The notes beneath the pieces were generated by a model. It ran no database searches. It was given only the letters and a program-made list of their open reading frames with translations, and was not told the origin of the DNA. A stretch of DNA of 64,000 bases from Thecamonas trahens ATCC 50062 (lineage: Eukaryota > Protista > Apusomonadida), in NCBI RefSeq assembly GCF_000142905.1, contig NW_013657626.1, positions 186,001 to 250,000 on the forward strand, given 5' to 3'. Numbering within the stretch: the first letter of the stretch is position 1; the number at the start of each line of letters is the position of its first letter. The translations under genes were made by a program, and so were the position numbers. This document shows, piece after piece, positions 1 through 64,000 of the stretch.

Positions 1-2935
1 CGAGCTTTGTCCGCAATCCGGCAACCGAGAACAGAACACCGGAGCCCTGGCAGTCGAGGGCAACGTGGTTGGCGCCGGCCGCGTCCTGCGGTGGGCCAAC
101 AAGCCGAACGGCGACGCCAGGCCGGATCGGGAGGCCGAGTGGGGCGCAGCCGGTGTAGCGGCCGGGTGGGAGGAGGAGCTCGGTCCAGGTTGCAGACGGC
201 GGGAGCTGAGCAAGCGCAGCAGCGATACAGTCGACGGTGTAGCCGCAGGTGGCCACGTCGACGGCAGCGACAGAGCCGCGGAGAATGGCTGATGAGCCAA
301 AGCGGGTCGAAGCGCGAGCAAGGCCACCTGTCGCGTCGGAAAACACCAGGTCGATGACGCCGTCAGCGTCGGCGTCGACAGGAAAGGCGCTGACTGCTGG
401 GACGCCGGTAAAGTCAACCAACTTTGCGGGCAATGCCAGTTCAAACTTGCCCACGGCGCTGATCTTGCCGAGTGCTACGTTGAAGCCTGTGCCCGAGTTG
501 CCGTCGAGGCCAGTGATGTCGGTGACGCCGTCGCCGTTGGCGTCGACGAGCCGAATCGATGAGCCGAATCGACCTTGGTCTCCGGCCTGGGTGGCAAACA
601 AGCGCGGCTGGGGTGCGGGACCGGCCGAGGCGCCGGGAAGCGGAAGCTCGCATGCCCAGTATTGGTTCTTGGCCGCCTCGACATTGAATATGAGGTTGAC
701 AGCGGACGCCGATGGGGTGCCGTCGGCGCCAAGCGGCGACGAGTTGACCAACAGCAGACCGTGTGTGAGTGCGGTGAGCCGCATGCCGAGCGTCGACGAG
801 GTGTTGCAAAGAAACGGTGTGGCGAGCGCAGTGGCACCATAGGTGGCTTCGCCGTGAACTGCGGGATCGGCGAGGAAGACAAAGAGCGCCGAGGTAGTCA
901 CAAGATCGCCCGAGGTGAAGACAATGTCCATGCGGGAGTCGGCGTTGACATCAAGAACTGTCATGAAATGGTCGTTGGGCTTGAAGCTCGTCGACGGAGT
1001 CGGATAGTCTGCACCAAAGCGGGCGGCAAAGACCGAGTAGTCGCCGGCGTTGTCTTCGTTGCGGATCCAGTAGAGGTATTCGGCGTTGGTGATGATGATA
1101 TCGTAGCCGGCACCGTCACCGACAACGTCGGCAAGCATGATATGCTCGGCGGCAGCGGTGAGGACGCCGGGAAGCGAGGGCGGGACGGTGATGTAGGTCG
1201 GCTGGCGAGCGGCAGCAGGCGTGGCGGCGAGCGCGTCCGCGGCCTTGATGTAGGCAAAGGTAGACGGCGAGCCAGTGAGGGTAAAGACAATGTCGGCCGC
1301 GCCGTCGGCATCAATGGCGCCGACGGCGGTCTTGGCCACATTGGCAGTCCTTTCGAGCTCAAAGGTTGGCGAGGTGAGGATCGAGTCCGGCGTGGCCGCG
1401 GCCCAGCCGGCGACAAAGACGACACGGCCGAGGAAAAACGCCCAGCCGTCAGGGTAGCCGTCACGGTTGACGTCGAGGGGGCCAACAAAGACCGGGTTAC
1501 GGAACTTGTTGAACTCGATAAGGTTGACGGTCGGCGGCTTGTACACCGGAAAGAGGGGAGCCTCGGGAGACGAAACCGGCGGTGCGGTGAGGAGAGCAAT
1601 GTGACTGTAGGAGCTCACGTCGGTGACAAAGATCTCCGGGCCTGCGCCTCTGGCGGCGCCGACGGCAAAGGTGTCAATAACAAACTCTGGCGTGAGTGAC
1701 TGAGCCGTGATCAAGGTAAACTGACGGAGGCCAGCCGAGGCGTCGATGGGACCCGACAGGAGGACGATGACGTTTTTGGCGAGGGCGATGAGGTCCGCAG
1801 CGCCGTTGCCGTCGACGTCTACTGCAGAAAAGGCAGACCAGCCTGTGTTGAGCTTGATGGGCAGCCGAGCAAGGATGGCGCCTTGGCTCTGAGCCACGTA
1901 GCCGTAGGTGTAGTTGATGCCACCCGACTCGATGGGAGTAGCGGCGCGGGCAACGTACACCATGCCGGCGAGCGCGACGCTCTTGGGCGCCGACGTGACA
2001 TAGACAAGGTCGTCGAGGCCATCACCGTTGACGTCAAGCTCAACCGGCGGAAGCTCGGAGGTGCTGATGAGGTTGTCGCGGATGTTGAAGATGTCGGCCT
2101 GAAGTGGTGGATTCGAGCCGTAGATGTCAGCAGGCGCGATGAGCTCGCGAACGGGGTCAAAGGTGAGGCCGGCCCGTCCGGCAGCGACCCACGGCCGGTT
2201 CACGGCTTCGTCCTTGCAGCTGAGGTCTGGAAATGAGTTGTCACCCACAAAGTGACCGATGACAAGCGAGGTGGAGCAGAAGCGGAGGATGTCGTCGTCG
2301 GCGATAAAAGTGTTGAGGGGCGAGAAGGTCTCCCCAAGGCCGTCAAGGTTGAGATAGGCCCCCAGAGTAAGAGGCACACGCTTGAGGAGGGCAATGATAT
2401 CGAGGTCAAGGTCGCCGTCGATGTCGTAGAGCCAGACGCCCAAGATCGCGTCGTCGTTGACGGTAGTAGTGACGTTGCGGTGCTCGGAGCGGATGATGAC
2501 CTTGGAGAAGGCGCCGTCGTTGGTACCAAACACGATCTCGTCGTACCCGTCAACGTCCAGATCACCGACAGCAAGCTGCTGCTGCTCGACTGGAGGCGGC
2601 GGGCCGGAAAGGCCAAACAACGGGCCAGCCTCGATGACAAAGCCCTCGAGGCGTGACGGGCCTGGAGCGTGGCACGAGGCGAACAAGTCGCGGTCGGGTG
2701 CGGACTCGCGAACCCAGACAGCACAATGGTAGGAGGGCGAGAACTGATGGGTTCCACCGATTTTAGCAGCCACCAACGTGCTCCCCGTGTACTGCGAGTT
2801 GACCACGTTGGTCACAATGGGCGTGGCCACGGGTGATGGTGGGGAAGGCGGCGGGCAGTTTGCGGCACGTGCACCGTTGCAAAGCAGAGCGAACAAACAA
2901 ACCGTTTCGACCAGAGCCAGCCTGAGAGTGAAGAG
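1..2935 (-). CDS. Secreted or surface FG-GAP (integrin-alpha-like/VCBS) repeat protein, partial; runs off the window start, start codon near or inside the gap at ~2970
   Basis: Manual minus-strand translation; absent from the ORF track, apparently because no stop lies in the window. Hydrophobic leader LALVETVCLFALLCNGARA, then Ca-binding FG-GAP motifs GDLDVDGYDEIVFG, YDIDGDLDLDIIA, VDANGDGVTDI and VDADADGVIDLVF. Confidence 0.75.
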
Positions 2936-3322
2936 GGGAGGGGGAGGGGTTAGTGTGGCAGAGAAGAANNNNNNNNNNNNNNNNNNNNNNNNNNNNNNNN
3001 NNNNNNNNNNNNNNNNNNNNNNNNNNNNNNNNNNNNNNNNNNNNNNNNNNNNNNNNNNNNNNNNNNNNTTTTACTGGGGGGGGGGGGGGGGGGGAGTGGG
3101 GGGCTTGTGGCTTGTGGGTAGTTGCGGGGAAGGGGGGGAAGGACGCACCTGGAAATGGTCATGGCAGAAGCAGTTTTTCTTTCGGCTGTTGGCGTGGAGT
3201 GTCCGTGTTTTTCTCGGCGGAGAGTGCACTGCCGCTTTCTACCTACCTTCCTTCTCCTCCCTCCTCCGCTCTTCCAGCCAGCGCTCAACTGGGGGCGTGG
3301 CAGGGTCAATCTGACTGTGTTG

Positions 3323-4402
3323 TCAGTGTGTGGTGGAGTGCATCGAGGGCATGGGCGGGGGCGGAGGTGACTCGAGGCGTGGAAGGAGCGAGGCAAAGGC
3401 GTTCAGCCATGCATCCGGGTCCTCGACCATGGCAAAGTGGCCGAGGTCGGGTAGCCAGACAAAGCCAGCTTGGGAAAGGTCAGCCTCGATGGCGGCGCCC
3501 ATGGCGGGCGGTGCGACGGTGTCCCTGGCGCCCCAGATGAAGCCGAGCGGGATGTCGGTGGCGCGGAGCGCGGCCATCCAACGGGATTCGCCGTGCTTGA
3601 ACCGCTGGTCAATGTAGCCGATGAGAGCCGGGAGCCGCCACGCGCCGTCGTGGTACAGCAGGCTCGCCCACATGGCGTCGATGTCAGCCGAGGTGAGGAG
3701 TTCAGACGAGATCGAGCGGATTTGTCGTGAGAAGATGGCGTAGTTGGAGAGCCGCACAAAGGCATCGCCCACGAGCGGGAGCCGCAGCAGAACCTGTGAG
3801 AAGCGGAATGAAGCCATGTCGATCTTCATGCCGCCGTTGTTAAAGACCACAAAGGCGATGTCGAGGCCGACGGCGTGCGGCGCGCCGTCAGCTGCACTCG
3901 CCACCATCTCCTCGCACACGCTGTCGCCCATGTCGTGGCAGACAAGGCCGGCCGAGGTCACGCCGTAGTGTGCAGCGACAGCAAATACCACCTTGGCCTG
4001 ATCAAAGAGCGAGTATGCGTAGTCTGCCGGGAGCGGCTTGTCCGAGAGGCCGTAGCCAGGCAGATCCAGGACGATAACGTTGCGGTCTGCCGAGAGCCGG
4101 CCGGCCACCCCATGCCAATCGTAAGATGACGTGGGGAAGCCATGGACAAGAACAAGCGGGAGACCACACTGTCGACGGCCGATCTTTTGGCACTCGAACA
4201 GGATGGTGAAAACGTCGAGCGTGACTCCGGCGACCGAGATGGGGAGAGACGTCGCCCCAGGTAAGCCCGCCCACTCTTGCAGCGGGAGTGGGAGCATGTC
4301 GACCGACGACGGGAGCGAAGCAAAGGGCGAGGGCGGTGAGAGGAGAGCAGCGAGGATGAGGGCGAGCACTGCGACTGCAGTTGAGGCAGCGAGGGGATGC
4401 AT
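3323..4402 (-). CDS. MEST/PEG1-like alpha/beta hydrolase (epoxide hydrolase family) with N-terminal signal or anchor
   Basis: HGFPTSSYDW, DLPGYGLSDKP, nucleophile elbow CHDMGDS and C-terminal LGHF; ATG at 4402 precedes a hydrophobic segment. Confidence 0.8.
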   Translation of the reverse strand: MHPLAASTAVAVLALILAALLSPPSPFASLPSSVDMLPLPLQEWAGLPGATSLPISVAGVTLDVFTILFECQKIGRRQCGLPLVLVHGFPTSSYDWHGVAGRLSADRNVIVLDLPGYGLSDKPLPADYAYSLFDQAKVVFAVAAHYGVTSAGLVCHDMGDSVCEEMVASAADGAPHAVGLDIAFVVFNNGGMKIDMASFRFSQVLLRLPLVGDAFVRLSNYAIFSRQIRSISSELLTSADIDAMWASLLYHDGAWRLPALIGYIDQRFKHGESRWMAALRATDIPLGFIWGARDTVAPPAMGAAIEADLSQAGFVWLPDLGHFAMVEDPDAWLNAFASLLPRLESPPPPPMPSMHSTTH

Positions 4403-4784
4403 GTGGGTCGTGGGTGGGTGGGCGGGGTGAGGAGAGGTGACGACGGGAGAGGTGAGGGCGGCGATGATCAAGCCAATCCGCGGGGGGAGATGAAGGCGGA
4501 TGATGATGATGATGATGAGGCATTATGATGATGGTAGTCGTCATCCGGCTGCATCCGCCTCCATCTGGATGCGCGTCCCATTCTGACCCACATCCATTTG
4601 CAGGTCATCGCTGCAGCAGTGTTTCGCCGACCTGAACACTTCGCCAAGCGGAGCAACCCGCCTAACTGGCCCCGGACCCGGACGTCAGACAAGACTTGTC
4701 CACACGGCTAGGAGTGTGTGTGTGCGCGCGTGTGTGTCTTTGTCTCTGTCTTTGTCTCTCTACGCAAGGAACACCCGAGTGTGA

Positions 4785-6476
4785 ATGATTTGCTGGAGCT
4801 GGAAGACCGGCTGGTGGGTGGTGGTGGCGGCGGTGGCGTTGGCGGCGTCCGTGGCTTTGGCTCAAGACGATGGCGGCCTCGTTGTGGATGACTTTGAAGC
4901 CGCAGGGGGCTTTGACGACGATTCCGGTGGGATGAATGGACTAGGGATGTGGGCGGATGTTGCTGACTCGGAAGAGTACAACGACGAGCGGATGAGTGAC
5001 GAAGATCACGCACTGTATGAGTATGTGCTCCAGATGGCAAACGAGGCTGAGGCTATGACCGATGACGAGCTGATGGAGCACGATGAGGAGACGGCCGACA
5101 TGTACATTGCGGCGGCGATTTCGGTGGCATCCCAGAAGGAGGATGGTGCAAGCAAGCTGTTTACCATTGCTTTGTTCACTGCATTTGTGGAGGAGGCCGA
5201 CAAGTCCCGTGCCAAGTTGGGCGAGCTTGGCGAGTCCAGTCCGGACGACTGGCTCGATGGGGAGGAGAGCGACGGAAGCGACGAAAGCTACGACGACGGC
5301 GAGGACGACGAGGACGACGAGGACGGGGACATGAAGGACGGCGATGACAACCGTTTTCCCGAGTTCGAGGCCGAGGTGGCAGCAGCGCTGAGCGACGCCG
5401 CGCCGAGGTCGGAGCTGGTGCCGGACGACTGGAAGATCGGGTTCTCATTTGTGCCTGCAGGGCACGATGTTTACGAGTCAACCCATGGCCCGCTCTCGGA
5501 GGCGGTTGCCCTCTGTGCGGCGTTGGACAAGTGCCAGGCGATCACCTTTGAGTTTGATCATGGCGCTGTGACCGAAAAGCTCCTCTCGCGGGCTGCCATC
5601 ATCGCGCTGCGGACGCCGGTCTACCCGGTGAGCACCGAGCTGGTGGACGCACTCGGCGTCACACCTGAGACCGTAGTCCACGCCCACTACAAGGGCGCGG
5701 GATGCACCATCACACCGTACGCAGAGGGCTGGATCACGATGGTGAGCGGGGAGTGGGAGCGGCCAGGCGAGGGCGTGATGGCGGAAGACACCGAGGTGTA
5801 CGCCCACATCTCGGTGGAGCAGGTCTTGCAGGAGCTTGCGGCGTCGGACGAGTTTGAGGCGACGCTGCTGCACTCGGATCCCGCGGTGGTGCTCCTGGAG
5901 GACTTTCTTTCGCCGTCTGAGGTGGCGCACCTGGTGAGCAAGGCTGAAGGCATCGGATTCTCGCGGTCGCTCACGCTCAACTATGACAACCCGAACAAGG
6001 AGCAGGCGTCCGATTATCGGACGTCGGTCACGGCACACTGCGACGAAGATTGCACCGCCGACGAGGTGGTGGCTCGGGTACTGGCGCGGTGCGCACGAGC
6101 GACGCAGACGCATCTCAACAACTCGGAGCCGCTGCAGTTTACAAAGTACGACTTTGAGGGCTCCGAGTTCCGAGTCCACTCGGACTTTATCGAACGCCAC
6201 CTCGAGTCGCCGTGCGGCGGACGGATCTTCACGATCTTCATATACCTGCTCGAGCCCGACGCCGGCGGGCACACCGAGTTCCCGGTCCTCGGCCTCTCGG
6301 TCCCGCCCAAGGCCGGCTCGGCGGTGGTTTGGGCCAACGTGCTGCCGGACGTCGACGCTGAGAACCCGCGGACTCACCACGCCGGCGGGCCGGTTGAGGC
6401 CGGCGTCAAAATGGGCGCCAACCTTTGGATCCACCGTGGCGACTTTCGCCTGGCCTACGAGCTCGGTCTCGGTTAG
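4785..6476 (+). CDS. Prolyl 4-hydroxylase-like 2OG-Fe(II) dioxygenase with signal peptide and acidic N-terminal region
   Basis: DFLSPSEVAHL, RTS, EPLQFTKY, HxD motif (VHSDF), GGHTEFP, PKAGSAVVW, THHAGGPV..GVK..ANLWIH. Confidence 0.85.
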   Translation: MICWSWKTGWWVVVAAVALAASVALAQDDGGLVVDDFEAAGGFDDDSGGMNGLGMWADVADSEEYNDERMSDEDHALYEYVLQMANEAEAMTDDELMEHDEETADMYIAAAISVASQKEDGASKLFTIALFTAFVEEADKSRAKLGELGESSPDDWLDGEESDGSDESYDDGEDDEDDEDGDMKDGDDNRFPEFEAEVAAALSDAAPRSELVPDDWKIGFSFVPAGHDVYESTHGPLSEAVALCAALDKCQAITFEFDHGAVTEKLLSRAAIIALRTPVYPVSTELVDALGVTPETVVHAHYKGAGCTITPYAEGWITMVSGEWERPGEGVMAEDTEVYAHISVEQVLQELAASDEFEATLLHSDPAVVLLEDFLSPSEVAHLVSKAEGIGFSRSLTLNYDNPNKEQASDYRTSVTAHCDEDCTADEVVARVLARCARATQTHLNNSEPLQFTKYDFEGSEFRVHSDFIERHLESPCGGRIFTIFIYLLEPDAGGHTEFPVLGLSVPPKAGSAVVWANVLPDVDAENPRTHHAGGPVEAGVKMGANLWIHRGDFRLAYELGLG

Positions 6477-6478
6477 GC

Positions 6479-7522
6479 CTACGACTGCAGCTTGAGCTCG
6501 CCTAGCGCGAGCACGCGCGCAAACTCGTTCTCGGTAAACGACAGTGCCTTGGCGGCTTCGATATGCAGCTTCTGGCGCTTGAGTAGATCGATGAGCTTAA
6601 CCTGCTTCTTAAAGGCAGCCAGGAGCTCGGTGCGCTGCTTGGAGAGCCGCTTGATGGACGCGTCGCGGTCGGCGAGCTCGCGGCGGAACTTGGCGGCGTC
6701 GTCGCGGGCGGCAGCCTGCGCCTCTGCCAGCTCCGCCTTGACCTTTTCCGCCTCTTCTAGCGCCCGATTGAGCCGGACGTCGGCCGATGTGGCCTTGCTC
6801 GCCCGTGCCCGCGAGTCGGCCACCGTCTTGTCGAGCTCGGACTGCAGCGAGCTGGCCTTGAGCGCGTGGGCGTGGGCCTTGCGACGCGCCTCCTCTGCCA
6901 CCTTTTGCGCCTTTGTCGCCGCAGTCTTGAGCGCCTGCTCGGCACGAGCGGCGCGGCGGTTCTCGTCGAGCGCAGTCTTGAGTTCGGCTTCGGATTCGGC
7001 GAGCATGCGATCCTTGTCGGCCGACTCGGCCATGACGCTCTCCAGCCGCTGCTGCATCGCCTGCAGCTCACGGGTGAGGACCGAGACCTGGGCCATGGCA
7101 GCCGCGGCCGAGCCGGGCGAGCTCCCGCTGCTGGTCCGCGGGTGCGGCGACCCGCTGCTCTGCGGCGGCGACATGGCCAGCGAGTGCCTCATCGACGCAA
7201 GGGTCGACGACGCCGGTGATCCAGGCGTGGCAGTGGCAAACACGGCGCCGGTAGTCGGCCGAGCCGCCGTCCGCAGCGGCGTCCGACCCCGAGGCGGAGT
7301 AGCAGGCACAGTAAGCACAGGCTGCTCCGGTGCCGCCTCCGGTGCCGCCATCGGAGCCTCGGGCTGGGGCAGCGGCTCCAAAGCCGGACCGGCCATCCGC
7401 TGAAAGTACGCCTCCTGCTCCTGCAGCACCTGCGCCGCATGGCTCTCGGCCCTGCTCTTGCGGGCGTCGAGTTGTTCATTCAGCTGCCGCAGCTTGCGCT
7501 CCCTCTCCAGAAGCCTGTCCAT
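6479..7522 (-). CDS. TEX9: TEX9-like coiled-coil protein (ciliary or centriolar)
   Basis: C-terminus KQRTELLAAFKKQVKLIDLLKRQKLHIEAAKALSFTENEF matches the conserved TEX9 tail; ATG at 7522. Confidence 0.8.
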   Translation of the reverse strand: MDRLLERERKLRQLNEQLDARKSRAESHAAQVLQEQEAYFQRMAGPALEPLPQPEAPMAAPEAAPEQPVLTVPATPPRGRTPLRTAARPTTGAVFATATPGSPASSTLASMRHSLAMSPPQSSGSPHPRTSSGSSPGSAAAAMAQVSVLTRELQAMQQRLESVMAESADKDRMLAESEAELKTALDENRRAARAEQALKTAATKAQKVAEEARRKAHAHALKASSLQSELDKTVADSRARASKATSADVRLNRALEEAEKVKAELAEAQAAARDDAAKFRRELADRDASIKRLSKQRTELLAAFKKQVKLIDLLKRQKLHIEAAKALSFTENEFARVLALGELKLQS

Positions 7523-7527
7523 CACGA

Positions 7528-7620
7528 AGGGGTGGGGAGGGGTGGGGTGGTGTAGGGGTGGGGTGGTGTAGGGGTGGGGTGGTGTAGGGGTGGGGTGGGG
7601 TGGGATAGGGGGCGGGGGGC
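7528..7620. repeat. G-rich tandem repeat (GGGGTGGTGTA-type) upstream of TEX9
   Basis: Visible repeated GGGGT and GGTGTAGGGG units. Confidence 0.7.
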
Positions 7621-7778
7621 AGTCAGTGGCGCCAAATCAGAGTCAGTCGTCCGGTGGCGGCGAATGAGCGGCGAGTGGTCGCTGGGTGGCGGCCGGTGGC
7701 GGTCAGGCAGGGTCGGGCCAAACACGCCAGGACACAGGAGAGGGAGGGGAGGGGGATGGCCCCCATTACGCACCACTG

Positions 7779-7816
7779 CTCTCTCTCTCTCTCTCTCTTT
7801 CTCTCTTTCTCTCTTT
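7779..7816. repeat. (CT)n microsatellite
   Basis: Direct observation. Confidence 0.9.
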
Positions 7817-7877
7817 CCTCGTCCACCGTCCGCACACCCATACACACACCCCTCCCCATTCATTTAGGGCGCACGCC

Positions 7878-10800
7878 ATGGATGCCCTCGTGGAGGCCTG
7901 TATCTCTGAGCTCGCACTTTGCCCAGAGCCAGAGGTTCCGCTCCAGGCCCTGGTGAGCCGTGTCGGCGACCGCTGGCCGTACACTGCCGACGACGCCGTG
8001 GCATCGATCCTTGCTGCGCGGCTACAGGGCCATGCGCAGGTGGTGTGGCGAAAGGAGAGCGATGCGTATGCACTCGATCCGACTGTGCTGAAAGAGCTGC
8101 TCGGCCTGCCGCCGTCGGTCAAGCTCTCGGCGACCAAGAAGGCCGTCCTTGTGGCTGTCGCCAGGAGACGAGCCGCAGGCATCTCCGCCATCGAGCTCGC
8201 TCGTGTCTCAGGACTCACCCCCAAGCAAATCTTCTACCAGATCAAGACACTCGCCGCCATGGGTGCCGTCGTCCGCGTACCCATCTTTGACTGCCCGTCG
8301 CCTGACGCGCCACCAGATGCACGTATCCTCAACACCTCACTCATTGTGCTCGCAAAGTGCGCACCGGACTCGCTCGTCGACCTCCACAGCCCGCAGGCTG
8401 GCATTGTTGTCCACGACGTTCTCTACGACGTTGGATGCGAGGTTCTTCACCGCACCGAGAACAGCATCATGCCGCAGAAGCAGGTCATCGGCGCCATCAC
8501 AGACTCGCTCGCCCACCACGTCACGCTCTCGACCCGCACCAAACGCGAAATCATCGCACGTATGGCCGAGGCCGGCTACATCACCCGGTTCCTGGCGCGT
8601 GTCGTCAACACAGCCGATGCGGCGTCAGACTCGGGATCAGACTCGGGAGCCAATGACGACGACGCCGCCGCAAGCGGTGGTGGTCCTGGCAGCAACAGGG
8701 GCTCCGCCAGTTCGGCCCACTCGCAGTTGCCCGCAAGGTGGCGGCCGTGTGTGCAGCTGGTGCGCCGGCCAGACCTGTCGCTGGCGGCGGCGCTGGCGAG
8801 GGATGCGGCAGCACGCGACTCGAGCGCTGCTGGTGGCGACGACGAAAACAGCAACAGCGACAACGATGCTATCGGCTCCGACAACGAGGGCGGCGCTGAG
8901 GGCGTCGAGAGTGCACCTCTCGCTCAAGCTACCGATCTCGTCACCCTCGACGTTCCCATTCTCGAGGCCATGTTTCGGTACATCCAGAAGGCCGGGACCG
9001 ATGGCGTGCTGCGGACCGACCTCCGGCAGTTTGCGGCCGGCAACCACCGCCGAGAAGACAAGTACTTTGCGGTCCTCCGTGAGCAATACGGAGTGGTTGC
9101 CGTCTCAGTCTTTGCCGGGCGCAAGCACCACCTGCGGGTCTTTGCCTCGGCAGACGTCGAGGCTGCCGCCGTCGCCTCGATGGACATTGCTGACCAGCTT
9201 CTTGAAGGTCGCAGCGACCCGAACGAGGGCAAGGCCTTCCACACCTACGGAGAGGCACAGCTGCTGCTCGAGGCGGCGCCGGTCCGCGCCGATGATCGTG
9301 CCGAACGGCCGGGCCACGTCTTCCTCCAGCGGCAGGCTGCCGTCATCGAGTGGCTGCAGCAGACGCCGATTGTGGCCCGCGGCGACAGCGAGTTCCGTGC
9401 TCGGCTCTCGGCGCTCGGCCTTGGAAGCTCGAGCATGATTGCACAGCGGACTATCAAGCTCCTGCTCACTGACCTGGCCTCGCGTGGCCTTATCCGCCTA
9501 GGCGTTCTTCGCTGGCCACTCACCAGCTCATCTGGCCTCGGCTGGCGGAATGTCGGCGTCGCTGTCGCGCCAGACGCCGACTTGGAGAGCCCAGACTTTG
9601 CCGGTGCTGTCGAAGCTGTGGTTTCCAGCGTTCAGAGCTTCTCTAGTGTCCGACAGGCCGCCAAAGACGGCGAGCTTCCGCGACGGCACGACGTCATTGT
9701 CGACGCAGGACAGGGCATCATCCGGTCGGCGGACATTCGTCGTATCCGGGCCCTGATGTTCAAGCGAAGCTCGGTTCTTCGCCGTGAGCTCACCGCGCTT
9801 GCATACGGCTGGGTGGCCGACACCGAACTGAGGGCGTGGATGCTGTGTGCCAAGTTGGTAGCGGCAGCCGACAGAGCGGGCTCGCCAGGCACTGTCAACT
9901 GGCGCGAGGCCGTCGAGGAGCTCACAGTCCTCCAGTTCCTGCAGCTCTTCCCGCAGCCGCGCCCACTGGCGGGCCTGGTCGGGGTTCTCTGCAAGGCGCC
10001 GGATGCGCCGCGGCTTGTCGCCGACCTTCCGCTCGCGCTGCGGCTCGAGATGGGCGTCGACAAAAAGGTTGAAGCTCACGGCAGCGCACTCATTCACGTC
10101 CTCGAGCGCTCTGGGCACGTATCGTATGCGGGTGACAAAGGCCAGGACCTCATCCAGCTCACGCCCGAAGCGAAAACCGAGGCCAACGCCCGGATCCACG
10201 CTCTGCGCAAGTGGGTCGGCTCGGCACAGCTCGACTCGGCGCGCAAGTCGTTCCGCGACACGCTCGAGCAGTGCCTCTCGACCGGCCTCGAGACTGCCAC
10301 TGTCGACACGGTTGTTTTCGGCTCTGTCACGCCACCCACCCGATGATTGTCGACTCGGTGGCAGTCATGTCGTGGCTCCGCATCAAGCTGCGGACCCGCG
10401 CCATCCGGCTCGGCCTCGACAAGCTACCGTGGGTGGCGCCTATGTCGTGGCAGGAGCTCGTGCGGCTCAAGCTGCGGACCATTGACCCGACCGATCCCGC
10501 CTCACTCAAGGCAGCTGCCACATTCCGCCCGTCGCGGGTCGGCCGCGAGCGCGACATTGCCGCCAACGACGCCGCGGCGCTGGCCGAGCGCGGTCTGCCG
10601 AGCGGAAAGAAGAGAAAGAAGCGACGCGGTCGCCGCGGCAAGCGCAAGGCGAAGCGTAGGGGCCGCAGGAGGGCAAAGCGGAAGCGAAGGAAGAGCGACG
10701 TAGACCACAGAGCCGCTGCCCACTTTCCGGGCCTGGGTGCGGTCGAAGTCGACCCGCTCTGGGCCCACCCCATCCAATCGCTCGGTGGCCTGCTGACAAG

Positions 10801-12421
10801 CGCCCAGCGGCGGGCGGCGGTCGCGCTCTATGTTGGCATGACCATGGTTCTCGACTCGTTTAGCTGGTCTCTCTTTCTGGAGCTTGTCGCTCACCACGGC
10901 GGTGACGCGATGGTGAGCGCCATCAACTCGCTCTCGATCTTTGAGCTGCGGCGCTGGATGGCGCTCGAGCTGACGATGCAAGACCAGGGCGTTCACTCGA
11001 TCACCGGCGTGGAAGCCGACGCGCTTGATCGCAGACTTGGTCTCTCTACTCAATGCGAGCCTGGCCACTGGCCGCTGTGGGTTCTGACCATGTCGGAGCG
11101 ACTGGCGGACGAGCTGCCTTTGCAGTCGGCGGTGATGGAGTGGCAGACCGGGACCGAAGCCAACATGCCAACGGTGGGCGAGATGCTGACGCGTGTTCCG
11201 GAGCAACTCACCTCGCTGTGGACTGCGTCGGTCGAGGTGGTGAGGGCAGTCATCCACGCCATGGTCGAGAGCGCCGCCGCCGCGCCGGACGTCGAGCGCG
11301 AGGCGCGCCTGGATCTGGGCCGAGGCGAGCAGTTTGACGAGCTCAAGACAAAGATTGTCCGCGATCTTGGTCGTGACAAGGTAGGCGCTGCACTGAACCA
11401 CCTGGTTTTCATGGAGGGATATGTCGGTGTCGAGCAAGGCGTGGACGCCAGTGGCGTTGACCTTTTGGACCACCTGTTTGTCGACGGCAAGTGTGGCCTG
11501 GTCTACGCACGGACGGTGCAGAGCCAACCGTTTGGCGTCGACTCGAGCTTTTACTTGTTTGCCGGTGCATGGCAGCAGACACTGGCAACGCTGCGTGCAC
11601 CGAGCGGGGCGAACAGCATCGAGCTGGTGTCTGAGGATGTACGCGCCGGTGAGCTCTGTGCTGTTGTGGAGGGCGTCATCGAAGGCGAGGTCAAGGTTGA
11701 GGTCGACACCTCGCGGATCCCACCTAACACGGTGCCGGACGGGGTGACCGCGAGTGTAGAGGTCCGGGTGTGGTCGGGCGAGGCGGGCCAGTCCGGCGGT
11801 CTGCCGCGGCCATCACCGACCGGCCTTGCGCTGGTCTACGGCTCGGCATCTGCCGACGGCGCCGGCGCAGGCTTTGCTCAGCTGCTGCGGGCCAAGATGA
11901 CCGAGCGGCGTGCAGAGCACGCAACAGGCACGAGGCGGACCTGGCCGCCCCACATGCTGGAAGCATCGACGGTACCCAAACATGCCTGGGACGCGCTAGC
12001 TGACGCGCTGGTGGCCTCACCGGTCGCGCTCTCGTTCGAGACTGCGCTGGTGGGTACAGCAGCCGTCGAGCCGGAGCTCAACTTTGCGCAGGCAGTCGAC
12101 GCGCTGGAGCGACTCGGTGAGACGACCCGGGTCATCATGCACGCCGACCTGTTGTTGGTGGCAGGAAGCCGGGCCGAGACGCAGGCGACGGGTGATGTGC
12201 TTGCGCCGCGGGTTGAGGACAGGCAACGGCTGCACTCGATCGTGCGGGCGCGGCCGCATATCGAGCTGCATGAACTGGCCAGGATCGCGACGCCTGTGTC
12301 TGCGGTGCCCGGCGTATGCATCGGATGGATTCACGCGCTGCTCGTCGACGGCACGCTCACCGCCCATGTTGCGGGCGAGCAGGTGTACCTCTTTGCGCCA
12401 TCGCTTCAACCGCTGGGATGA
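7878..12421 (+). CDS. GTF3C1: TFIIIC B-box-binding subunit (GTF3C1/Tau138-like), split by an apparent -1 frameshift at ~10315-10318
   Basis: N-terminus MDALVEACISELAL resembles the GTF3C1 start. B-block winged helix GISAIELARVSGLTPKQIFYQIKTL...NTSLIVL. One extra T at GTTTTCGG joins the 7686-10346 and 10211-12421 ORFs as VVFRLCHATHPM. Confidence 0.65.
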
Positions 12422-13747
12422 GGCCCCCGCACCCCGGGTTGTGCAGTCCGGAGCGAGCGGAGGTGGGCCAGGCGCTCGCGAGCATGCGGTGTGAGGCCGA
12501 CCCGCGATCGATTACCAGGCACCGTATACTCGTCGAGCGACGGCAGTCGCCGCGCCGGTGAGGCTGATCGACGAACTGCAGGCGGGAGCGCAGCTCTCTG
12601 CCTCGATGCCGGCTTGGGGGCGCTGCGGCCCGCCGCCGTCGCGGAATAACTGATATTGAACCAATCTTGGAATCAGTGTGAGCTCGGGAGCGTCGAGGTG
12701 CAGGCGGCGGCGGCAGGGCGCTCGAGAGCAGCTGCGGCCGCAGCTGTCTGTTGAACATGGCGTTGTACGCCTCGGTTGAGCGGCGGGCGGCGCGATCAGG
12801 CAGGTGGTGGGCGGCGCGCTCAGGACGGCGGCGACCTCGCGAGATGCCAAACGAGACCGATTTGCGAGCGACAGCAGCAGTAGCATGACCATTGGTGTGG
12901 CGGCCTTGATGGTGGTTGGAAGCTGTGCTCTGGCCATGTCGACGGAGTAGAGGATGGATGGGCGGCGGCGGCGGCGTGCGGCGTGTGCGAGTGGCGTGCA
13001 GGTGCCGGGCAAATGCGGGTGAGAGCTGTGTCGCGGACGAAGGAGATGGAGAACGAGAGGGAGAAGGTGAAGGAGAGGAAGAGGGAGAGAAAGAGGGAGA
13101 GGGAGAGGGAGAGGGATGGTGGGAGTGGTGGGCGAGTGGGGAGGGTGGCGGGGGCTGGTACGGGTGGGGTAGCCAGGCAGAGGGAGGGGAGACCCTGGCC
13201 AGGTACGCCCGCCACCCGTCCGTGCCGAGTGGGGTGATGATGGCGGGCGGGGGTGGTGGAGGTGGGGTGGGGGTGGTGGGGGTGGGGATGGGAGTGGGGT
13301 GGTGGGGGTGGGGGTGGGGGGTGGGTGGTGCAGACTGGTGGTGGTGGGAGGTGGGGTGGCTGGTTGGTTGGTTGGTTGGTGGCGCCCGGTGCGGCGCAGC
13401 GGCCGCGTGTGGGTGCGGCTGTCATGACAGGCGATGGGNNNNNNNNNNNNNNNNNNNNNNNNNNNNNNNNNNNNNNNNNNNNNNNNNNNNNNNNNNNNNN
13501 NNNNNNNNNNNNNNNNNNNNNNNNNNNNNNNNNNNNNNGAGATGAAGATCAGCGTCAAGCAGAAAAAAAAAAAAATAAAATGGTGAACGCCAAGCGCGTC
13601 TGCCAAAAGCATTATGAAAAGCAATGTAACATCTATCAACTAATCATAAATCAAAATAAATAAATAACAGAACGATAGAAATCGATCCGCCCTCCCGCCC
13701 CACCACGGCAAGCACCCCAATCTCACGGAAATTCAGCGGGGAGGGGG

Positions 13748-14644
13748 CTATGACTCTGAGTCGGAGCAGGAGCGGGAGAGGATGTCGGAGAGAGGGAGTA
13801 CGATACGGAGCGAGGCGCGCCAGATGCCAGGTTGGGCCTGGGGGACGGCGCCATGGTTGGAGACACGGACTCGACCATTGAAGTACTCGCCGGTGAGCAT
13901 GTCCTCGTAGCCGTACCGGACGGCTCTGGTATCGGGATCAGCAGCAGGATCGCCGTCGGGAGGTGCGACGTCGTGACGGCCGTCAAGATCATCGCAGCCG
14001 TCGTCTGAAAAGACATCATCCAACTCGACGTCCGGCTCGTGGGCGGGATCGTAGGCCGTGACCGAAGGACCAAACTCGACGGTGGCGGTGTAGGCGCCGG
14101 CAGGCAACGGGTGATCACTGTAGTCCTCGAACATGGACCAGTTGATAAAGCGCCACATCTCCGAGTCGCGGGCAAATGTTCCCGAGCAGAGCGGAAAGAC
14201 GGTGCCCGGATGGACAAAGATAAAGTCGGAGAGCTTGGTAGCCCAGAATGAGTCGTCGGCATCGACGTCCACGGCATCGTACGGCACATCGATGGCGGAG
14301 CCTTTGACCCGAAAGGTGACTCGGGGGTAGATCGAGCGGGTCATGGCCACCGCCCGCGGCGCGTTGCTCACGTTGGCCACACCTACGTGCAGCGTTTGGT
14401 CCGAAGCGTCCCATCGGAGCACCATCTGCAGGCCGCCATCCACCTCTGACCGCGCCGTGTCCGTATCAGTCCCAAGAACCGAGACTGGAGCAGCCGGGTT
14501 GGTCTCGGACGGTGCGGCTGTTGCGGCAGATGCGGTGGATGTGGTGGATTCAGCAGGTGCTGTGTCTTGTGCCGGATGGCCAGACATGCGCTGGAGGACC
14601 GAGGTGAGAGACGCTTGCATGCTCATGGCTAGCGCTTGAGCCAT
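13748..14644 (-). CDS. Hypothetical protein with a beta-rich central domain and acidic C-terminal part
   Basis: ATG at 14644 follows a pyrimidine tract; coding-like composition; AT-rich 3' flank at 13560-13680. No family recognised. Confidence 0.55.
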   Translation of the reverse strand: MAQALAMSMQASLTSVLQRMSGHPAQDTAPAESTTSTASAATAAPSETNPAAPVSVLGTDTDTARSEVDGGLQMVLRWDASDQTLHVGVANVSNAPRAVAMTRSIYPRVTFRVKGSAIDVPYDAVDVDADDSFWATKLSDFIFVHPGTVFPLCSGTFARDSEMWRFINWSMFEDYSDHPLPAGAYTATVEFGPSVTAYDPAHEPDVELDDVFSDDGCDDLDGRHDVAPPDGDPAADPDTRAVRYGYEDMLTGEYFNGRVRVSNHGAVPQAQPGIWRASLRIVLPLSDILSRSCSDSES

Positions 14645-14847
14645 AGCCGAGTGGGGAAGAGAGCAGGATCGGCGGACACGGGAGGCAAGAGAGAGAGAGA
14701 GAGAGTGAGTGAGTGAGGGAGGTGGTTTTCGGGAATTTAGCATGGCGTCGACGGCATGTTCTTCCTTGGCACCTTCGTTGGAAGGTCGATTCGAGTGCAT
14801 GCCAAGAGTGTTCGTGAACAATGAGGATAGCGTGGCACGGTGGCGAG

Positions 14848-17800
14848 TCATGGCTTGGATGACTTGGCCTTGGTTCGCGCCCACTTTGGCACCCGCGATC
14901 GCTTGCAGGTCGAGGCTGCAGCGTGCATACCGTCGACACGGCGTGGGAAGGCGTGCAGCGTCTCGATCCACGACTGGACGGTGGTGAAGATCTGGGCCTG
15001 CGACGGGAGTTTGGCGGTGAGCGGCGCGGACGGTGAGCGTGCGTACCCGATAAAAACCGAGCGCGAGGCGTCGGCGCTGGCGTCGGCCGGCGGCGCGAGA
15101 AGATCCTTGGACGGTGCCACATGGAGGTCGAGCGCCTCGAGGTCGGCCACCAGTGCAGGCATGCGCGAGAGCGCCCATCCGGTCCACTCCGCCAGATCGG
15201 CGTCGGAGAGCGCAAAGAGCTCGAGCTGGACGTACGCAGGGTATTGGGCAGTGTGATGGCTCCGCGCAAAGAGATCAAGCCAGCTCGCTTGGCCGGAGCC
15301 GAGCCCGGCAACGAGGTTAGCAGCGCGGACAAACTCGGCCTTGAGGAGCCGCAGCGTCGACGGCGTCACGTTGCGTGCCGTGTTTTCGGGCGGGTAGCAC
15401 GGCGAGAGGACCGGCATCCGGTGGTACTTGGCCTTGGACTTGGTCCACGGATGGATGCCTGCGTTGGCGGCGTGCTTTGGAATGTCTCCGGGAGGAATGA
15501 GCGCAATCGGCTCTGGGTACTCCCAGCAGGCGTAGGTGGCGAAGAAAGCAGCAAGCAGCTCCTCCACGCTCGCACCAGGGAAACGTCGGCAGACTTTGGC
15601 CACCATCAGCGCCCACGAGAGGCCGCCGAGGAGGCAGACCGACGAGCCCGAGAGCCCGCGGTTCTTCTGCCACCGCTTGACCGCACGAAGAGTGGCCTTG
15701 AACACCTCCACGTCCGGAACCAGTGACACAAGCTTGCCAGCCTCGCGCGGGCCGCGAATCGACGCCACAGACGCAAAATCGTCCTTGATAGCATTGAGCA
15801 CCTTCTTCGTCTCGACCTCGGCATAGGCCGGGTCCAGCGCGTCGAGTGGGACGTCGTCAAACCCGGTTGTGCTCGTTGGGAGCTTGGACTTGAGCGGAAC
15901 GCTGGCATACGCGAGATCAACCTCGATGCCGTCGATCACTGCCTTGTAGACTGGCACAAACGCGTCGCGGACTTCACGGAGAAACGAGGTTCCTGGGTAC
16001 GCCTCGAGAAGCTGCCGAAGGCTTCCGTCAAAAAACGCGTCGTGGCCGAGGCCGGCTGGGCCTACTGCCACCACATCGATGTCTGAGCTCGGAGTGAGAA
16101 CGCCAAGGACAAGCGAGCCATACGGCAGCAGTCGCCAGGTGTGTCCCGGCCCCGCGTCAACTCCCGCGCCGGTCATCCACGAGTCGACAAGTGCATTGAG
16201 CACCATCAAAACTGCGTGGTGCGAGTCTGTCGCAGTAGGCGCGGTGATCCGTGGATCCAGCCGAGGAAGAAGAGTCGGCGGCGCGAGGTCTGGAGCTGCG
16301 ACCTCCGCCGGTGGCGCGGTAGCATCGGGCGCAGTGCTGGCGTCCAGCCCGAGGCGCGCGTCGGCCAGGCGGACACCTGGTGCGAGCGCGGCGAGTGGAC
16401 CCAGGCGCGGGGTGTCTGGCAAGAGCGTGTGCTTGAGAAAGACAACAGCCTCGCGGACAGCAGCTCTGCCGGGCACTGCACCATTGACCCGAAAAGTCGA
16501 TCGGTGGCCAGAGCCGAGGGCGTCGCGGAGTGTGGCGTCAAAGCCTACGTCCCGAACTGCAAGATAGATCCGGTACAAGAGGCAGCCCTCCAGGACGTCG
16601 GCGAGTGCGGCTGGGACCGGCGCGCCGAGCGCGACGTTGTAAAGATACAGCGCCTGGGTCACCGACATGACGGTCGAAGTCAGCTGGAGCGCAGCCGGCA
16701 CGTACCGATCGCCGCCTTTGCCACGGGTCTTGCCCTTGCCCTTGCCCTTGCCACAGGTCTGGCTCGCGCTGGCGTCACTCGCAGACGCACGCGTGACCTT
16801 GGACCCGTAGTAGGCAGCCTTCTGAATCATCCGCGAGGTGGCAATCGAGCGGACCTTGCGGCAGAGTGGGTGGCTCGGAGCAAGCAGAGGAAGAAGCACC
16901 ATCGAGAGCGCGACGGCGTCCCACTCGGTATGCGAGAGCTCCAGCCCCGGGAGCGTGGCCAGGCAGCGCAGAATGGCGGCGCCAAACTTGGGAACCAGGT
17001 GAGTGGGTGAGGCCGCGTCGACCGAGGCTGTCGACGCGTCGCCAGCGTGGAGATCCTCGTCGAGGTCCAAGCCCGGGTCTGAGCCCGAGCTCGAGCCTGA
17101 GGAGGCGCCGACCGGCGGGAAGGCGCGGCGTGACGGAACGGTTCCGTCGCTGGCGGTCGGCGTCATGGACGCCGGCAGCGGACGCGGTGAGGCCCGCAGA
17201 TCGTTGGTGAGAATGAGGTTGTAGTCGCGCGGAAGGAGCGGCGCGGCACCGGGCGCCTGGTCCGGGAACATGGCGAGCGCGTCCCACGAGCGAGTTGCCG
17301 GATCAAAGCCAGCAAGCAGGTAAAACGCGTCAGCACGGGCGTGTGGGCCGAGCGCGGCGTACGCCGCCGCGCGGGCTTGTGGCGACTTGAGGATGTGGTG
17401 TGGGACTGCGGTGCGAGCTTCGATGAGTGCAGCGCGGGCGGCCGAAGAGCCGGCTGGTGTCAGTGCCGGTGGCTCGGCCAGCAGCGCGGACGCGACGCTT
17501 GGATTGACGCCCACCTCAAATTCGCCAGCAGAGCTGGGGCTCTTCTTGCGGGCCTCGGTGACGGTGGCGAGCGGAGCGGAGGCGTCAAAGGCTGGCGCAG
17601 CAGGGTCGACCAGCATCAGCTCGTAGACGGCAAGCCGGAGCGGGGCGCAGCGAGCATGGAGCGACGACGAGCCAAGCTCAATGAGCGGATGGCACTTGAG
17701 CCGGTGCCAAAGCACAATCTCGTACAGCGAGAGGCCCGGCTCGTTGTGAAAGGCCGGAAGCAGGTGGCGTGGAACGGCAGACGGGGTGGCGGCGATGGCA

Positions 17801-18939
17801 GCAGCATGTGGCATGACATACTGGTTGCGGGCTGCGACATAAGTTGCGAGCCGGGCGGCGAGTGCATCGGGCGCTGCATCCGGGAAGAGCGCTGCGGCAA
17901 ACTCTGGCGCTGAGACGTCGAGCAGGCCGGGCAGGGTGTTGCCGTTGGCGGCATCGCCGACGACAGTGTCGACAAGCTTGGGCAGGGTGTTGGAGGCAAG
18001 GAAGAGAGCGACGGCAAGGACCGAGTCGCGGCGGGTAAAGCCGTAGCGCTCAACGAGCGAGCCGACAAAGTGGAGGGTCTCTGACGAGTTGAGAATGTCG
18101 TTGCCCATCATGCACGCGAGGTCCGGTAGGTGGTGGGCAGCAAAGGTGCCCGGTGCAGCGGCGCGGGAGGCAAGCATGCCGTTGATGCGGTCAACCGTGT
18201 CCTGAGGAGTGTATCGCTGGGCCGTAATGGTCATGCCGGAGAGCGAAACGTCCATCGACGAGTACGAGATGACACCGTTGAGGTTGGGCACCGCGAGGTA
18301 GTCGGTGTCGCCGCCAAGCACGGCATACGCGCCGCGGACGATGGCGAGGGCGGTAACCAAATCGTCGGCCTCCTTGTTCTGAGCGTGGTGGATCTCGATC
18401 GACGCCGGCGGCGCCTCACCGCGGGCGAGCACGTTGCGGACAGCCTCGACAAAGGCATAGTGCATAAGCGGCGGTGGGCGGACTTGATAGAAGCTATCGG
18501 GATCGCCCGACTGCATAAAGTCGGAGACGGCAGTGATGCGGCGGTCCCAGCGGTCGACAAGAGTCCCGCGGCGCTCCTTCTCAGTCTCGGGGCAGCCCTC
18601 CATGACCAGCACCAGATCCATGCGCGAAGCCAGCGCCGCCAGCAGAGCCTCAGCCCGGGCCACATACACCCGGTACTGCCCGCCGGCCAGCCAGTCGATT
18701 CGCGGCTTGCGCTCGTAGATAAAGAACATCAGGCCCGAGGCATCGACCACGACCAGCGGGCGTGTCCGGCTCTGGCTCGCGGCATCGTCGTGGTCCGAGG
18801 CTGCAGTGTCCGAGGCGGCGGCCAGCGGAGTGCCTGGCTCGGCAGAGAGGCTCACCCGATTGCCCCAGAAGCTCCAGTCTTTCTCTACATCCGAGTGTGC
18901 GGTGTTGGTGATAAACGAAGCCAGGCCGCGGATGCCCAT
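14848..18939 (-). CDS. Asteroid/FAM120-like PIN (XPG-type) nuclease fused to a canonical poly(A) polymerase, about 1363 aa
   Basis: N-terminal MGIRGL, VVDASGL, GGQY, EADD, GDTDY and MGND motifs. C-terminal YGSLVLGV..SSDIDV, DAFVPV, GIEVDLAYA, LRAVKRW, LGGLSWALMVAKVC, MPVLSPCYP..N..RNVTPST and the PAP RNA-binding domain. No stop or gap between the two halves. Confidence 0.85.
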   Translation of the reverse strand: MGIRGLASFITNTAHSDVEKDWSFWGNRVSLSAEPGTPLAAASDTAASDHDDAASQSRTRPLVVVDASGLMFFIYERKPRIDWLAGGQYRVYVARAEALLAALASRMDLVLVMEGCPETEKERRGTLVDRWDRRITAVSDFMQSGDPDSFYQVRPPPLMHYAFVEAVRNVLARGEAPPASIEIHHAQNKEADDLVTALAIVRGAYAVLGGDTDYLAVPNLNGVISYSSMDVSLSGMTITAQRYTPQDTVDRINGMLASRAAAPGTFAAHHLPDLACMMGNDILNSSETLHFVGSLVERYGFTRRDSVLAVALFLASNTLPKLVDTVVGDAANGNTLPGLLDVSAPEFAAALFPDAAPDALAARLATYVAARNQYVMPHAAAIAATPSAVPRHLLPAFHNEPGLSLYEIVLWHRLKCHPLIELGSSSLHARCAPLRLAVYELMLVDPAAPAFDASAPLATVTEARKKSPSSAGEFEVGVNPSVASALLAEPPALTPAGSSAARAALIEARTAVPHHILKSPQARAAAYAALGPHARADAFYLLAGFDPATRSWDALAMFPDQAPGAAPLLPRDYNLILTNDLRASPRPLPASMTPTASDGTVPSRRAFPPVGASSGSSSGSDPGLDLDEDLHAGDASTASVDAASPTHLVPKFGAAILRCLATLPGLELSHTEWDAVALSMVLLPLLAPSHPLCRKVRSIATSRMIQKAAYYGSKVTRASASDASASQTCGKGKGKGKTRGKGGDRYVPAALQLTSTVMSVTQALYLYNVALGAPVPAALADVLEGCLLYRIYLAVRDVGFDATLRDALGSGHRSTFRVNGAVPGRAAVREAVVFLKHTLLPDTPRLGPLAALAPGVRLADARLGLDASTAPDATAPPAEVAAPDLAPPTLLPRLDPRITAPTATDSHHAVLMVLNALVDSWMTGAGVDAGPGHTWRLLPYGSLVLGVLTPSSDIDVVAVGPAGLGHDAFFDGSLRQLLEAYPGTSFLREVRDAFVPVYKAVIDGIEVDLAYASVPLKSKLPTSTTGFDDVPLDALDPAYAEVETKKVLNAIKDDFASVASIRGPREAGKLVSLVPDVEVFKATLRAVKRWQKNRGLSGSSVCLLGGLSWALMVAKVCRRFPGASVEELLAAFFATYACWEYPEPIALIPPGDIPKHAANAGIHPWTKSKAKYHRMPVLSPCYPPENTARNVTPSTLRLLKAEFVRAANLVAGLGSGQASWLDLFARSHHTAQYPAYVQLELFALSDADLAEWTGWALSRMPALVADLEALDLHVAPSKDLLAPPADASADASRSVFIGYARSPSAPLTAKLPSQAQIFTTVQSWIETLHAFPRRVDGMHAAASTCKRSRVPKWARTKAKSSKP

Positions 18940-20415
18940 GGTGGTTAGCGCTAGCGGCGGTGAAGTGGGTTGGTTTGGCGAGGGAGGACGGCGTGGGCCA
19001 CGAACGGGGAAAGTCGTAGGTTTTTGATCGAGTGGGAATGGAAGACGAGTTGAATGGAAGGCATTGGAGGTTGGNNNNNNNNNNNNNNNNNNNNNNNNNN
19101 NNNNNNNNNNNNNNNNNNNNNNNNNNNNNNNNNNNNNNNNNNNNNNNNNNNNNNNNNNNNNNNNNNNNNNNNNNNNNNNNNNNNNNNNNNNNNNNNNNNN
19201 NNNNNNNNNNNNNNNNNNNNNNNNNNNNNNNNNNNNNNNNNNNNNNNNNNNNNNNNNNNNNNNNNNNNNNNNNNNNNNNNNNNNNNNNNNNNNNNNNNNN
19301 NNNNNNNNNNNNNNNNNNNNNNNNNNNNNNNNNNNNNNNNNNNNNNNNNNNNNNNNNNNNNNNNNNNNNNNNNNNNNNNNNNNNNCGGACCGGGGGGGGA
19401 GGGGGAGGGGGGGAGGTGAGGACTGTGCACGCTGATGTTGGCTGTGGATTGATGGGTGGGCGTAGTGTGGGTCTGGGGCTGGGACATCAAACCAAACCAA
19501 TGGAACAGAGAAACCACCAGATGCTGGTTGCGTCCAAACGACCGCAGTGTTAAGGGTTGCCGCGACGGCTACGAGTCGCTAACACTCGCGACCGGCTGAG
19601 CGAAGCAAAGCGGCTGACACCTTACTTCGCTATGAGCTCCGATGGCGTCGACACAGTCGGCTCCGATGGAGCGGGAACCCACACGCCCACCCGTTCTGAT
19701 GACGATGCGCGACGACGAGGACGACGGGCGCCCACTGGGTGCCCAATTCTTACCTTGATCTCGTGTGTACGCGAGCAAGCGACGGGCACTCATGTACACG
19801 TGAGTCCCGTGCCAATTGGCACGATGTAGAGGCAAAGATGGTCAGCACAGTAAATACGAGGAGATCTCAAGCCGTCGAGCCAGCGAAGCGGTCACTCGGC
19901 CGGCGACCGACAGTGTTGAGAGTCCCGGTCGGTGATCCGGTGTATTGCTGTGACGGTTCGGCAGACTTGACTTGCTCCGACTTGCACTCATGCGGATCAA
20001 CCTCACAGGTATGTTACAGGTTGCAGCATCCACGACAGCATGCAGAACCATATGTCTACCAGCTTATATAGTGGCGGCCGCGGTCAATTTGGTTGTCATG
20101 GGTGACTGGTGGGCCTGTGGCGGGCTGTGGACCTGTGTGACGACCTAAAGAAAGTGTCGGACCGCTTTTGCGGCGGGGCTCCAGCCTGCCTTGTCGGCAT
20201 TGGGCAGGGCTCTACAACCAGACAACATCCCACACCAGGACACAACCACGCCGGCACACGTCGAGTTGAAAGCACATACTCCTGTCGTGGTCGTTCAAGA
20301 CGACGCCGACGCAGCAAGTATACACTTCGGGTGAGGACACAGTGGCGAGGTGTTTTTTTCGCGGGGAGGGAACACAAAGCGCGGGTCGCACACGAACCGC
20401 ACACATCATACTTAC

Positions 20416-22931
20416 ATGCATCGCTTCTTTTCGCAGTGTTTTCCTGCCTTGTTACCCTTGCGGCCGTGTGCTTGTGCTCAGGTGCTGCGGCCCGTGAGCT
20501 CCAGGCGCGCGGGTGGCGGCAGCGGTTCGATGCCGAGCAAGTGGTGAGTGCGGCGTCTGCGGGCGCTGAGTGCGTCATCCTTGCAGACATCGACGGCGAC
20601 GGTGATCTTGACATGGTCGTTGCAGCGGCGGGCGACAACACGGTTGCCTGGTTTGCCAACACCGACGGCGGCGGGACGTACGGACCGGCGCAGATTGTGA
20701 CCACCACGGCCAGTGGGGTGCAGATGGTTGTTGCCGAGGACATCGACGGTGACGGCGATCTTGATTTGGCGGTCGCTTCGAACGGCGACCACACTCTCGC
20801 GTGGTTCGCCAACACCAACGGCAGCGGCGACTTTGGCCCAGCGCAGATTGTGACGAGCACGGCTAGCGGTGCATCTGTGGTCGCTGCCGCTGACATGGAC
20901 GGTGACGGCGATGTGGACCTCATCGTGGGTGCCCTCGACGAAGGCGCTGCATCATGGTTTCCCAACACCGACGGCGCGGGCACCTTTGGCTTGGGCAACG
21001 TCATTGCCACGTCTGTTAACCTCCCGCGCACGGTCACCCCAGTAGACATTGATGATGACGGCGACATCGACATTGTCATTGGCTCGGGCTCGACGTTTTC
21101 CGCCAAGGCGCTCTCCTGGTACTCCAACGATGGGACCGGGAGCTTCAGCTCGGCCAGGACAGTCCGGTCGGTATCGGCGACGCCGACGGCTGTCACAGCT
21201 GCCGACATCGACGGCGACGGCGACTGGGACCTTGCCGTCGGCCTTGTCGAGACCGGCGAAACGGTGTGGTACCGTAACCTTGACGGCGCCGGTGCCTTTG
21301 CCGCCGCTCGCACCATTTCCACCACTGCTAACTATGTCACCGACATTGTGGCGGTTGACATGGACGGTGACGGCGACCTTGACATTGCGACGGCGTCGAA
21401 GAACGACAACACGGTGGCGTGGCGCGAGAACACCGACGGTTTCGGTAGCTTTGGCCCGGAGATACTGGTGACGGCGAGCGCAAGCGGGGCGGCGTCAGTG
21501 GCGGCGGGAGACATCGATGGGAACGGTGCGATCGACTTTGCGGTCGCATCGGCGACGGCTAACACTGTTGGCTGGTTCCGGAACGCCATGTACTGGCACA
21601 TGTATGCCCGCACCCCCGTTGTGGTGACATCGGCTGCGCCTGGCGCTGCATCGGTTGCTGCAGGAGACTTTAACGGTGACGGCGCCGTCGACCTCGCCTC
21701 GATCTCGTCCAACGACCGCAAGGTGGCGTGGTACGCTGGCGATGGCAGCGGCAGCTTCGGCGCTCAGACAGTGATCGACACCAACGGCGGCGGCGCAGAG
21801 CAGGTCATCGCCGTAGACGTCGATGGCGACGGCGACTCGGATGTGGTTGCCATCTCGACCGGCGGCGGGTACGCCCGGTGGTACGCCAACACCGACAGCG
21901 CTGGCACCTTTGGCCCGGCGCTGGACATTGCCACCACTGACGTGCCATACGGCGCGGCAGTCGCAGATCTGGACGGCGATGCTGATGTTGACCTCGCCAT
22001 CGTCTTCCGTGGTCATCTGGCGTGGTTGGCAAACACCGACGGCGCCGGGAACTTTGGAACGGCGGTCACAATCTCGACTTTTCTGCTTAGCGGGAGCGCG
22101 GTCATCGCCGCCGACATCGACGGCGACGGCGACAGCGACCTTGTGACGACCTCGCAGCTCGACCGCAAGGTTGCGTGGTACGAGAACACCAACGGTGCTG
22201 GCGCCTTTGGTGTGCAGAACGTGATCACGTCTTCCGCCTACGGCGCGTGCTCGGTCGTGGCGGCAGACATCGACGGTGACGGTGATCTTGACCTGGCCTC
22301 GACCTCGCAGTTTGACGACAAGGTGGCGTGGTACGACAATACTGACGGCGCCGGAGCTTTCGGTCCGCTCACGCTCATCAGCTCCTTGGCCTCGGCGCCC
22401 GTCGCGGTCGTCGCCCTCGATGCCGACAGTGACGGTGACGTCGACCTCGCGGTCGTGTCGGCCATCGACAACTACGTCCGGCTCTTCCAGAACAACGGCG
22501 ATGGCAGCTCGTTTGCCATCGTCCCCATCACCTCAGCAGCCAGCGAGCCAGAGGGCTTGGCGGCGGTCGACATCGACGCGGACGGCGACTCGGATCTGGT
22601 TGTCGCCAACTCGGGTGCCACCACCGTCACATACTTTGCCAACATCGGGCCGGCTCCGCCACCGTCGCCGCCGTCGCCACCAGCTGGGCCAGGAGGCAAC
22701 GCGACAGCCAGCGCAGCCGGCACGGTGCGCGGCTCGTCATCGGCCAGCGATGACGACACGATGCTGATCATTGGGGCGTCGGCCGGGGCGGCAGTGGTTG
22801 CATGCTGTCTAGCCGCCGTGGTGGCGGTAGTTGTCGTCCGCCGGCGGCGCGGAGGCCAAAAGGCGGACGGTGGCGAGGTAGGGAGCGAACTCGGGCGCGG
22901 AGGAAGCGAGGTGGCGCTCAGCCAGATCTGA
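20416..22931 (+). CDS. Type I membrane protein with 14 FG-GAP repeats (two 7-bladed propellers); apparent -1 frameshift at 20428-20431
   Basis: 14 D-x-D/N-G-D-G-D-x-D-type motifs in two groups of seven, a Pro-rich stalk, TM segment LIIGASAGAAVVACCLAAVVAVVVV and RRRR stop-transfer. ATG 20416 plus one T gives signal peptide MHRFFFAVFSCLVTLAAVCLCSGAAA. Confidence 0.85.
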
Positions 22932-22957
22932 CGAGGCCGAATAAGACAATTTTGGGT

Positions 22958-23956
22958 TCACTGCGTTGCTCCTCCCCCAGCCTCGGAACCACTGTTGCGC
23001 CTGTGGATGTCCATGAGGTTTGCGATGCCGCCGGCGGCGATGGCGTCCTCCATGAGCTTGCGCTTGGCATGCTGCTTGGCGAGCTTGGACTGGGTTCTGT
23101 CTGAGGCCATGAGGCGGTCGCGCCAGCGCGAGCGCGAGAGCGAGCACGGGCGGTCGCCGATGTACTTGCCGTTCATCTCTTTCCAAGCACGGGTAAAGTC
23201 GTTGGGATCGAGGAACGAGACAAAGCCGTAGACCTTGGGACGGGCGGACTTGCGGTCCTTAACGATGCGCGACATGGCAAAGGAGGGATACTTGGAGAAG
23301 GCCTTGACGAGGGCCTCGTTGGTGGTGTTGGGCGCGAGATCGCCCACAAACAGCCTGTAGTCGTTCTCTGGCCACTCCTGGAGCGTAGCGTCCTCCCAGG
23401 CCTTGCCCGCAGCGTACATGACCGGCCTAGCCCTCACGTTCTCTGCGGCCTTGCCCTCGAGCTTGCCCGCGGCGAGCATAGCGGCCATAGCAGCGGCGCG
23501 CTTCTCCTTGCGGTTCTTGAATACCACGCCTTTTGGCACCCATCGCTTCCACTCGGACTGAGGCGGCGGCGGCTTGGCCTCCACGGCCTCGGTCTCTTCC
23601 CACGTGTCGAACACGGCCAGCGCCGCGTCATCGTCATCGATGCTACCAGGCGTCACCGTCTCAGCCTTACTTCCGCCGAGCGGGCCCGATCCCTCGAGCG
23701 CCTTCTGTCGCTTCCGCCGTCCGTGCTCGTCGTCAATGGCCGCTTGCCTCTCGCTAACAGGCGCTGCGCCCGGTGGCAGCGGCGGGTGTGGCGGCCCAGT
23801 CGCTCTCCCGGGGGGAAGTGGCGGGTGTGGTGGGAGCGGCGGCGCGGCGCCCGGCGGCAGTGGCGGCTGTGGCGGCTGTGCAGGCCTCGGTCCGGGTGGG
23901 AGTGGCGGCGGTGTGGGTCCAGGTGGGAGCGGCGGGTCGCGCTTGCGCTTGGGCAT
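22958..23956 (-). CDS. RBM42: RNA-binding protein 42 (RRM; tri-snRNP associated)
   Basis: AAGKAWEDATLQEWPENDYRLFVGDL...KAFSKYPSF...YGFVSF...EMNGKYIGDRP. Confidence 0.9.
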   Translation of the reverse strand: MPKRKRDPPLPPGPTPPPLPPGPRPAQPPQPPLPPGAAPPLPPHPPLPPGRATGPPHPPLPPGAAPVSERQAAIDDEHGRRKRQKALEGSGPLGGSKAETVTPGSIDDDDAALAVFDTWEETEAVEAKPPPPQSEWKRWVPKGVVFKNRKEKRAAAMAAMLAAGKLEGKAAENVRARPVMYAAGKAWEDATLQEWPENDYRLFVGDLAPNTTNEALVKAFSKYPSFAMSRIVKDRKSARPKVYGFVSFLDPNDFTRAWKEMNGKYIGDRPCSLSRSRWRDRLMASDRTQSKLAKQHAKRKLMEDAIAAGGIANLMDIHRRNSGSEAGGGATQ

Positions 23957-24100
23957 GCGGTTAGGCTGTTGGGGGGAGGGGGGGGGGGGGAGGGAGGGAG
24001 GAGGAGTGTGGGCGACACGGACGCGAGCCGGACGGGGAGCGACCGGCTGCGGCTCCCGAAGATTGGACCATTATCTCATATGGGGCGGGGGGCTGTTTAT

Positions 24101-25378
24101 CTACGACGGCGGGGCAGAGACTGAGCGACGGCCGAGGACGCGCTCGACGTTGGCGTAGTAGAGATCCTTGGCGGCGGTCCAGGTTGAGTGGAGCGGCGAG
24201 TCCGGGTTGCCGAGGGCGAGGAGGTAGGGCAGGAGGTCAGCGGCGTAGTGGGCCGAGGCCTCGCGCGGGAGCATGGCCGGAAGGTGGTCGATGGCGATGA
24301 GGTCAAGCGGAGCTGGCGGCTCGCGGAGGCGGAGCGTCGGCTCGAGGAACGAGGTCGAGGCATGGTAGATGGGCATGGGGTTGTCGGCCACGGTGTAGTC
24401 GCAGGAGATGTCGACAATGACGGAGGAGGCAACCGACGGGACCATGTCCTGAGTGATGAACGGCGGGATGGTGACGCCGACAGGGAGGTAAACAGCGTTG
24501 AGGAAGATGTCGCGAGTAAAGGCCTCGGGGAAGGGCCCGCCGGCCGCGGTCTCGGCGCTGTCCCAGCCGACAAGGTCGGGCTTGTCCTTGCCCATCATCT
24601 CGGCGAGCTCGTTAAAGAAGCGAGTGGCGCCCGTGCCGCAGCGGCCGTGAGCGCCGATGACGTGTGCCGACGGCATGTCGACGCCGGCCTTGGCGAGGAG
24701 GTCGACGAGGAACTCCTTGGCCTCGCTCTCTGAAGTGTATGGCTCGATGGTGCCGAGCGGCGCGTGCGGGTCGATCCGCTGCTGGGCGTAGACGTGGGTG
24801 GCGAGAACGGCAGCCGAGTATCCGGTCATGTGGCCAAAGGCAGCGATGCGGTCGGTGGTTCCGGGCGCGTGCAGGAACTCGAGGTCAAAGATGGAGCCGC
24901 CTCCGGCCTCGAACCTCTCGAGCAGCTCCTTGTCGCCGGTCTGGTTCTTGTACACGTGCGCAAACATGATGTGCTGGTGCTTGAGCGGGACGAGCGCCTC
25001 GCTCGCCGGCTCGGGCAGCTCCTTGAGCCCGAGGATGATGGTCTCCTTGGGCGCCTCGGGCCACGATCCGGCCGGCACAAGCTTGGCCCCTGCGGCGACG
25101 TACTCGTCATCAGCATGCGGCCTCGGGCACGGAGACGTACCCGGAACCGGCGAGAGGCTGGGCGGAGCTGTCGGTGTGCCGCGACGGGTGTGATGGCCGG
25201 CCGACTCGACCACAATGTCGTTTCCGGCAGCAATGAGCTCCTTGACCCCGGCGGGAGTCACAGGCGTCCGCGTCTCCTGTGGCTTGGTCTCTGCCCGCAG
25301 CCACATATGCAGGCTCCGTCCCAGCGCACTGAGACCATTCCGTCCTGCTGCACTCGCCACACGCACGCTACGCAGCAT
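24101..25378 (-). CDS. LYS1: Saccharopine dehydrogenase (NAD+, L-lysine forming)
   Basis: LRAETKPQETR, VPAGSW, ILGLKELP (catalytic Lys), FAHVYKNQ (catalytic His), IFDLEFL, IGAHGRCGTGA, GGPF, VDISCD, AIDHLPAMLPREAS. Confidence 0.92.
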   Translation of the reverse strand: MLRSVRVASAAGRNGLSALGRSLHMWLRAETKPQETRTPVTPAGVKELIAAGNDIVVESAGHHTRRGTPTAPPSLSPVPGTSPCPRPHADDEYVAAGAKLVPAGSWPEAPKETIILGLKELPEPASEALVPLKHQHIMFAHVYKNQTGDKELLERFEAGGGSIFDLEFLHAPGTTDRIAAFGHMTGYSAAVLATHVYAQQRIDPHAPLGTIEPYTSESEAKEFLVDLLAKAGVDMPSAHVIGAHGRCGTGATRFFNELAEMMGKDKPDLVGWDSAETAAGGPFPEAFTRDIFLNAVYLPVGVTIPPFITQDMVPSVASSVIVDISCDYTVADNPMPIYHASTSFLEPTLRLREPPAPLDLIAIDHLPAMLPREASAHYAADLLPYLLALGNPDSPLHSTWTAAKDLYYANVERVLGRRSVSAPPS

Positions 25379-26029
25379 GACAAGGGCAATGGTTGGAGAG
25401 ATGAGTGTGTACCGTGTCCAGAGCGTGCTGTCCAAACGCCGAGCAGCTGGCGATGTCGCGTCGTTGACCACAGCCGGGGAGGGGGNNNNNNNNNNNNNNN
25501 NNNNNNNNNNNNNNNNNNNNNNNNNNNNNNNNNNNNNNNNNNNNNNNNNNNNNNNNNNNNNNNNNNNNNNNNNNNNNNNNNNNNNNNNNNNNNNNNNNNN
25601 NNNNNNNNNNNNNNNNNNNNNNNNNNNNNNNNNNNNNNNNNNNNNNNNNNNNNNNNNNNNNNNNNNNNNNNNNNNNNNNNNNNNNNNNNNNNNNNNNNNN
25701 NNNNNNNNNNNNNNNNNNNNNNNNNNNNNNNNNNNNNNNNNNNNNNNNNNNNNNNNNNNNNNNNNNNNNNNNNNNNNNNNNNNNNNNNNNNNNNNNNNNN
25801 NNNNNNNNNNNNNNNNNNNNNNNNNNNNNNNNNNNNNNNNNNNNNNNNNNNNNNNNNNNNNNNNNNNNNNNNNNNNNNNNNNNNNNNNNNNNNNNNNNNN
25901 NNNNNNNNNNNNNNNNNNNNNNNNNNNNNNNNNNNNNNNNNNNNNNNNNNNNNNNNNNNNNNNNNNNNNNNNNNNNNNNNNNNNNNNNNNNNNNNNNNNN
26001 NNNNNNNNNNNNNNNNNNACCCCCACCCA

Positions 26030-26030
<1 letters not shown>

Positions 26031-26068
<38 letters not shown>
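26031..26068. repeat. (CA)n microsatellite at the 3' end of an intron
   Basis: Direct observation; followed by an AG acceptor at 26068-26069. Confidence 0.9.
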
Positions 26069-26069
<1 letters not shown>

Positions 26070-26070
<1 letters not shown>

Positions 26071-27745
26071 AGGGTGACGGCTTTGACCGCCTCATCCTCA
26101 AACTGCGCTCGTCCAAGGAGGCGCTGAAGGAGCTGTCGGCCTACTTTTTCGACCGGGCTGCCGTGGAGGAGGCCTACGCCAAGGCTCTGGTCAAAGTCAC
26201 CAAGCAGAAGCGGCTGAGCGATGAGACCGGCTCGCTCAAGTCGGCCTACGAGTCGATGATGGGCGAGGCTCTGCGGTCGGCCGACGACCGCACCGCCTTT
26301 GCCAAGCAGCTGCGCGCCACCGGTGACCGCCTGATGCAGTACAAGGACGCCCAGAAGCAGATGCGCAAGAACAACCACGCCCTCAAGGAGAAGCACGACA
26401 AGGACCTGGGCAAGTCGCTGGACCAGCTCGAAAAGTACAAGGCCAAGTACCTCAAGTACGCCGAGGAGACTTACACCTACCGCAACCAGGAGCGCAACAC
26501 CTCCCTCCCGGCCAAGGACGTTGCCTCGGCCCGCAAAAGGCCGACAAGGCCGAGAAGGAGCGCATCAAGTACGAGAAACTCTACCGCGCACAGGTCACTT
26601 CTCATCACGACGAGCAGCAGCGCTGGGAGTACGCCATGTCCCAGCTCTTTACAGACATTTCATGCGTCCAGGTCCAATCGTACGACTTTATCCGCGAGAC
26701 CTTGCTCTCGTACGCAGACATCGAGCGCGCCCGCCCGCCGGTCCTCGCCGACGCCCTCGCCACGCTCACAAAGTCGATCGAGGCCATCGACTGCGCCACC
26801 GACATTGAGGAGTGGCGCGCTTCAAACGCGACTGGCTCGCTCCGCCCACCTCTCATCTCGCTCTTTGTCTGGTCTCCCGACGGCGTCGAGGAGATCCCGC
26901 AGTCGGGCGGCGGCTCGCTCGAGCTCGCCCCGCCCGGCACCCGCTCCTCCACAACCTCGCTCGATCCCTTCCCAGACACCGAAGACATCACCACCACAGA
27001 GGGCATCGACTCGACTGCGGACCTCTCCGACGACGACGAGGACGACGAGGACGACGAGGGCGAGGTCGGTGACGTCGCTGTCCCTGCCCGCGCTCACGCT
27101 CCTGACGGCGCCCCCACCCCTGCCCCAGTCCCGCCGCGCTCCTCCTCTGCCGCCAAGCGCCCGCCCATCAAGCCGCGCCCAGCCTCCACCCGCCTCACTG
27201 ACGGCACCATCATCCCCGGTCTCGCCTCTGATCGCCCGCCGCCGCCGGTCCCGGGCTCGGTCCAGCCATCCGCTCCTACTGCCACTCCTACTCCCGCTCC
27301 TGCCCTTGCCGTACCGCACCTCGACCGCCCGCCAGCTCCGTCGGTCGTCCTCCCGCCGGGCTGGTCGGTCCACCTCGACGAGACCTACAAGCGCGAGTTT
27401 TATGTCAACGACGCCACCGGCGAGAGCTCGTGGACAAAGCCGGTGCCGCCGTCGCTGGCCCCACCCGCCCTAGCCCCGCCTATGCCGCCCAAGCCGGCGC
27501 TGGCCGCCCCGCCCGTCCAGGCCGCCCCGCCGGCTGAGACCGTCACCGCCATCTATGACTACGACGCCCAGTTTGACGGCGAGATCTCGTTCGAGGCCGG
27601 CGATGTCATCACCATCGTCTCCAAGGACGATGGCGGCTGGTGGGAGGGAACCGTCAATGGCGCCACAGGCCTCTTTCCTTCCAACTTTACCGACGGCGCC
27701 GGCTCCGGCAATGACGACGACGACGACGACTCGTCCGGCAACTAG
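26070..27745 (+). CDS. F-BAR + WW + SH3 protein (PSTPIP/Cdc15/GAS7-like); first exon probably in the gap; apparent -1 frameshift at 26535-26538
   Basis: FCH motif GFDRL...FFDRAAVEEAYAKAL..ETGSL, WW LPPGWSVHLDETYKREFYVNDATGESSWTKP, SH3 AIYDYDAQFDGEISF...GWWEG...GLFPSNF. One extra A gives ARKKADKAEKERIKYE. Confidence 0.85.
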
Positions 27746-27784
27746 CCACCCGTGCCCAATGCACTCGCCATCGCAAGCCGGCCC

Positions 27785-28449
27785 TTAGAACAGCTCATCG
27801 CATGCCACCGGGAGGCCCGCCACAAGAAGCCCAAGCGCCTCCACCGCCGCGCTACAGTCTTGCGGATGCAGGTAGCCGCGCCGCCCATAGTACTCGGCGC
27901 ACGAGACCGTGGTGTAGCTGAACGAGAACTCAGAGCCCGACGGCTTAAAGTGAAGCCCGCGCGAGTTCCACACCATCGCCGCGCCCTTGACCCCCTCCAC
28001 CGACGCAAAGATCGACGCAGGCCCCGCCGCCGCCTGCGGATCCGGCGGCGCGTACGACGCGCTCGCCTCGGCTGCCACATAGCACTCGCCCGGCCGGCAC
28101 CCACGGACCGTCACCGAGCACTCGCTCTCACCAAACCCGACCAGCAGCCGCCGCGAGCCGCCAAAGCCAAGGGTCGAGTTGAGCTGGCACATGCTCTCCA
28201 GCGGGTCGTCGTCGTCACGCGCCCGCCGAGCGAGCACCCGCGAGCCTGAGCAAACCGGTCCACCGGCCAGCTGGCGGCCTCTGCTGTCGGCGCCACCACA
28301 GTCACCACAGCCACCACAGCCAACGCCACAGCCAACGCCACACTCGCCACCAGCCCCTCCCGCCTGCCCCTTCCCGCCTGCCTTCTCCCGTCTCCTCCAG
28401 TCGCTGTTCCCCATCTCCGCCCGACCCGCGTCGCCCGGCCCACGCTCAT
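27785..28449 (-). CDS. Small Cys-containing secreted or signal-anchored protein of unknown function; apparent -1 frameshift at 28252-28254
   Basis: Signal-like LVASVALAVALAVVAVVTVVAPTAEA in one frame joins the globular frame (CSGSRVL...CDELF*) if one T is added. Confidence 0.5.
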
Positions 28450-28563
28450 ATGTCCTCGGTTGCGCGCCAAGCCGCCCGAGACAAGTTGCCCTCCCCCCCC
28501 CCCCCCCCCCCCCCCCCCAATCAGTCTTCTTCGTAATTCCCCCCCCCCCCCCCAACCGACACA

Positions 28564-29980
28564 TCATTTATCGTCATCTCCGCTCGGCCCGCCAAAGCAC
28601 ACCCGCGGCCGTCGAGCCTTGGTGGAAAAGTAGAAGCCGTGGCCGGCAAAGACCGCGGCCTTGGCCTTGATGGCCACCACAGAGAGCCATCCGCGGCAGC
28701 CGAGCTCAAAGAAGACCGCGAGAAAGTCGTTGTGAAACGCTGCCACCGCGTCCAGGTACCGCTTGCGATGCCGCGCGTAGGCCGTCACAAACTGCGCACC
28801 CGATCGCACCAGCTGGCTGCCGGGCACCCACTTGTGCCGCGCCACCGCGCCCACCACAATCGCCTGCTGGCCGTCGGCAAAGTCGTCGGTCATGGCAAAA
28901 GCGAGCCAGAGCAGGTGAAAGAACGTCCGCGCTCCGTACATCCGCCGCACATGCCGCCGCCGCCGCGCTTCACCGAGCGCCTCAAAGTAGAGCGCCACCT
29001 GCGCCAGCGCGTACGCGTCCACCAGCTGCTCGCGAGCCACAAACCGGTACACCTCCTCTGTGTGCAGGAGTGAGAGAAAGAGGCAGTCATTCTCCGAGAA
29101 CGGATGAACCTTCCCCGCCCCCAATCGCACCCGCTTTCCGCTCCCGCCGCTGCGCCTGACCATCCGCGCCACCCCGCCGGCCTCATCGCCCATCGAGCCT
29201 TCTCCCGCCCCCGCCATCCACTCGGACGGCATCGCCAGCATCCCATCCCAGCCCCCGCCCCACACGCTCTCGACCCATGTCCGCTTCCGCCGTGGCCGCG
29301 CCCGCCCGGACCCGCTGTCGCAGCGGTTGTCGGCCGCCAGCCTCGCCATCGCCGCCGCTCCGGCTGCCGACAGCGCCACCGGCTCCAGCCACTGATCATG
29401 CCGCGAGCAACCGCACGCCACTGTCGGCATCGTCACACGCTCCCCGCTCCCTGCCGTTGCCTCTTCCAGCTGCGCCAGCTCGTGTGCCTGTCTCAGTCGC
29501 CCCCATCCCCGCCGTGCACCATCGTCAGAAAAAAGCCGCGCTATTCGCACGCCCCGTGTGATCGCTGGTGATCACAAACATGCTGCTGATCAAGCACGAC
29601 CTTTTTCTGCACCATCTCCTCCCCTCGCCCATGCGTACAATGTTGGTGCAGTAGAGAAGATCAGCACCCACCAGGCGAGCCACGGTGTCGGGCGCGTTCT
29701 CCTTGTCCGACTCGGCATCCAGGCTCAAGTCCGAGTCGTCGATCGACGACGTCGACGAGCCCGGCAGCGGCGGCGAGGCAGCAACCGATCGCGGCGGCGA
29801 TCGAGGTGGCGATGGCAGCCGTGATCGCTGCGCCAAGCACCGCGGCGAGCCCGGTGGCGGGGACGGCGCCAGGCTCTCCGACAAGCAAGTGAGGTCAAGC
29901 GGGCGAAAGACGCCGCGCGTTTGGGGAGCACGCTCAGGGGTAACCAGCAACAGTGCAGATGGAAGAGGCAGTGCCGCCAT
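28564..29980 (-). CDS. Speedy/RINGO (Spy1)-like protein, 2 exons (intron ~29488-29638)
   Basis: Exon 1 starts at ATG 29980, is SP-rich and has a KEN box. Phase-0 GTACGC...CAG intron. Exon 2 has FLSLL..EEVYRFV, DAYALAQVALYF, TFFHLLWLAFAMTDD, AVFFELGCRGWLS and GHGFY, collinear with the Speedy box. Confidence 0.6.
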
Positions 29981-30077
29981 GGCCGATCGCTTCCGGGTGA
30001 CAGGCGCGAGTGCAATGTGCCAGCGGCAGCCACTCGTTCGGATGATGAATGAGCAATGTTCATTTGCGGTGCGGCCG

Positions 30078-33000
30078 CTACAGCTGGTTGCCCAGCATGG
30101 GGTTGGCGGCCGCAGGATCAGCGCCCTTGCGCAGCTGCTCATCGCGCTGGCGGGTGACAAAGCGGACCTGGTCCACAAAGGTGGGAAAGTACGAGATCTG
30201 GAGCGCGTTGGCAAAGAAGCCTGGGATGCAGGCGACGACGACAATGAGCAGCACGGTCGCCCAAAAGTTGCCGTCCGAGACAAGGCGGTCCATGACTTGG
30301 TAAAAGTCAAGGAAGGGGACAGCCGAGTATACCATGGTTGTGCCAAAGTAGGTGACGACCGAACCGATGAGGAGGATGCCGTTGACAGCGGTGAGGTAGT
30401 GTGAGTAGAGGAAGACCACGATTTGGTTGACAATGACCACCGCCGAGTACGCCACCATCGAGAGCGACGCATAGTCGACGGGGTAGCCGTCGCCCCAGTG
30501 CAAGTGGTCGACGTTGAAGACCGCGAGAGTGATGAGAAGCGTGACTGCGGCCTGATAGACGGCGTGGAAGAACCACGTTGCCATCGTCACCGCGTTCATC
30601 TTGTTTGACCGCTGCCCGCCCTTGTAGATGGCTGGGAACTCAAAGACCTTCTCCTCCGTCACGTCCTGGTCGAGCGCAAAGCCAAAGACCGGGAGCCCGG
30701 TGAAGACCACGTTGTACGTCGTGAGCGAGAACGTGTTCATCAGCGACGTGCCCGAGAAACCGGCGTAGAAGTTGTACAGAACCTGGATGAGACAGATGTA
30801 GATCGACTTGAAGAACGCATACTGCGCAATGACTGCGGTCCGGTTGTACGACCACCGCCCGTGCACAAGAATGAGCCGCCGCAGAAACTTGAACTTGGCA
30901 AACGAGTAATCAGCCGCCCGCGCCGCCTGCAGGCCTTCGCGCCCAGAGATGCCCACGCCAATGTGCGCCTCCTGGATCATCGTCACGTCGTTGCCTCCAT
31001 CGCCGATCGAGAGGCAAACCTTGTCCAGCTCCTTGACAGACGCGACCACCAGCGCCTTCTGCTGCGGCGTCACACGGCAGCACACCACCGCGTGCGACCG
31101 CATCCCAATGTCGCGGAACTGCTCCTTGTGGTGCTCCAGGCAGATGCCGAGCTGCCCGCCCTCGATAATCACCGTGATGTCGCACCCGCGCGCCTCGGCC
31201 TGCTTGCTCTGCTTCTCCAGCGTGTTGAGGCAGAGCCCAACCTGGTCCGCAGTCTCACCCTCCACACGGAGCAGCACTCCGCCCTCAGACTCGGGCGACA
31301 TCAGGTTGCACGCCGTCGCAATCTGCAGCGCCGTCGAGTACTTGTCGCCCGTCAGCATCCAGAACTTGAGCCCCGCACGCCTCAGCAGCGCGATCGTCTC
31401 CGGCACCTCTTCCTGCAGCTTGTCCTCGATGGCAGTCACGCCCAGAAGCTCCAGGTCCTGCTCCATCTCCTCGTACACCGCCGCCAACCGCTCCTGTGGT
31501 TCCATTCCAAGCACACACACACACACACACTCCCAGGTAAGTCTCACTCCTCTTGCTCGCTTGCGAGGCGCTGTGCCACGCCGAGAGGATCAGAGTAGTC
31601 AGAATAAAACCAGTAACGTCATCGAGACGAGCCCGTTTTTCGGTCCTCGCTCTAAGACGGCACTTCCTATCATAGAATTGATGGTTAAGCATCATCATCC
31701 GACTCGATCCTCTCGGCCCGCGCGCCGCGCCTCCCTCCACCCACACGCCTTCTTCCAACGTACGTCACGGTTCTCAATCGAGGTGTTCGCCTCGGTCCAG
31801 CGCTCCATCCAAGCCAGGTACGAATCCTCCTCCAGGTAGCGGTAGCCGATGACCAGAGTGCGGAGGCCGAGCTGGGCAAAGGTCTCCAGCTGGTGGTCCA
31901 GCTCGGCCAGGTCCGGATTGAGCGACATGTCGAGGCGCGAGATGACCTTGTCGTCGGCACCCTTCATGTACAGCTTGTAGCGGCCGGTCTCGTTGTCCTT
32001 GACAATGACCGACATGCGCTTGCGGTCCGACGAGAACTCGAGCACGTTGCACAGCTCGTAGCTCTCGGCCTTGCCCAGAAAGTCAACAGTGAGCATGTCG
32101 CCGTCGCGGGCGGTAAAGGTCACGCCCATGTCCTGCGCCGCAAGAACAAGTGCCTCTTCGTCCGGCGACGACGACTTGTACGTCACCTTGCCGTTGGCAT
32201 CAACCTCAGCGTTCGGGACAACTGTCTGGTTGAGGGCGAGGCAGCGGAAAAACTCGGCAGCCACCGTGGCCTTGGGGTCCGCCACCAGGGCGTGCAGATC
32301 CGGGTCTTGCGTCGCGTCCGAGCATGCTGCCGTGTGGCCAAACATCCGCCCGTCGACGGCGCACTTTTGGAACCGCATCACGTTCTCCGTAATGGTTCCG
32401 GTCTTGTCCGAAAGATGTATTCGAGCTGGCCGAGATCCTCCGAAATAGCCGTGTTCTTGGCCTCGGCCGGAGTGTTCGTCTCCTCGTCGTACATGTGGAT
32501 GTCCCAGTTGATCAGCTGCGCGTAGTAGAACTTGACCATGTCCATGGTCACCTTGAGCGAGATGGGAATCATAAACGACATCAGGAGCATGAACCGCAGT
32601 GGAATGACAATCGGATCGTACCACTCCTCCTTGGAGACCAGCAGGTACTCCATCTTCTTGCCCTTGTCCTCGCGCCACAACGCGCCGGCAATGCCAAACG
32701 CAATGATGAAGCAGACCTGGAGCGTGAAAATCGCCACAGTCGCCTTGTTGATCAGCTGGTCAAGATGCGTCCACTTGGTTGGCGGAATCCGCTTGTTCTT
32801 GCCAATCTTTGTCTCGTTGCCGGTGTAAACCACCATGCCGTACACCCACTCGGTGTTCCGCAGCATGCACCCCTGAAGCGCAGTCTGCTTGGCACTCAGC
32901 GAGAGCGACTCGGCGTTTGCGTCCGTCGTCAGCCGCAGCCGCGAGTCAAACTTGTAGATTTCCGGGTTCGGCGCCGCACACTCGCACACGCCCTTAAAGT

Positions 33001-33915
33001 TGAGCACCTGGCTCCCGCTCAGCTCCTGCGTCTCGGCAAGACACGTCCGCGACTTGAGATCCGTCTCGCCGTCCAAGTTGGCTGTCTCGATGTACGCCGC
33101 CCCGTCGGACGACGACTTGAGCAGCACCACGTCGGCAGCAATCTGCTCGTTCTCAACCATGTACAGGATGTCGCCCACCACAATGTCGGCAGCACGCATC
33201 TCCACAAGCACCCCGTCGCGAGACACCTGCACCGCCCGGTTGTTCGCCTCCTTGTCGGCCTTGTACCGAAAGTAGTCGTCGAGGCCTTCCTTGATGGCAG
33301 AGACAAGGAAAATGAGAATCAGCGGGAGCCACGTCGTCAGTGGATTGACCGGCGTGATCGCATTCCACAGCTGCAGGCATGCAATGATCAGAAAGTAGAT
33401 GTTCATGAACCGTCTGCTCAGCCAAATGCTCTCTCCATGAGTCCAACTCCATCGCCATCACCACCAAACAAACACAAACAATAATGCAATCACACACATT
33501 CAAAGAAACAAAACCACCGCCACCATCCGACACCGTCTCTTCCACCACCGGCACCGGCACCGGCACCAGCACCATCACTACCACCACTACCACCAGCAAA
33601 ATACACAAGGTGGCGGATCCTCTTCTCTGCCCCCTTATACATACCGCTTCTCCATGCGGGTTCACACACCATCTGCATTACGTCATGGATGACAGCGTTC
33701 CCTTCCGGTGGGAGCGAAAAAGAGCGGGGGAAGGCTTGTCAGCCAAGTGTTTGGCAGAGAATGATTCAAACGTACGAAAACTGTTCATAGAGGTTGAGGA
33801 ACAGGAAGTTGTAGATGGTGTACTTTGTGTTGGAGATCTTGTTGGTTGGGAAGGACGTGGCCATGGTCGGGTCCCCGCCCCTGACTTCACGGATCGACTC
33901 CGCCCCCTTGGACTG
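30078..33915 (-). CDS. P4-type phospholipid flippase ATPase (ALA2-like); introns 33414-33775 and 31494-31763; frameshift at 32411-32413; start uncertain
   Basis: NKISNTKYT, EQFSRFMN across the splice, LDGETDLK, PISLKVT, EDLGQLEYIF[S]DKTGT, SPDEEALV, EFSSDRKRMS, IEDKLQ, MLTGDK, IGDGGNDV. Confidence 0.92.
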
Positions 33916-34411
33916 TGCCACCACACGCAGGACATGCCAAAGACATGAACAACACTTCTTACGTGAGTTATATCCTGTCGGTGTCGCTCTCACGGGCCTC
34001 TACTCCCGCCTGCATGCCCTGTGCCGTCTTGCCTTGCCGGCCCCAAACAGGCGGCGCCATGGCCCCAAAAATTCCTCCCAACTATGTCGTGTGCGTCTCT
34101 CGTTCCGCATTCTCTCCTGCCCCCGCTTTGCTCTCGGCAGCCTTGCAGCTCCCCTCTGACTTTGTCATAATGCGCTATCGATGCGACACGTACCCGCTTG
34201 CAGAACATGGTCACAGTCTGGAGGGAGTGAGATGCCGTTCAAGAGGTGCGCTGGGGCGGGGGCGGCGGAGGGAGGGGGGCCGGCCGACGGCCGACCAACC
34301 ACCGCCCTCAACCGGCCAGTCGGTCAGCCGGTCGGTCAGCCCGGGCGTCGAATCCTGGCACATGCGGATTGGACCTAGATTTGGTTTTACCTGTTTTACC
34401 GGCGCATCGTG

Positions 34412-37117
34412 CTACATCTCCTCCTCGTAGAAGAACGCACCGCCCGAGTTGGAAGCCTGCGGTGGCTGCGCGAGATGCGATGGGCGCGGCGCGAGAGTGT
34501 ACGCGCCCGAGTTGGTAGCCGCCGGCGGGAGCGCTTGCTGGCCGGCGATCGAGTACATGCCGCCCGAGTTGGAAGCCGCCGGCGGCTGGGCGAGATGCGA
34601 TGGGTGCGGCGCGAGAGTGTACGCGCCCGAGTTGGTAGCCGCCGGCGGGAGCGCTTGCTGGCCGGCGATCGAGTACATGCCGCCCGAGTTGGAAGCCGCC
34701 GGCGGCTGGGCGAGATGCGATGGGTGCGGCGCGAGAGTGTACGCGCCCGAGTTGGTAGCCGCCGGCGGGAGCGCTTGCTGGCCAGCAATCGGGTACATGC
34801 CGCCCGAGTACGAGGCGGCCGGCGGGAGCGCTTGCTGACCAGCGAGCGGATACGCGGCGTTGGTCGCCTCGGCGAGCGAGCGGAGCTGCGGCGCGCTCGA
34901 CATGTCCGTCATGGTAAACTCGGCCGGCGGCTGCGGGTAGTGCGGGTGGTGGGACATCTGCATCGGCGCCGCGCCCGGGGCGACAAGGACTGGGCCACGA
35001 GCGGCGGCGGTGAGCTGCGCCTGCCGGCGTTGGAGGGCAGTGGCCTGCACCTGCAGCGACGCCGCCCGCGCTTGGAACTGCTGCGCCACCAGCTGCTGCT
35101 GCTTGGCGCGGGCCTCGAGCTCCAGTTGCTTCTTGGGCGATGGAATGACGTACGCCTGCTGCGGCGCCGACCGGACCTGTTTGCCGCGGAGCCGCGCTGC
35201 CGCCTTTTTGTCGGTCTTGCCCTCGTTGACAAACTCGCGGACAGGATCGTCGCGGGCGAGGACCGTAACATGGATGTCGGCATCGCCGGCGTCGCTCGAG
35301 TAGGACGAGACCAAGAACGGCATGCCGGTGGTACCGGGCCGCGGACGGTCGCGCCGCGATACCGGCTTGCCCTTGCCTTTGCCCTTGCCCTTGCCCTTGC
35401 TCTTCGCTTTGCTCGACTTGTGCTTGCGTTTGTGGCTGCGGCCTGCAATGGTCGCGGTGGCAACAGCAGTATCGACTGTCTCGCTGCCGTCAGCCTCGGA
35501 GCCACGTGGCTCGTCGTTCAGCGACTTGTCAGTGCCATGCTCGACGACGGCAAGCTCGTCTCCACCATCGAGCGGAAGCAGTCGGGCGTCGGCGAGGGAC
35601 CGGAACCGCTTGAGGCCGAGGATCAGGAGTACCATGAGGACAGCGACAAGAACGGCCTCGGCAGCGAGCGTGGTGCCAAGCGCATCGAGGCCACCGAGCA
35701 TATCGACGCACACCGTGTCCTGGACCGAGGTAAAGAGCTGCGTTACAAACGAGCACTCTTGCAGCGGTTTGATGTCGGCAAACAAGAGGCGCTGGTAGAC
35801 AGCGACGGCGTCTGCGGCCGAGACAAAAGCCGCCGCTGCCGCCTTGGAGCCTGCAGGACGGCACGACTCGGCGCAGGTGCGAATGGTCATCGGCGCGGCA
35901 TCACACGGACCAACAAGCTGGGAAGGGCAGCCCGAGGCTGCGCCGCCGCCCGGAGTGCAGACCGGATTCGGCGCCGAGTAGCAGCCAAGCTCAAAGTCGA
36001 GGACGTCGGCGAGGAGTAGCGACTCGATGGTGGCGATCGAGCATGGCGTCGGTGGACATACTTGGTACTGTTCAGTACAGAGGAGAGCATGGGCGGAGCA
36101 GGCGGCGGCGGCAGCAGCAGTGAGGCCAGCCTCGGCTTCGGCCACCAGCGAGTCAAACGATGAGTTGGTTGCGCCGCAGCCGAGAAGCTTGTTGAGGACA
36201 GTGGCGTTGGAGATGGCTGACGAGTCGACGGCACGCAGCTCGTCAATCTCGACACAGAGGTCAGAGAAGAGCACAATGAGGAGGACGTGGATGGCAAAGA
36301 TGGACCAGGTGAGGAACATGATACATGTGGCGGACATGGAGCAGCCAAAGGCAAGTTTGCGGGCGTTGAGCAGCGGCCCGGCGAGGCCGACGGCGGCAAA
36401 GATGAGCGGGACGCCCAAAAAGCCGTACATGACAAACAGCCGGATGGCAGAGTACGTCTGAACTGTGTCGCGCATGGTCTGGCCCGAGTCGAGAACCGCG
36501 GCCGCGGCGTCGAGCGCAGGCTGGACCCGGGTCTGGAAGCCGGCCGGCGTGTACACCACGCCGGCCATCTCTGCCACCACCCGCTCAGCAGTCGTCACCA
36601 CATCGATGGCTGACTCGAGGACAGTGTCCACAAATGTTGACGTTGCCGACGAGACGAGCATGTTGCCGAGCATGCCGGCAACAACAACGCCGATCATGGT
36701 CCCAGCAATGCCCACATACAGCGCCTTGGTCCGGACGATGCTCGTCCGCGAGTAGCCAGGAAACTGCGTCTCACGCACAACCGGCTTGAACCAGCCGTGC
36801 GATGGCGAGCGGCCGCCCCAGAAGCCCAGGACCAGCCGCGGGAGGAAGAAGGCGCATGGAACAAGGAGCGAGAGGACGGCAAAGACGACCGGCGGGATGA
36901 TGAGCAGTCCCAGCGATTGCAGATACGGACCATATTGGCACTCGCCGTTCTCATCAAGGCCACAGAACCTGTTGGAGACCTTGCCGCTGAACGCTGTTCT
37001 CGGCATGATCTTCTGCATGCCATCTGCCGTTGTCAGCAGCTGGCGCTGGCCGACGGGCAAAGCCACCGACGTGCCTACGAACAGGAGCAGGAGAAGGAGG
37101 AGGATGGCGGTGGTCAT
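34412..37117 (-). CDS. Tweety/prominin-like 5-TM membrane protein with a long low-complexity cytoplasmic tail
   Basis: Signal peptide, YLQSL before TM1, TM pairs flanking helical ectodomains, SDLC motif after TM4, Cys-rich second loop, last TM ending LGLKRF. Confidence 0.6.
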   Translation of the reverse strand: MTTAILLLLLLLFVGTSVALPVGQRQLLTTADGMQKIMPRTAFSGKVSNRFCGLDENGECQYGPYLQSLGLLIIPPVVFAVLSLLVPCAFFLPRLVLGFWGGRSPSHGWFKPVVRETQFPGYSRTSIVRTKALYVGIAGTMIGVVVAGMLGNMLVSSATSTFVDTVLESAIDVVTTAERVVAEMAGVVYTPAGFQTRVQPALDAAAAVLDSGQTMRDTVQTYSAIRLFVMYGFLGVPLIFAAVGLAGPLLNARKLAFGCSMSATCIMFLTWSIFAIHVLLIVLFSDLCVEIDELRAVDSSAISNATVLNKLLGCGATNSSFDSLVAEAEAGLTAAAAAACSAHALLCTEQYQVCPPTPCSIATIESLLLADVLDFELGCYSAPNPVCTPGGGAASGCPSQLVGPCDAAPMTIRTCAESCRPAGSKAAAAAFVSAADAVAVYQRLLFADIKPLQECSFVTQLFTSVQDTVCVDMLGGLDALGTTLAAEAVLVAVLMVLLILGLKRFRSLADARLLPLDGGDELAVVEHGTDKSLNDEPRGSEADGSETVDTAVATATIAGRSHKRKHKSSKAKSKGKGKGKGKGKPVSRRDRPRPGTTGMPFLVSSYSSDAGDADIHVTVLARDDPVREFVNEGKTDKKAAARLRGKQVRSAPQQAYVIPSPKKQLELEARAKQQQLVAQQFQARAASLQVQATALQRRQAQLTAAARGPVLVAPGAAPMQMSHHPHYPQPPAEFTMTDMSSAPQLRSLAEATNAAYPLAGQQALPPAASYSGGMYPIAGQQALPPAATNSGAYTLAPHPSHLAQPPAASNSGGMYSIAGQQALPPAATNSGAYTLAPHPSHLAQPPAASNSGGMYSIAGQQALPPAATNSGAYTLAPRPSHLAQPPQASNSGGAFFYEEEM
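34441..34835. repeat. 120-bp coding tandem repeat, about 3.3 copies (40-aa unit)
   Basis: Blocks 34441-34560, 34561-34680 and 34681-34800 are nearly identical. Confidence 0.95.
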
Positions 37118-37151
37118 TGCGGGAGGGCGGAGAAAGTGGGGATTGTGTGGC

Positions 37152-37152
<1 letters not shown>

Positions 37153-37205
<53 letters not shown>

Positions 37206-37260
37206 TGTGTGTGTGAAAGGGTGTGGTGGTGGTGGTGGTGGTGGTGGTGGTGGTGTGGTG
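37153..37260. repeat. (GT)n plus (GGT)n compound microsatellite
   Basis: Direct observation. Confidence 0.9.
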
Positions 37261-37354
37261 TGTGTACGTGTTTGGTGTGTGAAGAGGATGGGAAGGTGAC
37301 GCGAGGGGGATAGTTTGGGCTTTGGGTGTACACGATCGCATGGGTGGGTGTGAG

Positions 37355-40300
37355 CTAGGCATCGTCGGCAACGGTGATGACGTCGCTGATGCGCTCCGAA
37401 GCAAGCCACTCACGAAGGACAGCGGTTTCGCGGAAGCGGCGCTTGACGAGGGTGCGAATGTCGACACCTGCAGCTTCCCACTTGGCCTTGGCGGCGGCGA
37501 CGGGGTCGTCGACAGCCTCCTCATCCTCGAGGTCCTCGACGATGGCGCGGACCATGCCTGCGATGAGCTTGCCGACGTGGCCGCCGAGGATGAGCATCTC
37601 GCGCGGGGCGAGGAGCTCGACAATCTGCGAGATGGTCATGAGGTCAGCGGCGATTAGGCGGCCGACGAGGCGGCCGACGTAGAGGCCGCCGAGCGGGATG
37701 TCGATGAGCAAGTCATCGAGGAGGTCCAGGCAGGCCGCCAGACCCTCGACCACGAGATCGGCGGTGATGTCGACGACCGAGCCAGAGACGAGGGCGATGA
37801 ACAGGTCGGGCAGCGACTCGCGGGCGTCCTCCTTCTTCTCGAGCATGATGGTGAGCGACTGCGAGATGAACTTGGGGTAGTACTCGGGCGCGTTGAGCTC
37901 GGCGAGGCACTCGGCCACCTCCTTGGTGTCACGAAGCGAAAAGTACTCCTCAAGAATCGACTTGCCGCGGCGGGCGAGCTTCTCAGGCGAGAGCTTGGCC
38001 GGCTCGGCGGGCGCGGGCTCGGCGGCGGTCGTCGGTGCGGGCGCGGGCTCGGCCTGGGCAGACGAGCGAGACTGGGCAGCAGCACCGCCCGGGCGGCGTG
38101 ACGCCGGCGAGTTGCCGCGCGACGACGACGGCGAGCCCGAGTTGCCGCGCGAGCACGGGCCGGCGACGAGCGAGGGCGGGGCANNNNNNNNNNNNNNNNN
38201 NNNNNNNNNNNNNNNNNNNNNNNNNNNNNNNNNNNNNNNNNNNNNNNNNNNNNNNNNNNNNNNNNNNNNNNNNNNNNNNNNNNNNNNNNNNNNNNNNNNN
38301 NNNNNNNNNNNNNNNNNNNNNNNNNNNNNNNNNNNNNNNNNNNNNNNNNNNNNNNNNNNNNNNNNNNNNNNNNNNNNNNNNNNNNNNNNNNNNNNNNNNN
38401 NNNNNNNNNNNNNNNNNNNNNNNNNNNNNNNNNNNNNNNNNNNNNNNNNNNNNNNNNNNNNNNNNNNNNNNNNNNNNNNNNNNNNNNNNNNNNNNNNNNN
38501 NNNNNNNNNNNNNNNNNNNNNNNNNNNNNNNNNNNNNNNNNNNNNNNNNNNNNNNNNNNNNNNNNNNNNNNNNNNNNNNNNNNNNNNNNNNNNNNNNNNN
38601 NNNNNNNNNNNNNNNNNNNNNNNNNNNNNNNNNNNNNNNNNNNNNNNNNNNNNNNNNNNNNNNNNNNNNNNNNNNNNNNNNNNNNNNNNNNNNNNNNNNN
38701 NNNNNNNNNNNNNNNNNNNNNNNNNNNNNNNNNNNNNNNNNNNNNNNNNNNNNNNNNNNNNNNNNNNNNNNNNNNNNNNNNNNNNNNNNNNNNNNNNNNN
38801 NNNNNNNNNNNNNNNNNNNNNNNNNNNNNNNNNNNNNNNNNNNNNNNNNNNNNNNNNNNNNNNNNNNNNNNNNNNNNNNNNNNNNNNNNNNNNNNNNNNN
38901 NNNNNNNNNNNNNNNNNNNNNNNNNNNNNNNNNNNNNNNNNNNNNNNNNNNNNNNNNNNNNNNNNNNNNNNNNNNNNNNNNNNNNNNNNNNNNNNNNNNN
39001 NNGACCACCGGACCGGCGTCCGCCAGACCCGCCGCGGCCGCCGTGCTGGCGCGCAGACGCGAGCTCGCCGGCGCCAAAGACCGGCTTGGTGATCCGCGCC
39101 AGCGAAAAGCCTGGCGGCGGCCGCGTGTCGAGCGGGAAGCTGCTAGTGTCGATGAGATCCGGCCGGACAGCCTTGGAGAACTGCATCTTGATGAGCGCGT
39201 CGATCGGGTACTTGATGCGTCCGCGCTTGGTCGTCCGCGTGTCGGCAGTCGGCCGCGCGGTCGCCACCGACCGTTCGGCCATCTTGCGCGAGAGCGCCTC
39301 CTCACGGCGACGCTGCCGCTCGGCCTCATCGTCGTCGAGGAGCGCCGAGTGGACTGCGGGCTTGACCGGCGTGGCGGCCGACTTGGCCGCCGCCACAGAG
39401 CGGGACGGCGGGATGAGCGGCTGGTGCGGCTTGGACGGCGCGGCGGTGCGGGCGCGAGAATCGGCACGGGCCTTGGCCTCGGCAGCAGCGCGAGACTTGG
39501 CCTCGGCAGCCGCGCGGGCCTTGGCCTCGGCAGCCGCGCGGGCCTTGGCTTCGGCAGCAGCGCGGGCCTTGGCCTCGGCGGCGGCCCTGGCCTTGGCTTG
39601 GGCCTCGGCTTGGGCCTCGGCGCGGGCCGCCTCGGCGACGCGGCGCTCGTGCTCGGCCTGGACCTTATCGACTGCGGTGATGAGAGCCATGTCGGCGGTG
39701 CGCTTGGCCCAACGCTCAGTAGTGGCCTGGGCACATAGCTGGGCCACCGTCGGCTGGGCGGGATCGAGCGGAGCCGACGCCGGCGCACCAACATACAGCA
39801 GCTGACCGAGGGCGGCGACTGGACGGAGGAACTGCAGCCGCTGAATAGCATGCGGGGTGCAGTGGTCGAGGAGCGGCGCCACAAAGGTGTTGTCGGAGAT
39901 CTTGACCTTGGACCGTGTGCGCGGCGGACGCATCCACGACCAGCCGCGGACGCGCTGCTCACAGACCTGGCCGATGCGCCAGTTGACCTTGGCGTCGAAG
40001 AGCTGCGCCCGCTGCGCAAGCTTGAGGCCGACAAAGACGTGTTCGGCAAGCGCGTGCGCAGCCTCGTCGGCGTCGGGCGCGTCGAGCTTGGCGCCTACCG
40101 TAAGGAAGAGCTGGCAGGCGGCCACCATGTCGCACGTCTGGCGGTCGGTCATCACCGTTTTGCTCTCGGCGAGCGCGGCGGCACGGGCAGCGGCGTCGGG
40201 CGCAAAGTACAGCGAGAGGTCGGCAAAGATCGATGAGAGAATGGCGAGCGAGAGGACGCTGACGTTAAAGAGCTCGCCGACCAGCGCAAGCAGGCCCACA

Positions 40301-41022
40301 ACCTGCCGGCGCGAGAGGCCCAGCTCATGGCGGGACATCATCTTGTCCTGCAGCGCGTTGAGCACAAGATGGACTGCCTGGCTGTCGTCGCGGGCCTGCG
40401 GGAACATCGAGCGCACAGACTTAAACTGCATAAACCGCGCAAGGTGCGCCAGCGTCGGCGTTGCCTTGAGCGAGCTCATCGCCTTGTCGAGCAGCGCGCC
40501 CACAAACTTGGCCACCTCGGCCGTCGTCGACAGGTCCAGCTTGGCCGTCTCGACCAGCGCCACCGAAGTGTCAAAGTTCTCCGGCCGCAACTTGTCAAAG
40601 TACTCCTTCAGCGCGCGCTCCTTGACCTTGACCGGGTCCAGCGGCTCCTGCTGCTGCTGCTGCTGCGAGTGCGACTGCTTATGCTTGCCGCCGCTGCCAC
40701 CTTTGTTCCCACCAGGGCCACTGCGACGCGGGCCGCGCTTGCCACCAGAACCAGAACCGGTACTGCCACCACCACGACCCGCCGGCGAATGGTTCCGACG
40801 CGAACCGTGTCCACCACCACCACCGCCACCGCCACCCGAGCCACCACCACTGTTCCCGCCAGACTCTTTCCGCCAGTCCCGGGGCGAGCGCGGACGGTCC
40901 GCCTTTGCCGATGACGCCGGGGAGCTTCTGTTAGAACCACCAGGAGTCTTCCTCCGCCCGCCACCACCACGGCGACCACCCCGCGGCTTGCCCTCTGTCT
41001 TCGACGTGGATTCCTTGTTCAT
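37355..41022 (-). CDS. eIF4G-like protein (divergent MIF4G, eIF4E-binding motif, MA3), interrupted by gap 38184-39002
   Basis: KEYFDKLRPENFD...LLDKA...LLALVGELFN (MIF4G-like), YPIDALI (YxxxxL-phi) and KSILEEYF..D..E..ECLAELNAP...DDLLIDIP (MA3). Joining across the gap is inferred. Confidence 0.7.
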
Positions 41023-41617
41023 GTCCTGGAGGGGAGGGTGAGGGGGGTGAGGTAGTAGAAACGGTGGATGTGGGGGGGGGAACAGGGAGGGGGAGAGCAG
41101 GGAGGGGGAGAGCAGGGAGGGGGAGGGAGAGAGGGTGTGGGGGTGTGGGGGTGGGGGAGAGTGAGGGTGGGGGCGTACGATGAGTTGAGTGTGTGTGTGT
41201 GTGTGTGTGTGAGGAAGATGGGACGGGGGGGGGGGGAGGGAGGGACGAGGGCATGGGCGGGGAGGAAACTTGGTTTTTGTGGTGTGACGGAAGGGGGGAG
41301 GGGGGGAGGGAGAGATGAGTNNNNNNNNNNNNNNNNNNNNNNNNNNNNNNNNNNNNNNNNNNNNNNNNNNNNNNNNNNNNNNNNNNNNNNNNNNNNNNNN
41401 NNNNNNNNNNNNNNNNNNNNNNNNNNNNNNNNNNNNNNNNNNNNNNNNNNNNNNNNNNNNNNNNNNNNNNNNNNNNNNNNNNNNNNNNNNNNNNNNNNNN
41501 NNNNNNNNNNNNNNNNNNNNNNNNNNNNNNNNNNNNNGGGGGGGGGCGGACGGGGAGGTGGAGGGGTGCGGGGAAGAGGGGGTGGTGGTGGTGGGAAAGG
41601 GGAGGTGGAGGGAGAGT

Positions 41618-42581
41618 ATGGACTCATGCATCATCTGCGGTATCTGTGTGTGTCTCATGGTACCACCCATCACTGTGGCGCGTGTCTCTTGTCGTCCACT
41701 CTGTTTGGGCTCCGTGTGGGACGGGCTGGACGGACGGACGGGCTGGGCGGACGGACGGAGGTGGACGGCAGTCGTACTTTTACGAGCTGTTCTTCTCACC
41801 AGAACTGCCGACACCCCACGGTGGCCCGCTGACGGTGTCAACTGAGGATGGTGCTGACGGTGGTGCCGGGGTGGGGAGCGTAGCGGCAAGTGCGTTGTCG
41901 GGCGGGGCGGATGCGGCGGCGGTGGCGGCGGCAGCGGCGGCGGGCGGGATTGGGAGCGCCAAGATGGACATGCCGCCAACAGTCATCAATCGGGCCGATG
42001 CGTCGGTGACAGTCCTCAATCCGCTGCGGAACAGAGTGCTGCTGCGGCGGCTCGAGCGCAAGACGCTGGTGTTGGACCTGGACGAGACGCTGGTGCACTC
42101 GACGCTGCGGCCGGCGGGCGAGCCGGATCTTGAGCTCCGAGTCCACATCGACTCGTTCCCGTGTGTATTCTATGTGTTCAAGCGGCCGCACGTCGACGCG
42201 TTCCTCAGGCAGGTGGCGGCGTGGTACGACGTTGTCGTGTTCACGGCGTCGCTCCACCAGTACGCCAATCCCGTGCTCGATGCACTCGACCCAGACTCGG
42301 AGCTCATCGCGCAACGCTACTTTCGCGAGTCGTGCACGCTACTGCCGACTGGCTTTGCCAAGGACGTGTCCATCACCCGCAGCGACGGCGACCTGGCCAA
42401 GGCCGTTCTGGTCGACAACTCGCCATCGGCCTTTATGATCAACCGGCACAACGCCATCCCCATCGAGACGTGGCAGTCCAATGTCAACGACGAGGCGCTT
42501 CTCGATCTTCTCCCCTTTCTCAACATCCTCCGCTTTGTGGACGACGTCCGCTCCATCCTCTCGCTGCGCGTGGCGAGGTGA
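41618..42581 (+). CDS. CTDNEP1: Dullard/Nem1-type HAD phosphatase (CTD nuclear envelope phosphatase), intron 41660-41771
   Basis: KTLVLDLDETLVHS, KRPHVDAFL, VFTAS, VDNSP and DEALLDLLPFL...DVRSILS; the spliced N-terminus MDSCIICGICVCLM/SYFYELFF is hydrophobic. Confidence 0.8.
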
Positions 42582-42613
42582 GGTAAAGCTTGATCATGTT
42601 TACGCAGCAAGAC

Positions 42614-43392
42614 TCACGCGCCCATAGTCTGCGCAGGCACCAGCGGGAGGCCAAACTCGTCGACCTCCTCAGTCTCGCCAGCGGCGGGAACGGCGCCCGG
42701 AGTAGTGGTAGGAATAGAGACGTCGGAGAGGTATGACGGCGTGGCGTTGGACTCCATCTCAAAGTCAAAGTCGTCGAGCTCGCCGAGAGCATCGAGCTCG
42801 GCGTCCAGATCCTCCTCGTCAAAGTCCTCCGCCACGCCGTATGAGCGGGCCATGGCCTCCTGGATGTCCTGGTTTTGCTCAAACAGATCCTCCATGTCGT
42901 CCTGCAGGTCCTCGATGGCGTCAATGTCGAGCGCCTTGGAGTTGAACTGCTTCTTGAGCTGCTTGTTGGCTTCCTTCATGGCGGTCACGGTCTGGACCGT
43001 GTCCTGTGCCGTTTCGATGGCAAACGCCGTCTGCTCGATGTTGAACGACTGCTGCATCAGCTGGTCCATCTGCTGTTCGTACATCTTCTTCTGCCGCAGC
43101 ACACGGAGCGCACGCTGCTTGACTCCGTTCTTAGCCGCCCCAGGCCGCATCTTGGCCATCTGCTTCTTGTACCGCAGTAGCTCGGCATCGAGCTTGCGGA
43201 TCTTCTCGTTGAGCCCATCCACTCGCTTGTCGATCTGTAAACATGATGTGGTGAGCTAGAGTGAGACAGCGTCCTGGTAGCACATGCGTGGAAGGGTGGG
43301 AGAGGGGGGGGGGGGGAGCGTACGTTGCCTGTGGTGTCCGAGAGCGACGGGGGTGGGGCCTTCTTGGCACCGACGCCAAACAGTCGCTTCAT
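42614..43392 (-). CDS. CHMP5: ESCRT-III protein Vps60/CHMP5, intron 43235-43323
   Basis: MKRLFG...PPPSLSD, KLDAEL, VKQRALRVLRQKKMYEQQ, IEDLQDDMEDL, VDEFGLP. Confidence 0.95.
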
Positions 43393-43527
43393 GGTATGTG
43401 TGTGTGTTTATATGTGTGTGTGTGGGGTGGGGGGGGGGGGTTGTGTGTGGGTAGGTGTGTTCGGTTGGGTGGAGTGTCTCTGTGTGTGTGTCTCTGTCTT
43501 CGACCACTGGTTCCATGACCAATTGGC

Positions 43528-44070
43528 AGTGGTGGTGATGGTGGTGATGGTGACGGTGATGGTGACGGTGGTGGTGATGGTGGTGGTGGTGGTGGTGGTG
43601 AGTAGTGATGGTGGTGGTGGTGATAGTGAGTGGTGGNNNNNNNNNNNNNNNNNNNNNNNNNNNNNNNNNNNNNNNNNNNNNNNNNNNNNNNNNNNNNNNN
43701 NNNNNNNNNNNNNNNNNNNNNNNNNNNNNNNNNNNNNNNNNNNNNNNNNNNNNNNNNNNNNNNNNNNNNNNNNNNNNNNNNNNNNNNNNNNNNNNNNNNN
43801 NNNNNNNNNNNNNNNNNNNNNNNNNNNNNNNNNNNNNNNNNNNNNNNNNNNNNNNNNNNNNNNNNNNNNNNNNNNNNNNNNNNNNNNNNNNNNNNNNNNN
43901 NNNNNNNNNNNNNNNNNNNNNNNNNNNNNNNNNNNNNNNNNNNNNNNNNNNNNGTGGTGGTGATGGTGATGGTGATGGTGATGGTGATGGTGATGGTGAT
44001 GGTGGTGGTGATGGTGGTGGTGATGGTGATGGTGATGGTGATGGTGGTGGTGATGGTGATGGTGGTGGTG
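43528..44070. repeat. (GGTGAT)n/(GGT)n simple repeat spanning a gap
   Basis: Direct observation on both sides of gap 43637-43953. Confidence 0.9.
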
Positions 44071-44277
44071 TACCCCCCCCCCCTCTCCGCTCCGTTGTTC
44101 GCCGTTGGAGCGCCCGTTCGCTATCCCTCTCTCACTTTCACACTCACTCTCTCTTCAACTGTCGCGGGAGAACACACGGTCCCAACACCAGCCGGGTCCG
44201 TACCACTCCTCCTCCTCCTCCTTCTTCTTCTTCTTCTTCAACCTCAACCACCTGAAATCAAAGTAGTGTCTGCAAGA

Positions 44278-45417
44278 ATGTCTGTGGTCGCTGACGTCTT
44301 TGCTGCCTTTGACGTGGACGAGTCCGGAGCGCTCGATAGCGACGAGTTTGCGTCGGCTGTCGCCGCCATGGGCTTCAACCCCTCGCAGACGCAGCTGGCC
44401 AAGGCTATTGCTGCCATCGACACAGACAACTCGGGCTGTATCTCGCTCGATGAGTTCGAGGCCTTCATCGACAAGCTCGTCGACAGAGGCACAGACTTTG
44501 ATCCCGCCGTTCGCCTCGCCGCCCAGAGAGAAAGCCTCGCCGCCGCTTGCGCCGTTCTGGACTCGGACAACTCGGGCGAGATCGACCTCGCCGCGCTCCG
44601 CACCCTACTCGCCTCGGACGGCGAGCCCATGGACGAGACCGAGATAGATGCCGCCTTTGCTGCCTACATCCCTGACGGCGCGACCTCCATCGCCATCGAC
44701 GACCTCGTCAGTGCCCTCGTCACTCCGCCCGAGGCCTCACACGTCCCGCTCGACGTTCTCCTCCGCCGCAAGCGCCGCATCGCTGCCACCTCGCGCGGCA
44801 AGTGCATCCGCCGTGTCCGCCGTCCTGCACCGTCAGCCGATGCAAGTGCAAGCGCAAACGGAAGCGCAAGCGCAGACCCCGAAGCGGACGCGCACACACG
44901 CCCGGACATCGACAACAACGACGCTTCCCGCTCCGACCGCTCGGCAAGCGAAAATCCGGGCTACGACGACGCTTCCCGCTCCGACCGCTCGGCAAGCGAA
45001 AATCCGGGCTACGACGACGCTTCCCGCTCCGACCGCTCGGCAGGCGACGATGCCGGCTACGATGATGATGCTTATGACGATGGGTACGATCAGGTGCCGT
45101 CGCGTTCTGGCTCCCACTCGGGCTCACGCCATCCCTCGCCCTCCCACTCCCGCTCGGCCTCCCACTCCCGCTCGGCCTCCCACTCTCGCTCGGCCTCCCG
45201 CTCTGGCTCTGGCTCTGGCCCGGGCGCCGCCGATGCCGATGCCGACGACCGCGAGGCGCGTAAGGCCGCTATGCGCGCGCGCATCGAGGCCCGCCGCGCC
45301 GCAGCCCGCGAGCGCAAGGAGGCATCGGTTGACAACGACGAACCTGTCCGCGACTCGACTACCGGCTCTGGCTCCGGCTCGGGCCGCCGCCGCCGCCGCG
45401 TCCGCAAGCAGCAGTGA
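44278..45417 (+). CDS. Calmodulin-like EF-hand protein with a Ser/Arg/Asp-rich tail
   Basis: EF loops DVDESGALDSDE, DTDNSGCISLDE and DSDNSGEIDLAA; fourth loop degenerate. Confidence 0.8.
   Translation: MSVVADVFAAFDVDESGALDSDEFASAVAAMGFNPSQTQLAKAIAAIDTDNSGCISLDEFEAFIDKLVDRGTDFDPAVRLAAQRESLAAACAVLDSDNSGEIDLAALRTLLASDGEPMDETEIDAAFAAYIPDGATSIAIDDLVSALVTPPEASHVPLDVLLRRKRRIAATSRGKCIRRVRRPAPSADASASANGSASADPEADAHTRPDIDNNDASRSDRSASENPGYDDASRSDRSASENPGYDDASRSDRSAGDDAGYDDDAYDDGYDQVPSRSGSHSGSRHPSPSHSRSASHSRSASHSRSASRSGSGSGPGAADADADDREARKAAMRARIEARRAAARERKEASVDNDEPVRDSTTGSGSGSGRRRRRVRKQQ
44917..45062 (+). repeat. 48-bp coding tandem repeat (DDASRSDRSASENPGY), about 3 copies
   Basis: Direct observation. 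Confidence 0.85.
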
Positions 45418-45439
45418 CTCGTTTTTATCCCCCAACGGC

Positions 45440-46150
45440 ACGGTCGTTCGGACGCGTTATCGCGTGTCTCAAAGTGAACAACTCGATGGTGCTTGACTTC
45501 CAGGTCACCGGCCGACGCTGCGCGACGCATGCTTGGCCTGCGGCTTGAGGTGGGAGGCACGCCCGCACGTGATGGCGGCCGACACGTAGACGCCCGCCTG
45601 AAGGATGCCAGACCTGGGAGTATGGGCGAGGCGCGCAAGGTGCCGTACGCCGCCGCTCCTCCGGATCGGCGGGCGTGGACGGTGCTGAGCTTGTTGTTGA
45701 CGACCCGGCGACCAGGAAGAGAAGCAACTCAGAGTTGAACACAGCGGCCGAACGGGATAGCGCGAGGACATTGTCGATCTTCATGCGACGGACGAGCTTG
45801 CCCGTCGGCGTGGCTGCTTAAGTGGTGCCACGCCATCCTGTACTGGATTCTGGACGCCGCGCTCATCAACGCGTACGCGCTCTGTGCCAACGCGAGCCCG
45901 CGCCCCGCCATGACTCGCGTGGCTATCATCGACGCCCTCAACGCCAGCGCTGACGCCGTCAGCTACGCGCCGTCGCGCAAGCGGGAGCGTCCCTCTGCAC
46001 CGGCTGCTCATCATCACCACTTTCCCCAGCAAACTGCTCTGCGACGCGACTGCCTCGCCTGCCGGAAGCTTCATGGCAAGCGATCGCAGCCGCGGATCTT
46101 TTGCGCTGCGTGCGGCGTCCACCTCTGCATCGCCGACTGATTTCTGTTGT
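45440..46150 (+). mobile_element. Decayed piggyBac-like transposase remnant
   Basis: KWCHAILYWILDAALINAYAL (from 45820) resembles the piggyBac KW..LF...LD.A..NAY motif. It is followed in frame by a Cys-rich domain HHHFP..RRDCLAC..IFCAACGVHLCIAD*F, with TGA at an expected Cys. Upstream sequence is frame-broken. Confidence 0.7.
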
Positions 46151-46609
46151 GGCCCGGCCCACCAGTGGCCACAACAGCCATTAACACATTGCACTACTCT
46201 TTTACCGCGATTGTTGGACGTTGCGACGTCTGTGGAGCGTCGCAGAGTGCGACTTGCGCGATGGACAAATACGTCCATTCCGTATCGTAGAGCGCAAAGG
46301 GGGGGGGGGGGGGGGGGGAGGGGGGGTGGACAACGAACCGGGCCGTGAATGGTACATATCNNNNNNNNNNNNNNNNNNNNNNNNNNNNNNNNNNNNNNNN
46401 NNNNNNNNNNNNNNNNNNNNNNNNNNNNNNNNNNNNNNNNNNNNNNNNNNNNNNNNNNNNNNNNNNNNNNNNNNNNGGGACACAGGACATACGTAGAGAG
46501 CGAGGGGGGGGGGGGAGGGGTGACAACGACCGGCTGCGGCTCGTTTCAAGCGATCGGCAGCGGGGCCTTTGGACAGCGCATAGCAGCGGCGCGCTATGGT
46601 TGCGACCCC

Positions 46610-47676
46610 TCACGCCGCCTTTTTGCGACGGCGCTTCTTCTTGCCAGCCGCTTTGGCGTGGACCTTTTCCAGTGCCTTAAATGCCAGAGTGGTGTCATGG
46701 TCGATCCGGTCTGTGAGGTCAAACGAGACGATGCGAGGCGCGTCCTCCAACGCTGCAAGCAGCAGCTGCGCGCCCTCCTCCGACACGAGGTTGCCGTCAA
46801 TGTTGAGCGCTGTGAGCGCAGGCGCAACAGGAAGAACGGTGGCCAGGCGGCGGTAGACCTTGCGCGGAGGATGATGCGCGCCGTTGTCGCCGACATTGAG
46901 TGTGGCGAGGCATTGTGCATGCGGAAGGCCCTTGACTAGGGCGTGGATGCCCGGTGCGCCCAGTGCGTTGCCGTACACATCCAGCTCGGCCAGTGCCCCG
47001 GCGTATGGCAGGATCTTCGAGCCGAGGACCGCGCCAGCTGCTGCATCGAGCCCGCAGAATCGCATCGAGAGCTTGGTCAGGCTCTCGTTCCATCGCAAAC
47101 CGGTGGCAAGGCCGGCAACGCCCTGTGCACCAAACGCTGGATTGTGGTCGAGAGTGAGGCTCTTCAGCGAGGCGTTGAGCTGGAGGGCACGACCGAGATC
47201 GGCACCGGGACGAGCACCCATGCCGATGTCGACCATCTCGAGTGAGACCAGCGACGACGAGGTGTGGAGGAGGCGAGCAACGGCAGATGCGCCCTGCGAG
47301 CCCGACTCTGTCCGCCACAGCACCAGATGAGCAACAAAGTCGTACGTCTCCACCAGAGCCGCAAGCAGGGCTTCGGTCGCCGGGCCGCCGAGCTTCTGAT
47401 CGGCCACCACCACAGCGTCAAAGACCGTCTCCTCCTCCATCTGCTCCAGCAACCAACTCGCCAGAATCCCAATCGCCGCTCTCGGCGCTCCGCATCGCTC
47501 AGCATGCGCCAGGAACGAACTCCGCAGCGACTTGAGAAGGGCGTACTCGGGCGATTCTGTCGGGTGGAGAGGTGAGTATGGGGGGGGGAGGGGGGGGAGG
47601 GGGAGAGGAGGGGAGGGGAGGAGGGTGGCGTACCCTCTTCGCCCTTGCGACGAGTCCGTCGGCGTTTGCCCGACAT
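46610..47676 (-). CDS. Ribonuclease-inhibitor-type LRR protein, possibly ciliary, intron 47557-47633
   Basis: Repeats SLKSLTLDHN.FGAQG, LAELDVYGN.LGAPG and LTALNIDGN; in-frame GTACGC..CAG intron; basic C-terminus. Confidence 0.8.
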
Positions 47677-47821
47677 GTATGGGGGGGGGGAGGGTGGAGT
47701 GGTTGAGGGTGGCGTGGTGGAGTGTTTGGGGGGGGAGCGGAGACGGCAGGCGGCGATGTCCGTTGAGCTGTCATTCGGGCGGTTTGGGTGTGGGGGGGGG
47801 GCAGGTTACGGCAGCATAGTT

Positions 47822-49560
47822 TTACTTGCCGAGCTTCTTCTTGTAGCGGGCACTGGTGGCTTGCTGGATGACGCCGCAGGCGAGGCGAGTGACAGCGTCG
47901 ACTAGGGAGGCGGCCATCTCTGCCCGCTCTTCGACGTGGTCGGCCTGCTCGATGGCGCGGTTGATGAGATGAACCCAGCGGTCACGGAGCAAGTCGCTGG
48001 CGGCGGCGAGCTCGTACTGCTTGGCATCCGAGTTTTCACGCGGGATCATGGAGAGACAGAAGATCTCGCCCTTGGGCGGGTCCTCGTTGATGACGGCCGA
48101 CTTGTAGTCGCGAAGATCCATGGCGCCCTTGGGTTTGACGTCGGACGGGGCGGCGTAGTAGGAGAGGGTCGATTTTTCGCGGTCGAGGACAAAGCAGCGC
48201 TTCTGCCAGCGTTTGCGGAAAGCCTTACCGCCGAGCTTGGAGAGCTCGCCGTCGACGGGCATGTCGAGGAGGACCGAGACATCGAGGTGCTGGGAGCGCT
48301 CCGTGATGTTCTTGCTCGCCTGATCGACGATAAAGTGGCGGAACTCGATCCAGCCGATGTCAAAGGCGGCCGGGCAAAGGCCGGGTTATCTGCCAGAGCT
48401 GGCTCGATCTCGGTCATGAGCTCGATGAGTGCAGCCTCGTCGAGGTCAGTACCACCGCGGACGACGCGCGCGCCGGCTGCGAGCTCGTCCTGGCCAATGC
48501 GCCCGTTGGCGTCGGTGTCGAGTAGGTCAAAGGCGTCGTTGATGCGCGACTCGAGGAGCCGCGGAATAGCTGGGTACTTTTCCAGGTACGCCACGTACTT
48601 TGCGTTGCAGAGCGTAAAGAACTCGGCGTACTTGGACTCAAAGTACTCGGGCGTGCAAATCTGATCGATGTCGGGCCAGAGGAGGAAGATGCGGGTGTGC
48701 TCGACTGAGAGCTCAAAGTTGGAGGTGCCGAAGACCTTGAACGGCACAAACACCTCCTTGACGTGCGAGGTGACGTGCGGGCGAAGAGTGTCGGTTTCAA
48801 CCACAGCGTCTTTGGTCTCGTCCCACGTCACGTCACCAACATCAATGAGCGATGAGACGAGGACCTGGATGCTCATAGGATCACCGACCTCTTCAGACGA
48901 GCTAGCAATGATGTCGAGCGCAGTGGCGAGCTTTGTGGTCACGGTCTGGACCACGTCGCGGGTGTCGACCTCGACGGTGCGGCCGATGCGGGCGCACGGC
49001 ACGCCGCAGTGGTCGATGTGCTCGACCGAGGCGGTGCCTCCGCGAATGAGCGAAGTCCACGCCTCGGCGAGATTGGACCACAGCTCGCGGACCTCGGCCT
49101 CGATGTGCGACATGGCGTCGACGCGCATGCTGTCCATATACTCTTCCAGGAAGACCTGCTCGTCAGCATCCTCCACGCCGGTCACTTGCTGCGAGACGGC
49201 GAGTTGCGAGGTAAAGTCGACGACCGAGTCGATGTTTGTGCAGCGAACAAACTTGCCGTCGGCCTCGACCTCCCACTTGAGGGTGTATTCTGCCAGCGGA
49301 TTGGAGAGCGGCTCGCCCGAGTTTGCGTCGAGGACCACCACATCGCCGTACTCGATGTCAAAGTTGCCTGCCGTGGTCTCGGACGGCCTCCACTTGACGG
49401 TAGCCGTGGTAAACTGACCCAGCCCGGCCTCTACCATCGGACCCTCTGACGAGAGGAAGGTAGCCTTGAGCTGCAGTTGGACCACGGGCACCTGCCCCAT
49501 CCCAGCCAGCCAGGTGAACTTGAGGCCGGCCCCGTACGACGACGACGCCGCCGCGGCCAT
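47822..49560 (-). CDS. Unknown N-terminal domain + EF-hand + C-terminal PH domain; apparent -1 frameshift at ~48372-48378
   Basis: AFDLLDTDANGRIGQDEL; after the shift IGWIEFRHFI, then PH GELSKLGG..KRWQKRCFVL..LSYY..PKGAMDL..RDRWVHLI. Confidence 0.7.
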
Positions 49561-49971
49561 GTGTACGTGAGGAAGGTGAAAGGTGGGGGGGGGGGGGTGG
49601 GGGTGGGGGTGGGCGGGGTGGGTTGCACGTGGGAAGTTAAGGGGATGAGGGGGTAGGGGTGGGGGTGGGGGTGCAGGGGGTGGGGGTGGGGGTGGGGTGA
49701 GGGGTGAGGGGGTAGGGAGAGGTGGCTGCCTGCCCGTGGGGCTGGTGTTGGCTTGTACGTCAGACGCCATCCGCCAACCGGCAGGCACAGCCCCACCACG
49801 GACCCGCCTCGTGATCGATCACGAAGGCGATCACAGCCACCACAGCCACCAAAGCCCCCCCCTCCCCCTCCTCACCACCCACCCACCCCACCTCTCCCAC
49901 CCCACCTCTCCCACCCCCACCCCCCGACCTCCTCTCACTCCCTCCCCATACCCACCCACACCCCTCCCGCC

Positions 49972-52466
49972 ATGAGTGACAGTGTGCCCATCAAGGTCAA
50001 GTGCCTCAAGGCCCGCAATACTGTCGAGGTGGACGTCCGTCTCGACGTACGCCGCGACCTGCCCTGCCCCCCCCCCCCCCCCCTCCCCCCCCTCCCCCCC
50101 TCCCCCCCTCCCTCCCCCCCCCCTCCCCCTCCCCCCCTCCCCCCACCCCCCCCTCCCTCCCTCTCACCCTCTCCCGCCACACACAGATGACGGTGCTGGA
50201 GCTGAAGAAGGCCCTGGAGGTCACGACAGGGACGCCCGAAGAGGCGCAGCGACTGCTGTTCAAGGGCAAGGTGCTCAAGGACGACACCGTGCTCTCCGCT
50301 TACGGCATCGCGCCGGAGGTCACCATCCACCTCGTCGAGTCCAAGCCTCGCCCGGCTGCTCCTGCTCCAGCTACCGCTGGCACAGGTGCCACGGCCTCCT
50401 CCTCCGCTACTCCTCTCACGGCACCGGCCCCGACCCCTGCCGCGGCACCGACCGCAACCGCCGCCACGGTACCGGCCGACGAAGCGCCGACGGCTGCAGC
50501 TGCGGCTGCGGGAGGCTTCCCCATCGACGCGCTGCAGTCGGCCATGCAGAATCTAGTGGCCTCACTTGGCTCGTCCGTGCCCGGGGCGCGGGTCTCTGCC
50601 AACGTCATTACCCCGCACGGGGTGCAGACGGTGCATGTCGGTGGGCATGGCGGTGCTGCTGGGCAGGCAAGCGAGCATGCTCCGCAGCCCGAGGTTGTTC
50701 CGGCCCGTCCGCCTCCGCAGCCGGCACGCGCGGCGCTTGAGCACGTGCAGCAGCAGCTCGCTATCACCGAGGCCATGGTGCGTTCGGTGGAGACCAGGAC
50801 CAACGTGTCGAGCCCGCTGCCAGCCCTTGGAGAGGCCGAGTCGCCCATCCGCGTCCTCTCTGAGCTCATGGCCACGCTCAACGGCCACCAGGCTCGGGTC
50901 TCGGTCCTCACTGGCCAGCTCTCAGCCGCGCTGGCTGCCGCTGACGCCGATCCGTCGCCGCAGCGTGTTGCCGACGCGCAGACGCTCGCCCACCTCCTCG
51001 CACCCTCGCTTGCGCAGGTCTCGCGACTCTACGGCCAGTTCTCTTCGCTCTGCCGCGCGCTCGCTGTCTCGGGCTCGGACGCGTACCTCAACATTGCGCA
51101 GACGCCCACGCCGACCGTCCACCGGGTCCACATCCATCAGCGAACTGCGGCGCCGTCGCAGACTCGGGCCCAGGGCGCAAGCCCGGCGCGAGCACAGCCA
51201 CAGACTCCGACTCAGGCTCCTGCTCCTTCGCAGCAACAGGGTACTGGCGATCTTGGCACCGTCCTTCGGTCGGTGCTCGATAACCTTGGCGCAGGCACAG
51301 CACAGGGCAACTCGGCGTCGACCGCCGCTGATGCGTTCTCGCAGATTGCCGCGCACCCGGCGGTCGGTGCGCTTGCTCAGCACCCTACGTTTGCGGCGCT
51401 CGCGGAGAACCCAGCGGTCAACGCGCTTGTGGGCGATTTTATGGGCTTGCTCGGTGGCAATGACGCAGGCGAAGCCGAAGACGGCTCCGGCGAGACGAGC
51501 GGCGGGAACAGCGGCGACGGCGACGACGATGACATTCCTTGGCCGCCGCCGGCTCGCAACCTCACCGACTACATGTTCAACAACTATCTGGCGCGGCCGG
51601 CAAACATGATGGCGGTCTCACGGATCGCATCGGGTGCGGGCTCGCTGCAGGAGATGTACCACGGGTTCAAGGAGCTGTTCGAGAGCGCGCTGCCGACGGC
51701 CCACCGTGGGTCAGCGGCCGCAGTGGACGAGCTCGCGGAGGCCTTTGCCGCCGGCTCGGTCCTTGATGACACAGCACTGCCGCAGGCGCTGCTGGTGGCG
51801 CTCAAGCCGAGTGCGCCGCCGATTGCCCCGATTGTCCGCGGCGTCGTCCAGCAGTACCTCAAGCTCTTCCTGCGGCGGCTGGTCCTCGACTCATTCGAGC
51901 CGACTGACGATCGGCCGACACCGTTTGCAGACATGGCCAACCGGCTAGTCTCTGTCTTTCTCGGGGCGCTCGCCTCCAAGCTCGTCCCGCACCTCAGCGG
52001 CGGCGGCGCCGACGTCGACCATGTCTTTGACCTCGCGTTCCTCACCGGTGGCGCGCAGTGCCTCCCGATGCTTGCGCCGTTTGAGGCCGCCATCCAAGCC
52101 GGCCTCCGTGAGAGGTACGAGTCGTACCAGGCGCTGTCGGCCTCGGCCTCGGCCTCGGCCTCGGCACCCACGACCACGCCTGCTCCGGTCGCCAGCTCAG
52201 CCGCCAGCCTGGACTCGGGTGCAGTGCCAGTGGCACAGACGCAGTCACAGGCGGTCGCCGACATGCCGCCGCCGCGAATGGCGCCGATCTCCAACCCCGA
52301 GCACGCCCAGTTCACCCAACAGCTTGAGGCCGACAGCCGTACGGCGCGAACGACAGCCCGCCCGCAGTTTAGCGCCGCGTACCTCACGGGCATGCCGTTG
52401 GCGCACCGGACTGCGCTGGAGAAGGAGGCCGAGGCCCAGGCGGCGGCTACCGAGGCCCTCGACTGA
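49972..52466 (+). CDS. BAG6: BAG6/Scythe-like ubiquitin-like domain protein, intron 50047-50186
   Basis: N-terminal UBL (TVLELK..QRLLFKGKVLKDD..L..YGI...TIHLV); C-terminal PQFSAAYLTGMP resembles BAG6 PPLSDAYLSGMP. Confidence 0.7.
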
Positions 52467-52550
52467 GGAGACTTAGTTAGTAGTGTAAAGGTGGAGCAGA
52501 GAAGGAGAGAAGAGATGGTTGTTGTGTTTGTTGCGCCTTGGCAAGCCAGA

Positions 52551-55500
52551 CTACTCGTCGGACGACTCGTTGATAGACGAGAAGGAGGAAGAGTTGCGAC
52601 GGCCGTTGGTGGCACTGCCGCGGATCGAGTTGCGGCGGCCCGAGCCGTTGCGGCGGGCGCGCGAGGAGGAGCGGGAGGAGGCGCGCGACGAGGCGCGAGA
52701 CGACGAGTTGCGGCGAAGCGAAGAGCCCGAAAAGGTGCGCGGGGCAACGCCGCTGATGGGCGGGGTGGACGGCGCGAGCGGCGGACGGGCGGCGGAGCCG
52801 CGGCGCTTGTCGGAGCGCGAGCGACGGGCGACCGAGTCTGCCGGGCGCGAGAGGAGCGGCAGCTCCGAGCCGGAGGTCTTGCGGCCGCGCGGCGGGACGG
52901 CGTCCTCGGGCGGCGAAGGGGTGTCACGTTTGCGGATGGTGGCGTGGTCGGGCGACGAGCAGCCGGCGTCATACGAGTTGGACGAGGCCTCTGGCGAGTG
53001 CGAGGTTTGCTTGCGGGCCGCGACGGCAGGAGGCGGCGTGGCGCGCGGCTTGGCGATGTGCAGTGGCGGAAGGACGGCCGGATGCGGGCGGGCGGCAGCG
53101 GTGGCGGGCACCGAGCCGACGACATCGGCGACAGGCGGGCGGGCGTGGATGGCGAGGTTCGGGTTGGAACGGTTGGAGCGTGCCGAGAGCATCTCGCGGT
53201 TGACCTCGTCGTCGTCGTCGTCAGGCAAGATGGCAGACGCGTTGCACGAGCGGTTCATGAACCAGAACAGGGCGTAGCCAAAGAGGGCCACGACGAGCAC
53301 GTTCGAAAGAATAAGCAGAATCTCGAGTGGAAGGACGGCCGAGTCCGAGTTGACAAAGGTCTTGGAGGAAAAGATGAGGCCGCATGAAAAGGTGATAAGG
53401 AGCTGGACGAGGGCAACAGCCTCGAGCTTGTTGATCTTGGAGTTACGGAACGGCTCGGCGTAGACCTGGACGCAAACGGCAGCAATGAGGGTGAGGAGGA
53501 GGCCGTAGAGCGGGAGCGGCGTCGAGTCCGAGGGCAGCACGGCAATGAGGGCGACGAAGAGGCGGCGGATGAGGATGGCGAGCTCAAACCAAAAGTACTT
53601 GGGCTTGTACGAGTAGTACAGGAAGCCGAGCCAGTCGTCGGTGGCGGTGCCGTGGCGCGAGAGGAGGATATGGTCCTTGGGCAGGATGCCCTGGCGCTCC
53701 TCGGGCGAAGGAATGCGGTCCTTCGGGTGGCGGAAGTGGTAGAGAAGAACGATGAACATAAAGGGGATACCAGCCGCGTAGATAAAGGTGCCTGCGAGGC
53801 CGAGTGCAAAGAGCTTGGTGTACTCGGACGACGAAAAGGTGCACTCGATCCAAGGCGCGGCAAAGAGATACGACCTGCCAAGGGCGTCGTCCTGCGCGCA
53901 GAAGAGGGTGGAGAGAACACCGACGGCGATGGGCAGATAGCCGAGGTTGAGGACGGCGAGCATGACGCGGACAGCGCCGGAGCGCCACTCCCACTCGGTG
54001 AGCGAGAAGAGTTTGGTGCCTGCGACGCGGGTGATGACCTGGACAACGAGGTAGGCAAAGATGGTGAGCGAGAAGACGGCCGGAATGAACACAATCTTGA
54101 GGATGGTGTTGGTGGTAAAGGCCGAACCGCCGCCGGAGAGGCAGTTGAGCATGCCGATGGAAAAGGTGGCCCAAGAAAGGCCGCCGTCAAAGAGCGCGGT
54201 GACGTTGGACGGCCACGAGAGAACAGGCGTCTCAGTGACGAGGACGACTGAGGTCTGGAGGAAAATAAAGAGCGACTTGATGGTCGGCGCGTAAAAACCG
54301 GGCATGGAGACCGAGATGGTGTAGAGGTACCAGCCGAGGAAGAGCGAGCCGTAGACAATGGCGATGATGATGGGCACGACAGAGATGCACTCATCGCAGC
54401 GGCGCCCCTTGGAGTAAAAGTCGGTCGAGCACCGCGAGCAGAGGCGATCCTCGTAGCCACGCTTGCAAACAAACGGGTCGAGCGCGTCGGGGTTACACGC
54501 CGACTCGTCGAGGCGGATCTGGTAACAGCGCTCGAGGACAGGCATGGTACCCTGGGCGCCGTACTGGAGCGGGAACCATCCAGGCGCAATGGTGACTGTA
54601 CCCGGGCGCACGCTGACGGCGGCAGAGTGGTTGTTTGCAGTCGTGTACGAGATGTCGACTGCGCCGCCAGAACAGATGACGCGCGTGCCGAGGTTGGAGC
54701 AGTCGATGCAATCCCCGTTGGCGCCTGCGGTACCAACCTCGCAGACGCAGAACCGCGAGCCGTAGTATGACGAGTCGACAAAGATGTTTGAAGAGCCGTC
54801 GGTGTTGGTGAAGGAAGGGCAGGCAAAGCGCTGGCCCTCGTTCTGGATGAATGGGAAGGTGGCGTTGAGCCACGAGTGGAGCGGCTCGTCGCCGAGAGCC
54901 ATCCGCGGGTTTCCGGTGAGCGTCACAAACGAGACGGTGGCAAAGGAGGAAGGGATAGTGCCTTCGAGGTCGTTGTTGCGGGCGTTGAACTCGAGGAGAA
55001 GAGGCAGCTCACCGATGAACTTGGGCACAGTCCCGGTAACATTGTTGTCGTGGACAAGGAGCGAGGAGAGAGCGCGGAAGTATGTCTTGGGTGGGTTGAC
55101 GGTGACAAAGAGCGAGCCGCGGAGGTCGCCGGTGATCGAGTTACCGGAAAAGTCTACGACGCCGAGGTCGGCCAGGTCGCGGAGCGGGAAGAGGTAGTCG
55201 ATCATGGCGCCGGACAGCGCGTTATGAGAGACGCGGAGCGAGCGGAGTGCGGCAAAGCTGGCGTACGATGACGGCATGGTCGGCCCGGAAAGCGCGTTGT
55301 ACGAGAGGTCGAGGGTCTTGACAGAGGTGAGCGAGGAGAGCTCGGGTGGAAAAGCGCCGCTGAACGCGTTGTGGCTGAGGTCGAGGGTCTCGAGGCCGGC
55401 CGGAGCCGACGAGGTGAGGCACGCGCCGGCGGAGGAAAAGTTGTTCCGCGAGGCCGAGAGGCTGGTGAGCGATGGCATGGTGCAGAGAAAGTCGAGCGAG

Positions 55501-56843
55501 CCGTCAAACGAGTTGCCGTAGATGCGGAGGTCAGTGGCGTTGCCGATGCCTGGCGGAAAGGCGCCGTCAAAGTTGTTATCGTAGAGCCAGACCTGGGCGG
55601 CGAGGTCAAGGTGGGTGAGCGAGGCCGGAAGGGTGCCGGAGAGCTGGTTGACCTCCAGCCGGATGGTAGTGAGCTCCTTGAGTTCGCCGAACGAGGCCGG
55701 GACGGTTCCGGTGAGCGCGTTCTCGTTGAGGAAGAGGAGCGAGAGGCTGCTGGCGTTGCCGATGTGTTCCGGGATGGTGCCGGTGAGGAGAGGAGACTCG
55801 GAGAGCGAGAAGAAAAACAGGTACGGAGGGGTGGAGATGGCGGCCGGCACGTCGCCTGTCCACAGGTTGTTGTGGAGGAACATGATGGTGATGAAAGGAA
55901 TGTCGAAGAGCTCGGACGGAACGGGGCCCTCGAGCTTGTTCATCGAAAGGCCGAGCGTCGAGAGCCCAGTGAGACTCGACATGCCGGTAGGGAGCGTACC
56001 AGTGAGACCGTTGCCGTCGATATGAAAGTCGGCGAGCGAGGTCCACTGCGGAATCCACTGCGGGAAGGCCTTGTCAACCAGGGCGTTGTTAACAAACACA
56101 AAGTTCTTGATGCTGGTCGATGCGAGGCCGGAAGGCAGCGTGGTGAACAAGTTGTCGCCCAGGAAGAGCAAATCGAGGCTTGGCATGGAAAGAAAGGCGA
56201 CCGGGAACTCGCCCGAGAACTTGCAGCTGTACACGTTAAACTTTTGGAGCGAGGTCCAGCCTGAGAGGTCCGGCAGCTCGCCCGTGATCTCGCCGGCGCG
56301 CTGGAGCGAAAACTCCTTCATAGCGGTGAGGCCGGCCCACGACGCCGGCATCGTTCCGGTCAGCGCATTGCCGGGCATCGGGTTGAAGAGGTAGGTGAGG
56401 AAGCTGGTGGGCATCGGGAAGACACCAAAGTTGAGGTGCTCGAGCCGCGAGAGCGAGCCGATGGCGGCTGGCAGCGAGCCCGAAATGGCGTTGGTGGACA
56501 GGTCAAGGCGCTTGAGCTCGACAAGGTTCCACGCCGCCGCGGTGTCGGGCAGCGTCCCGGTGAGCCCGTTGGACGGGAGCGAGACCGCGGTCACGTGGTT
56601 GAGCCCATCCGAGGTGGCCGTCGAGCAAGTAACGCCATGGTACGAGCACGGATCGGGGCCGGGCGTGTTCCACCCGGTCGAGATGGTCCAGAGGCCGCTG
56701 AGACCGCCAAGTGAAGCAAAGAGCGTGTCGAGGGCTACCTTTTCTTCAGCGAGCGTCCCTGCTTGGCCGCCGACAAACAGCGAGGCAAGGACAATAATGG
56801 TGACGGTTGCAGAGAGCATGATGTTGCAACGTGTCACCTTCAT
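52551..56843 (-). CDS. LRR ectodomain + Cys-rich stalk + 7-TM receptor-like protein
   Basis: Signal peptide, plant-type LRRNT (W...DPCSYHGVTC), many LxxLxLxxNxLxGxIP repeats, CKRGYEDRLCSRC, then about 7 TM segments with IKSLFIFLQ, WPS, FLYYSYK..YFWFE...RR and PF..N.LE. Confidence 0.85.
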   Translation of the reverse strand: MKVTRCNIMLSATVTIIVLASLFVGGQAGTLAEEKVALDTLFASLGGLSGLWTISTGWNTPGPDPCSYHGVTCSTATSDGLNHVTAVSLPSNGLTGTLPDTAAAWNLVELKRLDLSTNAISGSLPAAIGSLSRLEHLNFGVFPMPTSFLTYLFNPMPGNALTGTMPASWAGLTAMKEFSLQRAGEITGELPDLSGWTSLQKFNVYSCKFSGEFPVAFLSMPSLDLLFLGDNLFTTLPSGLASTSIKNFVFVNNALVDKAFPQWIPQWTSLADFHIDGNGLTGTLPTGMSSLTGLSTLGLSMNKLEGPVPSELFDIPFITIMFLHNNLWTGDVPAAISTPPYLFFFSLSESPLLTGTIPEHIGNASSLSLLFLNENALTGTVPASFGELKELTTIRLEVNQLSGTLPASLTHLDLAAQVWLYDNNFDGAFPPGIGNATDLRIYGNSFDGSLDFLCTMPSLTSLSASRNNFSSAGACLTSSAPAGLETLDLSHNAFSGAFPPELSSLTSVKTLDLSYNALSGPTMPSSYASFAALRSLRVSHNALSGAMIDYLFPLRDLADLGVVDFSGNSITGDLRGSLFVTVNPPKTYFRALSSLLVHDNNVTGTVPKFIGELPLLLEFNARNNDLEGTIPSSFATVSFVTLTGNPRMALGDEPLHSWLNATFPFIQNEGQRFACPSFTNTDGSSNIFVDSSYYGSRFCVCEVGTAGANGDCIDCSNLGTRVICSGGAVDISYTTANNHSAAVSVRPGTVTIAPGWFPLQYGAQGTMPVLERCYQIRLDESACNPDALDPFVCKRGYEDRLCSRCSTDFYSKGRRCDECISVVPIIIAIVYGSLFLGWYLYTISVSMPGFYAPTIKSLFIFLQTSVVLVTETPVLSWPSNVTALFDGGLSWATFSIGMLNCLSGGGSAFTTNTILKIVFIPAVFSLTIFAYLVVQVITRVAGTKLFSLTEWEWRSGAVRVMLAVLNLGYLPIAVGVLSTLFCAQDDALGRSYLFAAPWIECTFSSSEYTKLFALGLAGTFIYAAGIPFMFIVLLYHFRHPKDRIPSPEERQGILPKDHILLSRHGTATDDWLGFLYYSYKPKYFWFELAILIRRLFVALIAVLPSDSTPLPLYGLLLTLIAAVCVQVYAEPFRNSKINKLEAVALVQLLITFSCGLIFSSKTFVNSDSAVLPLEILLILSNVLVVALFGYALFWFMNRSCNASAILPDDDDDEVNREMLSARSNRSNPNLAIHARPPVADVVGSVPATAAARPHPAVLPPLHIAKPRATPPPAVAARKQTSHSPEASSNSYDAGCSSPDHATIRKRDTPSPPEDAVPPRGRKTSGSELPLLSRPADSVARRSRSDKRRGSAARPPLAPSTPPISGVAPRTFSGSSLRRNSSSRASSRASSRSSSRARRNGSGRRNSIRGSATNGRRNSSSFSSINESSDE

Positions 56844-58207
56844 CCTCAATGATCAATCAAAAAGGGGTCACAAGGACGACGAAGGAGAGGAGGAGAGGGA
56901 GAGGGTGGGGGAGGTCGGAGCAAAGTCAAACTACCACGCGAGAACAGGCGGACAAGGGGACCACTTGTCGTAGACCGCGGTATGTCCTGCTGCGGAACTG
57001 GTGTTGTGTCGGTGGTGTGCGACGGGTGTGTTGCTCTGAAGGGAGGGGGGGAGGGTGTTCCGTCTAAAGTGTGGCCAGCGGGGATGCAACCGTTGCTTAA
57101 AAACGACGTGTTGTTGTTCGGTGGATATGCGGTGGATGGCGACAATGTCACGGGGACGGCTATACAATGGCTTATGTTGTCGAGGGTGTTGTCAAGTCGT
57201 GTGTTGGCGGCTGTGGAGGGGTAGGGGAGGGATGAAGAGGTAGGGAAGTCGGGCGAGGGGAGTCGGGCGGGGGGTGAGCGGCAGCTTGTGGATTGCGGGT
57301 TAGCCTCACTCTTCGAAGTTGAGTGCCATTCCACGCCAAGCGTTTGTCATGGCATTGACGTGCGGGAGAACACATGAGCACGTGCAGGAGGTGCGGCAAA
57401 CTAGGCCGCTCTGTTTACGGAGGCGGCCGGAGGCAGGCCATCGGAGGGAAGCAGTGGTATGCCACACGGCATCGAGAGAGGCGCGCACGGGGGGAGGGGG
57501 GGGGGGGGGGGGGTCCAGGATCGGGCTCGGCGGTGGGTGGCCCGAGATGGAGTTAGACGGACGCGGTGGCGTCGGTAGCCGACTTGTTACACTGATGATN
57601 NNNNNNNNNNNNNNNNNNNNNNNNNNNNNNNNNNNNNNNNNNNNNNNNNNNNNNNNNNNNNNNNNNNNNNNNNNNNNNNNNNNNNNNNNNNNNNNNNNNN
57701 NNNNNNNNNNNNNNNNNNNNNNNNNNNNNNNNNNNNNNNNNNNNNNNNNNNNNNNNNNNNNNNNNNNNNNNNNNNNNNNNNNNNNNNNNNNNNNNNNNNN
57801 NNNNNNNNNNNNNNNNNNNNNNNNNNNNNNNNNNNNNNNNNNNNNNNNNNNNNNNNNNNNNNNNNNNNNNNNNNNNNNNNNNNNNNNNNNNNNNNNNNNN
57901 NNNNNNNNNNNNNNNNNNNNNNNNNNNNNNNNNNNNNNNNNNNNNNNNNNNNNNNNNNNNNNNNNNNNNNNNNNNNNNNNNNNNNNNNNNNNNNNNNNNN
58001 NNNNNNNNNNNNNNNNNNNNNNNNNNNNNNNNNNNNNNNNNNNNNNNNNNNNNNNNNNNNNNNNNNNNNNNNNNNNNNNNNNNNNNNNNNNNNNNNNNNN
58101 NNNNNNNNNNNNNNNNNNNNNNNNNNNNNNNNNNNNNNNNNNNNNNNNNNNNNGGGGGGGGGGGGGTCCGAGGATCGGGCTCGGCGGTGGGGTGGCCCGA
58201 GATGGAG

Positions 58208-58807
58208 TTAGACGGACGCGGTGGCGTCGGTAGCCAGGCTGACGTCAGTGTCCGAGTTGGCGTCTGGCTCGGCAGCAAGCTCGCGCTGGAGCTCGTTGAT
58301 TGCAAAGAGGAGGAGGGAGAACTGCTTTGTCCGTCGGCTCTTCTTGGCGGCGAGGGCGTGCTCGGCGGCGTCGAGGGCGTCGAGACGCGAGCGGACGTTG
58401 TCCAGGGCCGCCAGCGAGTCTGAACGCTTGGGGAACTCGGAGATCTTGGAGGCGAGCATGTCGTACTCCTCGTTGTTGCGCCGCTTAACCCTCTCGGCCG
58501 CGAGGCGGTCCTGCAGGGTGGCGACGTCGTCGGCGACTGCGAGCTCTGCGGCGCGGATGCCCTCCAGCGCCTTCTCGTACAGCTCGTGCTGAGCTGCCGC
58601 ACGGCCGTGCAGAGCCCTGCTCCGGCCCATGTCCAGCGCATACGTCTCCAAGTCGCGCAGCAGCGCGCTCGCCGTCCGCTCCACCTCGTCCGCATCGACA
58701 GGCTCTGCCTTGAGCGACTTGGCGAGGAGAAAGTAGCGCTTGACAATGTTGGTCAGCTGCGGCTTCTCGCCCAGCTCGAGCCTGGCCCGCACAACGTCTT
58801 CGTCCAT
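58208..58807 (-). CDS. THOC7: THO complex subunit 7
   Basis: DEDVVRARL, RRNNEEYDMLASKI..PKR, RRTKQFSLLLFAINELQ. Confidence 0.85.
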   Translation of the reverse strand: MDEDVVRARLELGEKPQLTNIVKRYFLLAKSLKAEPVDADEVERTASALLRDLETYALDMGRSRALHGRAAAQHELYEKALEGIRAAELAVADDVATLQDRLAAERVKRRNNEEYDMLASKISEFPKRSDSLAALDNVRSRLDALDAAEHALAAKKSRRTKQFSLLLFAINELQRELAAEPDANSDTDVSLATDATASV

Positions 58808-59207
58808 GGTGTGTGGAGGAGTGGGGTGGTGGGAGGGGTGAGAGCGGAGGTGGGGTTGTGGGAGGGGTGAGAGTGGCGGCGGTGACGGGGCAAACTTGGT
58901 CAGTGCAGCCAGGGAGGGGTTGGAGGGGGGTTGACAGGGGAGAAAATTCTTTTAGTGGGGCTGGGACAAATTTTCTCAGTTTTACTTGCGGAGAATTATG
59001 ACTACAAATTGGCGCACACGGGTCAAGTCCGCCGTTGAGTGGTGGAGCTCAGCAGAGGAGTGCGATTGAAAGCTTGTGGTTATGACGGGGGACGGTCGTT
59101 GATTTTCTTAGATGCGATGGCTGTGGGCGGAGGAGGCATACGGGAAGGCTAGCGTGGGCTCTTTCTTCATGCCAGCGCGATGTGGCGGCGCGGTGTTGCG
59201 GCGTTGG

Positions 59208-60455
59208 CTAGACCCGTGCAAGCGTGATGCGCCAACGGAGGATGGTGAAGAGGAGGGTGACAAGAGTTGGCACAAAGTAAACGACGAGCGAGGGGATGGA
59301 GCGGAGGATGCGGAGGATACGTCCGAGGAGCGAGGTGGCGAGCTGGAGCGCGTCCATGACAAAGGCAGCGAGCGAGAACGACGACGGGTTGGAGGCTGCG
59401 GCGACGCGGGAGCGCGGCGCACCCGGGTTGGCCCGGATGGAGCGCTGGAACGACGACGACGACGACGCCGGCGCCGCGGCCGACGATGCGCGGGTGTGGG
59501 CGTCGACCATAGCCGAGAGCTCGTCGACGCGGGCGAGCGCAGCGTGAAGCCGGGCCTCGAGACGGGCTACGAGCGCGGCCATGGCGGCGAGCGGATCACG
59601 CTGGCTCGCGGCGGCAGCGTCGCCGTCGTCACTCTCAACCAGGCTCGTGTCGCCATCCATGGTCTGGGTGGTGTCGTGATAGAGAGTGGCGGCCGAGGCG
59701 GCTGAAAGTGCCGAGGCGTCCGAGGCGAGCGAGGTGGAGAGCGCCGGCGGGATCGGGCGGAGCTCGCCGTAGATGTGCGGGAGCGGCACGACCGGACGGT
59801 CGTCAGGCGCAGCAAGCCACTCGCGAAAGTACTTCATGTACATCGAGGCCGACGAGGTGGCGAGGCCAATGATGAAGACCTCAAAGACCGAGCCGAGGAG
59901 CGGCATGGAGAACGAGATGCGACAGTGCGCCTCGACCACAATGCCCGGCACGCCGGCCTCTGCCCGCAGCGCCTCCAGCTGAGTCGTGCTCTGCACGCCT
60001 GACGCCACCTCGGGATCCATCAGCAGCGCCGCGCCGGCAGCGGCATCGTCAACAACCCGGAAGACGACGCGGGCGTTGAAAAAGGTGGCCATGAGGTTGG
60101 GCCCAAAGTCGGCCTGGGTGAAGAACTTGCCATCGCGGGTAAAGACCAGCAGCTGGCGCTCGGTCATGCCCACCGTGTTGGTCCCCACCACCGAGGCGAT
60201 GGCCGCCGGAAACGGAATGCCCACCGCGTTAAAGGTGCAGATCCGCTCGTAGGCCCGAGTCAGCTCGCCCAGCGCCACCCCCGTCGCCGCCGCCGCGTCA
60301 GGCAAGCCCGCTGGCTCCCACTCGGTGATGACCACGTCCTCGTCGGCCCGCGCTGCCGCATGGTACGTCGCCTTGAGTCCTGCATCACACCCGTACTCGA
60401 GAAACGTCTGCGCAGTGCAGGGGAACCAGCCAGCTACACGTCCGACGCGCACCAT
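59208..60455 (-). CDS. VASt/StARkin-like lipid-transfer domain + coiled coil + C-terminal membrane anchor
   Basis: DVVITEW, R..TF, TERQ and a C-terminal VEA..ISF..PLLGSVFE.FI pattern; hydrophobic tail. Confidence 0.5.
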   Translation of the reverse strand: MVRVGRVAGWFPCTAQTFLEYGCDAGLKATYHAAARADEDVVITEWEPAGLPDAAAATGVALGELTRAYERICTFNAVGIPFPAAIASVVGTNTVGMTERQLLVFTRDGKFFTQADFGPNLMATFFNARVVFRVVDDAAAGAALLMDPEVASGVQSTTQLEALRAEAGVPGIVVEAHCRISFSMPLLGSVFEVFIIGLATSSASMYMKYFREWLAAPDDRPVVPLPHIYGELRPIPPALSTSLASDASALSAASAATLYHDTTQTMDGDTSLVESDDGDAAAASQRDPLAAMAALVARLEARLHAALARVDELSAMVDAHTRASSAAAPASSSSSFQRSIRANPGAPRSRVAAASNPSSFSLAAFVMDALQLATSLLGRILRILRSIPSLVVYFVPTLVTLLFTILRWRITLARV

Positions 60456-61137
60456 AGTGGAGAGGTGGTTGTGGTTGAGTTGTTGACGTGGCTGGCGAGG
60501 GGGAGGGAGGGGGGAGGGAGAGAGGGGAACGATCGGGGCGATCGGAGGGTTAAGGGGGGTAGGAGATGGAGGGGGGGCGGGGATGCGAGGTTTGCGTGTG
60601 GGGGGGGGGGCGGATTCTGGTTGATGGGGGGCGGAGGAGGGAGAGGGGGAAGGGCGCCGACGTGAAATCGGGGATCAATGGTGTCGCCCTGACAGTTCGG
60701 AAGCCGACGTGCAGATCGGTGGCCGCTTAGACTCTAGTTGACACCAGAGAACACAGCAGAGTGTGCGATAAAGCATGCAAGTGAGGAAGGGTGGTGCCTG
60801 TGGCTTGATGCGAGATACTGGTCGCCGCGATCTGGTTGTGGTTGTGCTGGTTATAGGCACACGGAGATGCCATCGTTTGCCCGGATGGTTTGCTGCAAAA
60901 ACCATCTCAGTCCGATCGATGCGGGCCAGCCAACTCATGAGATGAGATGGTGTGTGTGTGTGTGTGTGCGTGTGTGTGTGTGTGTGTGTGTGACTGATGG
61001 CGGTGTCTGGGTGGCGGTCGGGTGGCAGGTGCAGGTGGCCGGTAGCAGCGGGTGGCGGGTGGCGGGCAGTGGCGGTTGTTGCAGAATCGAGCCAGGTCGG
61101 CTTTCGGCACCACTTCACCCCCACCTCCCTGAGCAAC

Positions 61138-63254
61138 ATGGCTGCCAACGACCCGCTGATGGACGACGACCTTGTCGATTACGAGGACGATGCCGTGCTC
61201 AATGAGGTTGCGCCTGCTGCCGACGAGGAGTCGAACAAGTACGTCGCAGCCTGACTCTCTCTCTCTCTCTCTCTCTGTCTCTGTCTCTCTCCTCGCCCGC
61301 TTGCCGCCGGCTCGGTGGCCTGCCGAGTCGCCCTAGCGCGACCTGACCTGCCCGCAGTCCACGGCGCAAGCTACGGCCCACCCACGCTCTTGCGCGGGCC
61401 CGGCGGTGCTTGCAAACTGGCTTGCTTCTGAAAGCACTCGCTGCAGTCTCTCTGCATGCTCCGCACCCTCTCCTCGCCCGCCAATCCGTGCCCCCCCTCC
61501 CCATCCCTGTGGCCAGCGGCGAGGAGGATGAAGCCGCCAGAAACCGGGTGGGCTTTTTTTTGGCCTTTGGCCCTCTGCGCCCCTCGCCACGCCAGGCTGT
61601 GCCAGGCTGTGCCAGGCTGCCTGCAGCGCATGGCCACGTTGGAGACGTAGGTAGAGTGGTTGGCCAGTGGTGTTCGCCATGGCCACCGTTCTACCACCTC
61701 CCCGCTCTCCCTCCCTCTCTCTCCCTGTCTTCCTTCCTTCCTTCGGTCCCCCCCGCTCGTACTCGCCCGCCAAGCAACTGCGCCATGCTTCGCCAAGCTA
61801 CGCCAAACAACCGCGCCAAGCTACGCCAAGCTACGCCAAGCTACGCCAAGCTACGCCAAGCTACGCCAAGCTACGCCAAGCTACGCCAAGCTACGCCAAG
61901 CCACACCAAGCTACGCCAAGCCACACCAAGCTACGCCAAGCTTCGCAAGCAACGCCAAGCAACTATGTTACGGCACACAGCGGTCGCTCGCTCGCTTGCT
62001 CGTCCACTCCCCCCCCCCCCCCCGCCTCACCAGGCCACTCGCTCGGCAGTCGCACACTAACCCTTCCCTTCCCCCAGGGCCGGTGACTATGTGGGCATCC
62101 ACTCGTCTGGCTTCCGCGACCTCCTGCTCAAGCCCGAGCTCATCCATGCCATTGTGGACTGCGGTTTCGAGGCGCCGTCCGAGGTGCAGCACCAGTGCAT
62201 TCCGCAGGCGATCCTCGGCTCGGACGTGATCTGCCAGGCCAAGTCGGGCATGGGCAAGACGGCAGTGTTTGTCATTGCGTCGCTCCAGCAGCTCGAGCCG
62301 GTCGATGGCGAGACGCACGTGATTGTGCTCTGCCACGCGCGTGAGCTTGCCTTCCAGATTGCGCACGAGTACGAGCGGTTCTCCAAGTACATGCCTGCGG
62401 TCAAGACGGCTGTGTTCTACGGCGGCGTGCCGATCAAGACGCACCGCGACCAGCTCAAGAACGAGTACCCGCATGTGGTTGTGGGCACGCCCGGGCGCAC
62501 GCTCCAGCTTGTTCGCGAGAACGCGCTCAAGCTCGCCAACGTCCGCCACTTTATTGTGGACGAGTGCGACCGCGTGCTCGAGTCGCTCGACATGCGCCGC
62601 GACATCCAGGAGATCTTCCGTGCCACGCCGCACGACAAGCAGGTCATGATGTTCTCGGCGACGCTCGACGAGGAGATGTCGGCCATCTGCGAGAAGTTCA
62701 TGAACGACCCGATGAAGATCCTCATCAACTCGTCCAAGCTCACGCTCCACGGCCTCCAGCAGCACTACATCAAGCTTGCCGAGGAGGAGAAGAACCGCAA
62801 GCTCAACAACCTGCTCGACGCGCTCCAGTTCAACCAGGTCGTCATCTTTGTCAACAAGGTCTCGCGCGCCAAGGCCCTCAACAAGCTCCTGGTCGAGTAC
62901 TCGTTCCCGTCGATCTGCATCCACTCGGCACTCCGCCAGGACGAGCGCATTGCCCGCTACAAGTCGTTCAAGGACTTTAACCACCGCATCCTCGTCGCCA
63001 CCGACCTCTTTGGCCGCGGCATCGACATCGAGCGCGTCAACATCGTCATCAACTACGACATGCCCACCGACCACATGCAGTACCTGCACCGTGTCGGCCG
63101 CGCCGGCCGCTTCGGCACCAAGGGTCTCGCCATCTCGTTTGTCACCGGCAACGCCGAGGACGCCGACATCCTCGAGAAGGTCCAGTCGCACTTTGAGGTC
63201 AACATCACCGAGCTGCCCGACGTTGTCGACTCGGCCTCGTACATGAACAACTAA
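61138..63254 (+). CDS. DDX39B: Spliceosome/TREX RNA helicase UAP56/Sub2, intron 61239-62077
   Basis: LVDYEDD in exon 1; [31 protein letters not shown] box, [17 protein letters not shown]. Confidence 0.95.
61791..61960. repeat. 10-bp minisatellite (CTACGCCAAG)n in the UAP56 intron
   Basis: Eight perfect copies at 61821-61900 plus CCACACCAAG variants. Confidence 0.95.
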
Positions 63255-63335
63255 GCTTGGTTAAGCTTTGTGCTTTGCAGTAACACGCAGCCCCACTCTC
63301 GTGCCCCCCCTCGCCACGCAGCCGCCAGGCAAGCT

Positions 63336-64000
63336 TCACGCCGCAGCCTGCGCCCGGCCCATCGCCCGCTGTGAGACAATCAGGATCCGGTGCGCGTCGA
63401 CGACGCTGCCGCGGACCGCGTCCGACCACGCCCGGAGATGGGCGCGGACCTCGTTGACAATGGCGGCGTACTCGTTGCCTCGCGCGAGGTGGTCGCGAAC
63501 CTCGGTGAGCGCAGCCGCCCGCTTGGCGGCAATCTCGGCCGCCACTCCGCCGTCCGTCGGGCTGTGCGACCGCCGTTGGTGGTGGTGACCGCGTCTGCTC
63601 TGTGTCACAAACAGCGTCGAGTGCGGATCGCCTGACGCCATGTCGCGCGAGGCGGATGCGGATGCGGAGGTGGCGGCTGCAGAGCCTGCACTGTCATCTT
63701 GGTCGTCGTCAATGAGTACGCCAGGTAGCGCAAGCGTTTGCAGATACTCAGCGACAGCGTGCAGCGAGAGCGGGGCGTTGTCGAGGCGGGCGAGGTGGTC
63801 CTCAGAGAGCCGTGTCCGGGCCCGGACCACGTCGCACAAGTCCGAGATGGTGGTGACGAGGAGTTGGCTTTGGCTGGCAAGCAGGTCGGCCCGGCGGTGG
63901 GCGGCATCGGCGTCTTGGCGAGTGCGGCCCAGCTCGCGGGCATCGGCCTCGAGCGAGTCGACCCGCTCTCGGAGGGCCTTGGTCTCGGCCTCAAGCTTGC
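63336..64000 (-). CDS. 3' end of a coiled-coil protein (5' end beyond the window)
   Basis: Open frame from the window end: KLEAETKALRERVDSLEADAREL... to the stop at 63336. Confidence 0.6.
   Translation of the reverse strand, partial: KLEAETKALRERVDSLEADARELGRTRQDADAAHRRADLLASQSQLLVTTISDLCDVVRARTRLSEDHLARLDNAPLSLHAVAEYLQTLALPGVLIDDDQDDSAGSAAATSASASASRDMASGDPHSTLFVTQSRRGHHHQRRSHSPTDGGVAAEIAAKRAAALTEVRDHLARGNEYAAIVNEVRAHLRAWSDAVRGSVVDAHRILIVSQRAMGRAQAAA

Follow-up and report, generated by a model that had tools for sequence, protein, structure and literature searches.

Results

The locus

The window, a 64,000-nucleotide stretch of the Thecamonas trahens ATCC 50062 genome, contains on its minus strand a single open reading frame of 1363 codons plus stop (14848..18939, read from 18939 to 14848), in which a GC-rich, intron-poor eukaryote carries an Asteroid/FAM120-class nuclease and a poly(A) polymerase (PAP) as one uninterrupted gene. 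Neither a stop nor an N or X lies inside it, in agreement with the initial annotation, which had described a stop-free, gap-free ORF of 1363 aa at this position. The ATG at 18939 opens the sequence MGIRGL, an N-terminus identical in both orthologues and in the FEN family; upstream of it the frame stays open across a run of N (19075..19385). This assembly gap is not part of the gene, but at 135 nt upstream of the start codon it conceals the region of the promoter and 5' UTR. GC3 is 0.65-0.81 per 100-codon block over the whole 1363-codon ORF, linker included, and a search of the ORF for the candidate poly(A) motifs TGTAA, GTAAA and AATAAA found none inside. The motifs previously listed for the protein each occur once and where they had been placed, namely VVVD66, VME114G, E190-A-D192-D, GD211-T-D213 and GND281 in the nuclease, YLYNVALGAP (765-774) and LEGCLLY (783-789) at the end of the N-terminal half, and, in the PAP, IEVD1008 and G941-S942...D953-I-D955, the latter at window positions 16075-16119 exactly.

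The nuclease half

The N-terminal half begins with a FEN/EXO1-type, PIN-like nuclease domain (aa 1-416; 17692..18939, minus strand, as for all features of the gene below). An AF2 model of these residues, of moderate quality (pLDDT 70.5), aligns with human EXO1 (3qea) at a VIA Z of 17.9 and an rmsd of 4.0 over 285 aa, with model residues 2-416 lying on EXO1 2-336 and including the PIN-like core, the helical arch and the H2TH/H3TH region. Foldseek with the same model finds EXO1 at 7.8e-7 and the family profile finds it among PDB sequences at 4.8e-8; the closest solved folds are the DNA nucleases EXO1, FEN1, XPG and GEN1. In ESM features the nearest families are FAM120A, Asteroid_N (PF27698) and XPG_I_2 (0.96); neighbours with the first two score 0.90-0.96, and FAM120A clusters lead. 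In the family profile, all seven active-site acidic residues (D66, E114, E190, D192, D211, D213 and D281; 18097..18744) fall within motifs aligned to VDT, FDG, EAD, DSD and GCD of EXO1, where we take their counterparts to be D30, D78, E150, D152, D171, D173 and D225. The three fusion orthologues keep the complete set, and the wider alignment A1 shows no variation at D211, D213 or D281; the second position is Glu in the fusion (E114) and Asp in relatives.

Beyond the orthologues, an exhaustive phmmer search of 1.84 billion proteins returned only the distant relatives P0004-P0009, which are XPG_N, XPG_I_2 or named FAM120-like proteins. In the tree, an Asteroid/FAM120-like group that includes the fusions is separated from the genome's own XPG/EXO1-type nucleases by a 100/100 split. 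Pfam finds no match in the window protein, at E up to 1, to XPG_I_2 (PF12813) or to the Mkt1 domains MKT1_N and MKT1_C; two of the distant relatives, P0005 and P0006, match XPG_I_2, and the orthologue P0001 (46% identical) carries a precomputed Pfam match to FAM120A (PF27242). Because XPG_I_2 is not matched, we call the N-half a divergent relative of the Asteroid/FAM120 class and do not assign it to the Pfam family. Taken together, the EXO1-like model, the profile, the seven acidic positions and the tree bear out the PIN fold with an intact acidic set that had been proposed from the sequence, and support placing the N-half, whose metal-binding acidic set is complete, within the FEN-like PIN superfamily on its Asteroid/FAM120 branch.

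The initial annotation had read the first ~800 aa as a full Asteroid/FAM120-like protein, which is shown for residues 1-416; the C-terminal segment resembles Asteroid-like proteins where expected, but non-significantly (hhalign E 0.17). Between the two lies a long and poorly ordered middle region rich in Ala, Pro and Ser with conserved blocks (aa 417-745; 16705..17691), which has no Atlas match; AF2 models the middle ~450 residues poorly (pLDDT 36.8). Residues 1-717 are 56% identical to the TARA orthologue, which has a (KGS)n repeat and a scaffold gap where the window protein ends its middle region with (GK)4 (16729-16752). The N-half is closed by a conserved module, ALQLTS...YLYNVALGAP...LEGCLLYRIY (aa 746-850; 16390..16704), which is kept in all three orthologues. 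Window residues 743-803 fall on the last 60 columns of an Asteroid-like template with an hhalign probability of 0.4%, in register with the C-terminal N..LG.P...[DE]G motif of the Asteroid-like proteins P0004 and P0009; MAFFT gives the same register. A variable Ala/Pro-rich linker (aa 851-897; 16249..16389; composition A25 P18 L15) leads into the PAP.

The poly(A) polymerase half

Residues ~900-1363 are a canonical-type PAP, with human PAP gamma found at 4.9e-50 and solved PAPs aligning over ~360 residues (E 4.9e-50 to 3e-41). Pfam recognises the nucleotidyltransferase domain (PAP_NTPase, PF20750; aa 904-1036; 15832..16230; 46.6 bits against a cut-off of 27) and the central domain (PAP_central, PF04928; aa 1079-1225; 15265..15705; 115.5 bits, E 2.3e-33, against a cut-off of 27.1), and G941-S942, D953, D955 and D1008 align residue by residue to the GS...DID...IEID of human PAP gamma 4lt6. 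All three canonical PAP domains had been claimed for this half; two are thus confirmed, whereas the third, the RNA-binding domain PF04926, has no Pfam match in the window protein. Residues 1226-1345 (14905..15264) are probably a divergent form of it, on the basis of alignments to PAP gamma and alpha that end at chain residue ~415-437; the orthologue P0003 reaches 19.1 bits for PF04926, under the 24-bit cut-off. The Tyr of the conserved 'GIYSN' stretch, an ATP contact in bovine PAP, is replaced by Ser in the window protein and in the TARA orthologue, so that the activity or nucleotide choice of the PAP half may differ. The chain ends in a conserved basic tail, KRSRVPKWARTKAKSSKP (aa 1346-1363; 14851..14904), which reads KRSKLPVWLRKKKRRR in the TARA orthologue and is a possible nuclear localisation signal.

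Compared with canonical PAPs (PAP alpha/gamma, yeast Pap1, S. pombe Pla1), the fusion shares the nucleotidyltransferase and central domains and the Gly-Ser plus three-Asp set, but differs in the ~900 residues ahead of the PAP part, where a canonical PAP begins its own polypeptide, in an ~18-residue insertion between the catalytic and central domains, in a probable RNA-binding domain too divergent for Pfam, in the Tyr to Ser replacement, and in a short, basic tail in place of the long regulatory C-terminus. The expectation that the PAP half is divergent agrees with its 31% identity to the ordinary PAP of the same genome. These comparisons support a PAP half that is divergent yet predicted to be catalytically complete and of canonical type.

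Orthologues and the rest of the genome

A TARA Oceans scaffold (L003) is colinear with the window protein and 56-58% identical to it over aa 1-717 and aa 744-1359. Only a scaffold gap, which falls in a simple repeat, parts the two stretches, and the sequence runs unbroken from N-half to PAP. P0001, an 883-aa protein from a Logan contig, is cut off by the end of that contig; in local hmmscan its aa 812-876 match the start of PAP_NTPase. Linker length and sequence vary among the three orthologues and the reading frame is kept. As the same architecture recurs in independent assemblies (the TARA scaffold and the Logan contig), the concern that the gene might be a chimera of assembly is answered, and we are highly confident that the nuclease-PAP architecture is real.

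The genome also encodes an ordinary PAP of 596 aa (contig C30), the separate housekeeping enzyme whose presence had been singled out for checking, and CPSF73 (contig C67). The fusion is a predicted extra enzyme beside the housekeeping PAP. The N-module type recurs in the genome as one stand-alone copy and in a second copy whose partner is a Spindle-E-like DEAH RNA helicase (G000:C10, locus L014, 2097 aa). The N-module of the helicase fusion (MGIRGLW..., LLVDG, GEAD, DTDF) is of the kind found in the PAP fusion and is likewise joined to an RNA-acting enzyme; the partner, however, is a helicase and not a polymerase, and the N-module of L014 is very divergent (BLASTP E 0.004-0.008, with a long tree branch). 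Searches of the 28.7-Mb genome for Piwi-domain and RdRP genes found none, negatives that carry caveats, and a small-RNA (Argonaute/RdRP) route to an anti-transposon role is weakened by this result.

Discussion

What the Asteroid/FAM120/Mkt1 class does biochemically is unsettled, its members appearing variously as nucleases of DNA repair, as proteins that bind RNA or as regulators of translation. To our knowledge, the canonical PAPs of studied eukaryotes are stand-alone enzymes made specific by partner complexes: by itself a canonical PAP binds RNA with little affinity, and it normally relies on CPSF/Fip1 for specificity. The ASTE1/FAM120/Mkt1 proteins are Rad2/XPG-like PIN proteins (Matelska 2017, PMC5499597; Caballero 2025, PMC12345631). 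With this class the fusion shares the MG(I/V)xGL start, the FEN-like fold, the acidic motifs VVD, V(F/M)(D/E)G, EAD, DxD and GND, and probably a long C-terminal half; it differs in the Glu at the second acidic position, in the unmatched XPG_I_2 and in its PAP partner, which is reported for no member of the class in the literature searched. The initial annotation knew of no described Asteroid-PAP fusion, and our literature search likewise found no published description of one. The protein is a new architecture assembled from known parts.

As the likeliest mechanism we propose, tentatively and at somewhat short of even chances, that the fusion finds its own RNA targets and tails their 3' ends, as an enzyme of the cut-and-tail kind. 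The N-half would provide substrate recognition, probably of structured RNA, and would probably cut that RNA endonucleolytically. Enzymes of the FEN family hydrolyse their substrates to a 3'-OH and a 5'-phosphate, and the tethered PAP half could then add adenosines to the new 3'-OH, with a tail that may either stabilise the RNA or mark it for decay. Such an enzyme would work alongside the ordinary CPSF and PAP machinery and would not replace it. The order of the two halves, nuclease first and PAP last, would suit an active nuclease, since in FEN-family enzymes the N-terminus sits at the active site, as in the structures of FEN1 and EXO1. An RNA substrate would fit the RNA roles known for FAM120A and Mkt1 and the joining of a similar N-module to an RNA helicase. 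Points against the proposal are the Glu at the second acidic position, the Ser in the 'GIYSN' stretch and the poorly modelled middle of the chain. Cutting followed by tailing is known from pairs of proteins, namely CPSF73 and PAP in mRNA 3'-end formation, the RDE-8 nuclease and the RDE-3/MUT-2 nucleotidyltransferase in nematode RNA silencing, and TRAMP and the exosome. The fusion may share their logic, in which an endonuclease or decay machine is combined with a template-independent nucleotidyltransferase on a new or exposed 3'-OH. The likeness would be functional only: those systems use separate chains, with metallo-beta-lactamase or NYN nucleases and non-canonical Trf4/Cid-type transferases, whereas the fusion has both predicted activities on one chain and a FEN-like nuclease.

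A serious alternative, although on balance a somewhat unlikely one, is that the N-half is a non-cleaving, FAM120A/Mkt1-like RNA-binding module that brings the PAP to transcripts with existing 3' ends, where, for example, tails would be lengthened again and mRNAs stabilised or activated. FAM120A binds RNA and is associated with Ago2, with no nuclease role reported (PMC6800481), and Mkt1, proposed to belong to the same class as ASTE1 and FAM120, acts in post-transcriptional control with Pbp1, a poly(A)-binding-protein partner (PMC12345631). As neither is known to cleave RNA, the N-half may only bind, and the FAM120A match of the closest orthologue and the lead of FAM120A clusters among the ESM matches point the same way. 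The retention of 7/7 acidic positions in the three fusion orthologues, with D211, D213 and D281 invariant more widely, nevertheless counts against a pure binding module, because in such modules these residues usually drift.

A bolder version of cut-and-tail, which we regard as unlikely, is that one polypeptide forms RNA 3' ends alone, free of CPSF, by a FEN-type cut of a structured RNA, the new 3'-OH passing directly to the tethered PAP, and that the fusion is a class-wide 'Rosetta stone'. If this were true, the Asteroid/FAM120/Mkt1 class as a whole would act on RNA 3' ends and poly(A) tails.

The substrate of the fusion could instead be DNA, as human ASTE1 is reported, in work cited in PMC12345631, to be a structure-specific DNA nuclease that acts with shieldin in double-strand-break repair. 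The N-half, whose nearest solved folds are all DNA nucleases, would then trim overhangs or flaps at breaks and the transferase half would add ribonucleotides to DNA or RNA-DNA ends. We consider this quite improbable, since the polymerase half belongs with the canonical, RNA-specific PAPs, which extend RNA primers, and not with Pol X/TdT or Pol mu, and since the other partner of the N-module in the genome is an RNA helicase. Slightly less probable still is that the two halves are not one protein, through an artefact of assembly or annotation or through two products of an internal transcription or translation start: the exact 1363-aa sequence was not found in a collection of 15 billion proteins and a gap lies 135 nt upstream of the ATG, but three independent assemblies show the same order with a continuous frame over a junction of varying linker length, GC3 is uniform through the linker and the ORF is free of the three candidate poly(A) motifs.

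A natural single-chain nuclease-PAP would represent a different, minimal way to couple the cleavage or recognition of RNA to its tailing, would link the tailing of RNA 3' ends to a nuclease class that is poorly understood, and could be put to use as a compact means of tailing chosen RNAs. Genes that become fused often encode functional partners, and in this genome the module has a PAP as partner in one case and a Spindle-E-like RNA helicase in the other, which points to RNA, and to RNA ends in particular, as the field of action of the class. To date the fusion is seen in one lineage only, in the Thecamonas genome and in a few environmental sequences.

Domain architecture of the fusion

The union of an Asteroid/FAM120-type nuclease half with a poly(A) polymerase (PAP) half is encoded at 18939-14848 on the minus strand by a single open frame of 1363 codons and a stop, free of Ns. 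The initial annotation had described one 1363-aa ORF without stops or gaps, which is borne out at these coordinates, and each of the motifs that it listed was found once, in the place that it gave. GC3 is 0.65-0.81 per 100-codon block, the linker block included, and within the ORF there is no TGTAA or GTAAA, the candidate poly(A) motifs of this genome, and no AATAAA. The ATG at 18939 opens the sequence MGIRGL, a hallmark start of FEN-family nucleases, and both orthologues begin alike.

The N-terminal nuclease domain (aa 1-416) has no Pfam match, and single-sequence phmmer with the N-half (the residues before the PAP) against PDB sequences returned chance Rad50 matches only (E ~1), so that a family profile was needed; this profile matched human EXO1 at 4.8e-8, and also FEN1, Rad2/XPG and GEN1. 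Exhaustive phmmer with aa 1-860 against 1.84 billion representatives gave nine proteins and no more, namely three orthologue fragments and six distant relatives. Five of these six carry XPG_N, XPG_I or XPG_I_2, or the NCBI name FAM120-like; the sixth, P0009, has PMG as its sole Pfam match, but it begins with MGIKGL and has the Asteroid-like motif at its C-terminus. Language-model features of the N-half fell into FAM120A, Asteroid_N and XPG_I_2 clusters with scores of 0.96-0.90. The AlphaFold model of the domain (pLDDT 70.5) found EXO1 in Foldseek at 7.8e-7 and aligned to it in VIA-align with Z 17.9 over 285 residues at rmsd 4.0 (model 2-416 on chain 2-336). Seven acidic residues, D66, E114, E190, D192, D211, D213 and D281, lie within motifs aligned to the EXO1 active-site motifs, where the corresponding residues are numbered D30, D78, E150, D152, D171, D173 and D225; at the second acidic position, all three fusion orthologues have Glu, and the other relatives have Asp. 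In a tree with two XPG_N/XPG_I nucleases of this genome (contigs C33 and C14) as outgroup, the N-domains of the three fusions group as a single clade (100/100), nested in an Asteroid/FAM120-like group whose internal branching order is unresolved and which is split from the genome's own XPG/EXO1-type nucleases at 100/100. Sequence and model together place aa 1-416 in the Asteroid/FAM120 branch as a nuclease of the FEN/EXO1 type, with predicted nuclease activity. A published classification counts the Asteroid family as FEN-like and gives it six or seven acidic residues that are conserved (PMC5499597).

In the C-terminal half, PAP_NTPase matches aa 904-1036 with 46.6 bits and PAP_central matches aa 1079-1225 with 115.5 bits, each score being far over its Pfam cut-off. 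The best solved-structure match is human PAP gamma (4lt6, 4.9e-50), and bovine PAP alpha, yeast Pap1 and S. pombe Pla1 are the other top matches, with ~360 residues aligned. In the alignment with solved PAPs, G941-S942 fall on the catalytic Gly-Ser and D953, D955 and D1008 on the three catalytic Asp. Judged by its sequence, the C-terminal half is a putative poly(A) polymerase of canonical type. The proposal that all three PAP domains are present holds for the NTPase and central domains and is supported only in part for the RNA-binding domain: the alignments to solved PAPs stop at about chain residue 415-437 and PF04926 gives a sub-threshold match in the orthologue protein P0003 only. Where canonical PAPs read RGIYSN, the fusion reads RGLSGSS (15640-15690, aa 1084-1100) and the TARA Oceans orthologue MLSGST, the conserved Tyr being Ser in both. 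This Tyr is presumably an ATP contact in bovine PAP, and its replacement by Ser in the fusion subfamily may bear on nucleotide choice.

The region between the two enzymes (residues 417-850) is rich in Ala, Pro and Ser and contains conserved blocks and a (GK)4 repeat; it closes with a conserved module, ALQLTS...YLYNVALGAP...LEGCLLYRIY. With MAFFT and hhalign, this module aligns with the N..LG.P...[DE]G motif that ends two of the distant relatives, the Asteroid-like proteins P0004 and P0009, at an hhalign E of 0.17, which is not significant. An Atlas feature search with aa 441-880 gave no match, and the AF2 model of the same residues (pLDDT 36.8) was unusable. The first ~800 aa had been taken for a full Asteroid/FAM120-like protein; given these three results, that description is established for the first 416 residues and is plausible for the remainder. 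A simple basic repeat stands at the same position in both orthologues, (GK)4 at 16729-16752 in the window and (KGS)n at 2390-2570 in the TARA scaffold L003, where it gave rise to a scaffold gap; it is a positively charged spacer of variable length, immediately ahead of the end module that is conserved in the N-half. The linker varies in sequence and length across the three orthologues, with the frame preserved.

Proposed function and alternatives

Hydrolysis by FEN-family enzymes leaves a 3'-OH and a 5'-phosphate, and canonical PAP requires an RNA 3'-OH, its choice of substrate depending on partner factors. In FEN-type enzymes the free N-terminus sits at the active site, in keeping with a nuclease placed first and a PAP placed last. 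FAM120A binds RNA and does so alongside Ago2 (PMC6800481), and a single class has been proposed for ASTE1, FAM120 and Mkt1, the last of which works with Pbp1, a protein that binds Pab1 (PMC12345631). The combination of FEN and PAP enzymology with the literature on FAM120A, Mkt1 and Asteroid leads us to favour, tentatively, an enzyme that targets itself to RNA and tails it: the N-half would recognise RNA and probably cleave it, and the PAP half would add a tail to the resulting end. A less likely but serious alternative is that the N-half would target the PAP by binding only, a role for which FAM120A offers a precedent in RNA binding and against which stand the acidic residues at the EXO1-like active-site motifs. 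A role at DNA ends, as reported for ASTE1, would suit the EXO1-type fold and sits poorly with a PAP half of the canonical, RNA-extending type; we consider it improbable.

Conservation and genomic setting

That the two halves are separate products, or that their union is an artefact, is highly improbable, since the same junction recurs in L003 and in the Logan contig orthologue P0001, which shows the fusion to be real and not a chimeric assembly. P0001 (883 aa, ending with its contig) is 46% identical from residue 1 and continues directly into the PAP catalytic motif YGSMRLGV...SDIDVV; its precomputed Pfam matches include FAM120A. In L003, aa 1-717 are matched by one frame with 56% identity and aa 744-1359 by a second frame with 58%, and the junction of N-half to PAP is contiguous. 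An intron or frameshift was rejected for this orthologue, because the frame changes in an N run inside the (KGS)n repeat, that is, at a scaffold gap of arbitrary length. The gene adjacent to the L003 copy (4527-7226, minus strand) shares 60% identity with an eIF4G-like gene at 37367-39348 in the window, ~20 kb from the fusion, so that L003 comes from a related organism; the neighbourhood is loosely conserved but rearranged.

Scans of JGI metagenomes with alignments of the N-half and of the PAP half found no relative, and the exact fusion sequence is absent from a collection of 15 billion proteins. Word-based searches of long proteins with the whole fusion and with its PAP part found nothing, low-complexity words having crowded the candidates, and the PAP part of P0003 retrieved ordinary PAPs only (29-33% identity). 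Both enzyme families are well known, and their covalent union is undescribed in the literature searched, in agreement with the initial annotation; given the limited sensitivity of the searches for other fusions, it can be called rare and undescribed, not unique.

The genome (28.7 Mb, ~62% GC, intron-poor) contains the separate housekeeping PAP that had been called for, a 596-aa ORF on contig C30 with a PAP_central score of 163.8 bits and 31% identity to the fusion PAP half, and also a CPSF73 gene, which makes the fusion an additional enzyme. The N-half has no close paralogue in the genome. XPG_I_2 matches on C33 (4000-10500; L008 2155-4449) and C14 (L005 334-2496) were rejected as such paralogues, both being ordinary XPG_N/XPG_I nucleases of the EXO1/GEN1/XPG type with an additional weak XPG_I_2 match. 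The family profile found a stand-alone Asteroid-like protein of 544 aa on the minus strand of C34 (274816-278640; L010 694-2325; E 1.4e-25), with the motifs MGIRGLH..., VDGEG, FVDG, QDSDF, GNDY and a C-terminal LLVDG, and with SDA in place of EAD. The same profile matched a 2097-aa ORF on the minus strand of C10 (540500-549500; L014 1091-7384), whose N-terminus is Asteroid/FAM120-like (MGIRGLW..., LLVDG, GEAD, DTDF) and whose middle is a DEAH RNA helicase with Spindle-E as best solved match (2.8e-83). This ORF is a second fusion of the Asteroid/FAM120-like class to an RNA enzyme in the genome. A six-frame search of the whole genome gave no match to the Piwi domain (Argonaute), the Spindle-E-like helicase being nonetheless present, and none to RdRP, a weak negative as a positive control is lacking; the lack of a match to either makes coupling to Argonaute/RdRP silencing less likely. 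The genome search for Fip1 was likewise negative, and likewise weak for want of a positive control.

Upstream of the fusion ATG, the frame stays open only across an N run at 19075-19385. This assembly gap, 135 nt from the ATG, conceals the divergent intergenic region between the fusion and an FG-GAP gene at 20109-22931.

What the first reader, a model, noticed from the sequence alone, without database searches (positions are those of the whole stretch)
28564..29980. Speedy/RINGO-like non-cyclin CDK activator in an apparently unicellular, non-animal genome
Seen: exon 2 (~29105-28630) has FLSLLHTEEVYRFV / VDAYALAQVALYF / TFFHLLWLAFAMTDD / AIVVGAV / AFHNDFLAVFFELGCRGWLS / GHGFY. This is collinear with the Speedy box as I recall it (FF.LFEDDLIQDFL / ADKYLLAMTFVYF / NFFIALYLANTVEED / EIFPWAL / FLKLRDQLWDRIDYRAIVS / THYIW). 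A phase-0 intron joins it to an exon with a KEN box (DKENA) and clustered SP sites, typical of APC/C- and CDK-controlled cell-cycle proteins. Known: Speedy/RINGO activates CDK1/2 without T-loop phosphorylation and is generally treated as animal-specific. Inference: cyclin-independent CDK activation predates animals. The ORF track hides this gene by splitting it into two unrelated-looking ORFs.
Basis: partly seen in the sequence, partly recalled or inferred. Interest (0 to 1): 0.8.

Follow-up and report, generated by a model that had tools for sequence, protein, structure and literature searches.

The report
Divergent Speedy/RINGO gene in an apusomonad
The protist Thecamonas trahens carries a real, single-copy gene for a very divergent Speedy/RINGO-type partner of cell-cycle kinases, which adds a lineage to a family already reported outside animals rather than overturning an animal-only origin.

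Summary
The window comes from Thecamonas trahens ATCC 50062, an apusomonad. The gene is already in GenBank as hypothetical protein AMSG_09952.

- **Family match.** The Thecamonas protein scores below Pfam's Spy1 cut-off (18.3 bits against 25). Spy1 is nevertheless the only Pfam family hit by all four known relatives. The closest one, an environmental protein 45% identical, passes the cut-off (27.7 bits, E 3.8e-6).
- **Predicted binding.** A predicted complex with the organism's own PSTAIRE kinase passes the test: ipSAE 0.64, best control 0.00. The domain sits on the PSTAIRE helix and the activation loop. Invariant acidic residues lie where human Spy1 has D97, E135 and D136.
- **Gene model.** The intron is 151 nt (29638-29488), not about 530 nt. 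The stretch 29110-29487 is coding.
- **Novelty.** The evolutionary inference is not new. A 2018 survey already reported Speedy genes in Capsaspora, Amoebidium and two Dictyostelium species.

Verdict: a new, previously unrecognised member of a known family. Interest is moderate to low. The scan has no earlier finding of this on other DNA.

The parts
29639..29980 (-). Exon 1 (114 codons). Starts at the ATG at 29980 and ends ...LLYCTNI. Ser/Pro-rich, with two SPPR sites and KEN at 29696-29704.
   Evidence: The sequence was read. GC3 is highest in this frame from about 29875 to 29650. It matches exon 1 of the GenBank model P0001. Its end, LLYCTNI, resembles LLFYTNV in P0004, but the BLASTP E-value is only 0.61.
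29488..29638 (-). Intron of 151 nt, phase 0, GTACGC...CTGAC...CAG.
   Evidence: Both flanking frames hit stop codons if left unspliced. The acceptor lies one codon before the conserved HEL, exactly as in L003 and L005, where AG directly precedes GTG-CAC-GAG-CTG. The donor hexamer GTACGC is the same as in the intron of the organism's CDK gene.
28564..29487 (-). Exon 2 (307 codons plus the TGA at 28564-28566). Runs from AHEL... to ...GGPSGDDDK.
   Evidence: GC3 is 0.80-0.90 in frame throughout. It aligns with P0002, P0008, P0004 and the longer ORFs of L003 and L005. The tail VCFGGPSG matches VCTGGPQE in P0002 and P0008.
29398..29484 (-). Conserved N-terminal motif of unknown role: HEL, then about 18 residues, then TVACGC..H.
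   Evidence: Shared with the ORFs of L003 and L005. H2, E3, C25 and G26 are invariant in alignment A4.
29275..29292 (-). Basic patch RRKRTW, NLS-like.
   Evidence: It corresponds to ARKRTY in P0004 and KRRK in L003 and L005. The nuclear-import role is inferred only.
29110..29274 (-). Gly/Ala-rich linker specific to Thecamonas.
   Evidence: It is absent from the relatives, but GC3 is 0.88 in frame. It is treated as coding. There is no RNA evidence.
28585..29082 (-). Speedy/RINGO-box-like domain. The Pfam match covers 28825-29082. Conservation with relatives continues to 28585.
   Evidence: Pfam Spy1 scores: 18.3-18.4 bits for the window, 27.7 for P0002, 22.3 for P0004, 24.2 for the L005 ORF. 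tblastn of P0002 gives E 9e-41. A predicted complex with the CDK passes the test.
29017..29019 (-). Asp31 (numbered from Val at 29109), invariant. Placed opposite human Spy1 D97.
   Evidence: Invariant in A2. It lies in the predicted interface. The role of D97 is taken from PMC6170502. The equivalence rests on collinearity.
28882..28890 (-). Acidic loop Thr74-Asp75-Asp76. Asp76 is invariant. Placed opposite human Spy1 E134-E135-D136.
   Evidence: Alignment A2. Residues 71-78 touch the CDK's R50 and its activation loop 149-159 in the predicted complex.

Best explanation
This is a two-exon, single-copy gene of Thecamonas trahens, about 421 codons long. It encodes a highly divergent member of the Speedy/RINGO family of non-cyclin CDK activators. 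The C-terminal domain of about 165 residues is inferred to dock on the PSTAIRE helix and the activation loop of the organism's Cdc2-type kinase. An invariant acidic loop (T-D-D, Asp76) sits where human Spy1 D136 mimics the phosphate of pT160. That position would let it switch the kinase on with little or no T-loop phosphorylation. The Ser/Pro-rich N-terminal exon and the conserved HEL...TVACGC..H and RKRTW motifs are probably regulatory or targeting parts. Shown here: the gene structure, conservation in four related sequences, the profile match to Spy1, and an in silico complex that beats its controls. Inferred: actual binding, activation, phosphorylation independence, and any APC/C or CDK control of the protein itself.
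For: Spy1 is the only Pfam family hit by every member. The scores are 18.3-18.4 bits for the window, 27.7 bits (E 3.8e-6, above the 25-bit cut-off) for P0002, 26.9 for the L003 ORF, 24.2 for the L005 ORF and 22.3 for P0004. All are in the same register. The window is linked to P0002 at E 2.7e-32 and to P0004 at E 2.4e-7. The predicted complex with the organism's own PSTAIRE CDK (P0009) gives ipSAE 0.64, 0.65 and 0.64, against a best control of 0.00. Partner pLDDT is 69-70 and at least 76% of contacts agree between runs. On eukaryotes that mark was reached by 39 of 65 solved pairs and 2 of 126 unrelated pairs. The interface covers CDK residues 41-57 (PSTAIRE helix) and 149-159 (T-loop), and partner residues 31, 33, 69-81 and 122-148. 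D31, D76 and D79 are invariant. The CDK keeps R50, R125, R149 and T159. Protein-language-model neighbours are all CDK activators: cyclin N-terminal domain, p35 and Spy1. A vertical origin is plausible because Speedy genes are reported in both Holozoa and Amoebozoa, which bracket the apusomonads.
Against: The window's own protein is below Pfam's cut-off. Neither single sequences nor a profile of four reach human Spy1 in the PDB. A full HMMER scan of 1.84 billion proteins found no recognised Speedy protein. Both AlphaFold2 monomer models are unusable (pLDDT 44 and 42), so the fold was never compared with Spy1, cyclin or p25. The complex predictor may pass by memory of solved CDK-cyclin-type complexes, and it cannot tell which CDK is the partner. 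The atlas scores are below 0.9 and count as leads only. The equivalence with D97, E135 and D136 rests on collinearity and on my recollection of the human sequence, not on a tool alignment. There is no RNA or protein evidence.
Confidence: 0.68

Rival explanations
1. It is a CDK partner with a cyclin-box fold but of another lineage: a p35/p39-like CDK5 activator or a strongly diverged cyclin or Pho80-type cyclin. On this view the Spy1 profile match reflects shared fold and helix composition, not specific kinship.
For: The nearest atlas clusters by language-model features are a cyclin N-terminal family (0.82) and the CDK5 activator (0.79), ahead of or level with Spy1 at 0.79. The predicted binding mode on the PSTAIRE helix and T-loop is common to all these activators.
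Against: No member hits PF00134, PF08613 or PF03261 even at E up to 10, while all hit PF11357 in one register. The invariant Asp pair sits where the Spy1-specific D97 and D136 lie.
Confidence: 0.15
2. It is a lineage-restricted helical protein of apusomonad-like protists with no role in CDK control. The Spy1 match and the complex score would then be false positives.
For: The family has only four known members. The window's score is below threshold. No bridge to recognised Speedy proteins was found by sequence. The monomer folds have low confidence.
Against: E 3.8e-6 for P0002 against the whole Pfam library, with the same sole family for every member. The complex scores 0.64 against 0.00 for three controls, and the interface falls exactly on the regulatory elements of the kinase.
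Confidence: 0.13
3. It is not a real gene: chance ORFs in GC-rich DNA joined by a gene predictor.
For: GC-rich DNA gives long spurious ORFs in every frame here. Part of the GenBank model, its third exon, looks wrong.
Against: Exon 2 is conserved at 32-44% identity in three other organisms, with 30 invariant positions. The intron position is conserved. GC3 is frame-specific.
Confidence: 0.03

Closest known systems
Speedy/RINGO A (human SPDYA/Spy1, Xenopus RINGO; Pfam PF11357; structure 5UQ2 with CDK2)
   Same: It gives a collinear profile match over positions 5-104 of the 131-position Speedy box. Invariant Asp residues sit where D97 and D136 lie, and an acidic residue sits where E135 lies. It is predicted to dock on the PSTAIRE helix and T-loop of a Cdc2-type kinase. 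The box lies inside a longer, otherwise unstructured-looking protein.
   Different: It is very divergent: no pairwise or small-profile match to human Spy1, and the window's score is below threshold. The acidic run is short (T-D-D-F-A-D rather than E-E-D-E-E-E). The N-terminal HEL...TVACGC..H and RKRTW motifs have no counterpart that I know of. It comes from an apusomonad, not an animal.
Non-metazoan Speedy genes reported by Wang et al. 2018 (Capsaspora owczarzaki, Amoebidium parasiticum, Dictyostelium fasciculatum, D. purpureum)
   Same: These are Speedy-box proteins in unicellular members of Amorphea. Together they imply that the family predates animals.
   Different: Those genes passed the survey's search and Thecamonas did not appear in it. 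I could not fetch their sequences with the tools at hand, so no direct comparison was made.
CDK5 activator p35/p25 (PF03261) and canonical cyclins (PF00134)
   Same: They are single or double cyclin-box activators that grip the PSTAIRE helix and the T-loop. p25 also activates its kinase without T-loop phosphorylation.
   Different: No member of the family gives a profile match to these families.

Membership tests
Speedy/RINGO (Pfam PF11357 Spy1) | Match to the Spy1 profile at or above the curated 25-bit cut-off | tested here: inconclusive
   The window protein scores 18.3-18.4 bits, E 0.003, which is below the cut-off. The relative P0002 scores 27.7 bits and the longer ORF of that same gene in L003 scores 26.9, both above it. 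The L005 ORF scores 24.2 and P0004 scores 22.3. Membership follows by transitivity, since the window matches P0002 at E 2.7e-32.
Speedy/RINGO (Pfam PF11357 Spy1) | Conserved acidic residues that hold the unphosphorylated T-loop (human D97, E135, D136) | tested here: met
   D31 and D76 are invariant, and position 75 is D or E in all four members. Residues 31 and 71-78 touch the CDK's R50 and its T-loop 149-159 in the predicted complex. Caveat: the residue equivalence rests on collinearity and the Pfam register, not on a printed alignment.
Speedy/RINGO (Pfam PF11357 Spy1) | Single cyclin-box fold | tested here: inconclusive
   The AlphaFold2 models built from four-sequence alignments have pLDDT 44 and 42. 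They are all-helical but unreliable. Foldseek gave nothing meaningful.
Speedy/RINGO (Pfam PF11357 Spy1) | Binds CDK1/CDK2-type kinases | tested here: met
   This was tested in silico only. ipSAE is 0.64 against a best control of 0.00, with partner pLDDT 69-70 and at least 76% contact agreement. The pass may reflect likeness to solved complexes rather than show that this copy binds.
Speedy/RINGO (Pfam PF11357 Spy1) | Activates the kinase without T-loop phosphorylation and resists p27-type inhibition | not testable with these tools
   This needs kinase assays with a T159A kinase and a D76 mutant.
Canonical cyclins (PF00134, PF02984) and Pho80-type cyclins (PF08613) | Match to a cyclin-box profile | tested here: not met
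   No member gives a hit at E up to 10. HMMER's filters drop most matches above about E 0.1.
CDK5 activator p35/p39 (PF03261) | Match to the CDK5_activator profile | tested here: not met
   There is no Pfam hit. The only signal is a language-model neighbour at 0.79, which is a lead and no more.

The most novel reading that the evidence does not exclude
A Speedy-type activator with a phosphate-mimicking Asp was already present in the common ancestor of Obazoa and Amoebozoa. On this reading, apusomonad-like protists keep a single, strongly diverged copy with its own N-terminal Cys/His module (HEL...TVACGC..H). Cyclin-independent and CAK-independent CDK activation would then be an ancient amorphean mechanism rather than a germ-line speciality of animals.
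Probability: 0.45. Interest if true: 0.5.

Novelty: new member of a known kind. Interest (0 to 1): 0.35.

Why it matters
Recent biochemical papers still describe Speedy/RINGO as a vertebrate or animal protein. A functional apusomonad copy would add a third deep lineage, between Holozoa and Amoebozoa, to the few non-animal reports. It would support vertical descent from an early amorphean ancestor. It would also offer a minimal, single-copy system for asking what phosphorylation-independent CDK activation does in a free-living flagellate. The new four-sequence profile could recover further sub-threshold members in other protists. The gain is incremental, because the pre-animal origin itself has already been published.

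Tried and rejected
- **Word-indexed homologue search:** the search on the domain came back blank. The same search with a profile of three found only the family itself.
- **Six-frame search of the window's own genome:** PF11357 gave no candidate, and the 14 bacterial and archaeal control genomes, where no Speedy gene is expected, did not ring either. This says nothing about absence.
- **PDB sequence and profile searches:** five searches never reached Spy1.
- **JGI metagenome scan:** 521 pattern matches, none of them a relative.
- **AlphaFold2:** two jobs gave pLDDT 44 and 42. No fold comparison with 5UQ2, p25 or cyclin was therefore possible.
- **Second atlas query:** the query with P0002 gave no usable hit.
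- **Search for a further exon:** I looked downstream for an exon matching the 'EEVALGAP' tail of P0002 and P0008 and found nothing convincing.
the intron from 29638 or 29671 to about 29105 is rejected on conservation and GC3.
- **Third exon of the GenBank model:** it is judged doubtful, because it removes the conserved VCFGGPSG tail.
- **DNA for P0004:** its contigs could not be fetched, so its organism and its intron structure are unknown.
- **Joined protein:** The exons were used separately by reference, and the annotated protein P0001 was used only as returned.

Full report
**What is there.** The window is GC-rich eukaryotic DNA. The ORF frame that starts with the ATG at 29980 contains DKENA and a Ser/Pro-rich stretch. 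A full HMMER scan of 1.84 billion proteins with the domain (window:28567-29109:-) returned a 575-residue protein that is 99% identical. The cluster look-up names it hypothetical protein AMSG_09952 of Thecamonas trahens ATCC 50062 (KNC54168.1, XP_013753986.1). It is an apusomonad, a lineage that on established phylogeny branches between Amoebozoa and Opisthokonta. The gene is single-copy in the 28.7 Mb assembly.

**Is it Speedy-like?**
- Pfam gives exactly one family for the Thecamonas protein: Spy1 (PF11357) at E 0.003 and 18.3 bits. This is under the 25-bit cut-off.
- The HMMER scan and a profile search found only three other relatives, all environmental. They are P0002 (186 aa, 45% identical, also present in a TARA ocean assembly), P0008 (194 aa) and P0004 (337 aa, from a Logan read-set assembly).
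- Each of these hits Spy1 and nothing else, in the same register: P0002 at 27.7 bits (E 3.8e-6, above the cut-off), the longer ORFs at 26.9 and 24.2 bits, and P0004 at 22.3 bits.
- The relatives were chosen by similarity to the window and not by their Pfam hit. This makes it a fair statistical case for remote homology.
- No cyclin, Pho80 or p35 profile is hit.
- Language-model neighbours are all CDK activators (cyclin N-terminal domain, p35, Spy1), but the scores are under 0.9, so they are only leads.
- Human Spy1 itself was never reached by sequence or by a small profile in the PDB. The relationship is therefore distant.

**Does it look able to bind a CDK?**
- A back-translated PSTAIRE pattern found the organism's Cdc2-type kinase (L007). 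Its annotated protein is P0009, 287 aa.
- The complex test with P0009 and the domain gave ipSAE 0.64, 0.65 and 0.64, against 0.00 for all three controls. Partner pLDDT was 69-70 and at least 76% of contacts agreed between runs.
- On eukaryotic pairs that mark was reached by 39 of 65 solved pairs and 2 of 126 unrelated pairs.
- On the kinase, the confident contacts are residues 41-57 (the PSTAIRE helix) and 149-159 (the activation loop, including R149, R156, T157 and T159). On the partner they are residues 31, 33, 69-81 and 122-148.
- The kinase keeps R50, R125, R149 and T159.
- In human Spy1, D97 and E135 anchor CDK2 R157 and T158, and D136 replaces the phosphate of pT160 by binding R50 and R150 (PMC6170502; PMC13570426).
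- In the Thecamonas family, Asp31 and Asp76 are invariant, and position 75 is always Asp or Glu. By collinearity with the Speedy box these are the counterparts of D97, D136 and E135, and they lie in the predicted interface.
- Caveat on the equivalence: it rests on the Pfam register and on my memory of the human sequence. That memory is consistent with the residue numbers in the two papers.
- Caveat on the test: the predictor can pass from memory of solved CDK complexes, so it shows likeness, not binding.

**Gene model.**
- The upstream part of ORF 28564-29550 is coding. GC3 in that frame is 0.83-0.90 from about 29450 to 28700, including the stretch 29110-29280.
- The peptide HEL...TVACGC..H recurs in the ORFs of L003 and L005. 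RRKRTW corresponds to ARKRTY in P0004.
- In L003 and L005, an AG preceded by a pyrimidine-rich tract and a CTGAC lies directly before the codon preceding HEL. This is the same place as the CAG at 29490-29488 in the window. The intron position is therefore conserved.
- The donor at 29638 (GTACGC, phase 0) is the same hexamer as the donor of the CDK gene's intron. It also keeps LLYCTNI, which resembles LLFYTNV in P0004. That similarity is weak taken alone (E 0.61).
- The order of motifs is the same in P0004: LLY.TN, then CG..H, then RKRT, then the box.
- At the 3' end, VCFGGPSG matches VCTGGPQE of P0002 and P0008. This supports the TGA at 28564-28566 and argues against the third exon of AMSG_09952.
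- The best model is exon 1 at 29980-29639, an intron at 29638-29488, and exon 2 at 29487-28564, about 421 codons in total.
- No RNA evidence was available.
All searches used the exons by reference, or used P0001 as returned.

**Regulatory motifs.** KEN (29696-29704), two SPPR sites and three minimal SP sites are present in exon 1. The one relative that covers this region has EEER where Thecamonas has DKEN. Ser/Pro/Arg-rich stretches are also common in GC-rich coding DNA. Control by APC/C or by CDK phosphorylation is therefore possible but unsupported.

**What is known.**
- A survey of 258 species found 544 Speedy genes. Four of the species were non-metazoan: Capsaspora owczarzaki, Amoebidium parasiticum, Dictyostelium fasciculatum and D. 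purpureum. The authors concluded that the family is older than Metazoa (bioRxiv 10.1101/354886).
- Thecamonas is not among those species, which fits its sub-threshold score.
- No paper in the library links Speedy to apusomonads.
- Recent biochemical work still speaks of homologues 'in the most primitive vertebrates'.

**Verdict.**
- This is a real, conserved gene encoding a very divergent Speedy/RINGO-box protein.
- I put homology to the family at about 0.8.
- I put the full statement at about 0.68. That statement is that it binds and activates a Cdc2-type kinase through the PSTAIRE helix and T-loop with an Asp phosphomimic.
- Phosphorylation independence on its own I put below 0.5.
- It is a new member of a known kind, and it fills an expected phylogenetic gap.

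Noticed in passing
window 28490-28560: Two long G runs on the minus strand, about 13 and about 30 G, lie just 3' of the TGA stop of the gene. They fall in the gap between two convergent genes.
   Followed up: no
window 27785-28600 (-): The GenBank model AMSG_09952 (P0001) splices out the conserved tail VCFGGPSG. It adds a third exon of about 160 residues that has no counterpart in P0002, P0008 or P0004. This is probably an annotation error.
   Followed up: partly
window 29398-29484 (-); L003 134-230; L005 77-170: The N-terminal motif HEL...TVACGC..H begins exactly at a conserved intron acceptor. It matches no Pfam family and its role is unknown.
   Followed up: partly
window 30078-31547 (-): This is the C-terminal part of a P-type ATPase, flippase-like by its sequence motifs. 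Its stop codon lies only 98 nt upstream of the Speedy-like gene's ATG, so the two transcripts may overlap.
   Followed up: no
L006 (G000:C10:61322-61342) and L007 (G000:C14:343728-343748): The genome has one exact PSTAIRE kinase (the protein P0009, two exons, intron donor GTACGC) and one PCTAIRE-motif kinase.
   Followed up: partly
L003 1-130 and L005 1-73: The introns upstream of the homologous exon in the two environmental contigs are extremely C/T-rich. They end in TTTAATTAG. The Thecamonas intron is G-rich by contrast.
   Followed up: no
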